Shown here: positions 1 to 35,735 of the stretch, piece by piece | Position numbering within the stretch: the stretch's first letter is position 1 | Layout of the letters: each line of letters opens with the position of its first letter | Origin: Dehalococcoidia bacterium | GTDB taxonomy: Bacteria > Chloroflexota > Dehalococcoidia > SM23-28-2 > DASRHH01 | Assembly: GCA_035650635.1 (NCBI GenBank) | Contig: DASRHH010000074.1 | Span: 1 to 35,735 of the forward strand | Length of the DNA: 35,735 nucleotides | Reading direction: 5' to 3' | Made by a program: the position numbers and the translations under genes | The notes under the pieces: model-generated | The model's database searches: none | Told to the model about the DNA's origin: nothing | Seen by the model: the letters and a program-made list of their open reading frames with translations, nothing else

Positions 1-814
1 CTGCTCTTGTTGGCCCATAGGTCAGCGAAAGCTCCCTGTTGCCGATTTCAGACATCAGACGTGCCAACTGGATAATGGTCGTGCCGCGGCCAGTAGAGAC
101 GTTCCACATCAGATTGCCCGGCCAATCGATGGCAAGCAACACGGCAGCCGCCAGGTCTCGCACATGAACGAAATCACGGCTTTGCAGGCCGTCGCCGTTG
201 ATGCGCACACTGCGGCCTTCGCGCAGCTGTTGAGCGAAGATCGCTACCACGCCGCCCTCAATGTCGGAGCGCTGGCGGGGACCGTAGACGTTGGACGGAC
301 GCAGTATGGCGTGCGATGGCGATTTTGCGCGGAGCAGCTGTTCGGCGGCGTACTTGTGCAGGCCATAGTAGCTCGCCGGCGCGGGTAGCGTATCCTCGGT
401 CACGGGATAAGCTGTGTTGCCGTAGATGGCCCCGCCGGACGAGATGAAAACAAAGCGCCCGGAGCCCTGTCTCTCCGACGCCTCCAGCAGTCTCAGTGTG
501 CCCCTGACGTTGATCTCCCAGTCCAGACCCGGGTCCGTCATGGAGTGGCCAACGTTAGTCTGGGCGGCGCAGTGGACAACCGCATCGTAGGGGCCACCCC
601 TGAATGCTGCATCCACGTCGGAATCGGACCTGATGTCGCCCAGCTGCAGGCAGGCCTCTGGCGGCAGGTTGGCGGGGTCGCCGCTGCTCAGGTTATCGAG
701 CACGTCGACTCGCCAGCCTGCCGCCAGCAGCGCAGCGACAGTGTGCGAGCCGATGAAGCCGGCGCCGCCGGTCACCAGCGCTCTCCGCTGAGCCGGCCGG
801 TCAGGAGCTGCCAT
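1..814 (-). CDS. NAD-dependent epimerase/dehydratase (GalE-like extended SDR); C-terminus runs off the left edge
   Basis: Absent from the ORF track because there is no in-window stop. Manual translation from ATG at 814 gives MAAPDRPAQRRALVTGGAGFIGSHTVAALLAAGWRVDVLDNLSSG..., with a GxxGxxG Rossmann motif and later YGLHK (YxxxK). Its start overlaps the stop of the upstream deacetylase gene. Confidence 0.8.
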   Translation of the reverse strand, partial: MAAPDRPAQRRALVTGGAGFIGSHTVAALLAAGWRVDVLDNLSSGDPANLPPEACLQLGDIRSDSDVDAAFRGGPYDAVVHCAAQTNVGHSMTDPGLDWEINVRGTLRLLEASERQGSGRFVFISSGGAIYGNTAYPVTEDTLPAPASYYGLHKYAAEQLLRAKSPSHAILRPSNVYGPRQRSDIEGGVVAIFAQQLREGRSVRINGDGLQSRDFVHVRDLAAAVLLAIDWPGNLMWNVSTGRGTTIIQLARLMSEIGNRELSLTYGPTRA

Positions 815-1562
815 TAGCATTCTCCTCCAGGCCGGGGCAGGTATCGAGATAGGGGCGGATCGATAGCAGCTCGTCCAGGCGGACGAACTGGTAGCCCTCG
901 GCGCGAAGTCCCTCGATGATGCCCGGCAGCGCATTCAGCGTGTTCGAGCGGTCCACGCCCTGCTGGGTATCCTCGCCGTCGTGCAACAGGATGATCGATC
1001 CCGGCCGGACCGACCCAACAACCCGCCGCACTATCGTCTCGGATGAAGGCCGCTTCCAGTCCTCGGGGATCACATCCCAGCCGACGGTCTTCATACCTGC
1101 GGACGAAACTGCATGCAACTGCCAGGGCGTGTGGAAGCCGTTGGGCGGCCGGTAGATGGCCGGGCAGACGCCGGCGGCCCGAGCGATGCTTTTTTCAGCC
1201 TTTCCCAACTCGGCGTAGTTCCATTGGAAGATCGCGTAGCGCTTCTGGTGGTGATAGGAGTGGTTGCCAACCAGGTGGCCACGTTCGACCAGGGACTTGA
1301 CGACCTCTGGATGGACATCGGCGTTTTGTCCGACGATGAAGAATGTTCCCTGTACTGAGTAGCTTTCCAGGATGTCGGCAATGGACAGCGTCCAGGGATC
1401 GTTGGGGCCGTCGTCAAACGTGATCGCCACCAGTTTCTCCGTTCGCGGGCCGTGCGTAATGATGCTCCCGTAAACCTGGGAGGACGGCGACATGGCCCAG
1501 TAGACCGCCAGGCCAAACAGGCCCAGGACAAGCAACACCGGGATGGCGATCTTCCACCACAT
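801..1562 (-). CDS. Polysaccharide deacetylase (NodB homology / ArnD-like) with N-terminal TM anchor
   Basis: ORF 801..1679. Motifs VAITFDDGPND, GNHSYHH and YRPPNG are typical of the NodB fold. I place the start at MWWKIAIPVLLV (ATG at 1562), 5 nt after the upstream MFS stop. Confidence 0.85.
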   Translation of the reverse strand: MWWKIAIPVLLVLGLFGLAVYWAMSPSSQVYGSIITHGPRTEKLVAITFDDGPNDPWTLSIADILESYSVQGTFFIVGQNADVHPEVVKSLVERGHLVGNHSYHHQKRYAIFQWNYAELGKAEKSIARAAGVCPAIYRPPNGFHTPWQLHAVSSAGMKTVGWDVIPEDWKRPSSETIVRRVVGSVRPGSIILLHDGEDTQQGVDRSNTLNALPGIIEGLRAEGYQFVRLDELLSIRPYLDTCPGLEENANGSS

Positions 1563-1566
1563 GCCT

Positions 1567-2838
1567 TCAAGAGGGCTGCTCTGGCACCAGGGCCGGCGCC
1601 CGGCGGGCCCTGGCGATAAACGCCGCGGCTGCCATAGCAGCCAGGCCTGAGGGAACAGCTCCCAGGAACAGGCAGCCAAGAACCGCTACCGCCACGTGTA
1701 CGCTGGCCGCGGAGGCGACGAATCCAGCCGCCGCCGGGCCCGCCGCGTGGCCGAGACTTTCGAATGTCAGGAACCAGGCCAGCACGCTTGCCGGCGCTTG
1801 GGCGGGGGCAAGATCCAGTGCCGCTGCAGTCAACGAAGGCACCGCCAGACCAAGGCCCACGGCTGCCACAACCGCCAGGACGGCAGCAACCGCCAAACCA
1901 TCGCTGGCGGCCAGGCCGCAAACAGCCATGCCGGCGCAGCTGAGGCCCAGCAGGAGCATCGGCTCGCGCCCAAGACGGTCTGATAGGGCACCGCCAGCCA
2001 CGAGTGCCGGGGGGAGGCAACACGCCGCCGGCGCTAGCAGCAGCACCTCTTCTCGCAAGGACAGTCCTAGGACGTCGCGGCCAAACGGCCGGTATATCGC
2101 CATCAGGCCGCTACCGGCGGCATTCTCCATCAGCAAAACGATGGCGAGAAAGAGAAACCTGCCGCTAATCAGCGGCCGGATCAACGATGCCGGGGCTATC
2201 GAGAGACGGCTTTCCCCAAAGGCCATTGCCGGGGCCATTCCGCGCGCACTCTGGGCGGCGCCGGCGACGAAAAGCAGCGTAATCGTGACGGCGACCGCAT
2301 AATGCAGGCCAGCCGGAAGCAGGGTGCCCAGAGCCAGGGCAAGCGCCAGTCCGCCGGCGCTACTCAGCGTCAACGCCGAAGTCAGCTTGGCTCGCTCTCC
2401 CTCAGCGAACTCGGCCCTGGCGAGGGCGGTAATCGCCGGCCAGAGGATGGCCGCGCCAACGCCGTACGTTGCGGCGGCCACGGCCGCCAGGGGCAACCAG
2501 ATCGGTGCTGCCAGGAAGATGCCCTGTGCGCCAATGACCGCCGCGAAGCCGGCGATGAAGCCCGCCCGCAGCCCTACCCTATCGATGAAGTGGCCACCGG
2601 CGGTTTGAGTTAGCAGCTTGGTCCCGCCGTAGCAGGCAAGGGCAAAGCCCGCCAGTCCAGCCCCGCCACCGTACTGCTCCGGCAGGTAGCTCTGCAGCGC
2701 GACGAGGAACGTAAAGCCGAAGGCAGCGTCCAGGCAGAGGGTCATTGCCAGGTAAGGGCGCGTCCGCCGGGAACGGACAAGCGAGAGCCAGGCGCCGATG
2801 AGTCCCAGCGCCTCCCGCGGCCTCAGCTCAGTAGACAT
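1567..2838 (-). CDS. MFS transporter
   Basis: ORF 1567..2895 is Ala/Gly/Leu-rich and polytopic, about 12 TM. The start is probably MSTELRP (ATG at 2838), overlapping the upstream GT stop at 2828. Confidence 0.8.
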   Translation of the reverse strand: MSTELRPREALGLIGAWLSLVRSRRTRPYLAMTLCLDAAFGFTFLVALQSYLPEQYGGGAGLAGFALACYGGTKLLTQTAGGHFIDRVGLRAGFIAGFAAVIGAQGIFLAAPIWLPLAAVAAATYGVGAAILWPAITALARAEFAEGERAKLTSALTLSSAGGLALALALGTLLPAGLHYAVAVTITLLFVAGAAQSARGMAPAMAFGESRLSIAPASLIRPLISGRFLFLAIVLLMENAAGSGLMAIYRPFGRDVLGLSLREEVLLLAPAACCLPPALVAGGALSDRLGREPMLLLGLSCAGMAVCGLAASDGLAVAAVLAVVAAVGLGLAVPSLTAAALDLAPAQAPASVLAWFLTFESLGHAAGPAAAGFVASAASVHVAVAVLGCLFLGAVPSGLAAMAAAAFIARARRAPALVPEQPS

Positions 2839-4891
2839 GACACTCACTGAGCGACTTCGGCTTGCTACGAGCAGCGACGAACGGCCGAATGTCATACGCC
2901 GTGAATTTGCCGGAGGAGGGCCGGTAGATCACAGAGGCCTGGCCGCGCGACACCAGGCCGTCCAGCAAAGGCTGCTCGTTCAGGTGATAGCGCCCATAGG
3001 CTTTCTCGACGACGACGTAGTCAACGGACTTAAACGCCAGGAAGCACTGGTACTGAGACTCCACCCAGTTGCGGCGGAAGGTGCTTTCGCTGAAGAATTC
3101 GTTGCCAAGGATGGCCCCGTGGCGCACGAAGCGGTACATGCCATCCTCACGATCGTCCGGCTCCAGTACCCGATAGACAGCGCCAGGCTGGAACTGCGGC
3201 GAGGCAAAAAACGAAGCGTAGATGTTGCTGCTATTCATGATCGCGCCCGGGTAGCTGCCCTCCGCGAAGCCAAAGGGAATAGTGGCAAGTGATACGCCGG
3301 CTGCCAGCACCACCCCGAAAGTCAGCAGCGCCGGTCGATAGTACTTGAGGATCAGCGGCGCGAAGAGCGCGAAGACAAGCGGCGCCAGGATGACCGACTC
3401 CCGCCGTAACAGCGAATCGAAGATGGAGATGACGATGGTGATCACCGTGTTCTCATGGACGGACGGTGTAAGCAGTACCATCCAGGCGAACGGCAACAGC
3501 GCTACGCCCACCGGCAAACTCAGCATCACCAGAGGCCGCAACCGCTGCCGGTCCAGAAAGACCAGGTTGAGGCCGTAGAGGATCAGCGCCAGCCCGCCGA
3601 CGATCCAGTGCGAGCTGATGGCCAGCCAGAGCAGCGCCGCGGCCAGGAGCCGCCGGTCGCGCTCAAAGGCCCAGATGAAAAGGAAGAAGAAGGCGAAGCT
3701 CCACATCGTCGCGAACTGGAACGCATAAATCGCATCGATGAAGAAAGGGTTCATCAGGAAGAGCAGCATGAACCATGGGCTCTTCATCACCGGCCGTGCC
3801 AGGCCGGCGGCCCATACCGTCCCCACTGTCGCAATCGCCATCAAAAGTACGACTCCCCAGTCGCCGACGACCGGGAAGACGGTTGCGCCTAGGAGGTAGG
3901 GCACCAGCGCGTAAGGAAAGGCAATCGCCCGTCCGCTATCGAGGGATGTTATTCGCAGGGGTATCCGGGCGTGGTCGAAGATCTGCTCGCTAATGAACCA
4001 GATGTGGGTGTAGTTGTGCATCGAGTCGTAGGCAAGGAAGATCGGATGAATCAGCAGATCGACCGCGATAAAGGCCACTCCGCCGATAGCCAGCGCCGGC
4101 AGCAGATACAAGAGCCAGCCGCCGATATCGCGCGGGGCCTGCCTCAAGCAGAACACCCGCCAGAAGGCGGCCGGCATCGCAAGCAGATCGATCACGCCGT
4201 CCTTGACCCGCGTGCGCGAACGCTGCACAGGCACGGGGACAAGGACGTCGTTGCTTACTCGATAACCCAGATGAGGCAGCACGACAGCCAGCTCAACGGT
4301 CTCACTGTAGCGGTAGCCGCGGTAGTACTTGATCGCCTCGGCCAGGGCCCCGGCGCGAAAGACGCGGAAGCCAGACTCCACATCCCGGTAACGCATTCCG
4401 GCCCACAGCGTGGCCCAGGCGGACATCACGAAATTTCCGAATCGCTTGAATAATGAGTAGCCGCTGAGATCGCGCCGGGCGATCACGCCGTCCAATCGGT
4501 TGGTCAGCAAGTTATCGATGAGGCGACCGATATCTGTGGGGTCGTGCTGGCCATCGGCATCGACCGTCAGGATGAGATCGTCCGGGCTAAGCCGGCCGGC
4601 CGCTATGTCCTTCTGCAAGCGCTGGAACGCCATATAGTAAGCGGCCGACATGCCACGGTTTTTGGCAAAGCGGATGAGGCGGGTTTCCGGCCGCGAATCG
4701 ACCCACTCCGCTAACAGGTCGCCCGTGCCATCAGTGGAGCCGTCGTCGACAACGAAAATCCGGTCGACGGTCTGCTCCAGCTTCTCCAGGACACCAATGA
4801 TGGTGCCGGCTTCGTTGTAAGCCGGCATGACGGCGACGATGAGCGGGCTCTTTGTGGTGGGGGCGAGCGGCTCAGTGAGCGACTGGCTCAT
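2828..4891 (-). CDS. Family 2 glycosyltransferase (polyprenyl-phosphate sugar transferase-like, ArnC/DPM1-like) fused to a large polytopic membrane domain plus a C-terminal soluble domain
   Basis: N-terminus: PLIVAVMPAYNEAGTIIGVLEKL...IFVVDDGSTDGT...TVDADGQHD, the GT2 signature. This is followed by about 10-12 predicted TM segments and a soluble tail of about 130 aa. The start at MSQSLTEP (4891) forms an ATGA overlap with the epimerase stop. Confidence 0.8.
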   Translation of the reverse strand: MSQSLTEPLAPTTKSPLIVAVMPAYNEAGTIIGVLEKLEQTVDRIFVVDDGSTDGTGDLLAEWVDSRPETRLIRFAKNRGMSAAYYMAFQRLQKDIAAGRLSPDDLILTVDADGQHDPTDIGRLIDNLLTNRLDGVIARRDLSGYSLFKRFGNFVMSAWATLWAGMRYRDVESGFRVFRAGALAEAIKYYRGYRYSETVELAVVLPHLGYRVSNDVLVPVPVQRSRTRVKDGVIDLLAMPAAFWRVFCLRQAPRDIGGWLLYLLPALAIGGVAFIAVDLLIHPIFLAYDSMHNYTHIWFISEQIFDHARIPLRITSLDSGRAIAFPYALVPYLLGATVFPVVGDWGVVLLMAIATVGTVWAAGLARPVMKSPWFMLLFLMNPFFIDAIYAFQFATMWSFAFFFLFIWAFERDRRLLAAALLWLAISSHWIVGGLALILYGLNLVFLDRQRLRPLVMLSLPVGVALLPFAWMVLLTPSVHENTVITIVISIFDSLLRRESVILAPLVFALFAPLILKYYRPALLTFGVVLAAGVSLATIPFGFAEGSYPGAIMNSSNIYASFFASPQFQPGAVYRVLEPDDREDGMYRFVRHGAILGNEFFSESTFRRNWVESQYQCFLAFKSVDYVVVEKAYGRYHLNEQPLLDGLVSRGQASVIYRPSSGKFTAYDIRPFVAARSKPKSLSECHVY

Positions 4892-5832
4892 GCTCGTGGG
4901 GAAGCCAGGCGAGATTCTTTCTCCAGGAGCCAATGCACCGTCTTCGCCACGCCGGTTTCGAAGGGGACTCGTGGTTCCCAGCCCAACTCCAAATGAGCTT
5001 TCTCGCTACTGACATCGCTGCCGGCGTAGTCCCCGCCGCGGCTCGGCATAAACTTGATTATGCTCTCGGATGGCACAAGGCGCAGGATGGCCTGGGCAAT
5101 CCGCAGGATAGTCACCTTCTCAGAGCCGTCCAGGTTGTAGGTCTGGTTCGCCGCGCAGTCCTGCAGCGCCAGGACATGGCCTCGCGCTAGGTCCTCCACG
5201 TAGACGAACTTGCGGTGCTGGCTGCCGTCCCCGGCCACGGTCAGAGGCTCGCCCGCCAGGGCCTTGCCGACGAAGAGCGGGATCACCAGCGAAGGGCGCA
5301 TCCGCGGGCCGTAAGGGATACCGTAGCGCAGAATGGTAAACGGCAACTGGTGCTGGTTCCAGTAGTCGTGGCAGAGCAGCTCGCCGGCGATCTTGGACGA
5401 CGTATAAAGATGGCGGTTGGCGGCGATATCGATCTGGACCGTCTCGTCCACGACCTCGGGCGCGGCGGACCCGAGTGAGGAGTACACCCAGACGGTGCTG
5501 GCGAACAGCACGCGCCGCAGCGAGTTCTCTCGAGCGGCCTCCAGGAGGCAAAGGGTGCCGCGCACGTTGAGATCGATCGCCCGCACGGGATCACGGTTAA
5601 CGTCATTGACGTCGGCGACCGCCGCCAGGTGGAAGACGACATCGAGGCCGGAGGTGGCATCGATCAGCGCCTCCTGGTCCAGCAGGTCCGCCTGATGATG
5701 CTCGACGTCCGGCCTCTGCGGCAGCGCCAGGTCAATGACACGCACGTTGTGGCCGGCCTCGATCAGCGCATCAACGACATGCGAGCCGATGAAGCCAGAG
5801 CCGCCGGTGACGCCGATCCTCATCCTAGGCAC
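4888..5832 (-). CDS. NAD-dependent epimerase/dehydratase (extended SDR; nucleotide-sugar 4-epimerase/decarboxylase-like)
   Basis: IGVTGGSGFIGSHVVDAL Rossmann motif and YTSSK (YxxxK). 314 aa. Overlaps the aminotransferase stop by 8 nt. Confidence 0.85.
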   Translation of the reverse strand: MPRMRIGVTGGSGFIGSHVVDALIEAGHNVRVIDLALPQRPDVEHHQADLLDQEALIDATSGLDVVFHLAAVADVNDVNRDPVRAIDLNVRGTLCLLEAARENSLRRVLFASTVWVYSSLGSAAPEVVDETVQIDIAANRHLYTSSKIAGELLCHDYWNQHQLPFTILRYGIPYGPRMRPSLVIPLFVGKALAGEPLTVAGDGSQHRKFVYVEDLARGHVLALQDCAANQTYNLDGSEKVTILRIAQAILRLVPSESIIKFMPSRGGDYAGSDVSSEKAHLELGWEPRVPFETGVAKTVHWLLEKESRLASPRA

Positions 5833-6961
5833 GCTCCTTTTGCAGCTGCAGCCGCTCCAGGCTAGCAGCCAGCGACTCCACCACGTACTCCGCGTCGGCT
5901 TCCCTCATTACCGCGGAGATCGGCAGGCAGATGTGGCGAGCGCAGAGGTCGTCAGCCTGGGGTAGATGGCATTCGCCGTCCGCAAAGACGGGCTGCCGGT
6001 GACAGGGCGTCTCATAGACCTCGCCGCTCAGGCCGATGTCGAACTCCTCGCGCAGCATTCGCTTCAGCGGTGCCCGCTCGACTCCGTCCAGGAGCGCGAT
6101 GTACTTGTAGTAGTTCGATTCCGATTGCGTGGCCGGCTGCACCGGGACTATCGCGGGGGCCAGCCCGGCCAGCTGCCGGTCGTAGACCTGGGCGATGGCC
6201 TGGCGGTGCTCCGCAAACTCCCGCAGGCGCCGGAATTGTGCCAGCCCGATGACAGCGTGCGGCTCGCTGAGCCGCCAGTTGTACCCCATGCGGACATGGA
6301 AATTGGTGCTGAACCCTTCCTTCCCCTGGTCGCGATAGATGCGGGCTTCTCTGTCGATGGACTCATCGTTGGTGACAATGACCCCGCCCTCGCCGCTGGT
6401 TATCACCTTGGTCGGGTAGAAGGAGAAGGCGGCCGCCACGCCGAAGCTGCCGGCGGGCCGGCCGGCAAGCCGGCTACCGTGGGCATGAGCTGCGTCCTCG
6501 ATCAGCGGCACGCCTGCACGCTGGCAAATCTGTTGGATCTCCGGCAGACGGGGTGAGATGAGACCGCCGATGTGGACGACCATGACTGCGGCTGTCCGCG
6601 GGCTAATCAGGCCGGCCAGGCCACCCGGGTCCAGCGCGAAGGACTGGGGCTCGCAATCGGCGAAGACCGGGGTGCCGCCGGCGTGCACCACGGCGCCCGC
6701 GCTGGCGTAGAAGGTGTTCGTCGGCACGATCACTTCCCGGCCGGCGACACCGATCGCCCGGAGGATGATCTCCAGGGCGCTGGTGCCGCTGTTGACGGCG
6801 ATGGCGTGGCGCGCTTCGCAAGCCTCCGCAAAGGCGGCCTCCAGGGCCGCGCCATGCCGTCCCAGAGTCAACTGCCCGCTGCGCAAACACTCGTCGATCT
6901 GCGCCATGATCCAGGCTCGGTCTTCGTCCGGAAAGTGGATGGCCGCCGGGGGCACTTTCAT
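5825..6961 (-). CDS. DegT/DnrJ/EryC1/StrS-family PLP-dependent sugar aminotransferase (ArnB-like)
   Basis: 378 aa. Family-typical blocks: AVNSGTSALE, IEDAAHAHGS, SFYPTKVITSGEGG (PLP lysine region). Confidence 0.9.
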   Translation of the reverse strand: MKVPPAAIHFPDEDRAWIMAQIDECLRSGQLTLGRHGAALEAAFAEACEARHAIAVNSGTSALEIILRAIGVAGREVIVPTNTFYASAGAVVHAGGTPVFADCEPQSFALDPGGLAGLISPRTAAVMVVHIGGLISPRLPEIQQICQRAGVPLIEDAAHAHGSRLAGRPAGSFGVAAAFSFYPTKVITSGEGGVIVTNDESIDREARIYRDQGKEGFSTNFHVRMGYNWRLSEPHAVIGLAQFRRLREFAEHRQAIAQVYDRQLAGLAPAIVPVQPATQSESNYYKYIALLDGVERAPLKRMLREEFDIGLSGEVYETPCHRQPVFADGECHLPQADDLCARHICLPISAVMREADAEYVVESLAASLERLQLQKERA

Positions 6962-7039
6962 GGTCTCCTCCTACCCCTAACCTAAGCGGCGAGTTCGAAG
7001 AGTGCATGAAGCGCAGCAAAAGTTTAGATGAAGAATCGA

Positions 7040-8431
7040 TTAAGCCGAGGCATCGGTCTTCAGCGCCAGAGGCAGGGTTACCGTAAAGACGGAGCCCATG
7101 CCTTCCTGGCTGCTGGCTTGGACGCTGCCTTTATGCGCCTCGGCAATATACTTGACGATCGTCAGGCCAAGGCCGTTGCCATCGCTCCTCAGGTTACGGG
7201 CTTCGTCCGTCCGGTAGAAACGCTCGAACACGTGATGCAGCGACTGCTGAGGTATGCCGATCCCGTGGTCCTCCACCTGCAGGCAAGCCGATCCGTTTTG
7301 ATGCTGCAGCTTCAGGAGGATATCGCCTCCTTGCGGAGTGTACGCTGAGGCGTTTTCCAGCAGGTTCCAGAGCATCTGTGTCAGCCGTTCCTTATCGCCG
7401 ACTACCGTCAGTCCGGGCTCCAGCTGCCGACCGATGACGTGCGCGCCATCACGCCCGGCAAAGCGCGACGCCGCCTCTTCGCAGAGGTCGCTGTAGTTGA
7501 CGACACTCTGGCTGAAGGACTGTGCTTCCTCACGCGAGATCAGCAGCAGGTCTGAGAGAAGGCGGCTCATGGAGGTTGCGGCGGCCGACATTTCCTCAAG
7601 GCAGGCCTCCCGCTCTTCCGCCGGCAGATTGGGGTCGTTCAGGAGATCCAGGTCAGTTCGCAAGAGTGTAAGCGGCCTGCGCAACTCGTGCGACGAGTCC
7701 GCCAGGAAGGCGCGCTGACTGAGCAATGTCTGCTCGACGCGTTCGATCATGGAGTTGAAGGTGGAGACCAGTTCTCGCATTTCGGCGCCGCTCGGCAAGC
7801 CGGGCAGCCGCCGGCTGAAGTCAGCCGTCGCCTGGATGTTCCGTGCGAGCTTGGAGACATCGCGGATCGGTCGCAGCGCACGGCTGGAGAGAGCGTAGGC
7901 CGAGCCACTGGTCAACACAAGCACCGCCAGACCAACGAATATGAGCACGTTTCGCAACTCGCTCATGGCCTCGTCGGTCTCTTTCAGAGACTGGCCAACT
8001 TCAAGAGCCGCCACCGTCTGGCCATCCCTGACAACTGGGTGGTAGAGAAAGCGGAACTTCTGGCCGCTGACCTTGGAATCGAAATACGTGGCCTGTTCGG
8101 GAGCGCTGGCTTCCGGTGCCGGAAACACCCGATTGGGCAGCTGAGCGAATGGAAAGAGTACCGACCCGTCCGGAGCCAATATCTCGTAGAGAACATTCGG
8201 CGGCACCTGGCTCTCCAGTTGCGTCCGGTCCTGCCGGATTGTTGCCTGCGTCAGGGGCACCCCGAAGTCGCCCAGGGAACCGTCGATGGTGTCAGCACGG
8301 GCCTGCAAGCTGTCATTGATGCCACCACCAACGCGCTCTCCCGCTACGACATATGCCACCAGCGAGAAAACCGCGAGGGTTATGGCCACCAGTACAATGT
8401 AGAGCAGCGTTAGGCGGGCTCTCAGAGACAC
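7040..8431 (-). CDS. Sensor histidine kinase (two TM, periplasmic loop, HAMP, HisKA, HATPase_c)
   Basis: H-box SSHELRRPLT, N-box LLENASAYTP, G-boxes DHGIGIP and GLGLTIV. 463 aa. Confidence 0.9.
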   Translation of the reverse strand: MSLRARLTLLYIVLVAITLAVFSLVAYVVAGERVGGGINDSLQARADTIDGSLGDFGVPLTQATIRQDRTQLESQVPPNVLYEILAPDGSVLFPFAQLPNRVFPAPEASAPEQATYFDSKVSGQKFRFLYHPVVRDGQTVAALEVGQSLKETDEAMSELRNVLIFVGLAVLVLTSGSAYALSSRALRPIRDVSKLARNIQATADFSRRLPGLPSGAEMRELVSTFNSMIERVEQTLLSQRAFLADSSHELRRPLTLLRTDLDLLNDPNLPAEEREACLEEMSAAATSMSRLLSDLLLISREEAQSFSQSVVNYSDLCEEAASRFAGRDGAHVIGRQLEPGLTVVGDKERLTQMLWNLLENASAYTPQGGDILLKLQHQNGSACLQVEDHGIGIPQQSLHHVFERFYRTDEARNLRSDGNGLGLTIVKYIAEAHKGSVQASSQEGMGSVFTVTLPLALKTDASA

Positions 8432-8434
8432 GAT

Positions 8435-9145
8435 CTACCTCAGGATATAACCGGCGCCCCTGATGGTGTGGATCAGCCTCCCGCGGCCCGTCGCCTCAAG
8501 CTTTAGCCTGAGGTTCGCGATGTGCACGTCAACGACGTTGGACTCCACGGTTGAGCTTTCGCCCCAGATCGCCTGCAATAGGTGATCCCGCGTGAGCACG
8601 GTGTTGGGAGACAAAAGGAAGTGCTCTAGTACGCGGAACTCTCTGGCCGTCAGGACTATGTTCTCTTCGCCACGTTTGACCGTCCAGTTCTTGCGGTCCA
8701 GTGTCAGGTCAGCGAACTTCAATTCGTCAAGGCTCTCAGCGCTGCTGCTGCCGCGCCGCAGGAGCGCCTCAATCCTGGCGAGCAACTCTTCGAACGCGAA
8801 GGGCTTTACGAGATAGTCGTCGGCTCCGGCCTTCAGCCCAGCGACGCGATCAGATACGGCATCTCGAGAGGTTAGCATCAGGATTGGAGTGTTGTGCCGC
8901 TCACGGATGAGGTGGCAGAGCGAAATACCGTCCATCTGCGGAAGCATCACGTCAAGGATGATCACGTCGGGTGCCTGCTCGTCCAGGTAATCCAGGGCCT
9001 CCGAGGCATCGTGGGCCAGCCGCGAAGCGAAGCCATACAGGCCAAGCCCACGCCCCAGGGCTTTGAGCAACGCTGGGTCGTCATCCACGACGAGAACTTC
9101 CCGTGGATGTAGCCCGGCGGCAGCAGACCTGCGTATGGAGTTCAT
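8435..9145 (-). CDS. OmpR/PhoB-family response regulator
   Basis: Receiver motifs VLVVDDD, DVIILDVMLP and YLVKPF. C-terminal winged helix ends in IHTIRGAGYIL. There are 3 nt between its stop and the kinase start. Confidence 0.9.
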   Translation of the reverse strand: MNSIRRSAAAGLHPREVLVVDDDPALLKALGRGLGLYGFASRLAHDASEALDYLDEQAPDVIILDVMLPQMDGISLCHLIRERHNTPILMLTSRDAVSDRVAGLKAGADDYLVKPFAFEELLARIEALLRRGSSSAESLDELKFADLTLDRKNWTVKRGEENIVLTAREFRVLEHFLLSPNTVLTRDHLLQAIWGESSTVESNVVDVHIANLRLKLEATGRGRLIHTIRGAGYILR

Positions 9146-9444
9146 TTGGGATAGTTCCTCGCCGACCGAACAATGTCATAGGACTCCGCCCATAGTCAAA
9201 TGTCTTGACATCCTCCCCAAGAAATCCGGTGAGAACCCCTGCAAAACATGAGTCGACAGCTCGATTTCAGTCGGCCCGATTTTTAACATTGCGGTTACAT
9301 TGATTAACCCGAAGTGGCTCGATTGACCGCTTGTAAAAGCTCTGTAAAACTGACCGACCGACCAAGGGGCTTGCGGTCCTGGAATTTCGCCTCCGGCCTA
9401 AACGGATGAGTTTCGACCCCCAGGGTTGAGCCTCAACCAGTTGA

Positions 9445-9465
9445 GGCAAACTATGAATCAGCCTT
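9445..9465 (+). repeat. Copy 1 of a 21-nt direct repeat (GGCAAACTATGAATCAGCCTT); contains the mini-ORF ATG AAT CAG CCT TAA (9453..9467)
   Basis: Identical at 20 of 21 positions to 9532..9552, which contains the real ABC ATPase start codon. Confidence 0.7.
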
Positions 9466-9531
9466 AATGTTGCAACGCGTTTGCCTTGCTAGACTTCATT
9501 GCATTACGAGCCGACTCGCATCTGACACACT

Positions 9532-9552
9532 GGCAAACTATGGATCAGCCTT
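9532..9552 (+). repeat. Copy 2 of the 21-nt direct repeat (GGCAAACTATGGATCAGCCTT), spanning the ABC ATPase start codon
   Basis: See copy 1. The ATG at 9540 opens MDQPSPIELRNL. Confidence 0.7.
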
Positions 9553-10454
9553 CCCCTATTGAGCTTCGAAACCTCTCGAAGCGGTACAGCAAGGATGTCC
9601 TTGCTGTCGACGATGTAAGTCTCGAAGTTCATTCCGGCATGGTTTATGGGCTGCTGGGGCCAAACGGGGCCGGCAAGACTACGATCCTCCGCATGGTTGT
9701 GGGACTAGTCCATCCAACTTCGGGCGGGGGTCTCTTGTTCGGCAGTGCTATCAGGGCCGGAAGTCCAGCCCTCCGCCGGGTCGGCGCCATGGTCGAACAT
9801 CCTGGATTTGTACCCCATCTCTCAGGCCTAGAGAACCTGAGGCTCTACTGGATCGCCGGCGGCCAGCCCTGGCGGGAGGCCCACGTGGATGAGGCCCTGG
9901 CAATTGCTGACCTGGGTCCGGCAATCAAGCGCCGGGTCCGGACGTATTCCCACGGGATGATCCAGCGCCTGGGGCTAGCCCAGGTTCTACTCGGGCAGCC
10001 TGACCTCCTGTTGCTCGACGAACCAACGACGGGACTGGACCCACAGGAAATGCGAGAGATCAGGGAGTTAATTCGTAAGCTGGCCCAACAAGGAAGGACA
10101 GTCTTCCTCTCCAGTCATCTCTTATCAGAGGTTGAGCAGGTCTGCAGCCACGCGGCAGTGATGAATAAGGGGCGCCTGGTTGCATCCGGAAGCGTTGCAC
10201 AGCTCATCGGCGCCGCCTCGAGCGTGTACCTTGAGGTCGACGATGTTGACCGGGCTCAAGTCACCCTGAGAGGGCTAGCCGGCGTGCAGTCGATCTCGTC
10301 TGAGCCGCCGGGGTTAGTGCTCCAGCTAAACGGTCTGCAGCGCAGTCAAGTGGTCGCCGCTCTGGTAGCTGCTGGCATCGGCGTGGAGACCATCACTTCG
10401 CGGCACCGTCTGGAGGACGCCTTCCTGCAAATGCTTGAGGCGGATGAATTTTGA
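9540..10454 (+). CDS. ABC transporter ATP-binding protein
   Basis: Walker A GPNGAGKT, signature-like YSHGMIQRL, Walker B LLLLDEPTTGLD. I prefer the start at MDQPSPIE over the track start at 9486. Confidence 0.9.
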   Translation: MDQPSPIELRNLSKRYSKDVLAVDDVSLEVHSGMVYGLLGPNGAGKTTILRMVVGLVHPTSGGGLLFGSAIRAGSPALRRVGAMVEHPGFVPHLSGLENLRLYWIAGGQPWREAHVDEALAIADLGPAIKRRVRTYSHGMIQRLGLAQVLLGQPDLLLLDEPTTGLDPQEMREIRELIRKLAQQGRTVFLSSHLLSEVEQVCSHAAVMNKGRLVASGSVAQLIGAASSVYLEVDDVDRAQVTLRGLAGVQSISSEPPGLVLQLNGLQRSQVVAALVAAGIGVETITSRHRLEDAFLQMLEADEF

Positions 10455-11251
10455 TCCGAGTCGAGTTAACGAAGCAGACCTACCGCCTCCGGACGTATAT
10501 TGCCCTGGCGCTGATGATCGCGATTCCTATCCTCATAACCCTTGCACTTGAGTTCGGCGGCAGGCCAAGGAATCGGGGTGAGCAGAACTTCTTTACTCTG
10601 GCGACCCATTCCGGCCTCAACGTGCCGCTGGCCGCCCTGAGCGTGATGAGCAACTTCTTGCTCGTCATCGTCGTCGCTCTGTTTGCCGGTGGGGCCGTGG
10701 CGGAGGAAGCAGGTTGGGGCAGTCTGCGCTATCTCCTCATGAGGCCGGTAGCCCGCGGCCGGCTACTGGCTGCCAAGCTCGCCGTTGCGGCTCTCTTCAC
10801 TATTTTGGCCACGATCACTATATCGGTTGCGGGCTTGATCGCGGGCGTGATCGCCTTCGGATGGCATCCCGTTGTCACTCCCTCGTTGGCGCTTTTCTCT
10901 CAACAAGAGGCCGTGGCCAAGCTGATCGCCTCGACCATTTATGTGGCCTGGAGCATGTCCTGCGTCCTTGCCTTCGCCTTTATGTTGTCGACGATGATGG
11001 ACGCCCCCCTCGGGGCCGTTGCCGGCGGGGTCGGCCTGGCCATTGTCTCCGACATCTTGAACGCGATCCCAGCGCTGAAATCGCTGCGCAACTTCATGCC
11101 GACGCATTACTGGCACGCCTGGGAAAACCTGTTCGCTAATCCCGCAAGTCATTCCGACATGATTCGCGGAGCATTACTGCAGCTGCCTTATATTGCGCTG
11201 TTTCTTCTACTGGCTTGGTGGTGGTTCCATCGAAGAGACATTGTGTCCTAG
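10451..11251 (+). CDS. ABC-2 type transporter permease
   Basis: 266 aa, about 6 TM. TTG start overlaps the ATPase stop by 4 nt. Confidence 0.75.
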   Translation: MIRVELTKQTYRLRTYIALALMIAIPILITLALEFGGRPRNRGEQNFFTLATHSGLNVPLAALSVMSNFLLVIVVALFAGGAVAEEAGWGSLRYLLMRPVARGRLLAAKLAVAALFTILATITISVAGLIAGVIAFGWHPVVTPSLALFSQQEAVAKLIASTIYVAWSMSCVLAFAFMLSTMMDAPLGAVAGGVGLAIVSDILNAIPALKSLRNFMPTHYWHAWENLFANPASHSDMIRGALLQLPYIALFLLLAWWWFHRRDIVS

Positions 11252-11261
11252 AGCAACCGAC

Positions 11262-12623
11262 CTAAGATCCATTCGTAAAGATCGGATAGCCCGCAGCTCG
11301 CCAGGCTTCAATGCCGCCATCAAGGTTGAGCAAAGGACCCAGGCCTGCGCGTTCCAGCAACGAGGCAGCCGTCGAGGCACGTTCGCCATGGCCACAATAG
11401 GCGACCAGCGGCCGACCCTTGGGTAGGGTTGCCGCCACGTCTTGCAGGCGGCCCAGCGGTAGCTGGAGTGCGCCTTCAATATGGCCACTAGCGAATTCGT
11501 CCGACTCGCGTACGTCGAGGATCTCAGCCCCGTCAACGATGGCGCGGCGGGCGGCCTGGGCATCAACCAGTCTCACCTCAGCCACAGGCCGCCCGGACGC
11601 CTGCCAGGCAGTGATGCCGCCCTGCAGCCAGCCAACGAAGCGCTCGTAGCCGACAAGCAGCGATTCCGCGACGACATCTTCCAGCCTGACGCCGTCCGTT
11701 ACGAAAAGCAGCGGCAAGTCCGGCGGCACCAGCCATCCCAGCCAGGTGGCATAGACGTCGCGCAGGGGGTTGCTGATGGCGTTGGGCACGTGAGCCAGCG
11801 AGTACTCCTCCTTCGATCGCACGTCGATGACGATGGCGCCGGCAGCGAGCGCCTCCGCAAATTCGTCCGCGCTGAGCGGACGCGGACTGGGGATCTCCCC
11901 GCGCAAGCGCGGTCCGGCCTGGTTGAAGGCGCGAAGGCGGAAGAAGTAGTCCGGCGCGGCCGGAAATGTCCTCGGAAGCCAGCGGACGAACTCCTCCTGC
12001 TCGGTCTGCCGCAGCAACGGGTTGGATGCGCGCTCGCGGCCCAACGTCGAGATGCGCTCACCGCCGGCACCAGTGGAGCAGAAGGAGCCGCCGCCGTGGG
12101 TCGGATAGAGGATGGTGTTATCTGGCAGCGCGGCAAAGACCTGGTGCACCGTGTGAAAGAGGGAGCGGGTCAGCGATTCGGTCAGGTCCGGCGAAATTAG
12201 GTCGGTGCGGGCTGCGCCGCCGACAATGAGTGCGCCGCCACTGAACAGCTGCGGAGGCTGCCGGGCGCTGCGCAGGACATACGCCAGGTGCTCTGGCGTA
12301 TGTCCTGGCGAGGCAAGGGCCTCGATATCGGCGGAAGCAAGGCGCAGGCGCTGGCCAGCTTCAATGGCTTCGTGCGGGAACTTCGCCTGCTCGCCGGCCG
12401 GCAACAGGATGCGGGCGCCGGTGGCGTGAGCCAGCTCGCGGGCGCCGGAGACGAAATCTGCGTGCAGATGGGTCTCCAGCAACGCGACGATCCGCAGTCC
12501 CCGGGCCTCGGCCAACTGCAGGTAGCGCTGGATGCTACGGTCCGGGTCCACGACCAGCGCTTGCCCCTCGCCGAGATCCACCAGGTAGGAGCTGTTGCCC
12601 AACCCTTCATGAACAAACGGCAT
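11262..12623 (-). CDS. MBL-fold persulfide dioxygenase-like domain fused to two rhodanese domains (CstB/Blh-like)
   Basis: True start is MPFVHEGLGNSSYLVDLG (ATG at 12623), 5 nt after the MFS stop. The track ORF 11262..13055 carries a spurious Arg-rich extension that overlaps the MFS gene. Motifs: ETHLHADF and SPGHTPEH (MBL metal ligands); a second rhodanese with active-site loop YCGHGERAS. Confidence 0.85.
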   Translation of the reverse strand: MPFVHEGLGNSSYLVDLGEGQALVVDPDRSIQRYLQLAEARGLRIVALLETHLHADFVSGARELAHATGARILLPAGEQAKFPHEAIEAGQRLRLASADIEALASPGHTPEHLAYVLRSARQPPQLFSGGALIVGGAARTDLISPDLTESLTRSLFHTVHQVFAALPDNTILYPTHGGGSFCSTGAGGERISTLGRERASNPLLRQTEQEEFVRWLPRTFPAAPDYFFRLRAFNQAGPRLRGEIPSPRPLSADEFAEALAAGAIVIDVRSKEEYSLAHVPNAISNPLRDVYATWLGWLVPPDLPLLFVTDGVRLEDVVAESLLVGYERFVGWLQGGITAWQASGRPVAEVRLVDAQAARRAIVDGAEILDVRESDEFASGHIEGALQLPLGRLQDVAATLPKGRPLVAYCGHGERASTAASLLERAGLGPLLNLDGGIEAWRAAGYPIFTNGS

Positions 12624-12628
12624 CACCT

Positions 12629-13891
12629 TCACGGCGATACCTCCAGGGGCCGGCCGAATGTGGCTCTGCTCATCGTCATCGCTGCTACGACTCCGGAGCA
12701 GACTGTCGCGACGGCCACCAACTGGATGGCCGGCCGGAAACCGAAGACATCGGCGACAGCCCCGGCAGCCAGAGCGCCGGCTGCCGCTCCCGAGTCGCGC
12801 CAGAACCGATAGACACCGATGAAACTCGCACGGGCCTCCGGGTGAACCTCGTCGCCGATTGCTGCCAGCAGAGTCGGGTAGACGAGAGCGGTGCCTGCAC
12901 CCAATAAGGATACTGCCACCAGCCAACCCTCGAACTGCGAGGTCGCTCCGACGATGGCAATGGCCAAGCCCTGCAGCAGCATGCCAACGACGACGAGCGG
13001 TCGGCGGCCCAACTGGTCGCTGGCCCAGCCAGTCAGTGGCTGTAATGCGCCCCACAGCAAGGGGTAAAGCGAGGCCAGCAGCGCTATGCGCTCCAGTGAA
13101 AGACCGTGACTGGCGAAGTAGAGGGGAAAGATACCCCAGGCCAGGCCGTCGTTGAGGTTGTTGACGAAACCGGCCTGGCTGACACCGAACAGTCGAGGTT
13201 GGCGCGCTGTCTCGGCGAAACTGGCGCCGAGTGAGACAGCTGCCACCGATACCGGGTGGCGAGTCGCTTCCAGTCGCACATGGGAGGCGGTGTCGCGCAC
13301 CGCAAGCAGGCTCAGCGCCAGCCCGAGGCTGGCGAAAGCGATGCCGAGATAAAACGGCTCAGGCCTAAGCCCGTAGCCTTCGGCGATGATGCCGGTGAGG
13401 TAAGCAGCAGCGGCCACAGAGAGGTAACCCGCAGCCTCATTCACCCCGAGCGCAAAGCCACGGCTCCGCGGACCGACCAGATCGACCTTCATGTTCACAG
13501 TCATCGACCATGTTAGTCCCTGGTTGATCCCCAGCAGGAGATTGGCGCCGATGACCCAACTCCAGGCTGGCGCCAGTATGATGATGATTGGGACCGGCAG
13601 GCCGAAGAGCCAGCCGGTGACGAGAAGGCGTTTGCGGCCGTATCGCTCCGAAAGGCGGCCGGCGAAAAGGTTAGCCAGCGCCTTGGCCAGCCCGAACGAC
13701 GCGATGAAAGAGACAGCGGCCGTCTTGGAGGCGATGCCGAACTCGTCCCTGGCGAGGACCGGCATGATAGAGCGCTCCAGCCCGACCATGCCGCCGACGA
13801 AGGCATTGACCAGCGCCAGCAAAGCAAACTGCTGCCAGTTCGCTCGCAGGCCCAGGACCACACGTCGATCAGACTGGCGAGGCGGCACCAC
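12629..13891 (-). CDS. MFS transporter (possible sulfur oxyanion exporter, by context only)
   Basis: 420 aa, 12-TM pattern, MFS motif-A-like GRLSERYGRKR. Confidence 0.85.
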   Translation of the reverse strand: MVPPRQSDRRVVLGLRANWQQFALLALVNAFVGGMVGLERSIMPVLARDEFGIASKTAAVSFIASFGLAKALANLFAGRLSERYGRKRLLVTGWLFGLPVPIIIILAPAWSWVIGANLLLGINQGLTWSMTVNMKVDLVGPRSRGFALGVNEAAGYLSVAAAAYLTGIIAEGYGLRPEPFYLGIAFASLGLALSLLAVRDTASHVRLEATRHPVSVAAVSLGASFAETARQPRLFGVSQAGFVNNLNDGLAWGIFPLYFASHGLSLERIALLASLYPLLWGALQPLTGWASDQLGRRPLVVVGMLLQGLAIAIVGATSQFEGWLVAVSLLGAGTALVYPTLLAAIGDEVHPEARASFIGVYRFWRDSGAAAGALAAGAVADVFGFRPAIQLVAVATVCSGVVAAMTMSRATFGRPLEVSP

Positions 13892-13919
13892 GGATGCTCC
13901 TGTTTGCCATATGGTGAAG

Positions 13920-14279
13920 TCAGACGTTCAGAGTCGTGGCGCCGGACAGTGCGTACTCGACCACGTTGGCTGCGGTCACGATCTTCGCGCCTTCGATGAG
14001 GTCTGCCTCCGTAATGCCGCGCGGGTTGGTGCAGGCGGCGCAGGCCCAGATCTGGCCGCCGTTAGCCAGGAACGACTTGATGACGTCAGCGAGGGGCTGG
14101 AAACCTTCCTTGTGGATACCCTCCGCGTAGCCTTTCGTGGCAATGCGGACTCCCTCGATCGTCAAGAACACGACCGCCTCCTGGTCCGCGCTGGCCGCGA
14201 CATTGCCCACCACGAAGGGGAGTGTCGCGCGCTCGGGATCGTCCTGCCCGTTGTTGCAGTTGACCAGAACCTTTGCCAT
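13920..14279 (-). CDS. DsrE/DsrF-family sulfur relay protein
   Basis: 119 aa. Starts MAKVLVNCNNG and contains WACAACTNPRG, a DsrE-fold pattern with conserved Cys. Confidence 0.8.
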   Translation of the reverse strand: MAKVLVNCNNGQDDPERATLPFVVGNVAASADQEAVVFLTIEGVRIATKGYAEGIHKEGFQPLADVIKSFLANGGQIWACAACTNPRGITEADLIEGAKIVTAANVVEYALSGATTLNV

Positions 14280-14305
14280 GGCTGTTTCTCCTTTCCTTTT
14301 GCTAG

Positions 14306-14551
14306 CTACTTCTTGCGGATGTAGAAGCGGGTCTTATGCGCGTCTTCTTCCACGGTCGCGACCAGCGCGTTGCCGCTTAGTCGGCACCAGGCCGGCACCC
14401 CTTCACGTGCAGACAAGTCGTCGCTGAGGATCATCAGCACCTCGCCGCTCGCCAGGTCGCGCAACCCGGCCTTGATCAACGGTGGCAGGTTCGCGCAGGC
14501 CTCCCCGGGGGCATCCAGGAGATGGTGCGTATCAGGGATCTCTTGCTTCAT
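14306..14551 (-). CDS. tusA: TusA/SirA-family sulfur carrier protein
   Basis: 81 aa. LDAPGEACANLPPLIKAGL matches the TusA N-terminal Cys loop (variant of D-x-RG-x-x-CP-x-P). A strong SD (AGGAAGGAG) lies upstream. Confidence 0.8.
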   Translation of the reverse strand: MKQEIPDTHHLLDAPGEACANLPPLIKAGLRDLASGEVLMILSDDLSAREGVPAWCRLSGNALVATVEEDAHKTRFYIRKK

Positions 14552-14555
14552 GTCT

Positions 14556-15344
14556 CTACTCCTTCCTCTTGCGACCCGAAAAAGTCACGCCAAACGTCTC
14601 GAACTCCCTGGCGTCCGATTCGTGCTTCGATCCCGAGAAGACGTCAACTTCCCGGCCCCATTCAATTTCCTGAAAACCGACGCGGTCCAGGACCCAACGC
14701 CACTCTGCTTCCAGCAGAGCACCGGCAATTCAGCCAGACCAGAGATCGATGTCATCCTTTGCGGCCTGGGGAACCTCTTTGTGAACTACGATGTCTCCGA
14801 TTTGGATGCGGCCCTCCGGCTTTAGCACCCGGTAGACTTCCTTCATCACGCCGACCTTGTCGGGGCAGAGATTGATGACTCCGTTACTGATGACGACGTC
14901 AACTGAACCGTCCGGCGCGGGGAGCGCTTCCGCGAAGCCTTCTCGCGCATCGACATTTGTCAGGCCAAGCAAAGTGGCGCTTGCACCGGTCTTGGCCAGC
15001 ATGGCAGCCGTCATGTCGACGGCTATCACGCGGCCTGCCGGGCCTACCTGCTGCGCGGCCAGCAGAGTGTCGAAGCCGGCGCCGCAACCGATGTCGAGGA
15101 CGGTCGAACCCTCCGCCAACCGGCCAAGCGAGAGCGGATTGCCGGTGCCGGCGAAAGACTCGACTGTTGATGTTGGCAGCCAATCGACGTCGGCCTCTGC
15201 GTAGCCCAGCATCACAGCCAATGGCCGACCGGTATGAAAGTGGAAGCCCTTATCCGGTTCTTGAGCCACGTCGGTGTATTTGGCCTGAATCTGGCCGCGC
15301 AAGTCGTGGCGATTCACGGCTGCTGGTCTTACTGCACTAGTCAT
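14556..15344 (-). CDS. ArsM/UbiE-type SAM-dependent methyltransferase with in-frame TGA (14730..14732) at a conserved Cys position; candidate selenoprotein, 262 aa with U205
   Basis: Track ORF 14730..15344 ends ...DDIDLWSG-TGA. The same frame continues IAGALLEAEWRWVLDRVGFQEIEWGREVDVFSGSKHESDAREFETFGVTFSGRKRKE-TAG (stop 14556..14558). SAM motif VLDIGCGAGFD. A G-[Cys]-(I/V)-AGA block is conserved in the ArsM family. The total length is typical for the family. Confidence 0.6.
14701..14721 (-). promoter_or_regulatory. SECIS-like stem-loop immediately 3' of the in-frame UGA
   Basis: The mRNA reads UGA AUUGCCGGUG CUCUGC UGGAA GCAGAG UGG. This gives a 6-bp perfect stem (plus two possible G.U pairs), a 5-nt apical loop containing GG, and 16 nt between UGA and the loop. 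Confidence 0.45.
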
Positions 15345-15453
15345 CTGAGTACTCTCTTACAGTTCATCTATTACTCATGGAACCTCCTCCAGAAATCCTT
15401 GGGAAGATAATCGATGATAAACTTCAACTTGTCAATAGATAAATTGAAGAGTT

Positions 15454-15468
15454 GCAGAAAATTTCTGC
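15454..15468. promoter_or_regulatory. Perfect inverted repeat GCAGAAA-A-TTTCTGC; candidate ArsR-family operator overlapping a -35/spacer
   Basis: Lies in the 144-nt divergent intergenic region. TTGCAG (15452..15457), then 17 nt, then TATAGT (15475..15480). The regulator ATG at 15489 is only 9 nt after the -10, so the mRNA is near-leaderless. Confidence 0.4.
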
Positions 15469-15488
15469 GGGCCTTATAGTGGGCAATA

Positions 15489-16151
15489 ATGGACGATCAC
15501 CGCGGCTTCAAGGATCGGATATATGCCGAGTTCGCTCGCGTCGGCCAGGCTCTGGCGAACGAGAAGCGATTGGAGCTTATCGACCTGCTCGCCCAAGCGC
15601 CCAGGCACGTCGACGCTCTCGCTCAGGAGAGTGGAATGTCGGTGGCCAACGTCTCACAGCATCTGCAGGTGTTGCGAGATGTCCACCTCGTGACGCCTCA
15701 GAAGGAAGGCACACGAGTCGTCTATCGCCTTGCTGGCCTGGACGTGATCGGTCTATGGCTCTCGCTAAGATCGGTTGGGGAAGAACGTCTCGCGGAAGTC
15801 CGGCGCATCGTCGAAGACTCGGGGCCAGCCAGCAGCCTCAATGAGGAGCTGCCTCGTGCGGACCTCGATGGATTGCTTGCGTCCGGGCGGGCCATACTCC
15901 TGGATGTGCGGCCGCGCCTCGAGTTCGAATCCGGCCATCTGCCAGGCGCCGTTTCCATCCCGCTAAATGAACTGATGGATCGCTTGAGCGAGTTGCCTCG
16001 GGATAAGCTCGTCATCACCTATTGCCGGGGAGCCTACTGTCTGTTTGCAGACGAGGCCTTGGTCCTGCTGCGCCAACATGGCTACAACGCTCGCCGATTG
16101 GAGGGCGGCTGGCCTGAGTGGCTCAGCGAAGGTCGCGACGTCTCAACTTGA
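15489..16151 (+). CDS. ArsR/SmtB-family HTH regulator fused to a C-terminal rhodanese domain
   Basis: HTH region LELIDLLAQAPRHVDALAQESGMSVANVSQHLQVLRDVHLV. Rhodanese region LLDVRPRLEFESGHLPGAVSIP...ITYCRGAYC. The only cysteines in the protein are in the rhodanese loop. Confidence 0.85.
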   Translation: MDDHRGFKDRIYAEFARVGQALANEKRLELIDLLAQAPRHVDALAQESGMSVANVSQHLQVLRDVHLVTPQKEGTRVVYRLAGLDVIGLWLSLRSVGEERLAEVRRIVEDSGPASSLNEELPRADLDGLLASGRAILLDVRPRLEFESGHLPGAVSIPLNELMDRLSELPRDKLVITYCRGAYCLFADEALVLLRQHGYNARRLEGGWPEWLSEGRDVST

Positions 16152-16272
16152 TCAGTAAGGCACAAGCCAGTGAGCATGTTGGTCCAGGCCGGCCTTAAAG
16201 CTATGGGGCTTTCGGCACCGGCAATCGCGAGGGGAGCCGAGCCGCTACTCTTCCAAGCATCACGCTTTTCCG

Positions 16273-17661
16273 CTAGAGCGGCGGCCTATGCCTATGCCAG
16301 TCCGTCGCCTGCTCATACGCATAAGCGGCCTGCAATACCGTCTCCTCCTCCCACCAGCGCCCCACCAGCTGCAAGCCAATAGGCAGCCCCAAACTGCTGA
16401 ACCCGCAAGGCAGCGAAATGGCCGGTTGCCCGCTGAGGTTGAAGGGATTGGTGAGCCGGTTATAAGAGAGGACCTTACCGCGCGAGCACTCCTCTATCGT
16501 CAACGCAGTCAGCGCCGTGGTGGGTGTGACCAGCAAATCTATCCGGTCAAAGACCCGCCGCCACTCCTCCCCAAGACAAGTTCGAAGGCGTTGAGCCTGA
16601 ATGTAAAGGACCGCGGGATGCAAAGCCCCAAGCTCCAGCCGAAAGCGGACATCATCGCCATAATCTTGTGGCCGTTCTTGTAGATAACGCTGGTGGTAAG
16701 CGGCGGCTTCTGGCAGCATTATCGCGCTGACGGCCTCCGGCACATCATTGATCAAAGGCAGGGTTATCTCCTGGATTTCGGCGCCAAGACCTTCCATTAC
16801 CCGGAGCGCCTCATGCACCGCTGACTCTATCTCGGGCTCCACCCCGTCAAAGAAGTGCTCTCGGGGTACGCCTATCCTTAGGCCACGCACTCCGCGCGCT
16901 AGCGCGCGGCGGTAGTCCGGCGCAGGCCAGGAGCTGGAGCTAGAGTCTTTGGGGTCCGGCCCGGCCAGTACTGAGAGCATTAGCGCCGCATCTTCGACCG
17001 TCTTGCAGATTGGCCCTACGTGGTCCAGAGACCAGCTCAGCGGTATCACTCCATGCCTGCTTACTCTGCCATACGTGGGCTTAAGTCCTACTAAGCCGCA
17101 AAGTGCCGCCGGTATGCGGACGGAGCCTCCAGTGTCCGTCCCCGGCCCGCCCAGACCGAGCCCGGCAGCAACAGCAACGGCGGTCCCGCTGCTGGAGCCG
17201 CCGCTGATACGTCCCGTATCCCAGGGATTGCGCGGTGACCCCCAGTGTGGGTTGACACCGGTCACCCCCAGGGCGATCTCATGCAGGTTGGTCTTGCCCA
17301 GGAGTACCGCTCCTGCTTCCTTCAAGCGAGCTATCACCGTCGCGTCCTCTTCGTCGATCTGGTCAATCACTCGAGAACCGGCTGTCAGGCGCACACCGTT
17401 CCAAGCGAAGATGTCCTTAAGTACCAACGGGAGACCATGCAGTGGCCCCCTGTACCGGCCGCGGGCTATTTCCGCTTCCGCGGCGCGAGCTGCCTCCAGT
17501 GCCAGCTCGGGAGTGCGGGTGATGAAGGCGTTGAGCCGCGGTTCCAGCTTCTCAATACGCTCCAGGCATGCTTCTATCACCTCCACAGGCGATAGCTCTC
17601 TAGCGGCGACGAGCCGCGCCGCTAGAGTCAGAGTCAGGCTCACCAGCTGTCCCGGCTTCAC
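16273..17661 (-). CDS. Amidase-signature family enzyme (GatA/AtzE-like)
   Basis: 462 aa. GGSSSGTAVAVAAG and GTDTGGSVRIPA amidase-signature blocks. Confidence 0.9.
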   Translation of the reverse strand: MKPGQLVSLTLTLAARLVAARELSPVEVIEACLERIEKLEPRLNAFITRTPELALEAARAAEAEIARGRYRGPLHGLPLVLKDIFAWNGVRLTAGSRVIDQIDEEDATVIARLKEAGAVLLGKTNLHEIALGVTGVNPHWGSPRNPWDTGRISGGSSSGTAVAVAAGLGLGGPGTDTGGSVRIPAALCGLVGLKPTYGRVSRHGVIPLSWSLDHVGPICKTVEDAALMLSVLAGPDPKDSSSSSWPAPDYRRALARGVRGLRIGVPREHFFDGVEPEIESAVHEALRVMEGLGAEIQEITLPLINDVPEAVSAIMLPEAAAYHQRYLQERPQDYGDDVRFRLELGALHPAVLYIQAQRLRTCLGEEWRRVFDRIDLLVTPTTALTALTIEECSRGKVLSYNRLTNPFNLSGQPAISLPCGFSSLGLPIGLQLVGRWWEEETVLQAAYAYEQATDWHRHRPPL

Positions 17662-17858
17662 TGTCCGGCCTTGCTAGCGGGCGGCTGAAAGCTGAAGGCG
17701 GGCGGGGCTGTCCCCAGCTCTATACGGGCCAACCTTTGCTCGGCCTGGCGCAGGCTCTCCAGACCCGCCACGAGCGCCTCTACCCGGTCTTCGTTCAGAG
17801 AAATCCCGGCGGATAGCGCCAGGTATCTAATTACGATCTTTACGTCCTCTTGGTCCAT
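17658..17858 (-). CDS. Small GatC/AtzG-like helper subunit of the amidase (tentative)
   Basis: 66 aa, overlapping the amidase start by 4 nt. Helical, GatC-like pattern: LSAGISLNEDRVEALVAGLESL. Confidence 0.5.
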   Translation of the reverse strand: MDQEDVKIVIRYLALSAGISLNEDRVEALVAGLESLRQAEQRLARIELGTAPPAFSFQPPASKAGQ

Positions 17859-18106
17859 GGCTTGGCGGTGAGTTCGCTGGCGGTTAGCCTAGCTTCCAGC
17901 CTTCAAGTTGGTCAACCGCGTGGCGGCGGAACGGCTCCTGGACTCCTGGGCCAAGAGTGTAATGTCAGAATACGAGAGTCGGGCCAGCACCAGGATGTCG
18001 ATTCCGCGGGGGCACACCAGGGCTACTCCCTCTCCCGCGATATAATAACCATCAATTACACTTGTCCCACCTTAGACCGCATAAATAACCCGTTTTAGGA
18101 GGACCA

Positions 18107-18871
18107 ATGCTACCCCATTTTAAACTCGTGGACCTTTCGCATCCTTTCAGCATCCACACGCCTGGTTGGGCCGGCTACCCGCCCGTTAAGCACTACTACA
18201 TCCAGCGCTTCTCTTCCAACGAGATAGTGGCCCAGTTTATCGAGACCCCGCTGCATGTCAGCACTCATATAGACGGGCAGATGCACGCCATACCGGGCGG
18301 CGCCGATATCGCCAGCTTTCCCCTGTCTCGCTGTTTCGGCGAGGGTGTTATTGCCGATATTAGCGATATGGTGGACGACTGGGATGTGATTAATCCCGAC
18401 ATGATCACCAGTAAGGTTCAAGTCAAGAAGGGAGACATACTCCTCTATTACACCGGCTACAAACGCTACTACCCGGGCTGCGAGGCGGAAGATGAGTCAC
18501 GCTATTTCTTGCGGCACCCCGGCGGCGACCGTAAGTTTGCTCAGTGGCTTATTGATATGGAGATCGCCTGGACCGGGATGGACTGCGGTTCCGGGGACCA
18601 TCCTATGAATACGACAATCACTCGCATGCGACCAGACGTAGTGGCGGACTACGAGGAGAAAGCAGGCAAGAAGCTGCGCGAAATTTTCCCGAAAGATGAC
18701 CTTTTTGTTATGCACCGCCTGCCCTTCCGGGAGAACATCTTGCATGTAGAGAACCTGGGTGGCGATGTGGAGCAGGTGCTTAACCAGCGCTGCCTTATCG
18801 GCGTATTCCCCTGGAAGTTCGTCGGCGGGGAGGCGTCTATCGCCCGGGTGGTTGCTTTTATACCGGAATAG
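18107..18871 (+). CDS. Putative cyclase / kynurenine formamidase-like family protein
   Basis: 254 aa. TPLHVSTHIDGQMH resembles the HxGTHxDxPxH metal motif. AGGAGG SD and an upstream TATAAT (18041..18046). Confidence 0.75.
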   Translation: MLPHFKLVDLSHPFSIHTPGWAGYPPVKHYYIQRFSSNEIVAQFIETPLHVSTHIDGQMHAIPGGADIASFPLSRCFGEGVIADISDMVDDWDVINPDMITSKVQVKKGDILLYYTGYKRYYPGCEAEDESRYFLRHPGGDRKFAQWLIDMEIAWTGMDCGSGDHPMNTTITRMRPDVVADYEEKAGKKLREIFPKDDLFVMHRLPFRENILHVENLGGDVEQVLNQRCLIGVFPWKFVGGEASIARVVAFIPE

Positions 18872-18882
18872 GCTGGGCGCTG

Positions 18883-19506
18883 CTAGGCATTTTCTAGCCA
18901 CTGCTCACTCTGCTCCCTTAGCGCGCGTTCCTCGTCACTGTAGACAGAGATGATGTCCGTCGCCGGCCAACGTCCCTCGCGGACGAGCAGGTAGCAGAGG
19001 AACCTGGCTGATGCCGGAAATGCCGACAGATCCGTATCGGCGAAGAAATCTTCGGTAACGCCGCGCGGATCGACCGGGTCCATGCGGTCTTTTTCATAGA
19101 CGGCGGTGCGTTTGACGATTCGCCACACCTTGTCCCGTCTTTCCAGCAGATCAAAAAAACGAAACCACGACTCCAGATCGAACTCGTGGCCGTCCAGGTC
19201 GAGGCGGAAATAGAGGTTCACGTGGCACCTGCTGAAGGCGCGGTCTCCGTTGACCCGGATCCACGGTCCTGAAATCAGGTGCTTGGTGTGGGCGCCCGGG
19301 CTGCGCGCCGCAGCCAGCGCGCGTGAACGATCGACGAAATCCTTGGCCGGTCCCGATATCCAAGAAATGTGGATCGTCGCGTCGTCGTGGAAACAGCCTG
19401 CCAGCGTTTCCCAATCGTCGCTGTCTCGAGCATGTCCCCAACGGATCAGCAAGCTGGCGATTTGATGCTCGTCTTCTATCAAGGCCGGCAGATTATTGTT
19501 GGACAT
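18883..19506 (-). CDS. SnoaL-like / NTF2-fold protein
   Basis: 207 aa. Pattern IASLLIRWGHARDSDDWETLAGCFHDDA...TKHLISGPWIRVNGDRA is typical of SnoaL_4-type domains. Confidence 0.65.
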   Translation of the reverse strand: MSNNNLPALIEDEHQIASLLIRWGHARDSDDWETLAGCFHDDATIHISWISGPAKDFVDRSRALAAARSPGAHTKHLISGPWIRVNGDRAFSRCHVNLYFRLDLDGHEFDLESWFRFFDLLERRDKVWRIVKRTAVYEKDRMDPVDPRGVTEDFFADTDLSAFPASARFLCYLLVREGRWPATDIISVYSDEERALREQSEQWLENA

Positions 19507-20025
19507 GCGTTACTCCACAGATGCGTTCCAGCGCTTGAGGGCACCGCCTAACGGCTGGCGCATTACCCGCTGCGCGATGAACTGAACCTCGCGCGCGGAT
19601 GACTCGCTGCAACCAAACGACTCTTCGAGAGCGGCGCATTGGTAGCCGGGTGCATGCGCGGGTTAGGCGCCTGCCTCAGGACCCTCCGTCGTTGAACAGC
19701 CCCTCCTCCGACTCGCAAGAGCTTTGCGTCGCAAGATGTCAGTTTGCACACACAACCTCCTCGAAGACCCAAGATCATGTCTCAATATACGGCGACTTTA
19801 ATTGCCATTGGAGGCGGTGCTCCGAGCGTGTGAGCTGCGATAAGAGGCCTTTGGCCCTCCACCGATCAGAACGGACTGCACGGGGCGATAGTCGTCTGCT
19901 CCCCACTGTAGCGCACGGGCACCGGCACGTCACTCAGGGTGTGCTGCGGCCCTCCCGTACGCTCGCTGCTGGTCAGCGGATAACGGTTGCAGAAGAACTG
20001 ACCCATCAGGTCACTGCCTTATGGG

Positions 20026-20283
20026 TCAGCCCCGGACAGAGAGGGTGCCCAGGGCGTCCTGATCGATGAGTCCGGATACCTCCACCCCGATGGCGATGAG
20101 GCGCAACTCGCCGGTAGTGGCGGTTCGCCCAAGAGCATCAACAGATCCACTTGCCCGCGTCAGCCTTTCCGCTGTGCCCCTGATCTGACTCAGATCACCC
20201 TGCCCAAATAAGGGCCGGATCGGTTTTGTTGATAGGGCCATGGTCTCAATCCTTTTCTCGTCGGGGTTGACTTCTGCAATCAT
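20026..20283 (-). CDS. Hypothetical protein (orphan)
   Basis: Track ORF only. An alternative start MALSTKP lies at 20241. No recognisable motif. Confidence 0.3.
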   Translation of the reverse strand: MIAEVNPDEKRIETMALSTKPIRPLFGQGDLSQIRGTAERLTRASGSVDALGRTATTGELRLIAIGVEVSGLIDQDALGTLSVRG

Positions 20284-20348
20284 ACATAGCGCTGGTGCCC
20301 GTGATTCCGTTTACGATTTATGGAACCCATTTGGCGGGCTTGCGAACG

Positions 20349-20765
20349 CTACCGAAAGGGCTGACGCCGTTGACTGGCCTGAGTCGGCGAGTCTACAGGT
20401 GGAGGCTGCAAGCTTTCCCGGTCTGCCACCGGAATGGCTTGCCAGGCCGCATTAAGACATTCCCCGGCAGCGTGCCAGTTGGAGAGTGCTTCTCCGATCT
20501 CCCGCAAGGCTGGCCAGAAGGCGTCCCCATTTATGGTGCGCCGGGTGCCCTCAGCGAACGGCAGATCGAGATTAGTGACATTGACGTCTTGCCAGTCGTG
20601 GAGCGCGTTTCCAGCCTGAACCACCGGGGCCACGACCCTCTCCGCCTCCACCCTGGCTCTCTCCAGCGCGATACGTGCGTCGATGTATTTTCGGATGAAA
20701 TCGTCTACCACTCGTTTAATCTCCTCTGGCAAAGGCGCGTCGCCTCTGCCGTAAAAATCGCACAA
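20349..20765 (-). CDS. Hypothetical protein (orphan; TTG start, no internal Met)
   Basis: Track ORF with non-repetitive composition. Lies directly after, and in frame with, the truncated MFS gene. Confidence 0.35.
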   Translation of the reverse strand: MCDFYGRGDAPLPEEIKRVVDDFIRKYIDARIALERARVEAERVVAPVVQAGNALHDWQDVNVTNLDLPFAEGTRRTINGDAFWPALREIGEALSNWHAAGECLNAAWQAIPVADRESLQPPPVDSPTQASQRRQPFR

Positions 20766-20783
20766 CCCGGCTCCTCCGGAGCT

Positions 20784-21851
20784 CTAGATGGCCATCACAC
20801 GTCCCCGGACTCCGTCCGGCACTACGCTGTGGAGCATTGTCGTCGTCAGGGTCGCAAGGACCGCTCGAAGGACGCCCGCGATGGCGAGGATCGCCAGGGC
20901 GAGTATCAGGAAAGGCATGAAGATGAACAGAGCTGAGCTGACAGTGCAAGCGAAACCCGTTATCATCACGCCTTTGCCAGTAATCCGCATCGGCCCCAGG
21001 GCTGCAATCGCCAGGGCGCCAGTAAGGGCCCCCACACCGCGGACAATCGGCATCCATTGGCCGCCGCAGCTCGCCATGGAGGTCGCATGGTGGGTCAAGA
21101 GCGGCAGGTACATGATGAACATGCGATCAAGAATGCCGGGGAATAGCGAGACTAACAGAAGACCAGCCACCAGGGGAGTACTGTAGAGATAGTGCAGGCC
21201 TTCCTTGAAATTTTCACCGACCGAGAGCTTGCCCACGACTTCGGATCGATCGGCCTCGCCGGCCATCTTCATTAGCGGCAATAAAGGCAGCATAAAGAGG
21301 CCGGCACTGACATACAGAGCTCCGGCGCCATTCGTTGCTCCTAAGAGAAACGCTGCTGTAACCGGCCCGGCGATAACGCCAATGCTTCCGGCGCTGTTGT
21401 GCAGTGAAACAGCGTACAGGAGGTTTTTCGGCTCCACCAGATTAGGTAGCAGGGCACGGCTAGCCGGCTGCTCGAAGGCTGACACTGCACCCAGAAGCAC
21501 GTTCAAGGCTAGCAGCGTCCATATCGCGCCAGCTCCTGAAAAGACGAATGCCAGGGCCAAAGAAATGATAAGCATGGCCGTCTGTGTGGCCCGGAGTATG
21601 CGCAACCGGCTGACGTGGTCCGCAACCACACCGGCCAGCGGCGTCAGGAGGACTTTCGGCAAGAAGCGGCAGGCGGCAAAAAGACCCAGGTATGCGGGCG
21701 AACCCGTCAACTCCAGTATCAGCCAGGCCTGGACCGCCAGTTGTGCCCACTGAGCGAAATCCGAGAGCAACCCCCAAACCCAATAGAGAGAGAACTGCCT
21801 CTCATGCATGATGGAGAGGGCACGGGAATTACCGACGTTTGACAAATGCAT
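20784..21851 (-). CDS. MFS transporter (EntS/MFS_3-like), apparently C-terminally truncated
   Basis: 355 aa with about 10 TM. It ends right after the VPDGVRGRVMAI loop motif, which in this family normally precedes TM11-12. Confidence 0.7.
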   Translation of the reverse strand: MHLSNVGNSRALSIMHERQFSLYWVWGLLSDFAQWAQLAVQAWLILELTGSPAYLGLFAACRFLPKVLLTPLAGVVADHVSRLRILRATQTAMLIISLALAFVFSGAGAIWTLLALNVLLGAVSAFEQPASRALLPNLVEPKNLLYAVSLHNSAGSIGVIAGPVTAAFLLGATNGAGALYVSAGLFMLPLLPLMKMAGEADRSEVVGKLSVGENFKEGLHYLYSTPLVAGLLLVSLFPGILDRMFIMYLPLLTHHATSMASCGGQWMPIVRGVGALTGALAIAALGPMRITGKGVMITGFACTVSSALFIFMPFLILALAILAIAGVLRAVLATLTTTMLHSVVPDGVRGRVMAI

Positions 21852-21872
21852 CCGATTAGAGACCCAGGTTGA

Positions 21873-22142
21873 CTAGAACCAGCGGCGGCGCGGACCTAAC
21901 AGCATCCGATAGAGAACGAGGATGATGACGGCGCCAATGACCGAGAGCACAATCGTGCCTAAATCGAAGTCGTCTATGCCATTACTTATGCCGAGGCTAA
22001 CGGCGATGAAGCCGCCGACCAGAGCCCCGGCAATGCCGAGCACTATGGTCAGCAATATGCCAGCCTGATCGCGACCCGGCGTCAGCCAGCGTGCCAGCGT
22101 CCCACCTATGAGTCCGACCACTATCCAAGCAAGAATGTTCAT
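21873..22142 (-). CDS. GlsB/YeaQ/YmgE-family (transglycosylase-associated) stress membrane protein
   Basis: 89 aa. MNILAWIVVGLIGGTLARWLTPGR...GIAGALVGGF is the family-typical pattern. Confidence 0.85.
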   Translation of the reverse strand: MNILAWIVVGLIGGTLARWLTPGRDQAGILLTIVLGIAGALVGGFIAVSLGISNGIDDFDLGTIVLSVIGAVIILVLYRMLLGPRRRWF

Positions 22143-22324
22143 TACTCCAACCCATCTTTCTGCCGTCTTGGGCCCGCTGTGAGCCCGCTGCTTCGGCGTG
22201 ATCCCGCCGATCGGGGCGAGGCGTCAGCGTCGTTGCCGCAGAAGAGGCAAACTGATGCGCCTCTCCTGGGAGCCTCGCCCAGATCGCCGCAACATATCGG
22301 ACAGGCGCCGCTATAGACGTTCAT
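22142..22324 (-). CDS. Small zinc-ribbon protein (CPICCGDL...CLFCG)
   Basis: 60 aa with two CxxC pairs. Its stop overlaps the glsB-like start. Paralogous Cys spacing to 23074..23316. Confidence 0.55.
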   Translation of the reverse strand: MNVYSGACPICCGDLGEAPRRGASVCLFCGNDADASPRSAGSRRSSGLTAGPRRQKDGLE

Positions 22325-22326
22325 GT

Positions 22327-22575
22327 TCAGCCTCGCCTCTCCGAACCTACCGCCTTTGATCGATCTGCGAGCCCGGCCGCTTCGTTACGCGCTGGCCACG
22401 ATCCTCTCCCTTGTCTTCGTCCAGTCGAGGCTCTTCGCAGTCCCTCGCGATCGGCCTGTCTTCGAAGCTGGTTCGACGCTCGAGGGTCGTCCCTGGCGAT
22501 CGGCCGGTCGGCGACGGCCTTTCGCCGTTCGCTCTCGTCTGTCATCTCTTCATCTTGTCTCCGGACAGTCATCAT
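22327..22575 (-). CDS. Small highly charged hypothetical protein, N-terminus MMTVRRQDEE
   Basis: 82 aa, ending 3 nt before the zinc-ribbon start. The 5' end is part of a 33-nt block repeated at 22954..22986. Confidence 0.4.
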   Translation of the reverse strand: MMTVRRQDEEMTDESERRKAVADRPIARDDPRASNQLRRQADREGLRRASTGRRQGRGSWPARNEAAGLADRSKAVGSERRG

Positions 22576-22578
22576 TTC
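22546..22578 (-). repeat. 33-nt block (copy A) spanning the start codon and first 9 codons of a small ORF
   Basis: Identical at 29 of 33 positions to 22954..22986. Minus-strand core: GAAATGATNNNNGTCCGGAGACAAGATGARGAG. Confidence 0.7.
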
Positions 22579-22658
22579 TCCCTCTGGTGAGCCGATGGTT
22601 GGCCAGCCTCTTCAGCTTCGCCGGCCGTGCTGGTCTTAGAGCAAGGCGTGCTCGCCTA

Positions 22659-22745
22659 TTACGTTGTGACCGTCACCACACCCAGAACTACCAGGAGGAT
22701 GAATACGACTATGATCACCAGCCATATGTTTTGTCCCATTAGCAT
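22659..22745 (-). CDS. 28-aa hydrophobic mini-protein MLMGQNIWLVIIVVFILLVVLGVVTVTT
   Basis: Below the ORF-track size cutoff; found manually. GGAAGGAGG SD sits 8 nt upstream of the ATG. Single TM helix. Confidence 0.3.
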   Translation of the reverse strand: MLMGQNIWLVIIVVFILLVVLGVVTVTT

Positions 22746-22833
22746 TAAACTCGCCTCCTTCCCGGTAAGATTTAACAGTTCGCGCGCGGGCCGCCGGCCG
22801 CTGTATTGGGTTCCATGTCGATGGTGCCGGCAC

Positions 22834-22983
22834 CTATCGAGCGATGGCGCCGACGGCAGCAGCGACCAAAACGTAGCCGAGCGAGATGCTCACCAATGAC
22901 CAGCCCAGTGCGCCCTTTAATCTCCTCATGCGGTGCTGCATGGCGACTTTGTGCTCCTCATCTTGTCTCCGGACGATAATCAT
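22834..22983 (-). CDS. 49-aa mini-protein MIIVRRQDEEHKVAMQHRMRRLKGALGWSLVSISLGYVLVAAAVGAIAR (C-terminal TM)
   Basis: Below the track cutoff; found manually. Shares the MxxVRRQDEE N-terminus and 33-nt block with 22327..22575. Confidence 0.35.
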   Translation of the reverse strand: MIIVRRQDEEHKVAMQHRMRRLKGALGWSLVSISLGYVLVAAAVGAIAR

Positions 22984-22986
22984 TTC
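22954..22986 (-). repeat. 33-nt block (copy B)
   Basis: See copy A. Confidence 0.7.
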
Positions 22987-23073
22987 TACGTTGGGACCGA
23001 TCGCTAGGCAGCCTCGACAGCTGCGCGGATGTTATCGGTCGCATCCTCTTGATCAAAAGCTATGCAATGGCGT

Positions 23074-23316
23074 CTAAGCGGCCATCCGGAAAGGTTTCCG
23101 CGACATTGGTGCGCGTGTTGCACTGATCCGCTCCTGGAATGTCACTGGTGACTCCCCGAATCCGCGGTGTCCGCACTGCATACACACAGAATCAAACGAG
23201 CCGGAACTTAAGTCCTCTTCGGCTAAGAGGTCACCACCGCACCGCTGACAGCCTTTAAGCACCATGTTTTTTGCATTTCCTCTCCTGGCCTTCAGGCCAG
23301 CACCATTGATCGGCAT
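23074..23316 (-). CDS. Small zinc-ribbon protein (CQRCGGDL...CMQCG)
   Basis: Track ORF 23074..23412. I prefer the start MPINGAG (23316), 11 nt after the HTH gene stop. Two CxxC pairs, as in 22142..22324. Confidence 0.5.
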   Translation of the reverse strand: MPINGAGLKARRGNAKNMVLKGCQRCGGDLLAEEDLSSGSFDSVCMQCGHRGFGESPVTFQERISATRAPMSRKPFRMAA

Positions 23317-23327
23317 TGCGAGGTCCC

Positions 23328-23501
23328 CTAATCGGCATCGGATCGGCGCTCCGCGATCCACTTCTCCAGGGAGTCCTGATCGACGCGAACCTGGCGGCCG
23401 AGGCGGATACACGGTAAGCCGTCACTACGCATCATTCGGTATATCCATTGCGGCTTGACTTTCAACAGATCAGCCGTCTCCTTGACCGTCAGTATCCTCA
23501 T
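23328..23501 (-). CDS. Excisionase/AlpA/MerR-type helix-turn-helix DNA-binding protein (57 aa)
   Basis: Below the track cutoff; found manually. MRILTVKETADLLKVKPQWIYRMMRSDGLPCIRLGRQVRVDQDSLEKWIAERRSDAD is a classic Xis-type HTH_17 pattern. Confidence 0.65.
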   Translation of the reverse strand: MRILTVKETADLLKVKPQWIYRMMRSDGLPCIRLGRQVRVDQDSLEKWIAERRSDAD

Positions 23502-23731
23502 GTCCCTACGACAGTAGCGGTGCGGCGTTCCAGTCGCGTTCTTTTGGTGTTCTTTTGGAGCACTTCGTTATGTTTTCTGTAATCTGCTTCCGCTTCTGGT
23601 ATGCTGTTCTGTACTTCAGTTCTTCTTGGGAGACGCAGTCAACAACGCAACCTCATAAATCTAATCAGGTCGGCCGGCCACTGGAGGCCGGCGAAAAAGT
23701 GAGCACGCAAGCTGGCGACCAAGGGTTGCGT

Positions 23732-24490
23732 ATGTTTCTCCTGGGGCGCTTCGAGTTACGTGCCGGCCGGGATGTGATCATCGACCAGGCGTGGCACCAC
23801 CGGAACGCCAAGACCCTGCTCAAGCTACTGGCCACTCAACGCGACCGTTCTCTGCACCGAGAACAAGTTCTCGAGGCCTTTTGGGCTAGCCTCGATCCGT
23901 CAGCTGCAGCCGCCAACCTCAGAAAGATACTCTTCGATCTGCGCGCCGAGTTGACTGCACGGCGTGTAACGGATCAGGTGGTGTCCGTCGCCGATGACTT
24001 GGTGGTCCTCTCTCCAGAAGTCTCGCTGGACATTGACGAATTCCGCGCTTGTGCGCGGGCGGCTCGCGCCTCTCGAGACAGAGTCGAACTCTATGAGGAC
24101 GCGATCGCCGTTTATGGAGGAGACCTGCTCCTGGAGGATCGCTACGAGGATTGGGCGGAAGGATTGCGCCGGGAGTTGAGAGATCTGCACAATGAGCTAC
24201 TGATAGAGTTGAGCCAGCTGTACGCGGCGACGGGAAAACTGGAACTAGCGGTGGAACGTCTCCAACGGTTGCTTCAAGCCGACCCTCTGGATGAGGACGC
24301 TAATCGGATGATGATGCGGCTCTACGCCGAGGCCGGTAGCCGCCAGAAGGCATTGCGGCAATACAAGGCATTTCGCGATGCGCTCCGGCGCGAGATTGGC
24401 GCGGCGCCTTCGGCAGAAACGGAGACGCTCATCCAGGACATTCTGGAAGGGAAGGTCGGCTCGGCCGGCCCGGAGGGATCGCGCCACTGA
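23732..24490 (+). CDS. SARP/AfsR-type regulator (winged-helix DNA-binding domain plus BTAD)
   Basis: MFLLGRFELRAGRDVI...KTLLKLLA...REQVLEAFW, then the BTAD region YGGDLLLEDRYEDWA...LYAEAGSRQKALRQYKAFRDALRREIGAAPS. An alternative GTG start lies at 23699. The track start at 23555 is unlikely. Confidence 0.8.
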   Translation: MFLLGRFELRAGRDVIIDQAWHHRNAKTLLKLLATQRDRSLHREQVLEAFWASLDPSAAAANLRKILFDLRAELTARRVTDQVVSVADDLVVLSPEVSLDIDEFRACARAARASRDRVELYEDAIAVYGGDLLLEDRYEDWAEGLRRELRDLHNELLIELSQLYAATGKLELAVERLQRLLQADPLDEDANRMMMRLYAEAGSRQKALRQYKAFRDALRREIGAAPSAETETLIQDILEGKVGSAGPEGSRH

Positions 24491-24686
24491 GTTTGACTTG
24501 AACCATCTCACCACCTGTTCTCACCCGGCTGATTGCCACGCGTACGGTGACCACCATAGCTACCGCTCGGTGACTATGGGAAATAAGCCGGTCTGGCAGA
24601 TACAGGTCGAACCGGGATCTCCCGGCGGATCGGCAGTCTTGTACTGACCTAGGCACATCGCGATGCCCAGATAAGGAGCGCTCAGA

Positions 24687-25139
24687 ATGAGTCTACGGGC
24701 AACCGTAAAAGAGCCGTTGCATCCAGCTCTGGTTCGTCATGGCCAAGAGAGAACCCGGAGCCTCCAGAACCGGGTTGCTGACAAAATCACGCGCTTTGCC
24801 GGGTCTATGCCGTTTATCTACGTCCACATGGTTTGGTTCGCTTTGTGGATAGCGATCGGAGTCGAAGCATTCCCCTTTGGCTTGCTGACAATGATTGTGT
24901 CGCTTGAGGCGATCTTCCTCAGCACTTTCGTAATGATTTCTCAGAACCGCGCCGACGAGAAAAGGCAAGTGCTGGCCGACCATGAGTGGGAGCTTGTGCA
25001 GTTAGCAGACAAGCAGAACGAACAACTAATAAACATGTCGCGGCAAATCCTCGTCCTCACCACCGAGGTCCATGGGATGACCGGTAAAGTTCACCAGCTG
25101 GTGCAAAAGATGGACGAGCAACAAAACAAGAAAAGCTGA
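24687..25139 (+). CDS. DUF1003-family membrane protein
   Basis: FAGSMPFIYVHMVWFALWI...FPFGLLTMIVSLEAIFLSTFVMISQNRADEKR matches the DUF1003 core. AAGGAG SD upstream. Confidence 0.8.
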   Translation: MSLRATVKEPLHPALVRHGQERTRSLQNRVADKITRFAGSMPFIYVHMVWFALWIAIGVEAFPFGLLTMIVSLEAIFLSTFVMISQNRADEKRQVLADHEWELVQLADKQNEQLINMSRQILVLTTEVHGMTGKVHQLVQKMDEQQNKKS

Positions 25140-25336
25140 AGACGCAGGACGGGAGAGCAGAGGTTGAAAGTCCACCGGCTCATGGCGCTGTCAAGGTGAT
25201 CGTGCAGCGCTGCGGCCGCCCGGAGCCAATCTCAAGAATCGCTAGTTGGCCGCAGGCGCTACACTCAGGGCCCGCAAATTCATGGAGAAGGTGGCCAAGG
25301 GCGAAGCCGGGCAGTAAGACCTTGAGTTCACCCCTC

Positions 25337-25540
25337 TTAACCTGGCGGCCCCTCTTTGTATCGCACAATGATGGCCGCGGTGGGCTGCAAGCCGAGGCCG
25401 CCCGATGTCGGTATGACCGCAGTGGCGATTTCTTCAACTACGATATCGGGGTTAGCTTCAAGCCAGTCGTTCATTTCCTGCTCCAGGTCAGCTAACGAGG
25501 AGCTTGCGTTTTGCAGCGCGAAGGTCTTCACACGAGTCAT
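25337..25540 (-). CDS. Small hypothetical protein (Cse60-like sequence pattern, tentative)
   Basis: 67 aa. AGAGGTGGG SD upstream. MTRVKTF...LEQEMNDWLEANPDIVVEEI...AAIIVRYKE. Confidence 0.4.
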   Translation of the reverse strand: MTRVKTFALQNASSSLADLEQEMNDWLEANPDIVVEEIATAVIPTSGGLGLQPTAAIIVRYKEGPPG

Positions 25541-25703
25541 CTTGTTCCCACCTCTTTAAGCCTCAAAGCCTGGTCGCCAGCTGACCCGCCGTCGTCAGCC
25601 CAATCGTCGAGGTCGCTGCCTTTATCGTTGTTAACTGCCTGCCCCGGTGCCTCTAAACTGATCGCTCCTGCGCTGCTCGGAACTCATCAATTGGTCGTCG
25701 GGT

Positions 25704-25934
25704 CTAGGTCGAGGGCCTGAGATAAGTTTCTGACGACCTCGTCAAGCGGCAATCTCGGCTGCTTTCTATGGCCTTGACCGTGCTCTCGCCAACGCTCGCT
25801 GCTTTCGCTAACTCTAGGATGGAAGGGACCTTGACCGTCCAGGCTTGCCTTAACCTTACCCGAAATATCCTGGCTGTAATTCTAATCTGCGCACTGCCCC
25901 GGTGCCATGGTGCTAACCCCAGATTGAATCCCAC
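25704..25934 (-). CDS. Possible XRE-type HTH fragment or small regulator
   Basis: Only the ILELAKAASVGESTVKAIESSRD segment looks HTH-like. The start is unclear. Confidence 0.2.
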   Translation of the reverse strand: MGFNLGLAPWHRGSAQIRITARIFRVRLRQAWTVKVPSILELAKAASVGESTVKAIESSRDCRLTRSSETYLRPST

Positions 25935-26219
25935 TTCTCGCTGCCAACTAAGGGATGGAACCTTAGTTGCCCAAGAGCATCTATCTTCCTGAGCATGCTG
26001 GTAAGAAAGCGCCAGCCTGATAGGCAGAGGGGGTCAGTGAAGCACAAGTCTCTTGAGTTGAGGGTTGGTTGAGCACGAGCCTCCCGAGCCGCGAGCATCC
26101 TGGCCTCTTTGCAGCACGTTGTCCAGCGCATCGGTAGGACACAGCGTGGCGCCCGGATGGCGGAGCTCTTCCAAGATCACCCGGAGGCCAGCTCTGCCCA
26201 CATTGTCGGCTACTGCGCT

Positions 26220-27125
26220 TTAACCGACCCGAGCCAGGCGCTCTTTCGTCAACTTTAGCATCGCGTCCGGCAGCGGGCCCTTGGATGCGGCAGCTACGTT
26301 GGCCTTCAGGTGGTCGAGGTCCCTGGTGCCAACGATCGTCGTGTCCAGATCAGGGTTGGATAGCGTGTAGCGCAGGGTGAACTCCATGCGGCTCATGCCG
26401 TCCAGGACTTCGTCCAGGCCGGCCGCTTCCCAGCGGTTCTTCAAATCCTCGGCTGAGACCATGTAGTATGTCCGATTGTCCCAGTCCGTGGGTGAACCGC
26501 GGGCCACGCCCCCGCGAATGATTATCCCCGCGCCGGCGGCCGCCGCCATAGCGATGGCCGCCTCGTGCTCCGGTTGTAGGGCCGAGTACGGCACCTGGAA
26601 GGTATCGAACACGCCCATCTCGATCTGCTTCGTGAGGTTTGGCAGCGTCCCTGAAACCCCAACGAAACGGACCTTGTTCTCCCTCTGAAGAGCAAGGGCT
26701 TCTTGCAACGCACCGTGCTCGCTGAACTCTTCCGGAGTCAGGCTTCGATGGAACTGTACCAGGTCAAGGTAATCGGTCTTCAATAGACGCAGGCTGTTCT
26801 CGACGCCGGCGCGGATGTTCTCAGCCGTGTGGACGTGCTCTGAACGGCCGGGGGCACCGGGCACGCAGCCGCACTTTGACGCCAGGAAGTACTCAGACCG
26901 GCGATGACCTATGAATCGGCCGATCAGCTCCTCGCTGCGGCCATAATCGATGGATGTGTCGATGAAGTTGATCCCGGCGTCGAGTACGCCGTTGAGAAGG
27001 CGCTCGGCGTCAGCGTCAGAAACCGCCGGCCCGGCAGGTGGGCCGCGGAGCTCCATGGCGCCGAAGCCCAGCGCCGTGACCTCCAGGCCAGTGCGGCCCA
27101 GTGTCCGCCTTGGGAGCTCAGCCAT
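26220..27125 (-). CDS. Aldo/keto reductase
   Basis: 301 aa. LGFGAMELRG, INFIDTSIDYGRSEE and LASKCG blocks (catalytic D/Y/K context). Confidence 0.9.
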   Translation of the reverse strand: MAELPRRTLGRTGLEVTALGFGAMELRGPPAGPAVSDADAERLLNGVLDAGINFIDTSIDYGRSEELIGRFIGHRRSEYFLASKCGCVPGAPGRSEHVHTAENIRAGVENSLRLLKTDYLDLVQFHRSLTPEEFSEHGALQEALALQRENKVRFVGVSGTLPNLTKQIEMGVFDTFQVPYSALQPEHEAAIAMAAAAGAGIIIRGGVARGSPTDWDNRTYYMVSAEDLKNRWEAAGLDEVLDGMSRMEFTLRYTLSNPDLDTTIVGTRDLDHLKANVAAASKGPLPDAMLKLTKERLARVG

Positions 27126-27493
27126 TAGACCATCCTTTCCTTAGAAACGACTTGTGTTCCGCACATATTATCCGACAGCGCTGGGCATTACCACGCCAGG
27201 CGCGTCTATTTTGGCGTGGCCCTGTTCCACGTCCCTGGCGGCCGGCAGGAATAGAAGACGAACTCACTGGTGCCGTCCGCTTTTTCGCCTAGGAGAGAGA
27301 CAATTGCTTGCCGTGACCCAGGGAGCTTATTCACCCATTGGCGCACCAGCTCGTCGGAAACACTTTGGGTAGTGCCCTTTGATCTACCGGGGCGGGCGCA
27401 GGTGTGCAGCTGGCCTTTCTTGGTCGGCCAGGAAGAACGCCAACGCCGCAGTCGATATGGCTCCACTGGCAGATCGTCGGAACCGTTGTTGTT

Positions 27494-27538
27494 TGGAGCG
27501 GGCGATGGGATTCGAACCCACGGCCCTCTGCTTGGGAA
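27494..27538 (-). pseudogene. tRNA-Gly(CCC) 3' half only: anticodon loop, 3' anticodon stem, variable loop, T arm, acceptor 3' strand, U73 and encoded CCA
   Basis: The minus strand reads TTCCCAA GCAGA GGGCC GTGGG TTCGAAT CCCAT CGCCCGC T CCA. The acceptor end CGCCCGCTCCA is that of bacterial tRNA-Gly. Upstream sequence (AACCAGCGTTC) cannot form the 5' anticodon stem, D arm or acceptor strand. Confidence 0.7.
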
Positions 27539-27610
27539 GAACGCTGGTTGGCTAATTGCTAAGGCGCCAGATTCAAAAACAGCAGGCAAACTTCAGGGAA
27601 AACACAGGTT
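27528..27610 (+). repeat. Direct repeat R1 (about 83 nt)
   Basis: Aligns without gaps to 33428..33510, an offset of exactly 5900 nt. 51 of 70 positions are identical over 27541..27610, plus 10 of 15 in the preceding anticodon-arm-like segment. Shared blocks: GAACGCTGGTT, TGCTAA, AGATTCAA, GGCAAAC. Confidence 0.65.
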
Positions 27611-27647
27611 GACGAGAGCTTGCCCGGTGGCGCGCGAGAGACCTGCC

Positions 27648-27677
27648 CCACCATAAGCAATGGTGGTGTTTGCTTAT
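27648..27677. terminator. Two overlapping, mutually exclusive hairpins just past the dnaE2 stop
   Basis: Hairpin 1: CCACCAT-AAGCA-ATGGTGG (27648..27666), followed on the plus strand by TGTTTGCTT. Hairpin 2: ATAAGCAA-N9-TTGCTTAT (27653..27677). Confidence 0.3.
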
Positions 27678-27706
27678 CTAAGTAGTCCGACCGAAGAGTT
27701 GGTGGC

Positions 27707-30700
27707 CTACCCGAAGTTGTGCGCATGTGGAGCGACCGGCAGACTGCCGTTCAGCGCCCGGAAGTCCTCCGCTACGATGTTGATCGTGCCCTCTCGACGC
27801 TCCAACATCCCTCGCACGATGACGAACGGCTCGGTGCGGACCAACTGACGTTGCCGCTCATAGAGGCTGGCGCGCACCATCACGTTGGCCAGGCCAAACT
27901 CGTCCTCCATCACTAGAAAGACCATCCCCTTCGCCGTCATTGGCCGCTGACGACAGACTACCAGGCCCGCCAGTTCCAGGAATTTGCCGTCCTCCAGCGA
28001 ATGCAGCGCTGAGGTAGGTACGATGCCCTCGTGCAGGCGAGGTCGCAGGAAGGCCATAGGGTGCTGCAGGGACAACCCCAGGATGGAGTAATCGGCGGCC
28101 ATGCGGTCCCATTCGCTCATCGACGAGAGCGAGACCATGTCCTGCTCCGTGAGTAAGGGCAGCGCGAGCTGGCGTTGCCCGGCGTTGCGGCCTTCCGGTC
28201 GATAGACCAGCCCTAGCTGCCAGAGCAACTCTCGCCTCTCCAGTCCGAAGCCGTCGAAGGCTCCACAGCCGATCAGGTTCTCGATGGCTCCTCGCTTGAG
28301 GCGGGTGCGCTCCAGGAAGTCGAACAGCGAGCGAAAGGGGCCGCCCTCGTCGCGCCGCGTTTCGACCTCTTTCGCTGTACTCGGGCTCAAGCCTTTCACG
28401 TAGCGCAGGCCGATGCGCACCGCGCCATGCTCCATGGTGCAACTGGCATTGCTGCGGTTGATGTCCGGTGGCAATACCTCCACGCCGTGGCGCCGGCCGT
28501 CGTTCAGGAGGACGTGCGGGCCGTAGAACCCCATGGGCTGGGCGTTGAAGAGCGCGCAGAGGAACTCCGTGGGATAATACTGACGCAGCCAGGCGGTCTG
28601 GTAAGCGAGCAGCCCGAAGGCAGCGGCGTGGGCCTTAGGGAAGCCGAACTCCGCGAACCCGGATATCTTCTGGAAGGCACTCTCGGCGGCTTCCGGCGAG
28701 ACCCCGTTCTGCAGGCAGCCGTCCATGAACTCATCCTTCAGCCTGGAGATGGCTTCCTGGGAGCGCTTGCGACTCATGGCCCGGCGCAGGTTATCCGCCT
28801 GGCCGGTACTGAAGCCGGCCAGGGCCATCGCTACCTGCAGCACCTGGTCCTGGAAGAGGATGACGCCAAGTGTATCCTCCAGCACCGGCTCCAGGCTGGG
28901 GTGGTCGTAAGTAACTTCCTCCTTTCCCATGCGACGCCGGATGTAGGGGTTGACGGCACCACCGACGATGGGCCCCGGCCGGATGATCGCCACCTCCACC
29001 GTCAAGTCCTCCAGTGAGCGCGGCTTTACTCGCGGCAACGTCTGCATCTGAGCCCGCGACTCGATCTGGAAGACGCCCATCGTATCGGCATCGCAGATGG
29101 AGTCGTAGACCTGCTGGTCCTGGAAATCGATGCGGGAGAGGTCGACATGCCGGCCTTGGTGCCGCTCGATGAGGTCGAGGCAGTCGTCGACGGCGGAGAG
29201 CATGCCCAACGAGAGGAAGTCGATCTTGATCATGCGAGCGTCATCGACCGAGTCTTTGTCCCACTGGATGAGGTCGCGGCCCTCCATAGCGCTCTGCTCC
29301 AGCGGCACCAGCTCCACCAGCGGCTGTGTGCCGGAGATGACCATGCCGCCGACGTGCTGGCTGATGTGCCGGGGGAAGCCCGCAATCTGCTCCACCAGCT
29401 CCATCAGGTGCCGCCAGAGCGGAGCGTCCATCTTGTCCCGGTAGTGGGCCAGGCGCCTCATCTCCTCCCGCACGTGACGGGCGGAGGAATAGCCGTCGCT
29501 GACCTTGGCCAGGCGATCGAGTTCCGCCAGGGGCAGGCTCAGCGCCTTCCCCACCTCTCGCACAGCGCTGCGCAGCCGGTAGGTGGGGAAGGTAGCGACG
29601 AGCCCCACATTCTCCCGGCCAAAGTGCTCGTAGATGCGCAGGATCAGCTTCTCCCGGACGTCGCGCGGGAAATCGAGGTCGATGTCCGGCACCGATGCCA
29701 TCTCCTCATTGAGGAAGCGGCCCAGGAAGAGGTTGTTGGCCACGGGATCAATGTGCGATAGACCGATCAGGTAGCAGATGACGGACCCAACGGAAGAGCC
29801 GCGCCCCCGGCCCGGCGGCGCCAGGCATTCACGTCCACGCACTTCCCCTGCTACCTGATAGGCCAGGTTGAGGATCTCCCAGTGGATGAGGAAAAAGCCG
29901 GCCAATCCGTGATGAGCCACCAACCGCAGCTCTTCCTCCAGCCTCTCCTGCGCTTGCAGTGGCCGCTGGTAGCGGCGCTCTAGCTCCCGCCGGCAGAGCT
30001 TGCGCAGGTAAGAGTCCGCCGTCTCGCCGGGCGGCACCGGGTAGTCCGGGAAGCGATAGTCCAGGTCCTTCGTGAGGTCGAACCGGCAGCGCTCGGCGAT
30101 GCGCAGGCTGTTGGCGATGGCCTGCGGGTGATCTCGGAAGAGCTCCGCCATCTCAGCGGGCGGCCGCAGGAAGTACTCCGAGTTCTCGCGGCGTAGGTAG
30201 TGGCTGGCGTCCAGCGTGCTGCGGTTCTTGATGACGACCAGCACGTCCTGCAGGCGGTGCCGCTCTCGCGTATGGTAATGGACATTGCCCGTCGCTACGG
30301 TGCCAACACCCAAGCGCCGCGCCAGTTCCGCCAGTGCTTGATTGCGGCGGACGTCTCCATAGACCAGGTTGTTCTGCAGCTCCAGGAAGAAGCTGCCGGC
30401 GCCAAACCAGTCGCGGTAGCGGCGGGCGGCCGCCTCCGCTTCCGGGTAGCGCTCCTGTGCCAGCAGCGCTGGCACCTCCCCGCGCCGGCAGCCGGACAGT
30501 GCGATGAGCCCTTCCGTTTGGCGGGCCAGCACCTCCAGATCGATACAGGGGCTGCCGCGCTCGTGGTCCAGGTGGGCGTGAGTGAGCAGGCGGCAGAGGT
30601 TAGCGTAGCCGCGCTGAGTCTCGCAGAGCAGCGTCAGGTGGTGGCCGTTGGCCAGCGTGACCTCGGCGCCGGTGATCGGCTTGAGGTCCCAGGCACGGGC

Positions 30701-30865
30701 GGCCTGCGCGAACTCCATCGCCCCGTGCAGGCCGTCGTGGTCGGTCAGCGCCAGTGACTCGTATCCCTGAGCCTTCGCTCGCAACACCATCTCCTCGACG
30801 TGCGAGGCGCCCTCCAGGAAAGAAAAGCTGGAATGGGCGTGCAGCTCGGCGTAGGGAGCAGGCAT
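27707..30865 (-). CDS. dnaE2: Error-prone DNA polymerase III alpha-subunit paralog
   Basis: 1052 aa. N-terminal PHP domain YAELHAHSSFSFLEGAS...LALTDHDGLHG. The length and the adjacent imuB-like gene fit DnaE2 rather than replicative DnaE. Confidence 0.9.
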   Translation of the reverse strand: MPAPYAELHAHSSFSFLEGASHVEEMVLRAKAQGYESLALTDHDGLHGAMEFAQAARAWDLKPITGAEVTLANGHHLTLLCETQRGYANLCRLLTHAHLDHERGSPCIDLEVLARQTEGLIALSGCRRGEVPALLAQERYPEAEAAARRYRDWFGAGSFFLELQNNLVYGDVRRNQALAELARRLGVGTVATGNVHYHTRERHRLQDVLVVIKNRSTLDASHYLRRENSEYFLRPPAEMAELFRDHPQAIANSLRIAERCRFDLTKDLDYRFPDYPVPPGETADSYLRKLCRRELERRYQRPLQAQERLEEELRLVAHHGLAGFFLIHWEILNLAYQVAGEVRGRECLAPPGRGRGSSVGSVICYLIGLSHIDPVANNLFLGRFLNEEMASVPDIDLDFPRDVREKLILRIYEHFGRENVGLVATFPTYRLRSAVREVGKALSLPLAELDRLAKVSDGYSSARHVREEMRRLAHYRDKMDAPLWRHLMELVEQIAGFPRHISQHVGGMVISGTQPLVELVPLEQSAMEGRDLIQWDKDSVDDARMIKIDFLSLGMLSAVDDCLDLIERHQGRHVDLSRIDFQDQQVYDSICDADTMGVFQIESRAQMQTLPRVKPRSLEDLTVEVAIIRPGPIVGGAVNPYIRRRMGKEEVTYDHPSLEPVLEDTLGVILFQDQVLQVAMALAGFSTGQADNLRRAMSRKRSQEAISRLKDEFMDGCLQNGVSPEAAESAFQKISGFAEFGFPKAHAAAFGLLAYQTAWLRQYYPTEFLCALFNAQPMGFYGPHVLLNDGRRHGVEVLPPDINRSNASCTMEHGAVRIGLRYVKGLSPSTAKEVETRRDEGGPFRSLFDFLERTRLKRGAIENLIGCGAFDGFGLERRELLWQLGLVYRPEGRNAGQRQLALPLLTEQDMVSLSSMSEWDRMAADYSILGLSLQHPMAFLRPRLHEGIVPTSALHSLEDGKFLELAGLVVCRQRPMTAKGMVFLVMEDEFGLANVMVRASLYERQRQLVRTEPFVIVRGMLERREGTINIVAEDFRALNGSLPVAPHAHNFG

Positions 30866-31149
30866 CAGGGTCTACCCGATCGCGCCGGCGCCCAGTAATC
30901 CTGGGCTGCCCAGCCAACTGCGTCCCGATACACCGTCAGCGTCCGTCCGTCCTCCAGCAGCAGGCTGAAGTAGGTGCGGCTGACCGGCTGCGGGCGCCAC
31001 CACTCATCGTCGATGCGCCAGGTTTCCAGCACGGCCTGCACCTCGCGGCGGCCGGCGAGCCGGACGGCGATCGGCTTGCCCTCAGCGTCCTCTTCCACCT
31101 GCAGTGGGCGCGGGCGGTTCAAAGCGATTGTACGGTGCCGCCTAACCAT
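30865..31149 (-). CDS. 94-aa protein translationally coupled to dnaE2; resembles the C-terminal WW-motif region of ImuB-type proteins
   Basis: Its stop TGA overlaps the dnaE2 ATG (TGATG). Contains AVLETWRIDDEWWRPQPVSRTYFSLLLEDGRTLTVYRD. Confidence 0.55.
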   Translation of the reverse strand: MVRRHRTIALNRPRPLQVEEDAEGKPIAVRLAGRREVQAVLETWRIDDEWWRPQPVSRTYFSLLLEDGRTLTVYRDAVGWAAQDYWAPARSGRP

Positions 31150-31189
31150 ATATGATTCTCAACAAAAGGAGTTTCAAAGGAGCGCTGGA

Positions 31190-31480
31190 ATGGCAATCGT
31201 CATGTTTATGGAGTGGGATGTCACACCGGATCAATACGAGGCGGCTAGGAAGCTGGTTAACTGGGAGGGCCAAGTGCCTGCGGGTGCGATATTCCATGTC
31301 GCTGCTTTCAATCAGCGGGGACTGCGGGTTACCGATCTCTGGGAATCGGAAGAGGACATGCAGGCGTTCGTCAACACACGATTGATGCCGGGGGTCCGCC
31401 AGTTGGGCATCCAGTCCAATCCGCATGTAGAGGTTTTGCCTACACATGCTATCTTTACGCCTGCTTTCAAGCCTGCCTGA
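31190..31480 (+). CDS. Small ABM / dimeric alpha-beta-barrel-like protein (tentative)
   Basis: Start MAIVMFMEWDV with an AAGGAG SD 9 nt upstream. The track ORF 30974..31480 has an implausible N-terminal extension antisense to the 94-aa gene. Confidence 0.5.
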   Translation: MAIVMFMEWDVTPDQYEAARKLVNWEGQVPAGAIFHVAAFNQRGLRVTDLWESEEDMQAFVNTRLMPGVRQLGIQSNPHVEVLPTHAIFTPAFKPA

Positions 31481-32650
31481 TTAAGGCTCGAACTCGACCA
31501 GGGCCGCTCTGCGCTCGGGAATCCGCGACCACGGCTCCACCTCCACAATCTTCCCCAGGGGCACGTAGCCCTGCTTGGCGTGCAGTTGTCGCACAGTCTC
31601 GTCTATCTGTCGCCACAGCTTGCCCTTGCTCTCGAACATGCCGGCCTGCCTGCCAGACTCGGCGCTCAGACCTACCAGTTCTACCTCCAGCTCCTCCACC
31701 GGCCGCTGCGGCGGATGCCGGACGATGGCGCTCTTTACTGCGAACCAGGCATGGGCGGGGTCGGAGAGCGCCTCCCGGAAGGAGACCGGCAGCTCCCAGG
31801 AGCCACCGCCGTCCAGGAGGCCGCGCGCCACTACCTTGCGCACCCAGCGGCCACGCCTGTCCGGGCTCCCGTAAGCGCTGTAGAGCAGGCGCTCCAGGCC
31901 GGCGAGTATGGGGTCGATGGACACTGCCGCGGCCGGCAGTTGCAGCCGGCGCACGATGCTCTCCTCCTGCAGCCTTGGCAGCAGCGGCTCGCTATCGATG
32001 CCCTGCGCCAGCTCCCAGCAGCGCTTGCCCTCGGTCCCGAACTGCTGCTGGTAGGCGCCCAGTGGCAGCGTCGCTATCTCTCCCAGGGTGCGCAATCCCA
32101 GCAGCTCCAGCCGCCAGCGAACCGGTTCATCGATGGGGAGGAGATCTACAGGCAACGGCGCCAGGAAGCCGGCGTCTTGCCCCGCCTGCACCAGCTTCGC
32201 CAGGCCGGGGCGAGAGGTCTGCGCCGCGACGCGGGCGGTGAACTTGCCTTTCGCGATGCCTGCCGTCGCCATCAGCCCGAAGCGCTTGTGCAGTCCGGAG
32301 ATCAGGCGATCCGCCAGCTCCTGCGGCTCAGCCGCCAGGCCCTTCAGCGAGAGATAGGCCAGCCCGAGGCCCGCCGGTTCCAGCTCCGGGCTGAACCCTT
32401 CCAGGAAGTTCATCACCTCTTCGAAGCGGCACTGGTAATAGGACAGGTCCGGTGGCAGCACCTCCGCGCGATGACAGAGGCCAATCGCTTCCGACATGCG
32501 CATGCCGCGCCTGACGCCGGAGGCCTCAGCGCCGAGAGAGCAATCGAAGACTGTTGCTTCGCCGATTAAAATAAGAGATGTGGCTGAACTCTGCCGGCGT
32601 TGGCGCTCGACTTCGACAGAGAAACGGGGGATAGCGATGCAAGTAAGCAT
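31481..32650 (-). CDS. imuB: Y-family polymerase homolog lacking the catalytic acidic residues (ImuB-like)
   Basis: The N-terminus CIAIPRFSVEVE replaces the canonical D-x-D-x-F-(F/Y)-ASVE motif of DinB-type enzymes. 389 aa. Lies upstream of dnaE2. Confidence 0.75.
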   Translation of the reverse strand: MLTCIAIPRFSVEVERQRRQSSATSLILIGEATVFDCSLGAEASGVRRGMRMSEAIGLCHRAEVLPPDLSYYQCRFEEVMNFLEGFSPELEPAGLGLAYLSLKGLAAEPQELADRLISGLHKRFGLMATAGIAKGKFTARVAAQTSRPGLAKLVQAGQDAGFLAPLPVDLLPIDEPVRWRLELLGLRTLGEIATLPLGAYQQQFGTEGKRCWELAQGIDSEPLLPRLQEESIVRRLQLPAAAVSIDPILAGLERLLYSAYGSPDRRGRWVRKVVARGLLDGGGSWELPVSFREALSDPAHAWFAVKSAIVRHPPQRPVEELEVELVGLSAESGRQAGMFESKGKLWRQIDETVRQLHAKQGYVPLGKIVEVEPWSRIPERRAALVEFEP

Positions 32651-32666
32651 AGCTGGCCCTTACAAC

Positions 32667-32694
32667 TTTATAGAACACTCGTTCTACTTGTCAA
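32667..32694 (-). promoter_or_regulatory. Near-consensus promoter for the imuB-like gene: TTGACA, 16 nt, TATAAA
   Basis: The minus strand reads TTGACA AGTAGAACGAGTGTTC TATAAA. The ATG is 16 nt after the -10, giving a very short leader. Confidence 0.5.
32672..32685. promoter_or_regulatory. LexA (Cheo-type SOS) box AGAAC-ACTC-GTTCT
   Basis: Perfect palindrome matching the GAAC-N4-GTTC consensus. It sits inside the imuB promoter spacer/-10 and 26 nt upstream of the udgX-like ATG. Confidence 0.6.
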
Positions 32695-32710
32695 TCCTCC
32701 GGTGGCTGTG

Positions 32711-33358
32711 ATGAGGGCTCTCACGTTGGAGGAGATGATGGCGGGTGAAGCTGCCGAGTTGCTGCCGCCCAAGCCATCGCTGAAGAGCTTGCGCGAAGCC
32801 GCGGCAGACTGCAAAGCCTGCCCCCTTTGGGAGCTAGGTACTCAAACGGTCTTCGGCGAAGGCGAGCGCACCGCCAGACTGGTGCTCATCGGCGAGCAGC
32901 CCGGCGATGCAGAAGATGTGGCCGGCAAGCCTTTCGTTGGCCCTGCGGGAAGATTGCTGGACGAAGCTCTAGAACGGGCCGGCCTCGACCGGCACTTCGC
33001 CTACGTCACTAACGTTGTCAAGCATTTCAAGTGGGAGCCGCGCGGTAAGCGACGCATTCATAAGAAGCCCAACGAGAGGGAGATCACCGCTTGCCGCCCC
33101 TGGCTGGCTGCTGAGCTCAGCGTCCTGGAGCCGGAAGTCATCGTCTGCCTGGGCGCTACCGCTTCGCAGGCGCTGCTGGGCCGCGACTTCAGGGTGAGTC
33201 TTCAACGGGGTATCGTCATGCCGTCGGACCTGGCGCGGCACATCATGGCCACGGTGCACCCATCCTCTATCCTCCGCGCCGATGACCGCGAGCACGAGAT
33301 GCAAGCCTTCGTGGCCGATCTGGAAAAGGTCAGCCCGTTGCTGGCAGCCTATCAATAA
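32711..33358 (+). CDS. udgX: Family 4 uracil-DNA glycosylase of the UdgX type
   Basis: GEQPG motif A, HPSS motif B, Fe-S cysteines (CKACPLW, ITACRPW) and the UdgX-specific insertion KHFKWEPRGKRRIHKKP containing KRRIH. Start at MRALTLEE; the track start at 32600 is unlikely. Confidence 0.85.
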   Translation: MRALTLEEMMAGEAAELLPPKPSLKSLREAAADCKACPLWELGTQTVFGEGERTARLVLIGEQPGDAEDVAGKPFVGPAGRLLDEALERAGLDRHFAYVTNVVKHFKWEPRGKRRIHKKPNEREITACRPWLAAELSVLEPEVIVCLGATASQALLGRDFRVSLQRGIVMPSDLARHIMATVHPSSILRADDREHEMQAFVADLEKVSPLLAAYQ

Positions 33359-33402
33359 CTTCGCCGTCCGGCTCCCGATAATAATTCTACCGCTCGTTTC
33401 CT

Positions 33403-33438
33403 CGGCTGCACAGGGTTGGTAGAGCACCTGCCTCGGGA
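33403..33438 (+). pseudogene. Degenerate tRNA-Pro(CGG)-like 5' fragment (D arm, 5' anticodon stem and loop only)
   Basis: Reads ...GGTTGGTAGAGC A CCTGC CTCGGGA, then continues GAACGCTGG (repeat R2) instead of the 3' stem GCAGG. The acceptor and D-stem region is imperfect, and no T arm follows. Confidence 0.4.
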
Positions 33439-33510
33439 GAACGCTGGTTACCCAAATGCTAACAGGTTAGATTCAAGAGCAGCGGGCAAACCTCAAGAAA
33501 AACGCAGACA
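33428..33510 (+). repeat. Direct repeat R2 (about 83 nt)
   Basis: See R1. Confidence 0.65.
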
Positions 33511-33528
33511 ATCGGCTTCTGTCGACTC

Positions 33529-33544
33529 AGTGATGTACATCACT
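33529..33544. repeat. Perfect 16-nt palindrome AGTGATGTACATCACT
   Basis: Read directly from the sequence, 19 nt after R2. Confidence 0.6.
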
Positions 33545-33593
33545 AACGCGAGCCAAGGATCAAACGTTCATACGATGCTAAAAGCCGGTTTCC

Positions 33594-33615
33594 GCGATAG
33601 CTGTATTGCTATCGC
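33594..33615 (-). terminator. Hairpin GCGATAGC-N6-GCTATCGC downstream of the minus-strand sigma/anti-sigma operon
   Basis: 8-bp perfect stem, 37 nt after the stop at 33652. On the minus strand a TTTT run follows about 10 nt later, so the U-tract is weak. Confidence 0.35.
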
Positions 33616-33651
33616 AGCCCATTGCCCGGCGGTTCCCAATTCGCGGACAGA

Positions 33652-33891
33652 CTACTCAGACATCTCCGACTTGATCTTGGCCCAGTACGTCAACCAAGCT
33701 TGATGCTCGCGCTCCTTGGCCTCCTCGATTCGCAGCATCTGCGTTCGACTAAGCAGGACAGAGCCGACGGGCAGCGGTGGCGCATAACCCAGAGAGATCA
33801 ACAAAAGGTCATGGTCGTGACGCGCGTGTTGCCATCTCTCGTAAAGTCCAGCCGTACTCTCGTCGCCCGACCTACTGGCCATTGAGGACAT
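33652..33891 (-). CDS. Hypothetical 79-aa protein
   Basis: Track ORF, last gene of the minus-strand cluster. No motif recognised. Confidence 0.35.
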   Translation of the reverse strand: MSSMASRSGDESTAGLYERWQHARHDHDLLLISLGYAPPLPVGSVLLSRTQMLRIEEAKEREHQAWLTYWAKIKSEMSE

Positions 33892-33901
33892 TGCCGGTCA
33901 C

Positions 33902-34405
33902 TCAGGCGAGTGATTGGGCAACCTTGATCAGGTCGTCAACCGAGAGCCCCTGCCCAGCGAGCCGGACCGATAGTCGATCATCAAGCTCCCAGCCCAAAAA
34001 GACCCTCCCCTTTTGCCATTTGGCCGTCGGATTATCTTTGGGGTGAGTCTCAGCTAACGGCTGGTCGACCGTGAGGAACCCGTCAACCCAAGTGGCCTTC
34101 CACCCATTGATGTCCACTGGCCCGAAGCTGTCGGTTGGAGCGCCGCGGGTATCGAGTGGGGCAGTATGGCCTTGGGACACCGCCAAATGCCGGCCCGCCC
34201 CCGAGTAAATCATGTCAACGAAGGCTCCGACGCCACCATCGGAGGCCACGAACCAAGGCGGGGCTATGCGGGACACCTGACGAAGGGTCAGGCCGTCCGG
34301 AACAAAGCCCGGGACCAGTAGCCGAAAATCGACCGACGATTGTGCTTCTTCGCGAGTCGAGAAGACCTCTCGATTCGCCTTGAACGCCAACGGGCTAGTA
34401 GACAC
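33902..34405 (-). CDS. DUF4367-like domain protein (paralog of the anti-sigma extracytoplasmic domain)
   Basis: FRLLVPGFVPDGLTLRQVS ... LSVDDLIKVAQSLA parallels FTLRLPAYLPEDLQLKTAG ... LPVDQAIRVAESI in 34843..35667. No obvious signal peptide. Confidence 0.55.
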   Translation of the reverse strand: MSTSPLAFKANREVFSTREEAQSSVDFRLLVPGFVPDGLTLRQVSRIAPPWFVASDGGVGAFVDMIYSGAGRHLAVSQGHTAPLDTRGAPTDSFGPVDINGWKATWVDGFLTVDQPLAETHPKDNPTAKWQKGRVFLGWELDDRLSVRLAGQGLSVDDLIKVAQSLA

Positions 34406-34436
34406 GTATATAGTCTCCTTGTTTGGTTAGTTAGAG

Positions 34437-34817
34437 TTAGCAGCCGACTCCGAGGTAGGTTCCACAGGGATAGCAGGTCCCGCCTAGGCAAGAGCCGGCT
34501 ATATACCAATAGTCCAACCAGCAATCAAACCCGTCGCAACACCAACGAGAATAAACGTACCAGCATTGCCTGCCCTGCCAACCGGCGTTGCATGCCCCAC
34601 AAGTACACCACCTCTCGGAGGTGTTATAGACCCAGCCGCCGCACGTAAAACCGAGGGCAGAGTCTGTACCGCCCAGCAGGTGAAGCGCCACAGTGGCCGC
34701 GCTTAGGGCTGCCGAGCCAGCCAAAAAGTGGCGCCGACTCAGCTGCTGGCGAGCCACTGGCGCGCTTGGTATGACCTCAATCTGTTCCCGCAATGGTTTC
34801 TTGGTAAGCGAAATCAA
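34437..34817 (-). CDS. Tat-signal secreted mini-protein with a 12-Cys, Trp/Tyr/Gly-rich mature domain of about 73 aa
   Basis: Twin-arginine signal LSRRHFLAGSAALSAATVAL. Mature part: GFTCGGWVYNTSERWCTCGACNAGWQGRQCWYVYSRWCCDGFDCWLDYWYIAGSCLGGTCYPCGTYLGVGC. I place the start at TTG 34817, 7 nt after an AAGGAG SD. The track start at 34859 overlaps the upstream gene. Confidence 0.6.
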   Translation of the reverse strand: MISLTKKPLREQIEVIPSAPVARQQLSRRHFLAGSAALSAATVALHLLGGTDSALGFTCGGWVYNTSERWCTCGACNAGWQGRQCWYVYSRWCCDGFDCWLDYWYIAGSCLGGTCYPCGTYLGVGC

Positions 34818-34842
34818 AGTCAGACTCCTTGTCTCGATCCTC

Positions 34843-35667
34843 TTAGATGCTCTCGGCAACTCTTATGGCTTGATCCACTGGGAGCGAACTGGACAGCTCG
34901 AAAAACACGCTTTGATCTACCCACTGAAGGACGATGAAGTCTTGCGCGCCGCCCAGTCTCGAAAGGATCGCTGGATTCCCAGCGATCGAAATGGGCTCGC
35001 CGGGCACGTCGAATGCCGCATTCTGGTCCAGTACCTGAAATTCGCGAAGTGACAGGACGACGCTGTCTGGACTTTCCTTATTTACGTAGTCGAACTGCGC
35101 ACCACTCAGTCTGCGACTCGCCGGAAGGGGCCCTGCGGTTTTAAGTTGAAGGTCTTCCGGGAGGTACGCGGGCAATCTCAACGTGAAACCCACCTGTTGT
35201 TCAAGTTGTTTGATGTTGAGCGGAAGGTCAGTGGTCGTTAGCGTCCCTTCCGGAGCTTGCTGCGAAGACGACGTAATTCCGACGAAATGGGCCACGTCTC
35301 TAGCGGTTGCCCTGCCACTACTTGTCAGGACCGCGAGGCAAACCAGGATGACCGCCACTGCGAACATGCCGACGGCCATGTTCCTCGCTCTGAGTAACGG
35401 CGGCAGGCCGCCCCTGTCACTCGAGCGATGGGTCCTCCTCATCCGGAATCTCGAGCGAAGTCCGAGGCCGGGGCGTCCCGGGTTAGAGGCCGCATAGGAG
35501 CGGAGGTGGACCTCTAGCTCGTCCTTAAATGCCTCCGACGGCAGTGCCTTGTTGGCATGCAATTCATCGGCCGCTCTCAGAATCTCCTCGGAGCCGGCGG
35601 CCGACATTTGGCCAGATCGGAGTTGATCAAGCAAGCGGTCGAAGTCGGAATCGTAACTATGGCTCAT
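34843..35667 (-). CDS. Anti-sigma-factor-like single-pass membrane protein with an extracytoplasmic DUF4367-like domain
   Basis: ATGA overlap with the sigma-factor stop. Cytoplasmic N-terminal region of about 95 aa, TM MAVGMFAVAVILVCLAVL, then a DUF4367-like C-terminus. No zf-HC2 motif was seen. Confidence 0.55.
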   Translation of the reverse strand: MSHSYDSDFDRLLDQLRSGQMSAAGSEEILRAADELHANKALPSEAFKDELEVHLRSYAASNPGRPGLGLRSRFRMRRTHRSSDRGGLPPLLRARNMAVGMFAVAVILVCLAVLTSSGRATARDVAHFVGITSSSQQAPEGTLTTTDLPLNIKQLEQQVGFTLRLPAYLPEDLQLKTAGPLPASRRLSGAQFDYVNKESPDSVVLSLREFQVLDQNAAFDVPGEPISIAGNPAILSRLGGAQDFIVLQWVDQSVFFELSSSLPVDQAIRVAESI

Positions 35668-35735
35668 TGGAGAACGCTTCCCATTTTTCTTAGCGACCGC
35701 GCCAGTATCGTTCCGACATTCGACTCCGAGACTTT
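35664..35735 (-). CDS. C-terminal end (region 4.2) of an ECF-type sigma-70 factor; the rest is off the right edge
   Basis: Manual translation gives KVSESNVGTILARSLRKMGSVLQ-stop, the typical sigma region-4 HTH tail. Its stop overlaps the next gene's ATG. Confidence 0.6.
   Translation of the reverse strand, partial: KVSESNVGTILARSLRKMGSVLQ

Follow-up and report, generated by a model that had tools for sequence, protein, structure and literature searches.

A very likely selenocysteine-containing, ArsM-like methyltransferase in Dehalococcoidia, encoded among persulfide-handling genes

A SAM-dependent methyltransferase gene of a Dehalococcoidia bacterium (contig DASRHH010000074.1; "the window" hereafter denotes the whole analyzed stretch of 35,735 nucleotides) very likely encodes a selenoprotein, a 262-residue member of an ArsM-like clade in which an in-frame UGA is recoded as selenocysteine (Sec); this degree of confidence applies to the recoding and the family assignment, not to the substrate. 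The original prediction, namely, Sec recoding at a cysteine position of an ArsM-like methyltransferase with a hairpin downstream of the UGA, was backed by every test that we ran.

Read directly from the minus strand, the open reading frame starts with an ATG at 15344 and runs through ...DDIDLWSG to a TGA at 14732..14730. Codons 1-204 (14733..15344) encode a SAM-binding Rossmann domain that matches the Pfam families Methyltransf_31, Methyltransf_25 and Methyltransf_11 and has its best sequence matches in the PDB among ArsM structures. Past the TGA (codon 205), the frame stays open for another 57 codons (14559..14729, minus strand; IAGALLEAEW...DVFSGSKHESDAREFETFGVTFSGRKRKE), which would be translated only upon UGA recoding, up to a TAG at 14558..14556 that we consider the true stop, given that the extensions of most orthologs end after 55-60 codons. 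The Shine-Dalgarno-like sequence AGGAAGGAG of the next gene, tusA, is located within the last codons of the extended frame, directly before the TAG (14559..14567, minus strand), which suggests translational coupling. On re-reading, the predicted ORF end, 57-codon continuation, TAG and Shine-Dalgarno placement all proved accurate. Without read-through, the gap between the methyltransferase and tusA (ATG at 14551) would indeed be large compared with the other junctions of the operon (26 nt, 28 nt and one 4-nt overlap), but its length is 178 nt rather than the 175 nt initially given; with read-through, the gap is 4 nt. By our estimate, a 57-codon extension would be open by chance in DNA of 61% GC with a probability of ~17%, so that the open frame by itself is weak evidence, and its significance rests on comparative data.

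Among 121 homologs, the column aligned with codon 205 contains Cys in 102 sequences and Trp and Gly in one sequence each, and 16 sequences, which are among the closest homologs (76-87% identity), stop exactly there, at ...LWSG. The TGA at this codon is present in more than 120 independent assemblies, mostly, from Chloroflexota/Dehalococcoidia, and the combination of the TGA with a conserved extension of ~55 residues was identified in 41 species-representative genomes and ~80 metagenome contigs. Three complete chromosomes (OY969567.1, OZ252017.1 and OZ252031.1) also encode TGA orthologs. In the alignment with the arsenite methyltransferase structures (5eg5/4fr0 numbering), U205 (14730..14732, minus strand) corresponds to the arsenic-binding Cys224 of CmArsM. 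Thus, the alignment of homologs that had been proposed as a check places the TGA, as predicted, at a substrate-binding cysteine position, in a family where Cys is the common alternative and where the extension of the TGA forms is conserved.

The predicted SECIS-type hairpin (14699..14726, minus strand) folds as anticipated. It consists of a lower GCC/GGC stem (14726-14724 with 14701-14699) and an upper stem, GCUCUGCU/AGCAGAGU (14720-14713 with 14709-14702), which closes a GGA apical loop (14712-14710) or, if the U-A pair is open, forms a 7-bp stem with a UGGAA loop. The hairpin stands 12 nt after the UGA, and the apical loop begins 16 nt after it. The folding energy is -13.8 kcal/mol (z = -2.68), a value equaled by none of 200 shuffled sequences, and the structure agrees with the published bSECIS constraints (loop N1-G-[G/U]-N-N2, 16-nt spacing, 7-8 bp stem, minimum free energy below -7.5 kcal/mol). 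A consensus hairpin is shared by 42 sequences. Within the Chloroflexota, the stem is nearly invariant and shows almost no covariation, so that covariation is uninformative, and support for the hairpin comes from synonymous-codon statistics instead. The alanine codon at position +4 from the TGA is GCT in 115 of the 116 TGA forms, and the one at position +8 is GCA in 114 of the 116, against a background of 10% GCT and 9% GCA among the Ala codons of the same genes. In 8 Cys forms, these two codons are not conserved, and the region folds more weakly (-8.5 vs -12.6 kcal/mol in the TGA forms, p = 7e-5). Judging from the codon usage, the hairpin is subject to selection at the RNA level that is restricted to the TGA forms, in line with the constraint expected of a SECIS element. 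Given that rare synonymous codons fix the hairpin, silent mutations can break it, which offers a clean test of the SECIS function. A different hairpin, showing compensatory UA/CG changes, occupies the equivalent location in a distant Sec subfamily. A search of Rfam, at both gathering and permissive thresholds, returned no SECIS or other relevant family for the hairpin.

The assignment to the ArsM-like enzymes is supported by both sequence and structure. The phmmer E-values against ArsM structures range from 1e-25 to 1e-27, and the AF2 model of a Cys-containing ortholog (P0010; pLDDT 92.6) finds its best fold matches in 4fr0, 5evj and 8xt7, with Foldseek E-values of ~1e-18 and TM-scores of 0.63-0.70 against ArsM/AS3MT. 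Arsenite methyltransferases contain four conserved cysteines (C44, C72, C174 and C224 in CmArsM), of which C174 and C224 form the metalloid site, and the Cys224 position alone holds dimethylarsenite in the course of the ArsM cycle (PMC6138428). In the window protein, U205 takes the place of C224, G155 that of C174, and T67 that of C72, and residues 1-86 include no Cys at all. The lack of equivalents of Cys174, Cys72 and Cys44 sets the enzyme apart from the canonical arsenite methyltransferases. The prediction of a divergent subfamily with a single Cys/Sec site stands in so far as only the Cys224 equivalent remains; however, two other ArsM cysteines, initially described as displaced, are lost. 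Cys160 in ISNGVINLCPDK, a position occupied by Thr in 84 of the 121 homologs, is not a displaced conserved cysteine. The scores with all curated ArsM and Sec-methyltransferase models fall below the respective cutoffs: 222.1 bits for PRK11873/NF008823 (cutoff 263; the Cys ortholog P0010 scores 230.3) and, for the next-best models NF047649, NF041537 and NF041536, 204, 216 and 216 bits, respectively (cutoffs 460, 510 and 575), with the matches to these three models covering the methyltransferase domain only. An HxH motif is invariant in the methyltransferase subfamily.

The genes downstream on the minus strand encode TusA (81 aa, 14306..14551; Pfam TusA), a DsrE-family protein (119 aa, 13920..14279; Pfam DsrE) with orthologs adjoining the methyltransferase in two related loci (L163 and L165), an MFS transporter (420 aa, 12629..13891; Pfam MFS_1) that recurs beside the methyltransferase, and a fusion of a metallo-beta-lactamase-fold domain of the persulfide dioxygenase (PDO) type with rhodanese (456 aa, 11262..12632; Pfam Lactamase_B and Rhodanese). 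The latter gene overlaps the stop of the transporter gene by 4 nt and also adjoins Cys-form homologs. Divergently, on the plus strand, a regulator is encoded that combines an ArsR-type HTH with a rhodanese domain (220 aa, 15489..16151; Pfam HTH_5/HTH_20 and Rhodanese). A consensus scan of the intergenic region detected a promoter-like site, TTGACA-17-GATTAT (15435..15407, minus strand), which might drive the methyltransferase operon, and an inverted repeat overlapping it (15422-15433 / 15438-15449), a candidate operator. According to the Pfam assignments, PDO-type metallo-beta-lactamase and rhodanese domains, sulfur carriers and an ArsR-family regulator come together in one locus, as in persulfide-stress clusters.

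To count neighbors across the family, we ran tblastn with the known neighbors and scanned 144 filtered neighbor ORFs against Pfam, because clustering of raw ORFs was polluted by spurious ORFs in high-GC DNA. Rhodanese is the most frequent neighbor domain in the Pfam scan, and the ArsR-rhodanese regulator is the most frequent neighbor of the family (33 of 119 loci, including all five Cys-form loci examined). In each of the five Cys-form loci scanned, this regulator is accompanied by the MFS transporter and the PDO-rhodanese fusion, and some Cys-form loci additionally encode TusA, DsrE, 1-Cys Prx, DUF4395 and an SQR-like protein; an SQR-like gene is present in the L165 locus. Among the 36 well-flanked Sec-form loci, sulfur genes were identified at 13, and none within ~6 kb at the other 23; the distant Sec subfamily has no sulfur-gene context. 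The sulfur-relay setting originally put forward (TusA, DsrE and rhodanese) is therefore genuine at this locus and recurrent, but not universal. No ars genes were detected in the window, and the 25 most frequent neighbor families do not include any either.

Given this context, we tentatively propose, with the balance of probability somewhat against it, that the lone Sec/Cys is a covalent acceptor of sulfane sulfur that is methylated by SAM, within a persulfide-stress regulon that the ArsR-rhodanese protein would control. Under this scheme, TusA, DsrE or rhodanese proteins would hand sulfane sulfur to the lone Sec/Cys, SAM would methylate the terminal sulfur, and the product would be released as methanethiol or methyl persulfide; methylation would then be one branch of the persulfide-stress regulon under the divergent regulator. 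The broader proposal, that the single-Sec/Cys clade of Chloroflexota represents not an arsenic enzyme but a novel type of S-methyltransferase acting on sulfane sulfur (persulfide), is possible but rather doubtful. Our literature searches found no link between ArsM-like enzymes and methanethiol or persulfide methylation, and no assay or ligand-bound structure that would connect the clade with sulfur methylation.

An ArsM-type pocket with one soft nucleophile would also be compatible with methylation of another chalcogen or metalloid (selenide, selenopersulfide, tellurite or antimonite), as originally suggested for selenide and metalloids, and the TusA, DsrE and rhodanese neighbors conceivably could carry selenium as well as sulfur; we consider this unlikely because the PDO-rhodanese fusion and the SQR-like gene of the L165 locus favor sulfur over selenium. 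It is quite improbable, too, that the enzyme truly methylates arsenite (or methylarsenite/dimethylarsenite), with Sec standing in for one of the arsenic ligands. Such an activity is attributed to the catalogued "arsenite methyltransferase" selenoprotein family, the curated models that match best are PRK11873 and the Sec models of the ArsM type, ArsM and AS3MT are the best structural relatives, and Sec occupies the very position that is the sole holder of dimethylarsenite in the ArsM cycle. Nevertheless, three of the four conserved cysteines, including Cys174 of the metalloid-binding pair, are absent, the PRK11873 score of 222 is below the cutoff of 263, ars genes are missing from the window and from the 25 most frequent neighbor families, and the recurrent partners are persulfide-handling genes.

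Far less probable is that the TGA is a real stop, so that the product is a 204-residue truncated methyltransferase and the similarity downstream comes from a small gene of its own or from the remains of a decaying sequence. Products of 203-206 residues are indeed what gene callers and public databases give, and termination at the UGA probably competes with Sec insertion, as is generally the case. However, the three-base variation of the extension matches the pattern of the upstream gene: across 115 sequences, the three codon positions have entropies of 0.48/0.37/1.16 upstream of the TGA and 0.67/0.49/1.35 downstream of it, compared with 1.9/1.9/1.9 beyond the final stop. These values show purifying selection on the extension at the codon level. 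The extension is conserved at all TGA loci and colinear with the Cys-form homologs, contains invariant residues (such as HESDA..F.T.G) and, as modeled for the Cys ortholog P0010, forms part of the fold with pLDDT values of 84-96. A separate gene is disfavored as well: in the window, the extension begins directly at the TGA, with neither a start codon nor a ribosome-binding site in front of it. It is least credible of all that the TGA is read as Trp, Gly or Cys (via a reassigned code or near-cognate read-through) or is an assembly error for TGC/TGT, given that the two public entries with Trp or Gly at column 205 (P0109 and P0072) are probably the product of alternative code tables used in translation, the homologs carry Cys rather than Trp or Gly, 7 other genes on the contig that have Pfam support end in TGA, the same TGA recurs in the >120 independent assemblies, and a hairpin specific to the TGA forms would be superfluous under a reassigned code.

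By analogy with the Sec pathway established in bacteria, SelB-GTP loaded with Sec-tRNA(Sec) would bind the hairpin 12 nt past the UGA and deliver Sec to the ribosome positioned on the UGA, and translation would continue to the TAG at 14558..14556, ending 4 nt before the tusA start. No selA, selB, selD or tRNA-Sec genes were detected within the 35.7-kb window or the 41-kb contig portion, and therefore, we infer the Sec capacity of this organism from its relatives. In a related MAG locus (L038), selB (TIGR00475; 351 bits vs the cutoff of 242) is located 151 bp from the TGA-containing ortholog, and Dehalococcoidia MAGs rank among the most selenoprotein-rich catalogued bacteria. Motif scans for SelA, SelD and SelB over 1.31 Mb of sequence identified nothing besides this selB, and ARAGORN found no tRNA-Sec in the window, the 167 loci or L038. 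Apart from the methyltransferase, a scan of the window for further TGA-bridged coding ORFs yielded antisense-frame artefacts only.

These observations have several implications for annotation. In public sets, the subfamily is annotated as "SAM-dependent methyltransferase" of 204-206 residues, stopping at the TGA. More than 120 public genes are called as truncations of 203-206 residues and are missed by all curated selenoprotein models, which makes the counts of Chloroflexota selenoproteomes too low; the gene model in the window should be extended to 262 residues. Of the four ArsM cysteines, the subfamily retains a single one, which is strictly either Cys or Sec, and its recurrence with persulfide-handling rather than ars genes means that sequence-based arsM surveys may misassign it. 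Were the clade indeed to consist of persulfide S-methyltransferases, bacterial persulfide-stress regulons would gain a methylation branch, soils, sediments and groundwater would harbor an unrecognized source of volatile methylated sulfur, and surveys may be counting the genes of the clade erroneously as arsM.

The cataloguing of Sec-containing ArsM-like methyltransferases with the UxxG motif dates back to 2007-2008 (Fomenko et al. 2007; GOS selenoproteome 2008), and an arsenite S-adenosylmethyltransferase selenoprotein family with this motif (PRK11873/NF008823) appears in reviews (PMC9312934, PMC13188914). The recoding itself, therefore, is not new, and the suggestion that the system was undescribed was overstated, considering this reviewed family and the existence of three NCBIfam models of Sec methyltransferases. 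The possible novelty is a subfamily with a single Sec/Cys that is associated with persulfide-stress genes. The window protein shares with the PRK11873 family the fold, the UxxG Sec site (here, U-I-A-G), the existence of Cys homologs and a bacterial SECIS within the coding region, but scores below the cutoff, lacks the other ArsM cysteines and belongs to a Chloroflexota-centered subfamily. The three NCBIfam models, which were reportedly presented by Haft and Tolstoy in 2025, are NF047649 (methyltransferase/UXPK-star double selenoprotein), NF041537 (ArsM/AhpD) and NF041536 (ArsM/DUF2284). Their methyltransferase domains are homologous to that of the window protein (204-216 bits) and contain the same UxxG Sec site; however, identity is only ~40%, and the window gene has a single UGA, a different hairpin sequence and no second Sec, AhpD, DUF2284 or UXPK tail. 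In a related Sec subfamily from Desulfobulbaceae, Nitrospirota and Bacillus, ISNGV likewise replaces ISNCV, and one member (L047) scores 438 on NF047649, against the cutoff of 460. With the canonical ArsM/AS3MT (4fr0, 5evj, 6cx6, 8xt7), the enzyme has in common the Rossmann SAM domain, the overall fold and a reactive residue at the Cys224 position, but it is shorter (262 vs ~320-390 residues), lacks Cys44, Cys72 and Cys174 and is encoded outside any ars operon context.

The hairpin resembles the E. coli fdhF-type SECIS and the bSECISearch consensus in its location within the ORF, immediately 3' of the UGA, and in the small apical loop with G-G/U, whereas it shows no sequence relationship to the E. 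coli elements, and SelB binding is predicted here. At the level of the locus, the closest parallels are the persulfide/sulfide-stress operons, such as cst of Staphylococcus aureus, BigR-Blh and the SQR-PDO clusters. The window likewise encodes an ArsR-family regulator, a PDO-type metallo-beta-lactamase-rhodanese fusion, the TusA and DsrE carriers and an exporter; the regulator differs in possessing a rhodanese domain of its own, and its sulfane-sulfur sensing is putative. To our knowledge, none of these known systems includes a methyltransferase. The H2S/methanethiol S-methyltransferases MddA, MddH, MddM1/M2 and TMT1A/B come from different families, comprising the membrane enzyme MddA and enzymes of the UbiE/UbiG type, with no active-site Cys/Sec described in the pertinent papers and no homology-based link to ArsM, but they detoxify reduced sulfur by SAM-dependent methylation, a reaction of the type that we propose for the window protein.

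The methyltransferase gene lies on the minus strand of the window, where the ORF read from the sequence runs from an ATG at 15344 to a TGA at 14732..14730, ending in ...DDIDLWSG. Past this TGA the frame stays open for another 57 codons (IAGALLEAEW...GVTFSGRKRKE), up to a TAG at 14558..14556 (minus strand), which is abutted by AGGAAGGAG (14567..14559, minus strand) and followed by the tusA start codon (ATG 14551, minus strand). The gap between the methyltransferase and tusA is 178 nt without read-through and 4 nt with it; the remaining operon junctions comprise gaps of 26 and 28 nt and one overlap of 4 nt. The features on which the original prediction of selenocysteine (Sec) recoding was built, namely, the ORF, the TGA, the 57-codon continuation and a downstream hairpin, were all found on rechecking the window. 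By our estimate, an extension of 57 open codons arises by chance in ~17% of cases in DNA of 61% GC, which is fairly frequent, so that the case for recoding rests on comparative sequence data.

Alignment of homologs, proposed along with the original prediction, yielded the expected pattern. In a protein search, all 102 full-length homologs (~260 residues, 60-73% identity) contained Cys in the column of the TGA (residue 205 of the 262-residue product), and 16 of the closest relatives (76-87% identity) were 203-206 residues long, each stopping at ...LWSG. The TGA was present at exactly the same codon in 41 species-representative genomes (predominantly Chloroflexota/Dehalococcoidia, plus a single bin under the label Acidobacteria and another under Gemmatimonadota) and was followed by a conserved extension of ~55 residues; a metagenome scan added ~75 TGA forms and 4 TGC forms. 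Across 115 TGA loci, the entropy of codon positions 1/2/3 was 0.48/0.37/1.16 before the TGA and 0.67/0.49/1.35 in the extension, and flat (1.9/1.9/1.9) past the terminal stop; this three-base periodicity is coding-type variation on both sides of the TGA.

Two public protein entries, P0109 and P0072, have W or G in place of Sec (WSGWIAGAL and WSGGIAGAL), which is most simply explained by translation of TGA with other code tables, probably by gene callers applying genetic codes 4 or 25 to TGA-containing contigs; entries of this kind introduce erroneous sequences into protein databases. The residue preceding the site tracks its state, being mostly G, sometimes D, before Sec, and S or N before Cys. 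Two TGA-containing paralogs occur in a single Anaerolineaceae MAG, on separate contigs (L035, CAYTBM010000034.1; L073, CAYTBM010000114.1). In a crude neighbor-joining tree of 107 Sec forms, 108 Cys forms and 15 distant Sec sequences, rooted on the latter, Sec and Cys clades are interleaved without bootstrap support, which suggests several Sec/Cys switches and hints at repeated replacement of Sec by Cys.

A reassigned genetic code was excluded because TGA serves as the normal stop codon in seven further Pfam-supported genes of this contig. No tRNA genes were found in the window, and no tRNA-Sec, SelA motif or SelD motif in the 1.31 Mb of examined loci. A motif scan turned up selB, a 632-residue ORF (L038:3933-5831, minus strand; TIGR00475, 351 bits, cutoff 242) on a contig of 1.2 Mb from a Dehalococcoidia MAG (CBDFLN010000001.1), divergent from a TGA-containing ortholog of the methyltransferase (L038:5983-6612, plus strand) and 151 bp away from it. 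Given this selB, the known use of Sec in Chloroflexi, and the counts of 49 and 46 selenoproteins that place Dehalococcoidia MAGs near the top of the bacteria in BSepDB, Sec decoding is very likely in the source organism, by analogy with its relatives.

RNA folding places, 10 nt past the UGA, an 8-bp stem, GCUCUGCU-GGA-AGCAGAGU, lengthened by GCC/GGC pairing, with an energy of -13.8 kcal/mol (z = -2.68; none of 200 shuffles folds equally well). The published model of bacterial SECIS elements, the hairpins that direct Sec insertion, specifies an apical loop of 3-9 nt with G at position 1 or 2, usually N1-G-[G/U]-N-N2, a stem of 4-16 bp, a UGA-to-loop distance of 16-37 nt and an MFE <= -7.5 kcal/mol (PMC13188914). 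With its U-G-G-A-A loop, 7-8 bp, 16-nt spacing and the above energy, the window hairpin agrees with all four constraints, as the original prediction had claimed for its geometry. The stem is nearly invariant across 116 TGA forms, so covariation is uninformative, but synonymous sites are held constant as well. The Ala codon at +4 is GCT in 115 of the 116 and that at +8 is GCA in 114, against a usage of 10% and 9%, respectively, among Ala codons of the same genes, and the third positions adjoining these invariant codons vary freely (1.1-1.8 bits). The eight Cys-form genes with available DNA have GCC, GCG and others at these codons, residue +8 is not Ala, and the segment folds less stably than in TGA forms (-8.5 vs -12.6 kcal/mol; Mann-Whitney p = 7e-5). 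Selection at the RNA level is confined to genes with the TGA codon, which is what a SECIS predicts.

A distant Sec subfamily (~40% identity; W-[S/Y]-[Q/N]-U-IGGAI, SFCGVGNP and ISNGV), with the TGA at the same codon, is found in Desulfobulbaceae, Nitrospirota, Bacillus benzoevorans DSM 5391 and Desulfopila aestuarii DSM 18488 (loci L041, L043, L045, L047, L050, L051, L053-L055, L057, L058, L060-L062, L064 and L069-L071). It has a different hairpin, GAUC[C/U]C...G[G/A]GAUC, at an equal distance and with the same loop pattern, in which U-A and C-G are exchanged in a compensatory manner (9 vs 6 sequences). No sulfur-gene neighbours were detected at its loci. One member scored 438 on the UXPK-star model (NF047649; cutoff 460), and this near-cutoff score ties the window family to the curated Sec-methyltransferase families.

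Pfam identifies the window protein as a class I SAM methyltransferase, and its best NCBIfam matches all score under the respective cutoffs: PRK11873 arsenite methyltransferase (222 bits, cutoff 263), ArsM/AhpD selenoprotein (216, cutoff 510), ArsM/DUF2284 selenoprotein (216, cutoff 575) and methyltransferase/UXPK-star selenoprotein (204, cutoff 460). The nearest solved structures are ArsM of Cyanidioschyzon and Chlamydomonas, and for the AlphaFold model of a Cys ortholog (P0010; pLDDT 92.6), ArsM and human AS3MT. Four cysteines are kept in all AsMTs, with Cys174 and Cys224 forming the metalloid site (PMC6138428). In the alignment to the ArsM reference CmArsM, U205 (the Sec residue) corresponds to Cys224, Gly155 to Cys174 and Thr67 to Cys72, and no Cys occurs in the first 86 residues. 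The window protein thus shares the ArsM scaffold but is not a canonical arsenite methyltransferase by the four-Cys test because three of the four cysteines are missing. Cys160, taken in the original prediction for a displaced ArsM cysteine, is Thr in most homologs. Two blocks, G-F-H-F-H-T-G (residues 33-39 of the methyltransferase, about 15228-15248, minus strand) and the C-terminal SGS.HESDA.EF.T.G, are invariant in the Chloroflexota family and occur neither in the distant Sec subfamily nor in those parts of canonical ArsM that align; the histidine pair of the first block might form a binding site with Sec/Cys205. Taken jointly, Sec recoding and this family assignment can be held with high confidence: the core of the original prediction is borne out by the Cys/TGA pairing, the coding extension and the TGA-specific hairpin.

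The methyltransferase is the first gene of an operon that continues with TusA, DsrE, an MFS transporter and a fusion of a metallo-beta-lactamase fold (MBL) protein of the persulfide dioxygenase (PDO) type with rhodanese; an ArsR-HTH-rhodanese regulator is divergently encoded. The 144-bp region common to both contains a promoter-like site for the operon (TTGACA-17-GATTAT) and an overlapping inverted repeat, CTTCAACTTGTC / GATAAATTGAAG, a candidate operator (15407-15449). The mechanical MBL-rhodanese ORF (11262-13055, minus strand; 597 aa) begins 141 codons further upstream, inside the MFS gene; the true start is probably GTG 12632, with a 4-nt overlap with the MFS stop as in the contig gene calls. 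The regulator adjoins the gene at all five Cys-form loci with gene calls (four of them with DNA), and a tblastn scan found the transporter and the PDO-rhodanese fusion at 5 of 5 well-flanked Cys loci with DNA; TusA-DsrE, 1-Cys peroxiredoxin, DUF4395 and an SQR-like flavoprotein are variable. Such neighbours occur at 13 of the 36 Sec-form loci flanked on both sides by 4 kb or more, the others being heterogeneous, and rhodanese is the commonest neighbouring domain. A DUF4395 membrane protein, at times fused to rhodanese, recurs beside the methyltransferase or within its cluster (L166:6797-7285, L167:2073-2852, L017:4208-4705). Elsewhere in the window, a DnaE2-type DNA polymerase III alpha paralog (27707-30865, minus strand; PHP, DNA_pol3_alpha, finger, HHH_6 and OB domains) adjoins an ImuB-like gene of the impB/mucB/samB family (31481-32650, minus strand), a pair that looks like an error-prone polymerase cassette.

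The sole recurring functional partner of the methyltransferase thus seems to be persulfide/sulfide-stress machinery. Rhodanese and DsrE proteins carry persulfide sulfur on an active-site cysteine. Selenoprotein catalogues include members of both types. We tentatively propose that Sec/Cys205 would accept sulfane sulfur, which SAM would methylate, with release of methanethiol or methyl persulfide. Methylation of selenium, tellurium or antimony appears unlikely. Arsenic methylation, with the ArsM scaffold on one side and, on the other, the missing cysteines and the lack of ars genes from the 25 neighbour families seen most often, is also unlikely.

Literature searches for ArsM-like enzymes linked to the proposed sulfur methylation returned nothing, and the known H2S/methanethiol methyltransferases, MddA, MddH, MddM1/2 and TMT1, belong to other families. 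The suggestion that the system had not been described does not stand, given that Sec-methyltransferases with the UxxG motif are already catalogued: the GOS analysis of 2008 entered 'Arsenite S-adenosylmethyltransferase (PRK11873)' as a selenoprotein family, recent reviews that cite Fomenko et al. 2007 count it, with motif UxxG, as an experimentally verified selenoprotein of prokaryotes, and three further UxxG families were described in 2025. Therefore, neither the recoding nor its position nor its mechanism is new. At most, novelty lies in a large subfamily, mainly of Chloroflexota, outside every curated model, which public sets annotate as a truncated 'SAM-dependent methyltransferase' of 204-206 residues, in its reduction to a single Sec/Cys, and in its link to persulfide-stress genes.

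Follow-up and report, generated by a model that had tools for sequence, protein, structure and literature searches.

The two copies of a repeated sequence, R, that flank an SOS mutagenesis operon in an uncultured Dehalococcoidia bacterium (phylum Chloroflexota) are best explained as attachment-site (att) arms. We read R as an arm of about 90 bp belonging to a site in the tRNA-Gly(CCC) anticodon loop, the second copy as another such junction and the operon as likely cargo in an array of integration scars, and give this reading a probability of roughly 0.55. The window, i.e. the whole stretch of DNA that was analysed, comprises 35,735 nucleotides of a 41-kb contig, which continues for 10.2 kb to the right of the first copy (R1). 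Three assemblies hold the locus, all with the same filled arrangement. The operon is of the ordinary SOS mutagenesis type and is flanked by familiar integration scars, which do not demonstrate that it moves as a unit. If correct, R would represent a previously undescribed att-arm family of tRNA-Gly(CCC)-specific integrative elements of uncultured Chloroflexota and would place an SOS mutagenesis operon within integration-scar territory, which bears on the spread of dnaE2 cassettes. Since tRNA-linked scars are common, the significance is modest, and its weight would rise only with excision of the cassette. The features of the locus are collected in Table 1.

Table 1. Features at and between the two copies of R (positions in the window)
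Feature	Position	Strand	Basis
tRNA-Gly(CCC) 3' half, anticodon loop to encoded CCA, 5' half absent	27494..27538	-	Rfam, blastn, ARAGORN
R1, attachment-site arm	27539..27615	+	repeat family; nhmmer 5-copy profile, E 6e-23
Terminator-like hairpin with T-run, between R1 and dnaE2 stop codon (putative function)	27648..27676	+	consensus scan
dnaE2, error-prone Pol III alpha, full length, 1052 aa	27707..30865	-	Pfam PHP, DNA_pol3_alpha, finger, HHH_6, OB
94-aa conserved cassette protein, DUF6504-like, translationally coupled to dnaE2	30865..31149	-	L032 comparison
imuB-like Y-family polymerase	31481..32650	-	Pfam IMS
LexA box, perfect Cheo-type, GAACACTCGTTC, in divergent imuB/udgX promoter region	32673..32684	.	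zero-mismatch scan
udgX-family uracil-DNA binding protein	32738..33358	+	Pfam UDG; NCBI name UdgX family
tRNA-Pro(CGG)-like fragment: D arm, anticodon stem CCTGC, loop CTCGGGA	33408..33438	+	tRNA register by eye; weak blastn
R2, second, more diverged copy of the arm	33439..33514	+	repeat comparison; nhmmer E 1.5e-19

The repeat (27528-27607 and 33428-33507) aligns without gaps over 80 nt at 76% identity, with an offset of exactly 5900 nt, a round number to which we attach no meaning. An initial annotation of this DNA had described it as an 83-nt gapless repeat, which holds with 61 of 83 positions identical. The repeat is the best diagonal of the whole window, and its score of 42 lies far above the values of 17-21 obtained in 12 dinucleotide shuffles, a comparison with shuffled controls that the annotation had called for. 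Homology begins exactly at the anticodon stem-loop, and identity drops to background within 10 nt at either side. R1 and R2 share arm, polarity and orientation; they are two 'left ends', not a left and right pair from a single element. The copies have diverged by 24%, and the sequence of R2 is identical in three independent assemblies.

From left to right, R1 consists of the invariant AGAACGCTGGTT, an imperfect hairpin (27544-27570), AGATTCAA and two to three spaced ...AAAC repeats (27585-27613). The core-proximal (left) 40 nt of R are 85-98% conserved across genomes, those of R1 being 85-92% identical to the copies from other metagenomes; the distal 36 nt, which hold the spaced repeats, are lineage-specific and common to R1 and R2 only, with spaced ...AAAC repeats being present, as judged by eye, in all copies. 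Such a modular layout is what the arm-type sites of an integrase would look like, with the AAAC repeats as putative arm-type binding sites. R was also considered as coding sequence; the substitutions do not fit, as in our reading of the common frame R1 and R2 share 48% amino-acid compared to 76% nucleotide identity.

The tRNA-Gly(CCC) 3' half that had been annotated on the minus strand to the left of R1 is solid. The Rfam tRNA model gives a 5'-truncated match (27497-27540, 18.5 bits, E 0.039), and in blastn, similarity to tRNA-Gly genes and to the attP cores of phages is confined to 27480-27541 and ends at ~27540. The piece is read as a displaced tDNA fragment. The tRNA-Pro-like piece to the left of R2 stands only in part: its D and anticodon arms are in register, but it has neither an acceptor stem nor a 3' half and falls below the threshold for an Rfam tRNA match. 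Its best blastn matches are short and fall in the 5' halves of tRNA-Pro, Thr and Ala genes (E ~1-3), and judged from its letters a tRNA-Pro identity is plausible. A second sequence similar to it lies at 26061-26083. ARAGORN found no intact tRNA, tRNA-Gly and tRNA-Pro included, in the window or on the whole 41-kb contig. A tRNA intron, a split or permuted tRNA and a tmRNA were rejected because no GCGGGCG acceptor partner lies nearby; for a group I intron or, again, a tmRNA, there is no match beyond the T arm, and the R2 partner has no acceptor stem.

At both junctions, a 5-nt stem and a 7-nt loop are followed by GAACGCTGG (TCTGC-TTGGGAA-GAACG at R1 and CCTGC-CTCGGGA-GAACG at R2). This shared layout makes the two breakpoints equivalent, and the earlier proposal of equivalent breaks in anticodon-loop-like sequence is upheld.

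The search for further copies, suggested together with the annotation, yielded three R-like sequences in unrelated metagenomic contigs (L014-L016). Each is joined to a tRNA-Gly(CCC) 3' half at the same nucleotide (for L015 and L016 by alignment), so that the tRNA fragment running from the loop to the 3' end abuts non-tRNA DNA as it does at R1. Four of the five known copies of R thus sit in tRNA-Gly(CCC). The flanks of L014-L016 are on both sides unrelated to the window and to one another, and neither dnaE2 nor SOS genes adjoin R there. The metagenome scan found no tRNA-Pro-like piece attached to R elsewhere, R has no match in phage, plasmid or IMG/VR collections, and no dispersed copies were found.

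The position of the junction agrees with that of characterised tRNA-Gly att sites. In the Mycobacterium phage Journey13 and the Propionibacterium phage Anatole, the attP core consists of a tRNA-Gly 3' half whose homology ends directly after AGCTTGG(G)AA, at the loop position also found in the R1 junction, and an arm carrying direct repeats comes next. The recurrent junction of the Gly half with R and the shared end point of these cores support the annotated recombination in tRNA anticodon loops as site-specific, and are the reason for reading R as the att arm of a tyrosine recombinase. However, the arms themselves are unalike, as R does not resemble any known arm in sequence, and the phage hosts are Actinobacteria whereas the present host belongs to the Chloroflexota. 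Furthermore, the integrase gene of both phages starts ~150 nt from the core on the side where R lies, while none is found here. The absence of an integrase from the bracketed 5.9 kb, stated earlier, is confirmed and extends to the entire 41-kb contig, in which no ORF or called gene has a Phage_integrase domain and no other mobile-element gene was detected; no such genes occur to the right of R in L015 and L016 either, and no opposite end of an element came to light. It follows that either the layout is opposite to that of the phages, or all copies seen are integrase-less relics.

Among the tDNA islands catalogued by Islander, 2083 of 3919 have anticodon-centred att sites, 159 carry 5' fragments and 125 form tandem arrays (PMC4383910). 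The present locus resembles its class A in that a loop-cut tRNA fragment reaching the 3' end abuts foreign DNA and marks an island end, and both tandem arrays and rare cases of 5' fragments are known (PMC4383910). It differs in three respects: neither a regenerated tRNA nor an integrase is found on the 41 kb, the second junction uses a different, oppositely oriented tRNA-like piece, and the repeated sequence is the arm, which extends beyond the tRNA core alone. For the phage Fionnbharth, secondary attB use and short cores that do not reconstitute the tRNA have been documented (PMC10865867). This tRNA-dependent lysogeny likewise involves a short tRNA-loop core, a tRNA that is not rebuilt and look-alike secondary sites (PMC10865867), but no element-borne replacement tRNA is seen here, and the R1 junction retains a full 45-nt 3' half, like canonical systems.

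In the reading that we favour, a family of integrative elements would carry R, and a tyrosine recombinase would use the tRNA-Gly(CCC) anticodon loop as its crossover site. R1 would be the canonical junction, at which the loop-cut 3' half of the host tRNA-Gly abuts the arm of the element; this geometry would place element DNA to the right of R1. R2, 5.9 kb further on, would be a second junction, with the arm abutting an oppositely oriented remnant that resembles tRNA-Pro(CGG). The anticodon arm of this remnant matches the Gly site at 12 of 17 positions, and such a look-alike suggests that R2 arose at a secondary or retargeted site. The LexA-controlled SOS operon and udgX would most likely be island cargo, situated at the arm-proximal edge, with the integrase end of the island either off the contig or lost. 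The interval is bounded by two ends of equal polarity and not by the two ends of one self-contained element.

The enclosed genes form a standard Chloroflexi imuB-DUF6504-dnaE2 operon plus udgX. Pfam supports dnaE2, imuB and udgX, and the 94-aa ORF of the initial gene list also stands, whereas the 'ABM-like' label given to another gene of that list is without Pfam support. DnaE2 is of a similar length in relatives (1050-1150 aa), the imuB-like product has 911 homologues, called either ImuB or Y-family polymerase in the sources, and the 94-aa protein is 59% identical to the 95-aa ORF at the same position in L032, which weakly matches DUF6504. The locus shares with imuA-imuB-dnaE2 cassettes a LexA box, here the sole zero-mismatch match of the window, and an ImuB and a DnaE2 in one operon. 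It differs in that no imuA (RecA-fold) is recognisable, since imuB and dnaE2 are separated only by small ORFs (94 and 96-101 aa) that do not match such a fold, with the DUF6504-like protein in place of imuA as in other Chloroflexi, and in that udgX diverges from the same LexA box, which is not seen in seven relatives. In these relatives, the imuB-dnaE2 operon lies in differing contexts, in some cases beside IS or phage-like genes, and in none is it adjoined by R or a tRNA.

It is conceivable, though unlikely, that the 5.9 kb from R1 to the tRNA-Pro-like piece form a self-contained, integrase-less unit in tandem with a second element starting at R2. The tRNA-Pro-like piece would then be its other (P') arm, and a cognate integrase supplied in trans could cut the unit out by recombining the two loop cores, which flank the interval in direct orientation. 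CIMEs of ICESt1/St3 are integrase-less, cis-mobilisable elements. SGI1 is reported to integrate in tandem (PMC2297512). Systems of this kind share with the present locus a segment devoid of recombination genes between direct att-type sites and beside another element; no excision, helper element or proper attL/attR pair is seen here. With X as the tRNA-Pro-like piece, the order core-R1-cargo-X-core-R2 is formally a tandem-array layout, at either copy the border of homology coincides exactly with the loop, and the similar sequence at 26061-26083 would fit as well. The GC3 of dnaE2, orf94 and imuB (0.80-0.84) exceeds that of the genes directly beside the interval (0.65-0.77), but is equally high in the epimerase and DegT genes of the window. 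Likewise, the varying context of the operon among relatives would suit a mobile unit, yet their operons lack R and the tRNA, and R occurs in other genomes without dnaE2. In addition, no empty-site, excised or deletion variant was retrieved from the three identically arranged assemblies, the tRNA-Pro-like piece was found joined to R nowhere else, and the divergence between R1 and R2 means that any such event would be old. An improbable variant is that the imuB-dnaE2-udgX block is a non-autonomous unit moved by a trans-acting recombinase that reads anticodon stem-loops as structures, Gly and Pro in opposite orientations; this would allow an entire error-prone repair module to jump from one tRNA gene to another.

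Less probable still is that R is the end of a small or non-autonomous element of another type, e.g. one served by an HUH/IS200-IS605-like single-strand transposase. To such an enzyme, the anticodon stem-loop would be a DNA hairpin whichever way it faced, and insertion would take place immediately 3' of the loop, with the element using its own subterminal hairpin. An imperfect hairpin does begin 5 nt from the left end of R, is 92% paired across the five copies and has G.T pairs that work on the plus strand only; both target stem-loops are cut at the same structural position despite the opposite directions of the tRNAs, and no integrase lies near any copy. However, these pair statistics are underpowered, being equalled by 37 of 500 and 95 of 500 shuffles, and the predominance of tRNA-Gly(CCC) among the copies suggests that the target is specified by its sequence. 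R is not followed by the remaining half of the tRNA and is thus not a simple insertion, and neither tnpA/tnpB nor a right-end hairpin nor dispersed copies were found.

The least probable reading is that R serves the SOS operon as a regulatory sequence or small RNA, either as a weak LexA site formed by AGAACGCTGGTT or as a plus-strand RNA for which the hairpin at 27648-27676 would act as terminator. The RNA version could draw on this site and on a hairpin with plus-strand wobble pairs, but no terminator was found 3' of R2. The changes from G-C to G.U that had been taken as a hint of RNA structure do exist but carry no weight as evidence; R matches no Rfam family, and no fold on either strand is conserved among the five copies, with unfavourable alifold covariation terms. 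The suggested Cheo box fares no better: AGAACGCTGGTT is invariant in all five copies and resembles real boxes of relatives (e.g. GAACGCGTGTTC), but always lacks the final C of the GAAC-N4-GTTC palindrome, ending in GTTG or GTTA, and was rejected as a LexA box. One-mismatch boxes occur at chance level (17 found, 11 expected), and the foreign copies of R are not located beside SOS genes. The true LexA box of the operon is the one at 32673-32684, and relatives carry equivalent perfect boxes ~40 nt upstream of imuB.

The window lies on a 41.4-kb metagenome contig (ENA ERZ27279688 k141_844407), whose proteins bear source names of a Dehalococcoidia MAG. A repeat search of the window recovered an 80-nt ungapped direct repeat with 76% identity, of which the two copies, R1 and R2, flank the SOS genes with a start-to-start distance of 5900 nt. 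The 83-nt version proposed in the initial annotation is reproduced at the same spacing, with 61 of the 83 positions matching. Identity drops to background less than 10 nt outside either border, and the pair forms the best diagonal of the window, scoring 42 (+1/-1) against 17-21 in twelve dinucleotide shuffles. This control rules out chance similarity, which had been named as a possible objection to the repeat. A protein-coding repeat is rejected as well: R1 and R2 share an open frame, yet their amino acid identity (48%, 13/27) is lower than their nucleotide identity, substitutions are not enriched at third positions, and the ORFs have no Pfam match. An integron attC site does not fit the core motifs, nor the presence of genes in both orientations.

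Features of the interval bracketed by R1 and R2 and of its junctions
Feature	Coordinates	Strand	Location	Remarks
tRNA-Gly(CCC) 3' half	27494-27538	minus	left of R1	Rfam tRNA model
R1	27528-27607			direct repeat copy
dnaE2			between R1 and R2	1052 aa
orf94			between R1 and R2	94-aa protein; 59% identical to a DUF6504-like ORF occupying this position in a relative
ORF			between R1 and R2	96-101 aa; unassigned
imuB			between R1 and R2	
LexA box, Cheo-type, perfect	32673-32684		between imuB and udgX	sole perfect GAAC-N4-GTTC in the window
udgX			between R1 and R2	divergently transcribed
tRNA-Pro-like piece	33408-33438		left of R2	GCAC-AGGGTTGGTA-GAGC-A-CCTGC-CTCGGGA
R2	33428-33507			direct repeat copy

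Both copies are joined to tRNA-like sequence. The tRNA-Gly half at R1 is a 5'-truncated Rfam match (model positions 29-71, 18.5 bits, E 0.039). In the correct tRNA register, the piece at R2 shows a D arm followed by an anticodon stem with a CGG loop; it lacks an acceptor stem and has no Rfam tRNA match. Its blastn matches are all short and fall in the 5' halves of tRNA-Pro, Thr and Ala genes (E about 1-3), those to tRNA-Pro reaching deepest into the loop, and by its sequence this piece probably derives from a tRNA. The two junctions have the same form, a 5-nt stem, a 7-nt loop and then GAACGCTGG, so the breaks are structurally equivalent, as initially claimed. ARAGORN found no complete tRNA anywhere on the contig, the window included. 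A split or permuted tRNA is rejected, since a complementary acceptor strand is absent and the halves come from different isoacceptors. A third tRNA-like D-arm/anticodon-stem piece (AGGGTTGGTTGAGCACGAGCCTC, 26061-26083), located within a 680-nt gene-free stretch, matches the R2-side piece at 20 of 23 positions, with a score of 31 where none of 500 shuffles exceeded 23, which is borderline given the whole-window search; after it comes CTCCCGA, which is the R2-side loop in reverse complement.

Scanning metagenomes with the pattern AGAACGCTGGTT-N17-21-AGATTCAA returned R2 of the window itself (in a JGI sample), one chance match and three true copies of R, on contigs L014, L015 and L016. In all three, R is fused at the same nucleotide to a reverse-complemented tRNA-Gly(CCC) 3' half, which scores 22 bits (E 0.004) in L014 and is partly decayed in L016; none of these contigs holds a complete tRNA. 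The flanks on both sides of R differ among the three and from the window, with a GNAT gene and a DsrC-like gene as neighbours in L014, a MarR-like gene in L015, and an RDD protein, an 1823-aa protein and a two-component system in L016. R is thus not specific to the SOS cassette. The contig carries only two copies of R, 234 kb of loci from relatives carry none, and R recurs at tRNA-Gly halves between unrelated flanks; the concern that it might be a common dispersed repeat unrelated to island borders therefore falls away, as R is rare and always lies at a tRNA loop. A genome-collection scan with AGATTCAANANCAGCNGGCAAAC gave three chance matches only. Exact-pattern scans of IMG/VR yielded nothing or chance matches in coding regions, and in blastn of the R region against phages and plasmids the tRNA part alone was matched, with matches confined to the query up to about position 60-62 (window 27480-27541) and with tRNA-Gly genes and unannotated phage sites as targets. 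On these grounds a phage or plasmid origin of R itself is rejected.

By pairwise identity, R consists of two modules. The loop-proximal 40 nt, made up of AGAACGCTGGTT, a hairpin and AGATTCAA, are 85-92% identical between R1 and L014-L016 and 74% identical between R1 and R2. The next 36 nt are 69% alike in R1 and R2, and in either of them only about 47-50% like those of L014-L016. This distal module carries spaced repeats, namely CAGGCAAAC / GGGAAAAC in the window and GGGGTGAAAC / GGGGTGAAAAC / GGGTGAAAT in L014-L016. Judged from sequence, core-proximal conservation combined with lineage-specific repeated distal sites looks like an integrase arm. Two of the phage matches, in Mycobacterium phage Journey13 and Propionibacterium phage Anatole, were examined more closely. 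Each consists of an unannotated tRNA-Gly 3' half whose homology stops at AGCTTGG(G)AA, at the loop position where it also stops in the window, and in Anatole the adjoining arm contains direct repeats; the arms of both phages have no sequence similarity to R. In the Islander survey, an island is delimited by a regenerated tDNA at one end and a displaced fragment at the other; of the 3919 islands, 2083 have anticodon-centred sites and 159 have 5' fragments, and 125 tandem arrays were counted (PMC4383910). This logic of fragment-marked island ends is exactly that applied to R. Short cores that do not reconstitute the tRNA and secondary attB sites have also been documented (PMC10865867).

The simplest account would be that R is the attachment-site arm of integrative elements specific for tRNA-Gly(CCC). 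R1 would then be the fragment-side junction, which places island DNA, including the SOS operon, to its right, and R2 would be another junction, with the polarity of R1, formed at a tRNA-Pro arm that resembles the Gly site (12 of 17 positions agree with the Gly arm in reverse complement). Recombination at anticodon loops, as initially suggested, is supported by the same tRNA-Gly/R junction in L014-L016 and the same loop end in the two phages, and the earlier observation is largely right. The main weakness of the attachment-arm account is that no copy of R has an adjacent integrase, whereas in Journey13 and Anatole the tyrosine integrase gene begins about 150 nt away on exactly that side; the contig encodes no integrase, transposase, phage or conjugation gene. 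Since R1 and R2 have the same polarity, the interval is bounded by two equivalent 'left ends', and the far end of the element lies off the contig. The main rival, a sharper form of the mobilised cassette put forward in the initial annotation, is that the interval could be a single unit within a tandem array. Other possibilities are that the interval forms the margin of a larger island into which a second insertion is nested, or that R1 and R2 are old scars around resident DNA. GC3 is 0.80-0.84 in dnaE2, orf94 and imuB and 0.65-0.77 in the genes directly flanking the interval, and equally high values are found elsewhere in the window. No empty-site variant was found, three assemblies being identical at the locus across R2, with the left-flank gene carried by the source contig only; a search through homologues met only ImuB and UdgX relatives of about 70-75% identity in unrelated contexts. 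Mobility of the SOS cassette is unproven.

Readings of R as RNA fared poorly. No Rfam family matched R at gathering or relaxed thresholds, and a group I intron, tmRNA or any other known RNA family is rejected accordingly. RNAalifold of the five R copies gave unfavourable covariation terms on both strands. The imperfect local hairpin (27544-27570 and 33444-33470) reaches 92% pairing on the plus strand, G.U pairs included, and shows one compensatory change, but 37/500 and 95/500 shuffles perform equally well. The plus-strand RNA structure suggested earlier is unsupported, as is a Cheo box at the start of R. A plus-strand terminator-like hairpin with a T-run (27648-27676) separates R1 from the stop codon of dnaE2, a minus-strand gene, and has the wrong orientation for ending dnaE2 transcription.

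Seven distinct relatives' loci (ImuB 68-71% identical) have the order imuB-(small ORFs)-dnaE2 with different neighbours every time, and none of the seven has a tRNA or R match. Some of their cassettes adjoin IS or phage-like genes, and some contain inserted toxin-antitoxin or other genes; inserts in the operon at loci L019, L021, L030 and L034 vary and include PIN-MazE pairs, a metallo-beta-lactamase-fold gene, SnoaL and a methyltransferase. Judging from these gene orders, the cassette interior is an insertion hotspot. The udgX-imuB pairing is absent from all seven cassettes. Relatives have equivalent perfect LexA boxes some 40 nt upstream of imuB; here imuB and udgX diverge from one shared perfect box, which apparently places UdgX under SOS control along with the mutasome. 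Among 120 listed, the nearest UdgX homologues are 67-75% identical, and the three closest with context examined (L027-L029, 71-72%) lie beside tRNA-Cys and rsgA in unrelated surroundings. Another close homologue bears the source name Gaiellaceae (Actinobacteria), which hints at transfer of udgX across phyla.

Just downstream of an aldo-keto reductase gene and 1.3 kb left of R1, an orphan inverted dnaE2 piece (26156-26190) is complementary at 33 of 35 positions to an internal dnaE2 coding segment (30118-30152, aa about 237-249); it may be left over from a rearrangement or serve as a site where the reductase 3' UTR pairs with dnaE2 mRNA. Other repeats include a 34-nt direct repeat with 88% identity (22546-22579 and 22954-22987, spacing 408 nt) and, in the same region, a 43-nt repeat with a spacing of 49 nt (22440-22531). 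Beyond the right end of the window (L012, about 135-174), the 20-mer TTCTAACTAGCGATATGGCG is perfectly duplicated in tandem upstream of small ORFs near the contig end.

Follow-up and report, generated by a model that had tools for sequence, protein, structure and literature searches.

A rare twelve-cysteine mini-protein family with a predicted twin-arginine signal, encoded in an ECF sigma factor operon: a candidate disulfide-stabilised substrate of MauE

Introduction

The anti-sigma factors of the RseA/RseB and MucA/MucB systems are regulated through LolA-like domains, and the ECF pairs MibX/MibW and PspX/PspW are embedded in peptide gene clusters, with the exported peptide encoded alongside. 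The usual cargo of the Tat translocase consists of proteins that are already folded or loaded with a cofactor, and in the known Tat hitch-hiker pairs the partner that has no signal of its own is found outside the cell. Berks is said to have noted in 1996 that MauA carries a twin-arginine leader. We know of no natural substrates of MauE outside methylamine dehydrogenase (MADH).

MauE, a membrane protein that forms disulfides in the manner of DsbB (Gonzalez et al. 2026 preprint, bioRxiv 10.64898/2026.03.05.709764), has recently been put forward as the second commonest means of disulfide formation in bacteria. It replaces DsbB in E. coli, its CXC(FG) motif being essential; the MauEs tested have four TM segments and act through DsbA, and the MauE fusions known have thioredoxin-fold domains as partners. 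The 12 Cys of MauA form six disulfides (same preprint). The DUF4367 domain accompanies LolA-like proteins (bioRxiv 10.1101/2025.01.13.632879), and decRiPPter found putative RiPP families in Streptomyces that include homologues of mauE and mauD (PMC7794033).

Here we describe a Cys-rich gene that has points of likeness to each of these systems. It lies in a 35,735-nt stretch of DNA from a Dehalococcoidia bacterium, the whole of which is called the window below. Our leading reading, to which we give a little less than an even chance, is that the gene encodes the precursor of a disulfide-stabilised exported mini-protein within an ECF sigma/anti-sigma operon.

Results

The Cys-rich gene

The precursor gene occupies 34437..34817 on the minus strand, with a TTG start and a TAA stop in the list of open reading frames, and encodes 126 aa; the ORF proposed in the first-pass annotation was thereby matched exactly. 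A Shine-Dalgarno sequence read from the DNA (AAGGAG, 34825..34830, minus strand) is placed 7 nt 5' of the TTG. An alternative TTG at 34859 would give a longer version of 140 aa; the start of the relative P0002 has the same position as the TTG at 34817. The GenBank record leaves the gene unannotated, VFB90_03515 and VFB90_03520 flanking it without a tag between them, and homologues of the protein were called as genes by three independent pipelines. Protein P0001 is identical to the precursor, and P0002 and P0003 are relatives. Over the mature domain, the window and its closest relative (L001) differ by 28 synonymous and 2 non-synonymous codon changes. Judged from these codons the gene is under strong purifying selection, and because of the same ratio we regard it as real. 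An Rfam search of the window gave no RNA match.

Signal peptide and mature domain

Residues 1–56 of the precursor (34650..34817, minus strand) form a twin-arginine signal peptide, as assigned from Pfam TAT_signal and the motif. The SRRHFL motif (34722-34739, minus strand) follows an n-region of 26 residues, and the Ala-rich h-region (residues 31–50) is the sole hydrophobic segment of the precursor. TAT_signal (PF10518) scored 23.9 bits, above its cut-off of 22.7, and TIGR01409 ended just below its own (15.0 versus 16.7). The pattern [ST]RRx[FVLM]L is kept in all nine family members and its RR is invariant, so that the clear twin-arginine signal noted at first sight was borne out. The predicted cleavage site reads A-L-G in the window and AQA, AVA or ALA in relatives. 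We infer that Tat is the export route of the precursor and that cleavage follows A-x-A/G. A lipoprotein reading was rejected: a lipobox never precedes the first Cys, which lies at +3 relative to the A-x-A site.

The mature domain, delimited by the predicted cleavage and characterised by its Cys spacing and composition, spans 34440..34649 (minus strand). It contains 12 Cys, 7 Trp, 7 Tyr and 12 Gly, and neither His nor Met; the Cys, Trp and Tyr counts are those first reported, whereas the length, first put at about 73 aa, is 70 aa by the predicted cleavage. The Cys framework is C-x11-C-x-C-x2-C-x8-C-x7-CC-x4-C-x10-C-x4-C-x2-C-x7-C and includes two CxxC knuckles (CGAC and CYPCG). None of the 12 Cys varies among the six close members, and the Cys pattern is thus conserved among relatives. 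Across the family, seven members have 12 Cys, one has 8 and one has 16; all counts are even, and all are multiples of four too. P0005 has lost exactly four Cys. Positions also shift between subfamilies: P0005 and P0006 lack C85 and have gained a Cys at position 67 in its place, C110 moves to 111 and C76 to 75.

AlphaFold2 (AF2) modelling of the full-length protein from 3 sequences gave a pLDDT of 45; with 7 sequences, the mature domain was modelled as all beta-hairpin at low confidence (pLDDT 63). A Foldseek search of the PDB with this pLDDT 63 mature model had a best E of 0.42, with TM <0.4, and no MADH chain was among the best 50 matches listed.

A rare family

Only nine relatives of the protein were found among ~15 billion proteins. 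Two scans of 185,579 species genomes, with patterns derived from two subfamilies (the broad family alignment was too diverse for deriving search patterns), found no relative; a JGI metagenome scan returned the window's own contig and no other match, and tblastn against 72,556 plasmids gave no Cys-rich relative. P0007, which came up in the exhaustive search (E 7e-4), was excluded from the family, as it has neither the RR signal nor the conserved Cys pattern. Pfam and NCBIfam recognised only the Tat signal in the full protein, and seven mature domains had no Pfam match at E≤10, MauA (PF02975) included. A PDB profile search at E≤10 yielded chance matches only, made through the signal peptide, and no MADH chain. 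By these comparisons the family is new and very rare. That the protein belongs to no known family, as first supposed, thus holds for Pfam, NCBIfam, PDB sequences and Foldseek.

Operon and neighbouring genes

The window contains the 3' end of the ECF sigma factor gene (35664..35735, minus strand; last 23 codons and stop), which runs off the end of the window; tblastn with the L003 sigma protein matched 35667-35735 at 100%. The complete gene is on an overlapping contig identical to the window over 4551 nt. The full protein of 198 aa (L003 1802-2398) scored 56.5 bits with Sigma70_r2, 37.2 bits with r4_2 and 91.4 bits with TIGR02937, and with regions 2 and 4 only it is a sigma factor of the ECF type. 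Its stop codon overlaps the ATG of the next gene (ATGA), which encodes an anti-sigma-like membrane protein of 274 aa (34843..35667, minus strand) with orthologues at L001 and L002. Hydrophobicity indicates one TM segment (residues 94–121, 35305-35388, minus strand); the N-terminus would be cytoplasmic and residues 151–274 (34846-35217, minus strand) would form an extracytoplasmic domain resembling DUF4367, which we take to be the LolA-like family PF14285. The DUF4367 profile matched below threshold (E 4.5e-4, 21.1 bits against a cut-off of 22.1), with E 0.019 for the L002 orthologue, and the N-terminal 90 residues matched no anti-sigma family in Pfam or NCBIfam.

Directly 3' of the Cys-rich gene, p167 (167 aa, 33902..34405, minus strand) is a paralogue of the anti-sigma DUF4367-like domain according to hhalign (probability 93.4%, E 2.5e-7 against the anti-sigma C-terminal domain). 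Neither p167 nor any of its orthologues (L001, L002, L005–L009) has a signal peptide or a TM segment, and the gene is directly downstream of the Cys-rich gene at every locus. The DUF4367 profile gave no match with p167 itself and an E of 0.0018 with one orthologue; neither the p167 family nor the anti-sigma family found a match when its profile was run against the PDB, and a word-index search with p167 returned only p167. The last operon gene encodes p79 (79 aa, 33652..33891, minus strand), a conserved protein that is 61% identical to a 92-aa protein of L002 and has no match in Pfam.

The same genes flank the Cys-rich gene at 8 of the 8 loci for which flanking DNA is available, although this is a small set with several close relatives in it, so that the agreement partly reflects shared ancestry. 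The order is fixed: the anti-sigma gene with its DUF4367-like domain, the Cys-rich gene, and the signal-less DUF4367-like paralogue. The place between two DUF4367-like domains claimed by the first-pass annotation is therefore conserved in every relative with flanking DNA, and the ECF sigma gene it saw upstream, complete on the overlapping contig, is present on the longer contigs. Co-occurrence of homologues with the sigma/anti-sigma pair accordingly extends to all flanked loci for the anti-sigma-like gene and, for the sigma gene, to the longer contigs. On L002 and L003, which reach further upstream, the order is p223, MauE, ECF sigma, anti-sigma, Cys-rich, p167 and p79. Operon genes overlap or are separated by 3–31 nt, which fits a single transcript. 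A sigma-70-type promoter was not found in L003 1-4700, and the alignment of just two upstream regions, those of L002 and L003, is too weak for an ECF promoter to be defined. Of all the operon products the Cys-rich protein is conserved best (identity 66% overall and 76% over the mature domain, versus 34% to 61% for the others).

A MauE-family gene and a fused relative

In L003 a MauE-family gene (PF07291, 74.5 bits against a cut-off of 27) lies two genes 5' of the anti-sigma gene, and L002 has MauE in the same arrangement. Its place in the family is confirmed by the CGC followed by F-G or Y-G (DCGCFG in L003, ECGCYG in L002), located in the loop after the third hydrophobic segment; the Lys of TM1 and the Glu of TM2, residues noted as conserved, are retained, and a fifth hydrophobic segment is present. 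For MauE, the Pfam and NCBIfam search of the operon found no partner with a thioredoxin fold, be it DsbA- or MauD-like.

In P0008, a distant relative, MauE and the Cys-rich domain are contained in a single ORF, in which the MauE motif reads PCGCLG. Between the CXC loop and the RR linker lie two hydrophobic segments, so that loop and linker are both predicted to be on the same face of the membrane. Such a topology is at odds with a CXC in the periplasm and an RR in the cytoplasm, a conflict that is avoided if one of the segments does not span the membrane or if the fusion is an assembly artefact.

Discussion

Proposed function

The reading we prefer is that of a disulfide-stabilised mini-protein that takes part in sigma factor signalling. 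The Tat translocase would take up the precursor, which would be cleaved after A-x-A/G, and the 12 Cys would be joined into six disulfides by the MauE of the operon, whose CGC would be the active site of a DsbB-like, quinone-linked oxidase. The resulting aromatic-rich knot would bind the LolA-like DUF4367 domain of the anti-sigma factor, and its binding or oxidation state may tune sigma release and operon expression. In the cytoplasm the signal-less p167 may bind the hydrophobic unfolded precursor, either as a chaperone or as a passenger that is co-exported by Tat.

That the mini-protein is probably a partner or ligand of the DUF4367 domains is suggested by the same flanks at all eight loci, by the mutual homology of the flanking proteins and by the lack of an export signal on p167. 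The first-pass annotation had offered, as its alternative, a knotted secreted protein sensed by paired DUF4367 domains. This proposal is viable as regards the knotted protein and its sensing; it has to be amended for the second domain, which is without signal or TM segment in every orthologue, so that the two domains are not simply an extracellular pair.

Alternative readings

The protein could instead be a product of the operon and no part of a sensor, that is, a secreted defensin-like antimicrobial or signalling peptide, whose production is switched on by the sigma/anti-sigma pair, possibly through sensing of the peptide itself as in lantibiotic clusters that have sigma/anti-sigma pairs, with p167 as immunity protein or chaperone. 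A small, Cys-rich protein with a predicted export signal that is the most conserved product of its operon fits such a role, as does a very rare and patchy distribution, which is often seen for accessory or competition genes. ECF sigma/anti-sigma pairs are known to control the production of microbisporicin and planosporicin. In Streptomyces, MauE homologues adjoin small precursors rich in Cys within clusters that are candidates for RiPP synthesis (PMC7794033). However, in the seven-gene operon Pfam and NCBIfam recognise no gene for a modifying enzyme, a dedicated transporter or immunity; bacteriocins normally diversify, whereas the mature domain is nearly invariant (96% identity versus 72% for the anti-sigma protein); and the two homologous, binding-type domains that strictly flank the gene point to a stable complex. 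We consider a peptide product unlikely, at about one chance in five.

A metal or cluster site was preferred by the first-pass annotation on the grounds of Tat export. The Cys array would bind Fe, Zn or Fe-S in the cytoplasm, for example in three Cys4 sites, and Tat would export the folded holo-protein as a redox protein. The Tat signal itself and Cys counts (12, 8 and 16) divisible by four agree with this, as do the CGAC and CYPCG knuckles, which are of the rubredoxin or zinc-ribbon type, and the richness in aromatic residues, known from HiPIP and rubredoxin cores; p167 could then act in the cytoplasm like TorD or DmsD, as a chaperone for maturation. Against it, profiles of ferredoxin, HiPIP, rubredoxin and metallothionein gave no match at E≤10 and the PDB gave none, and the canonical ferredoxin motif (CxxCxxCxxxCP) is absent, only CxCxxC and CxPC being present. 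The shift and relocation of Cys between subfamilies is unusual for ligands held in a fixed geometry, genes for cluster assembly or cofactors are missing from the conserved operon, and MauE, a disulfide-forming oxidase, is encoded beyond the window in the same operon or, in the distant relative, in the same ORF. We favour six MauE-made disulfides over a metal cluster on several grounds: the even Cys counts, the shifting of Cys positions from one subfamily to another, the absence of His and Met, this linkage to MauE, and the precedent of MauA, a Tat-exported, 12-Cys, MauE-dependent protein. Metal binding appears unlikely to us. A protein with a TTQ/CTQ-like cross-linked or quinone cofactor was also rejected as the main idea, the operon having no MauG, radical-SAM or flavoprotein genes.

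A more speculative use of the same parts, which we regard as a long shot, is that the mini-protein serves as a built-in test substrate that reports on extracytoplasmic oxidative folding, the ECF sigma factor being a sensor of thiol-disulfide stress. Here p167 would chaperone the mini-protein or be co-exported with it by Tat, MauE would knot it with six disulfides, and the LolA-like domain of the anti-sigma factor would read whether the knot is correct. In a bolder variant, prompted by the predicted topology of P0008, MauE might oxidise its substrate at the cytoplasmic face, after which Tat would export the knotted protein.

A spurious ORF, whose richness in Cys, Trp and Gly would merely reflect composition or a gene on the opposite strand, might be suspected from the missing GenBank call, the TTG start and the overlapping plus-strand ORFs of 102 and 119 aa, but is effectively refuted by the in-frame ratio of 28:2, together with the strong, correctly spaced Shine-Dalgarno sequence, the nine homologues with conserved Cys and RR, and the conserved operon position, and has next to no chance of being right.

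Significance

The operon offers a candidate dedicated substrate of MauE: a 70-aa domain with six predicted disulfides and a Tat signal like that of MauA, physically fused to MauE in one relative. It could make two questions testable, namely why some disulfide-dense proteins travel by Tat, and whether MauE oxidises a substrate directly, without a thioredoxin-like relay. ECF sigma signalling would gain an accessory pair not described before, one partner Cys-rich and exported, the other a copy of the sensor domain that has no signal. Genes such as that of the mini-protein are missed by standard annotation.

Comparison with known systems

The decRiPPter families and the present operon both place MauE homologues outside mau clusters and next to small, Cys-containing precursor genes; the Streptomyces families belong to another phylum, and the passage that describes them mentions no ECF/DUF4367 context. 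In the pairing of an RR protein with an adjoining signal-less partner, the Cys-rich protein and p167 resemble the Tat hitch-hikers (hydrogenase small and large subunits, SoxY/SoxZ), except that the bearer of the signal is here a 70-aa Cys-rich peptide with no recognised cofactor, and co-export of p167 would have to be assumed. With MibX/MibW and PspX/PspW the operon shares a co-encoded gene for a peptide that carries an export signal; by comparison, the candidate ligand is here a 12-Cys protein with a Tat signal, and there are no lanthipeptide enzymes or proteases nearby. With RseA/RseB and MucA/MucB the operon shares an ECF sigma factor and a single-pass anti-sigma factor, here a putative one, with a LolA-like fold, here likewise putative, on it or on its partner; the difference is that the DUF4367-like domain is here fused to the anti-sigma factor and duplicated as a signal-less soluble protein.

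The MauE of the cluster differs from those tested, which have four TM segments and act via DsbA, in its fifth hydrophobic segment and in having no thioredoxin partner; it adjoins a candidate dedicated substrate, to which it is fused in P0008, whereas the known fusions involve thioredoxin-fold domains. Compared with MauA, the Cys-rich domain is shorter (70 aa versus ~130 aa); the L002 and L003 operons have no mauB, mauG or mauD, and thus neither a TTQ pathway nor a thioredoxin-like partner; and the setting is a sigma/anti-sigma module instead of a catabolic cluster. The two nevertheless have in common a small protein with 12 Cys and an export signal, a MauE-family gene in the same operon, and Trp residues that are functionally prominent in MauA and abundant in the Cys-rich domain. 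In its logic, by analogy and with no homology found, the system resembles that of the methylamine dehydrogenase light chain.

The Cys-rich gene and its precursor

The Cys-rich ORF (34437–34817, minus strand) encodes 126 aa in the ORF listing; a longer TTG-initiated variant of 140 aa starts at 34859. An AAGGAG motif lies upstream of the TTG at 34817 with a spacer of 7 nt, and the gene call of the closest relative starts at the same site. The twin-arginine signal proposed in the first-pass annotation was borne out: the Pfam model TAT_signal scored 23.9 bits (gathering score 22.7), TIGR01409 scored slightly under its cut-off, and the RR motif is kept in 9/9 family members. Putative cleavage after A-L-G (AQA, AVA or ALA at the same site in relatives) leaves a mature domain of 70 aa, slightly shorter than the ∼73 aa first estimated; its composition (12 Cys, 7 Trp, 7 Tyr, 12 Gly, and neither His nor Met) agrees with the earlier counts of Cys, Trp and Tyr. 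In GenBank, the window belongs to a MAG and its contig has the label ‘Dehalococcoidia bacterium’. The locus tags of the genes on either side of the ORF, VFB90_03515 and VFB90_03520, are consecutive, and the ORF is thus unannotated there. The anti-sigma gene is called as a partial protein of 296 aa in the same record.

A new family with a conserved Cys framework

Relatives were sought with three different methods: (i) a word-index search of 5.8 billion clusters; (ii) an exhaustive phmmer search of 1.84 billion representatives; and (iii) a profile search. Only nine distinct family proteins were recovered: P0001 (identical to the window protein), P0002–P0006, P0017, P0018 and the C-terminal half of P0008. 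No relatives were found in 185,579 species genomes or 72,556 plasmids. The invariant Cys framework, C-x11-C-x-C-x2-C-x8-C-x7-CC-x4-C-x10-C-x4-C-x2-C-x7-C, is identical in six of the nine members. The mature domains had zero Pfam matches at a threshold relaxed to E≤10, and a PDB sequence search with the family gave no genuine match. The AF2 prediction was all beta-hairpin, with a low pLDDT of 45 on the full-length protein and 63 on the mature domain, and Foldseek gave no PDB match to this low-confidence model (best E 0.42). Homology to the MauA (methylamine dehydrogenase light chain), ferredoxin, HiPIP, rubredoxin and knottin families was undetectable by Pfam, PDB and Foldseek. Profile searches and structure prediction of the mature domain alone therefore uphold the initial remark that no known family was recognised; the family is new. 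A DCGC tetrapeptide precedes the RR motif in the n-region of P0005 and P0006 (L007 160–582), and the same tetrapeptide occurs in the active-site loop (DCGCFG) of MauE in the window's cluster.

Operon organization

The last 4551 nt of the window are also present, with full identity, on the JGI contig L003, which continues for 2.3 kb past the window's end. On L003 and L002, a second contig carrying a relative, the genes form a tightly packed operon, overlapping or lying 3–31 nt apart, in the order p223, MauE, ECF sigma factor, a 274-aa single-pass anti-sigma-like protein, Cys-rich protein, p167 and p79. MauE matches PF07291 with 74.5 bits and the sigma factor has r2 and r4_2 domains; of the sigma gene, no more than the final 23 codons fall within the window, and the full gene on L003 and L002 confirms an ECF sigma factor upstream. 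The gene for the 274-aa protein begins with an ATG that overlaps the stop codon of the sigma gene; its product has a single TM segment and, at the C-terminus, a DUF4367 match slightly under threshold. As p167 is homologous to this C-terminal domain (hhalign probability 93.4%, E 2.5e-7) and one p167 orthologue matches DUF4367 directly, its description as a second copy of the domain is correct. Signal peptide and TM segment are absent from all p167 orthologues, and an upstream extension of the ORF is impossible.

The first gene, p223 (223 or 225 aa; L003 573–1244, L002 105–782), encodes a weakly hydrophobic N-terminus, with a weak DUF5666-like match in the L002 orthologue (24.6 bits versus 27). 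The last, p79 (79 aa; window 33652–33891, L002 4167–4445), has no family match; L002 contains an additional 182-aa gene (3652–4200) before the p79 counterpart. When L003 and L002 are compared, the Cys-rich protein shows the highest conservation of all operon products (66% identity overall, 76% in the mature domain), followed by p79 (61%), sigma (58%), p167 (47%), anti-sigma (46%), p223 (42%) and MauE (34%). The position of the Cys-rich gene, flanked by a DUF4367-like domain and its homologue, is fixed, as originally noted for the window: a DUF4367-type C-terminus is encoded upstream at seven loci (window/L003, L001, L002, L006, L007, L008 and L009) and a p167 homologue downstream at eight (the same seven and L005), these eight being a small set of mostly 1–2 kb contigs, some closely related.

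Link to MauE

The Cys-rich gene shares an operon or an ORF with MauE and an ECF sigma factor. MauE proteins, distributed far more widely than mau clusters, replace DsbB in E. coli, and the CXC motif in their helix 3–helix 4 loop, usually CGC then F-G, is indispensable (bioRxiv 10.64898/2026.03.05.709764). The motif reads DCGCFG in the window's cluster and ECGCYG in L002, with the conserved Lys and Glu in both; a thioredoxin-fold partner for MauE is absent from the operon. Of all relatives the most distant is P0008, encoded by one 288-aa ORF (L005 2138–3004). Its MauE domain, with PCGCLG, comes first; after it stand SRRTFL, a hydrophobic segment, A-L-A and finally a form of the Cys-rich domain with 16 Cys. 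The junction contains neither a stop nor a start codon. This gene fusion, together with the conserved co-operonic position, is the best available functional clue. A p167-like gene lies downstream of the fusion, and a gene with an ECF sigma domain is transcribed divergently. The latter (L005 430–2106, minus strand) is a 558-aa ORF that contains a GT4 glycosyltransferase and, at its C-terminus, an ECF sigma (r2, r4); this is an unusual domain combination or else two genes merged in calling. Since the CXC loop and the RR linker of P0008 lie two hydrophobic segments apart, both are expected on the same membrane side, which conflicts with the published periplasmic CXC and a cytoplasmic Tat motif; a non-spanning fifth segment, an assembly artefact or oxidation on the cytoplasmic face are possible explanations.

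Proposed mechanism

The genomic evidence suggests a mechanism to which we give slightly less than an even chance. The precursor would be exported by Tat, and the MauE encoded in the operon would oxidise it to an aromatic knot with six disulfides; the knot would bind the LolA-like outer domain of the anti-sigma protein, and the sigma factor would respond to its presence or folding state. The signal-less p167 would hold the hydrophobic, unoxidised precursor in the cytoplasm, either as a chaperone or as a co-exported passenger. It is rather unlikely that the protein is instead a secreted antimicrobial or signalling peptide, and thus the output of the sigma factor and not part of a sensor.

The number of Cys residues is even throughout (12 in seven members, 8 in P0005, 16 in P0008). 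Compared with its sister P0006, P0005 lacks exactly four Cys (75/76, 94, 99 and 118); in both proteins, C85 is gone with a new Cys at 67 instead, and two further Cys are one residue off. Such plasticity, together with the lack of His and Met and the association with MauE, favours six disulfides over metal in the mature domain and, with the even counts, speaks against the first-pass suggestion that Tat export points to a metal or cluster. A metal or cluster protein with Cys4 sites keeps a small probability because 12, 8 and 16 are also multiples of four and the domain has two CxxC knuckles. A spurious ORF is effectively refuted, and the gene is real, because 28 of the 30 codons that differ between the window and L001 in the mature domain are synonymous.

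Other features of the window

What looks like a mutasome-type cassette spans 27707–32650, with an ImuB-like Y-family polymerase (31481–32650), a 94-aa ORF without Pfam match (30865–31149) and a DnaE2-type Pol III alpha (27707–30865), all on the minus strand; a uracil-DNA glycosylase family gene (32600–33358, plus strand) adjoins it. A gene for a metallo-beta-lactamase fold with two fused rhodanese domains (11262–13055, minus strand) lies near one for an ArsR-type HTH-rhodanese fusion (15489–16151, plus strand), and the two look like a sulfur/persulfide handling and sensing pair.

Comparison with known systems

Each component is of a familiar type: the Tat signal, the putatively disulfide-rich mini-protein, MauE, and the ECF sigma/anti-sigma pair, which includes a LolA-like domain. 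In the literature searched, the arrangement of the operon as a whole seems not to have been described. For the MauE pathway, recognised only recently, the Cys-rich protein offers a concrete candidate for a native substrate; it would also be an odd case of a Tat signal combined with disulfides, and its function is inferred. The methylamine dehydrogenase light chain also carries a twin-arginine leader. Its six disulfides are MauE- and MauD-dependent (bioRxiv 10.64898/2026.03.05.709764), a precedent for the six MauE-dependent disulfides proposed for the Cys-rich protein; the likeness to MauA is one of logic only, not of family membership.
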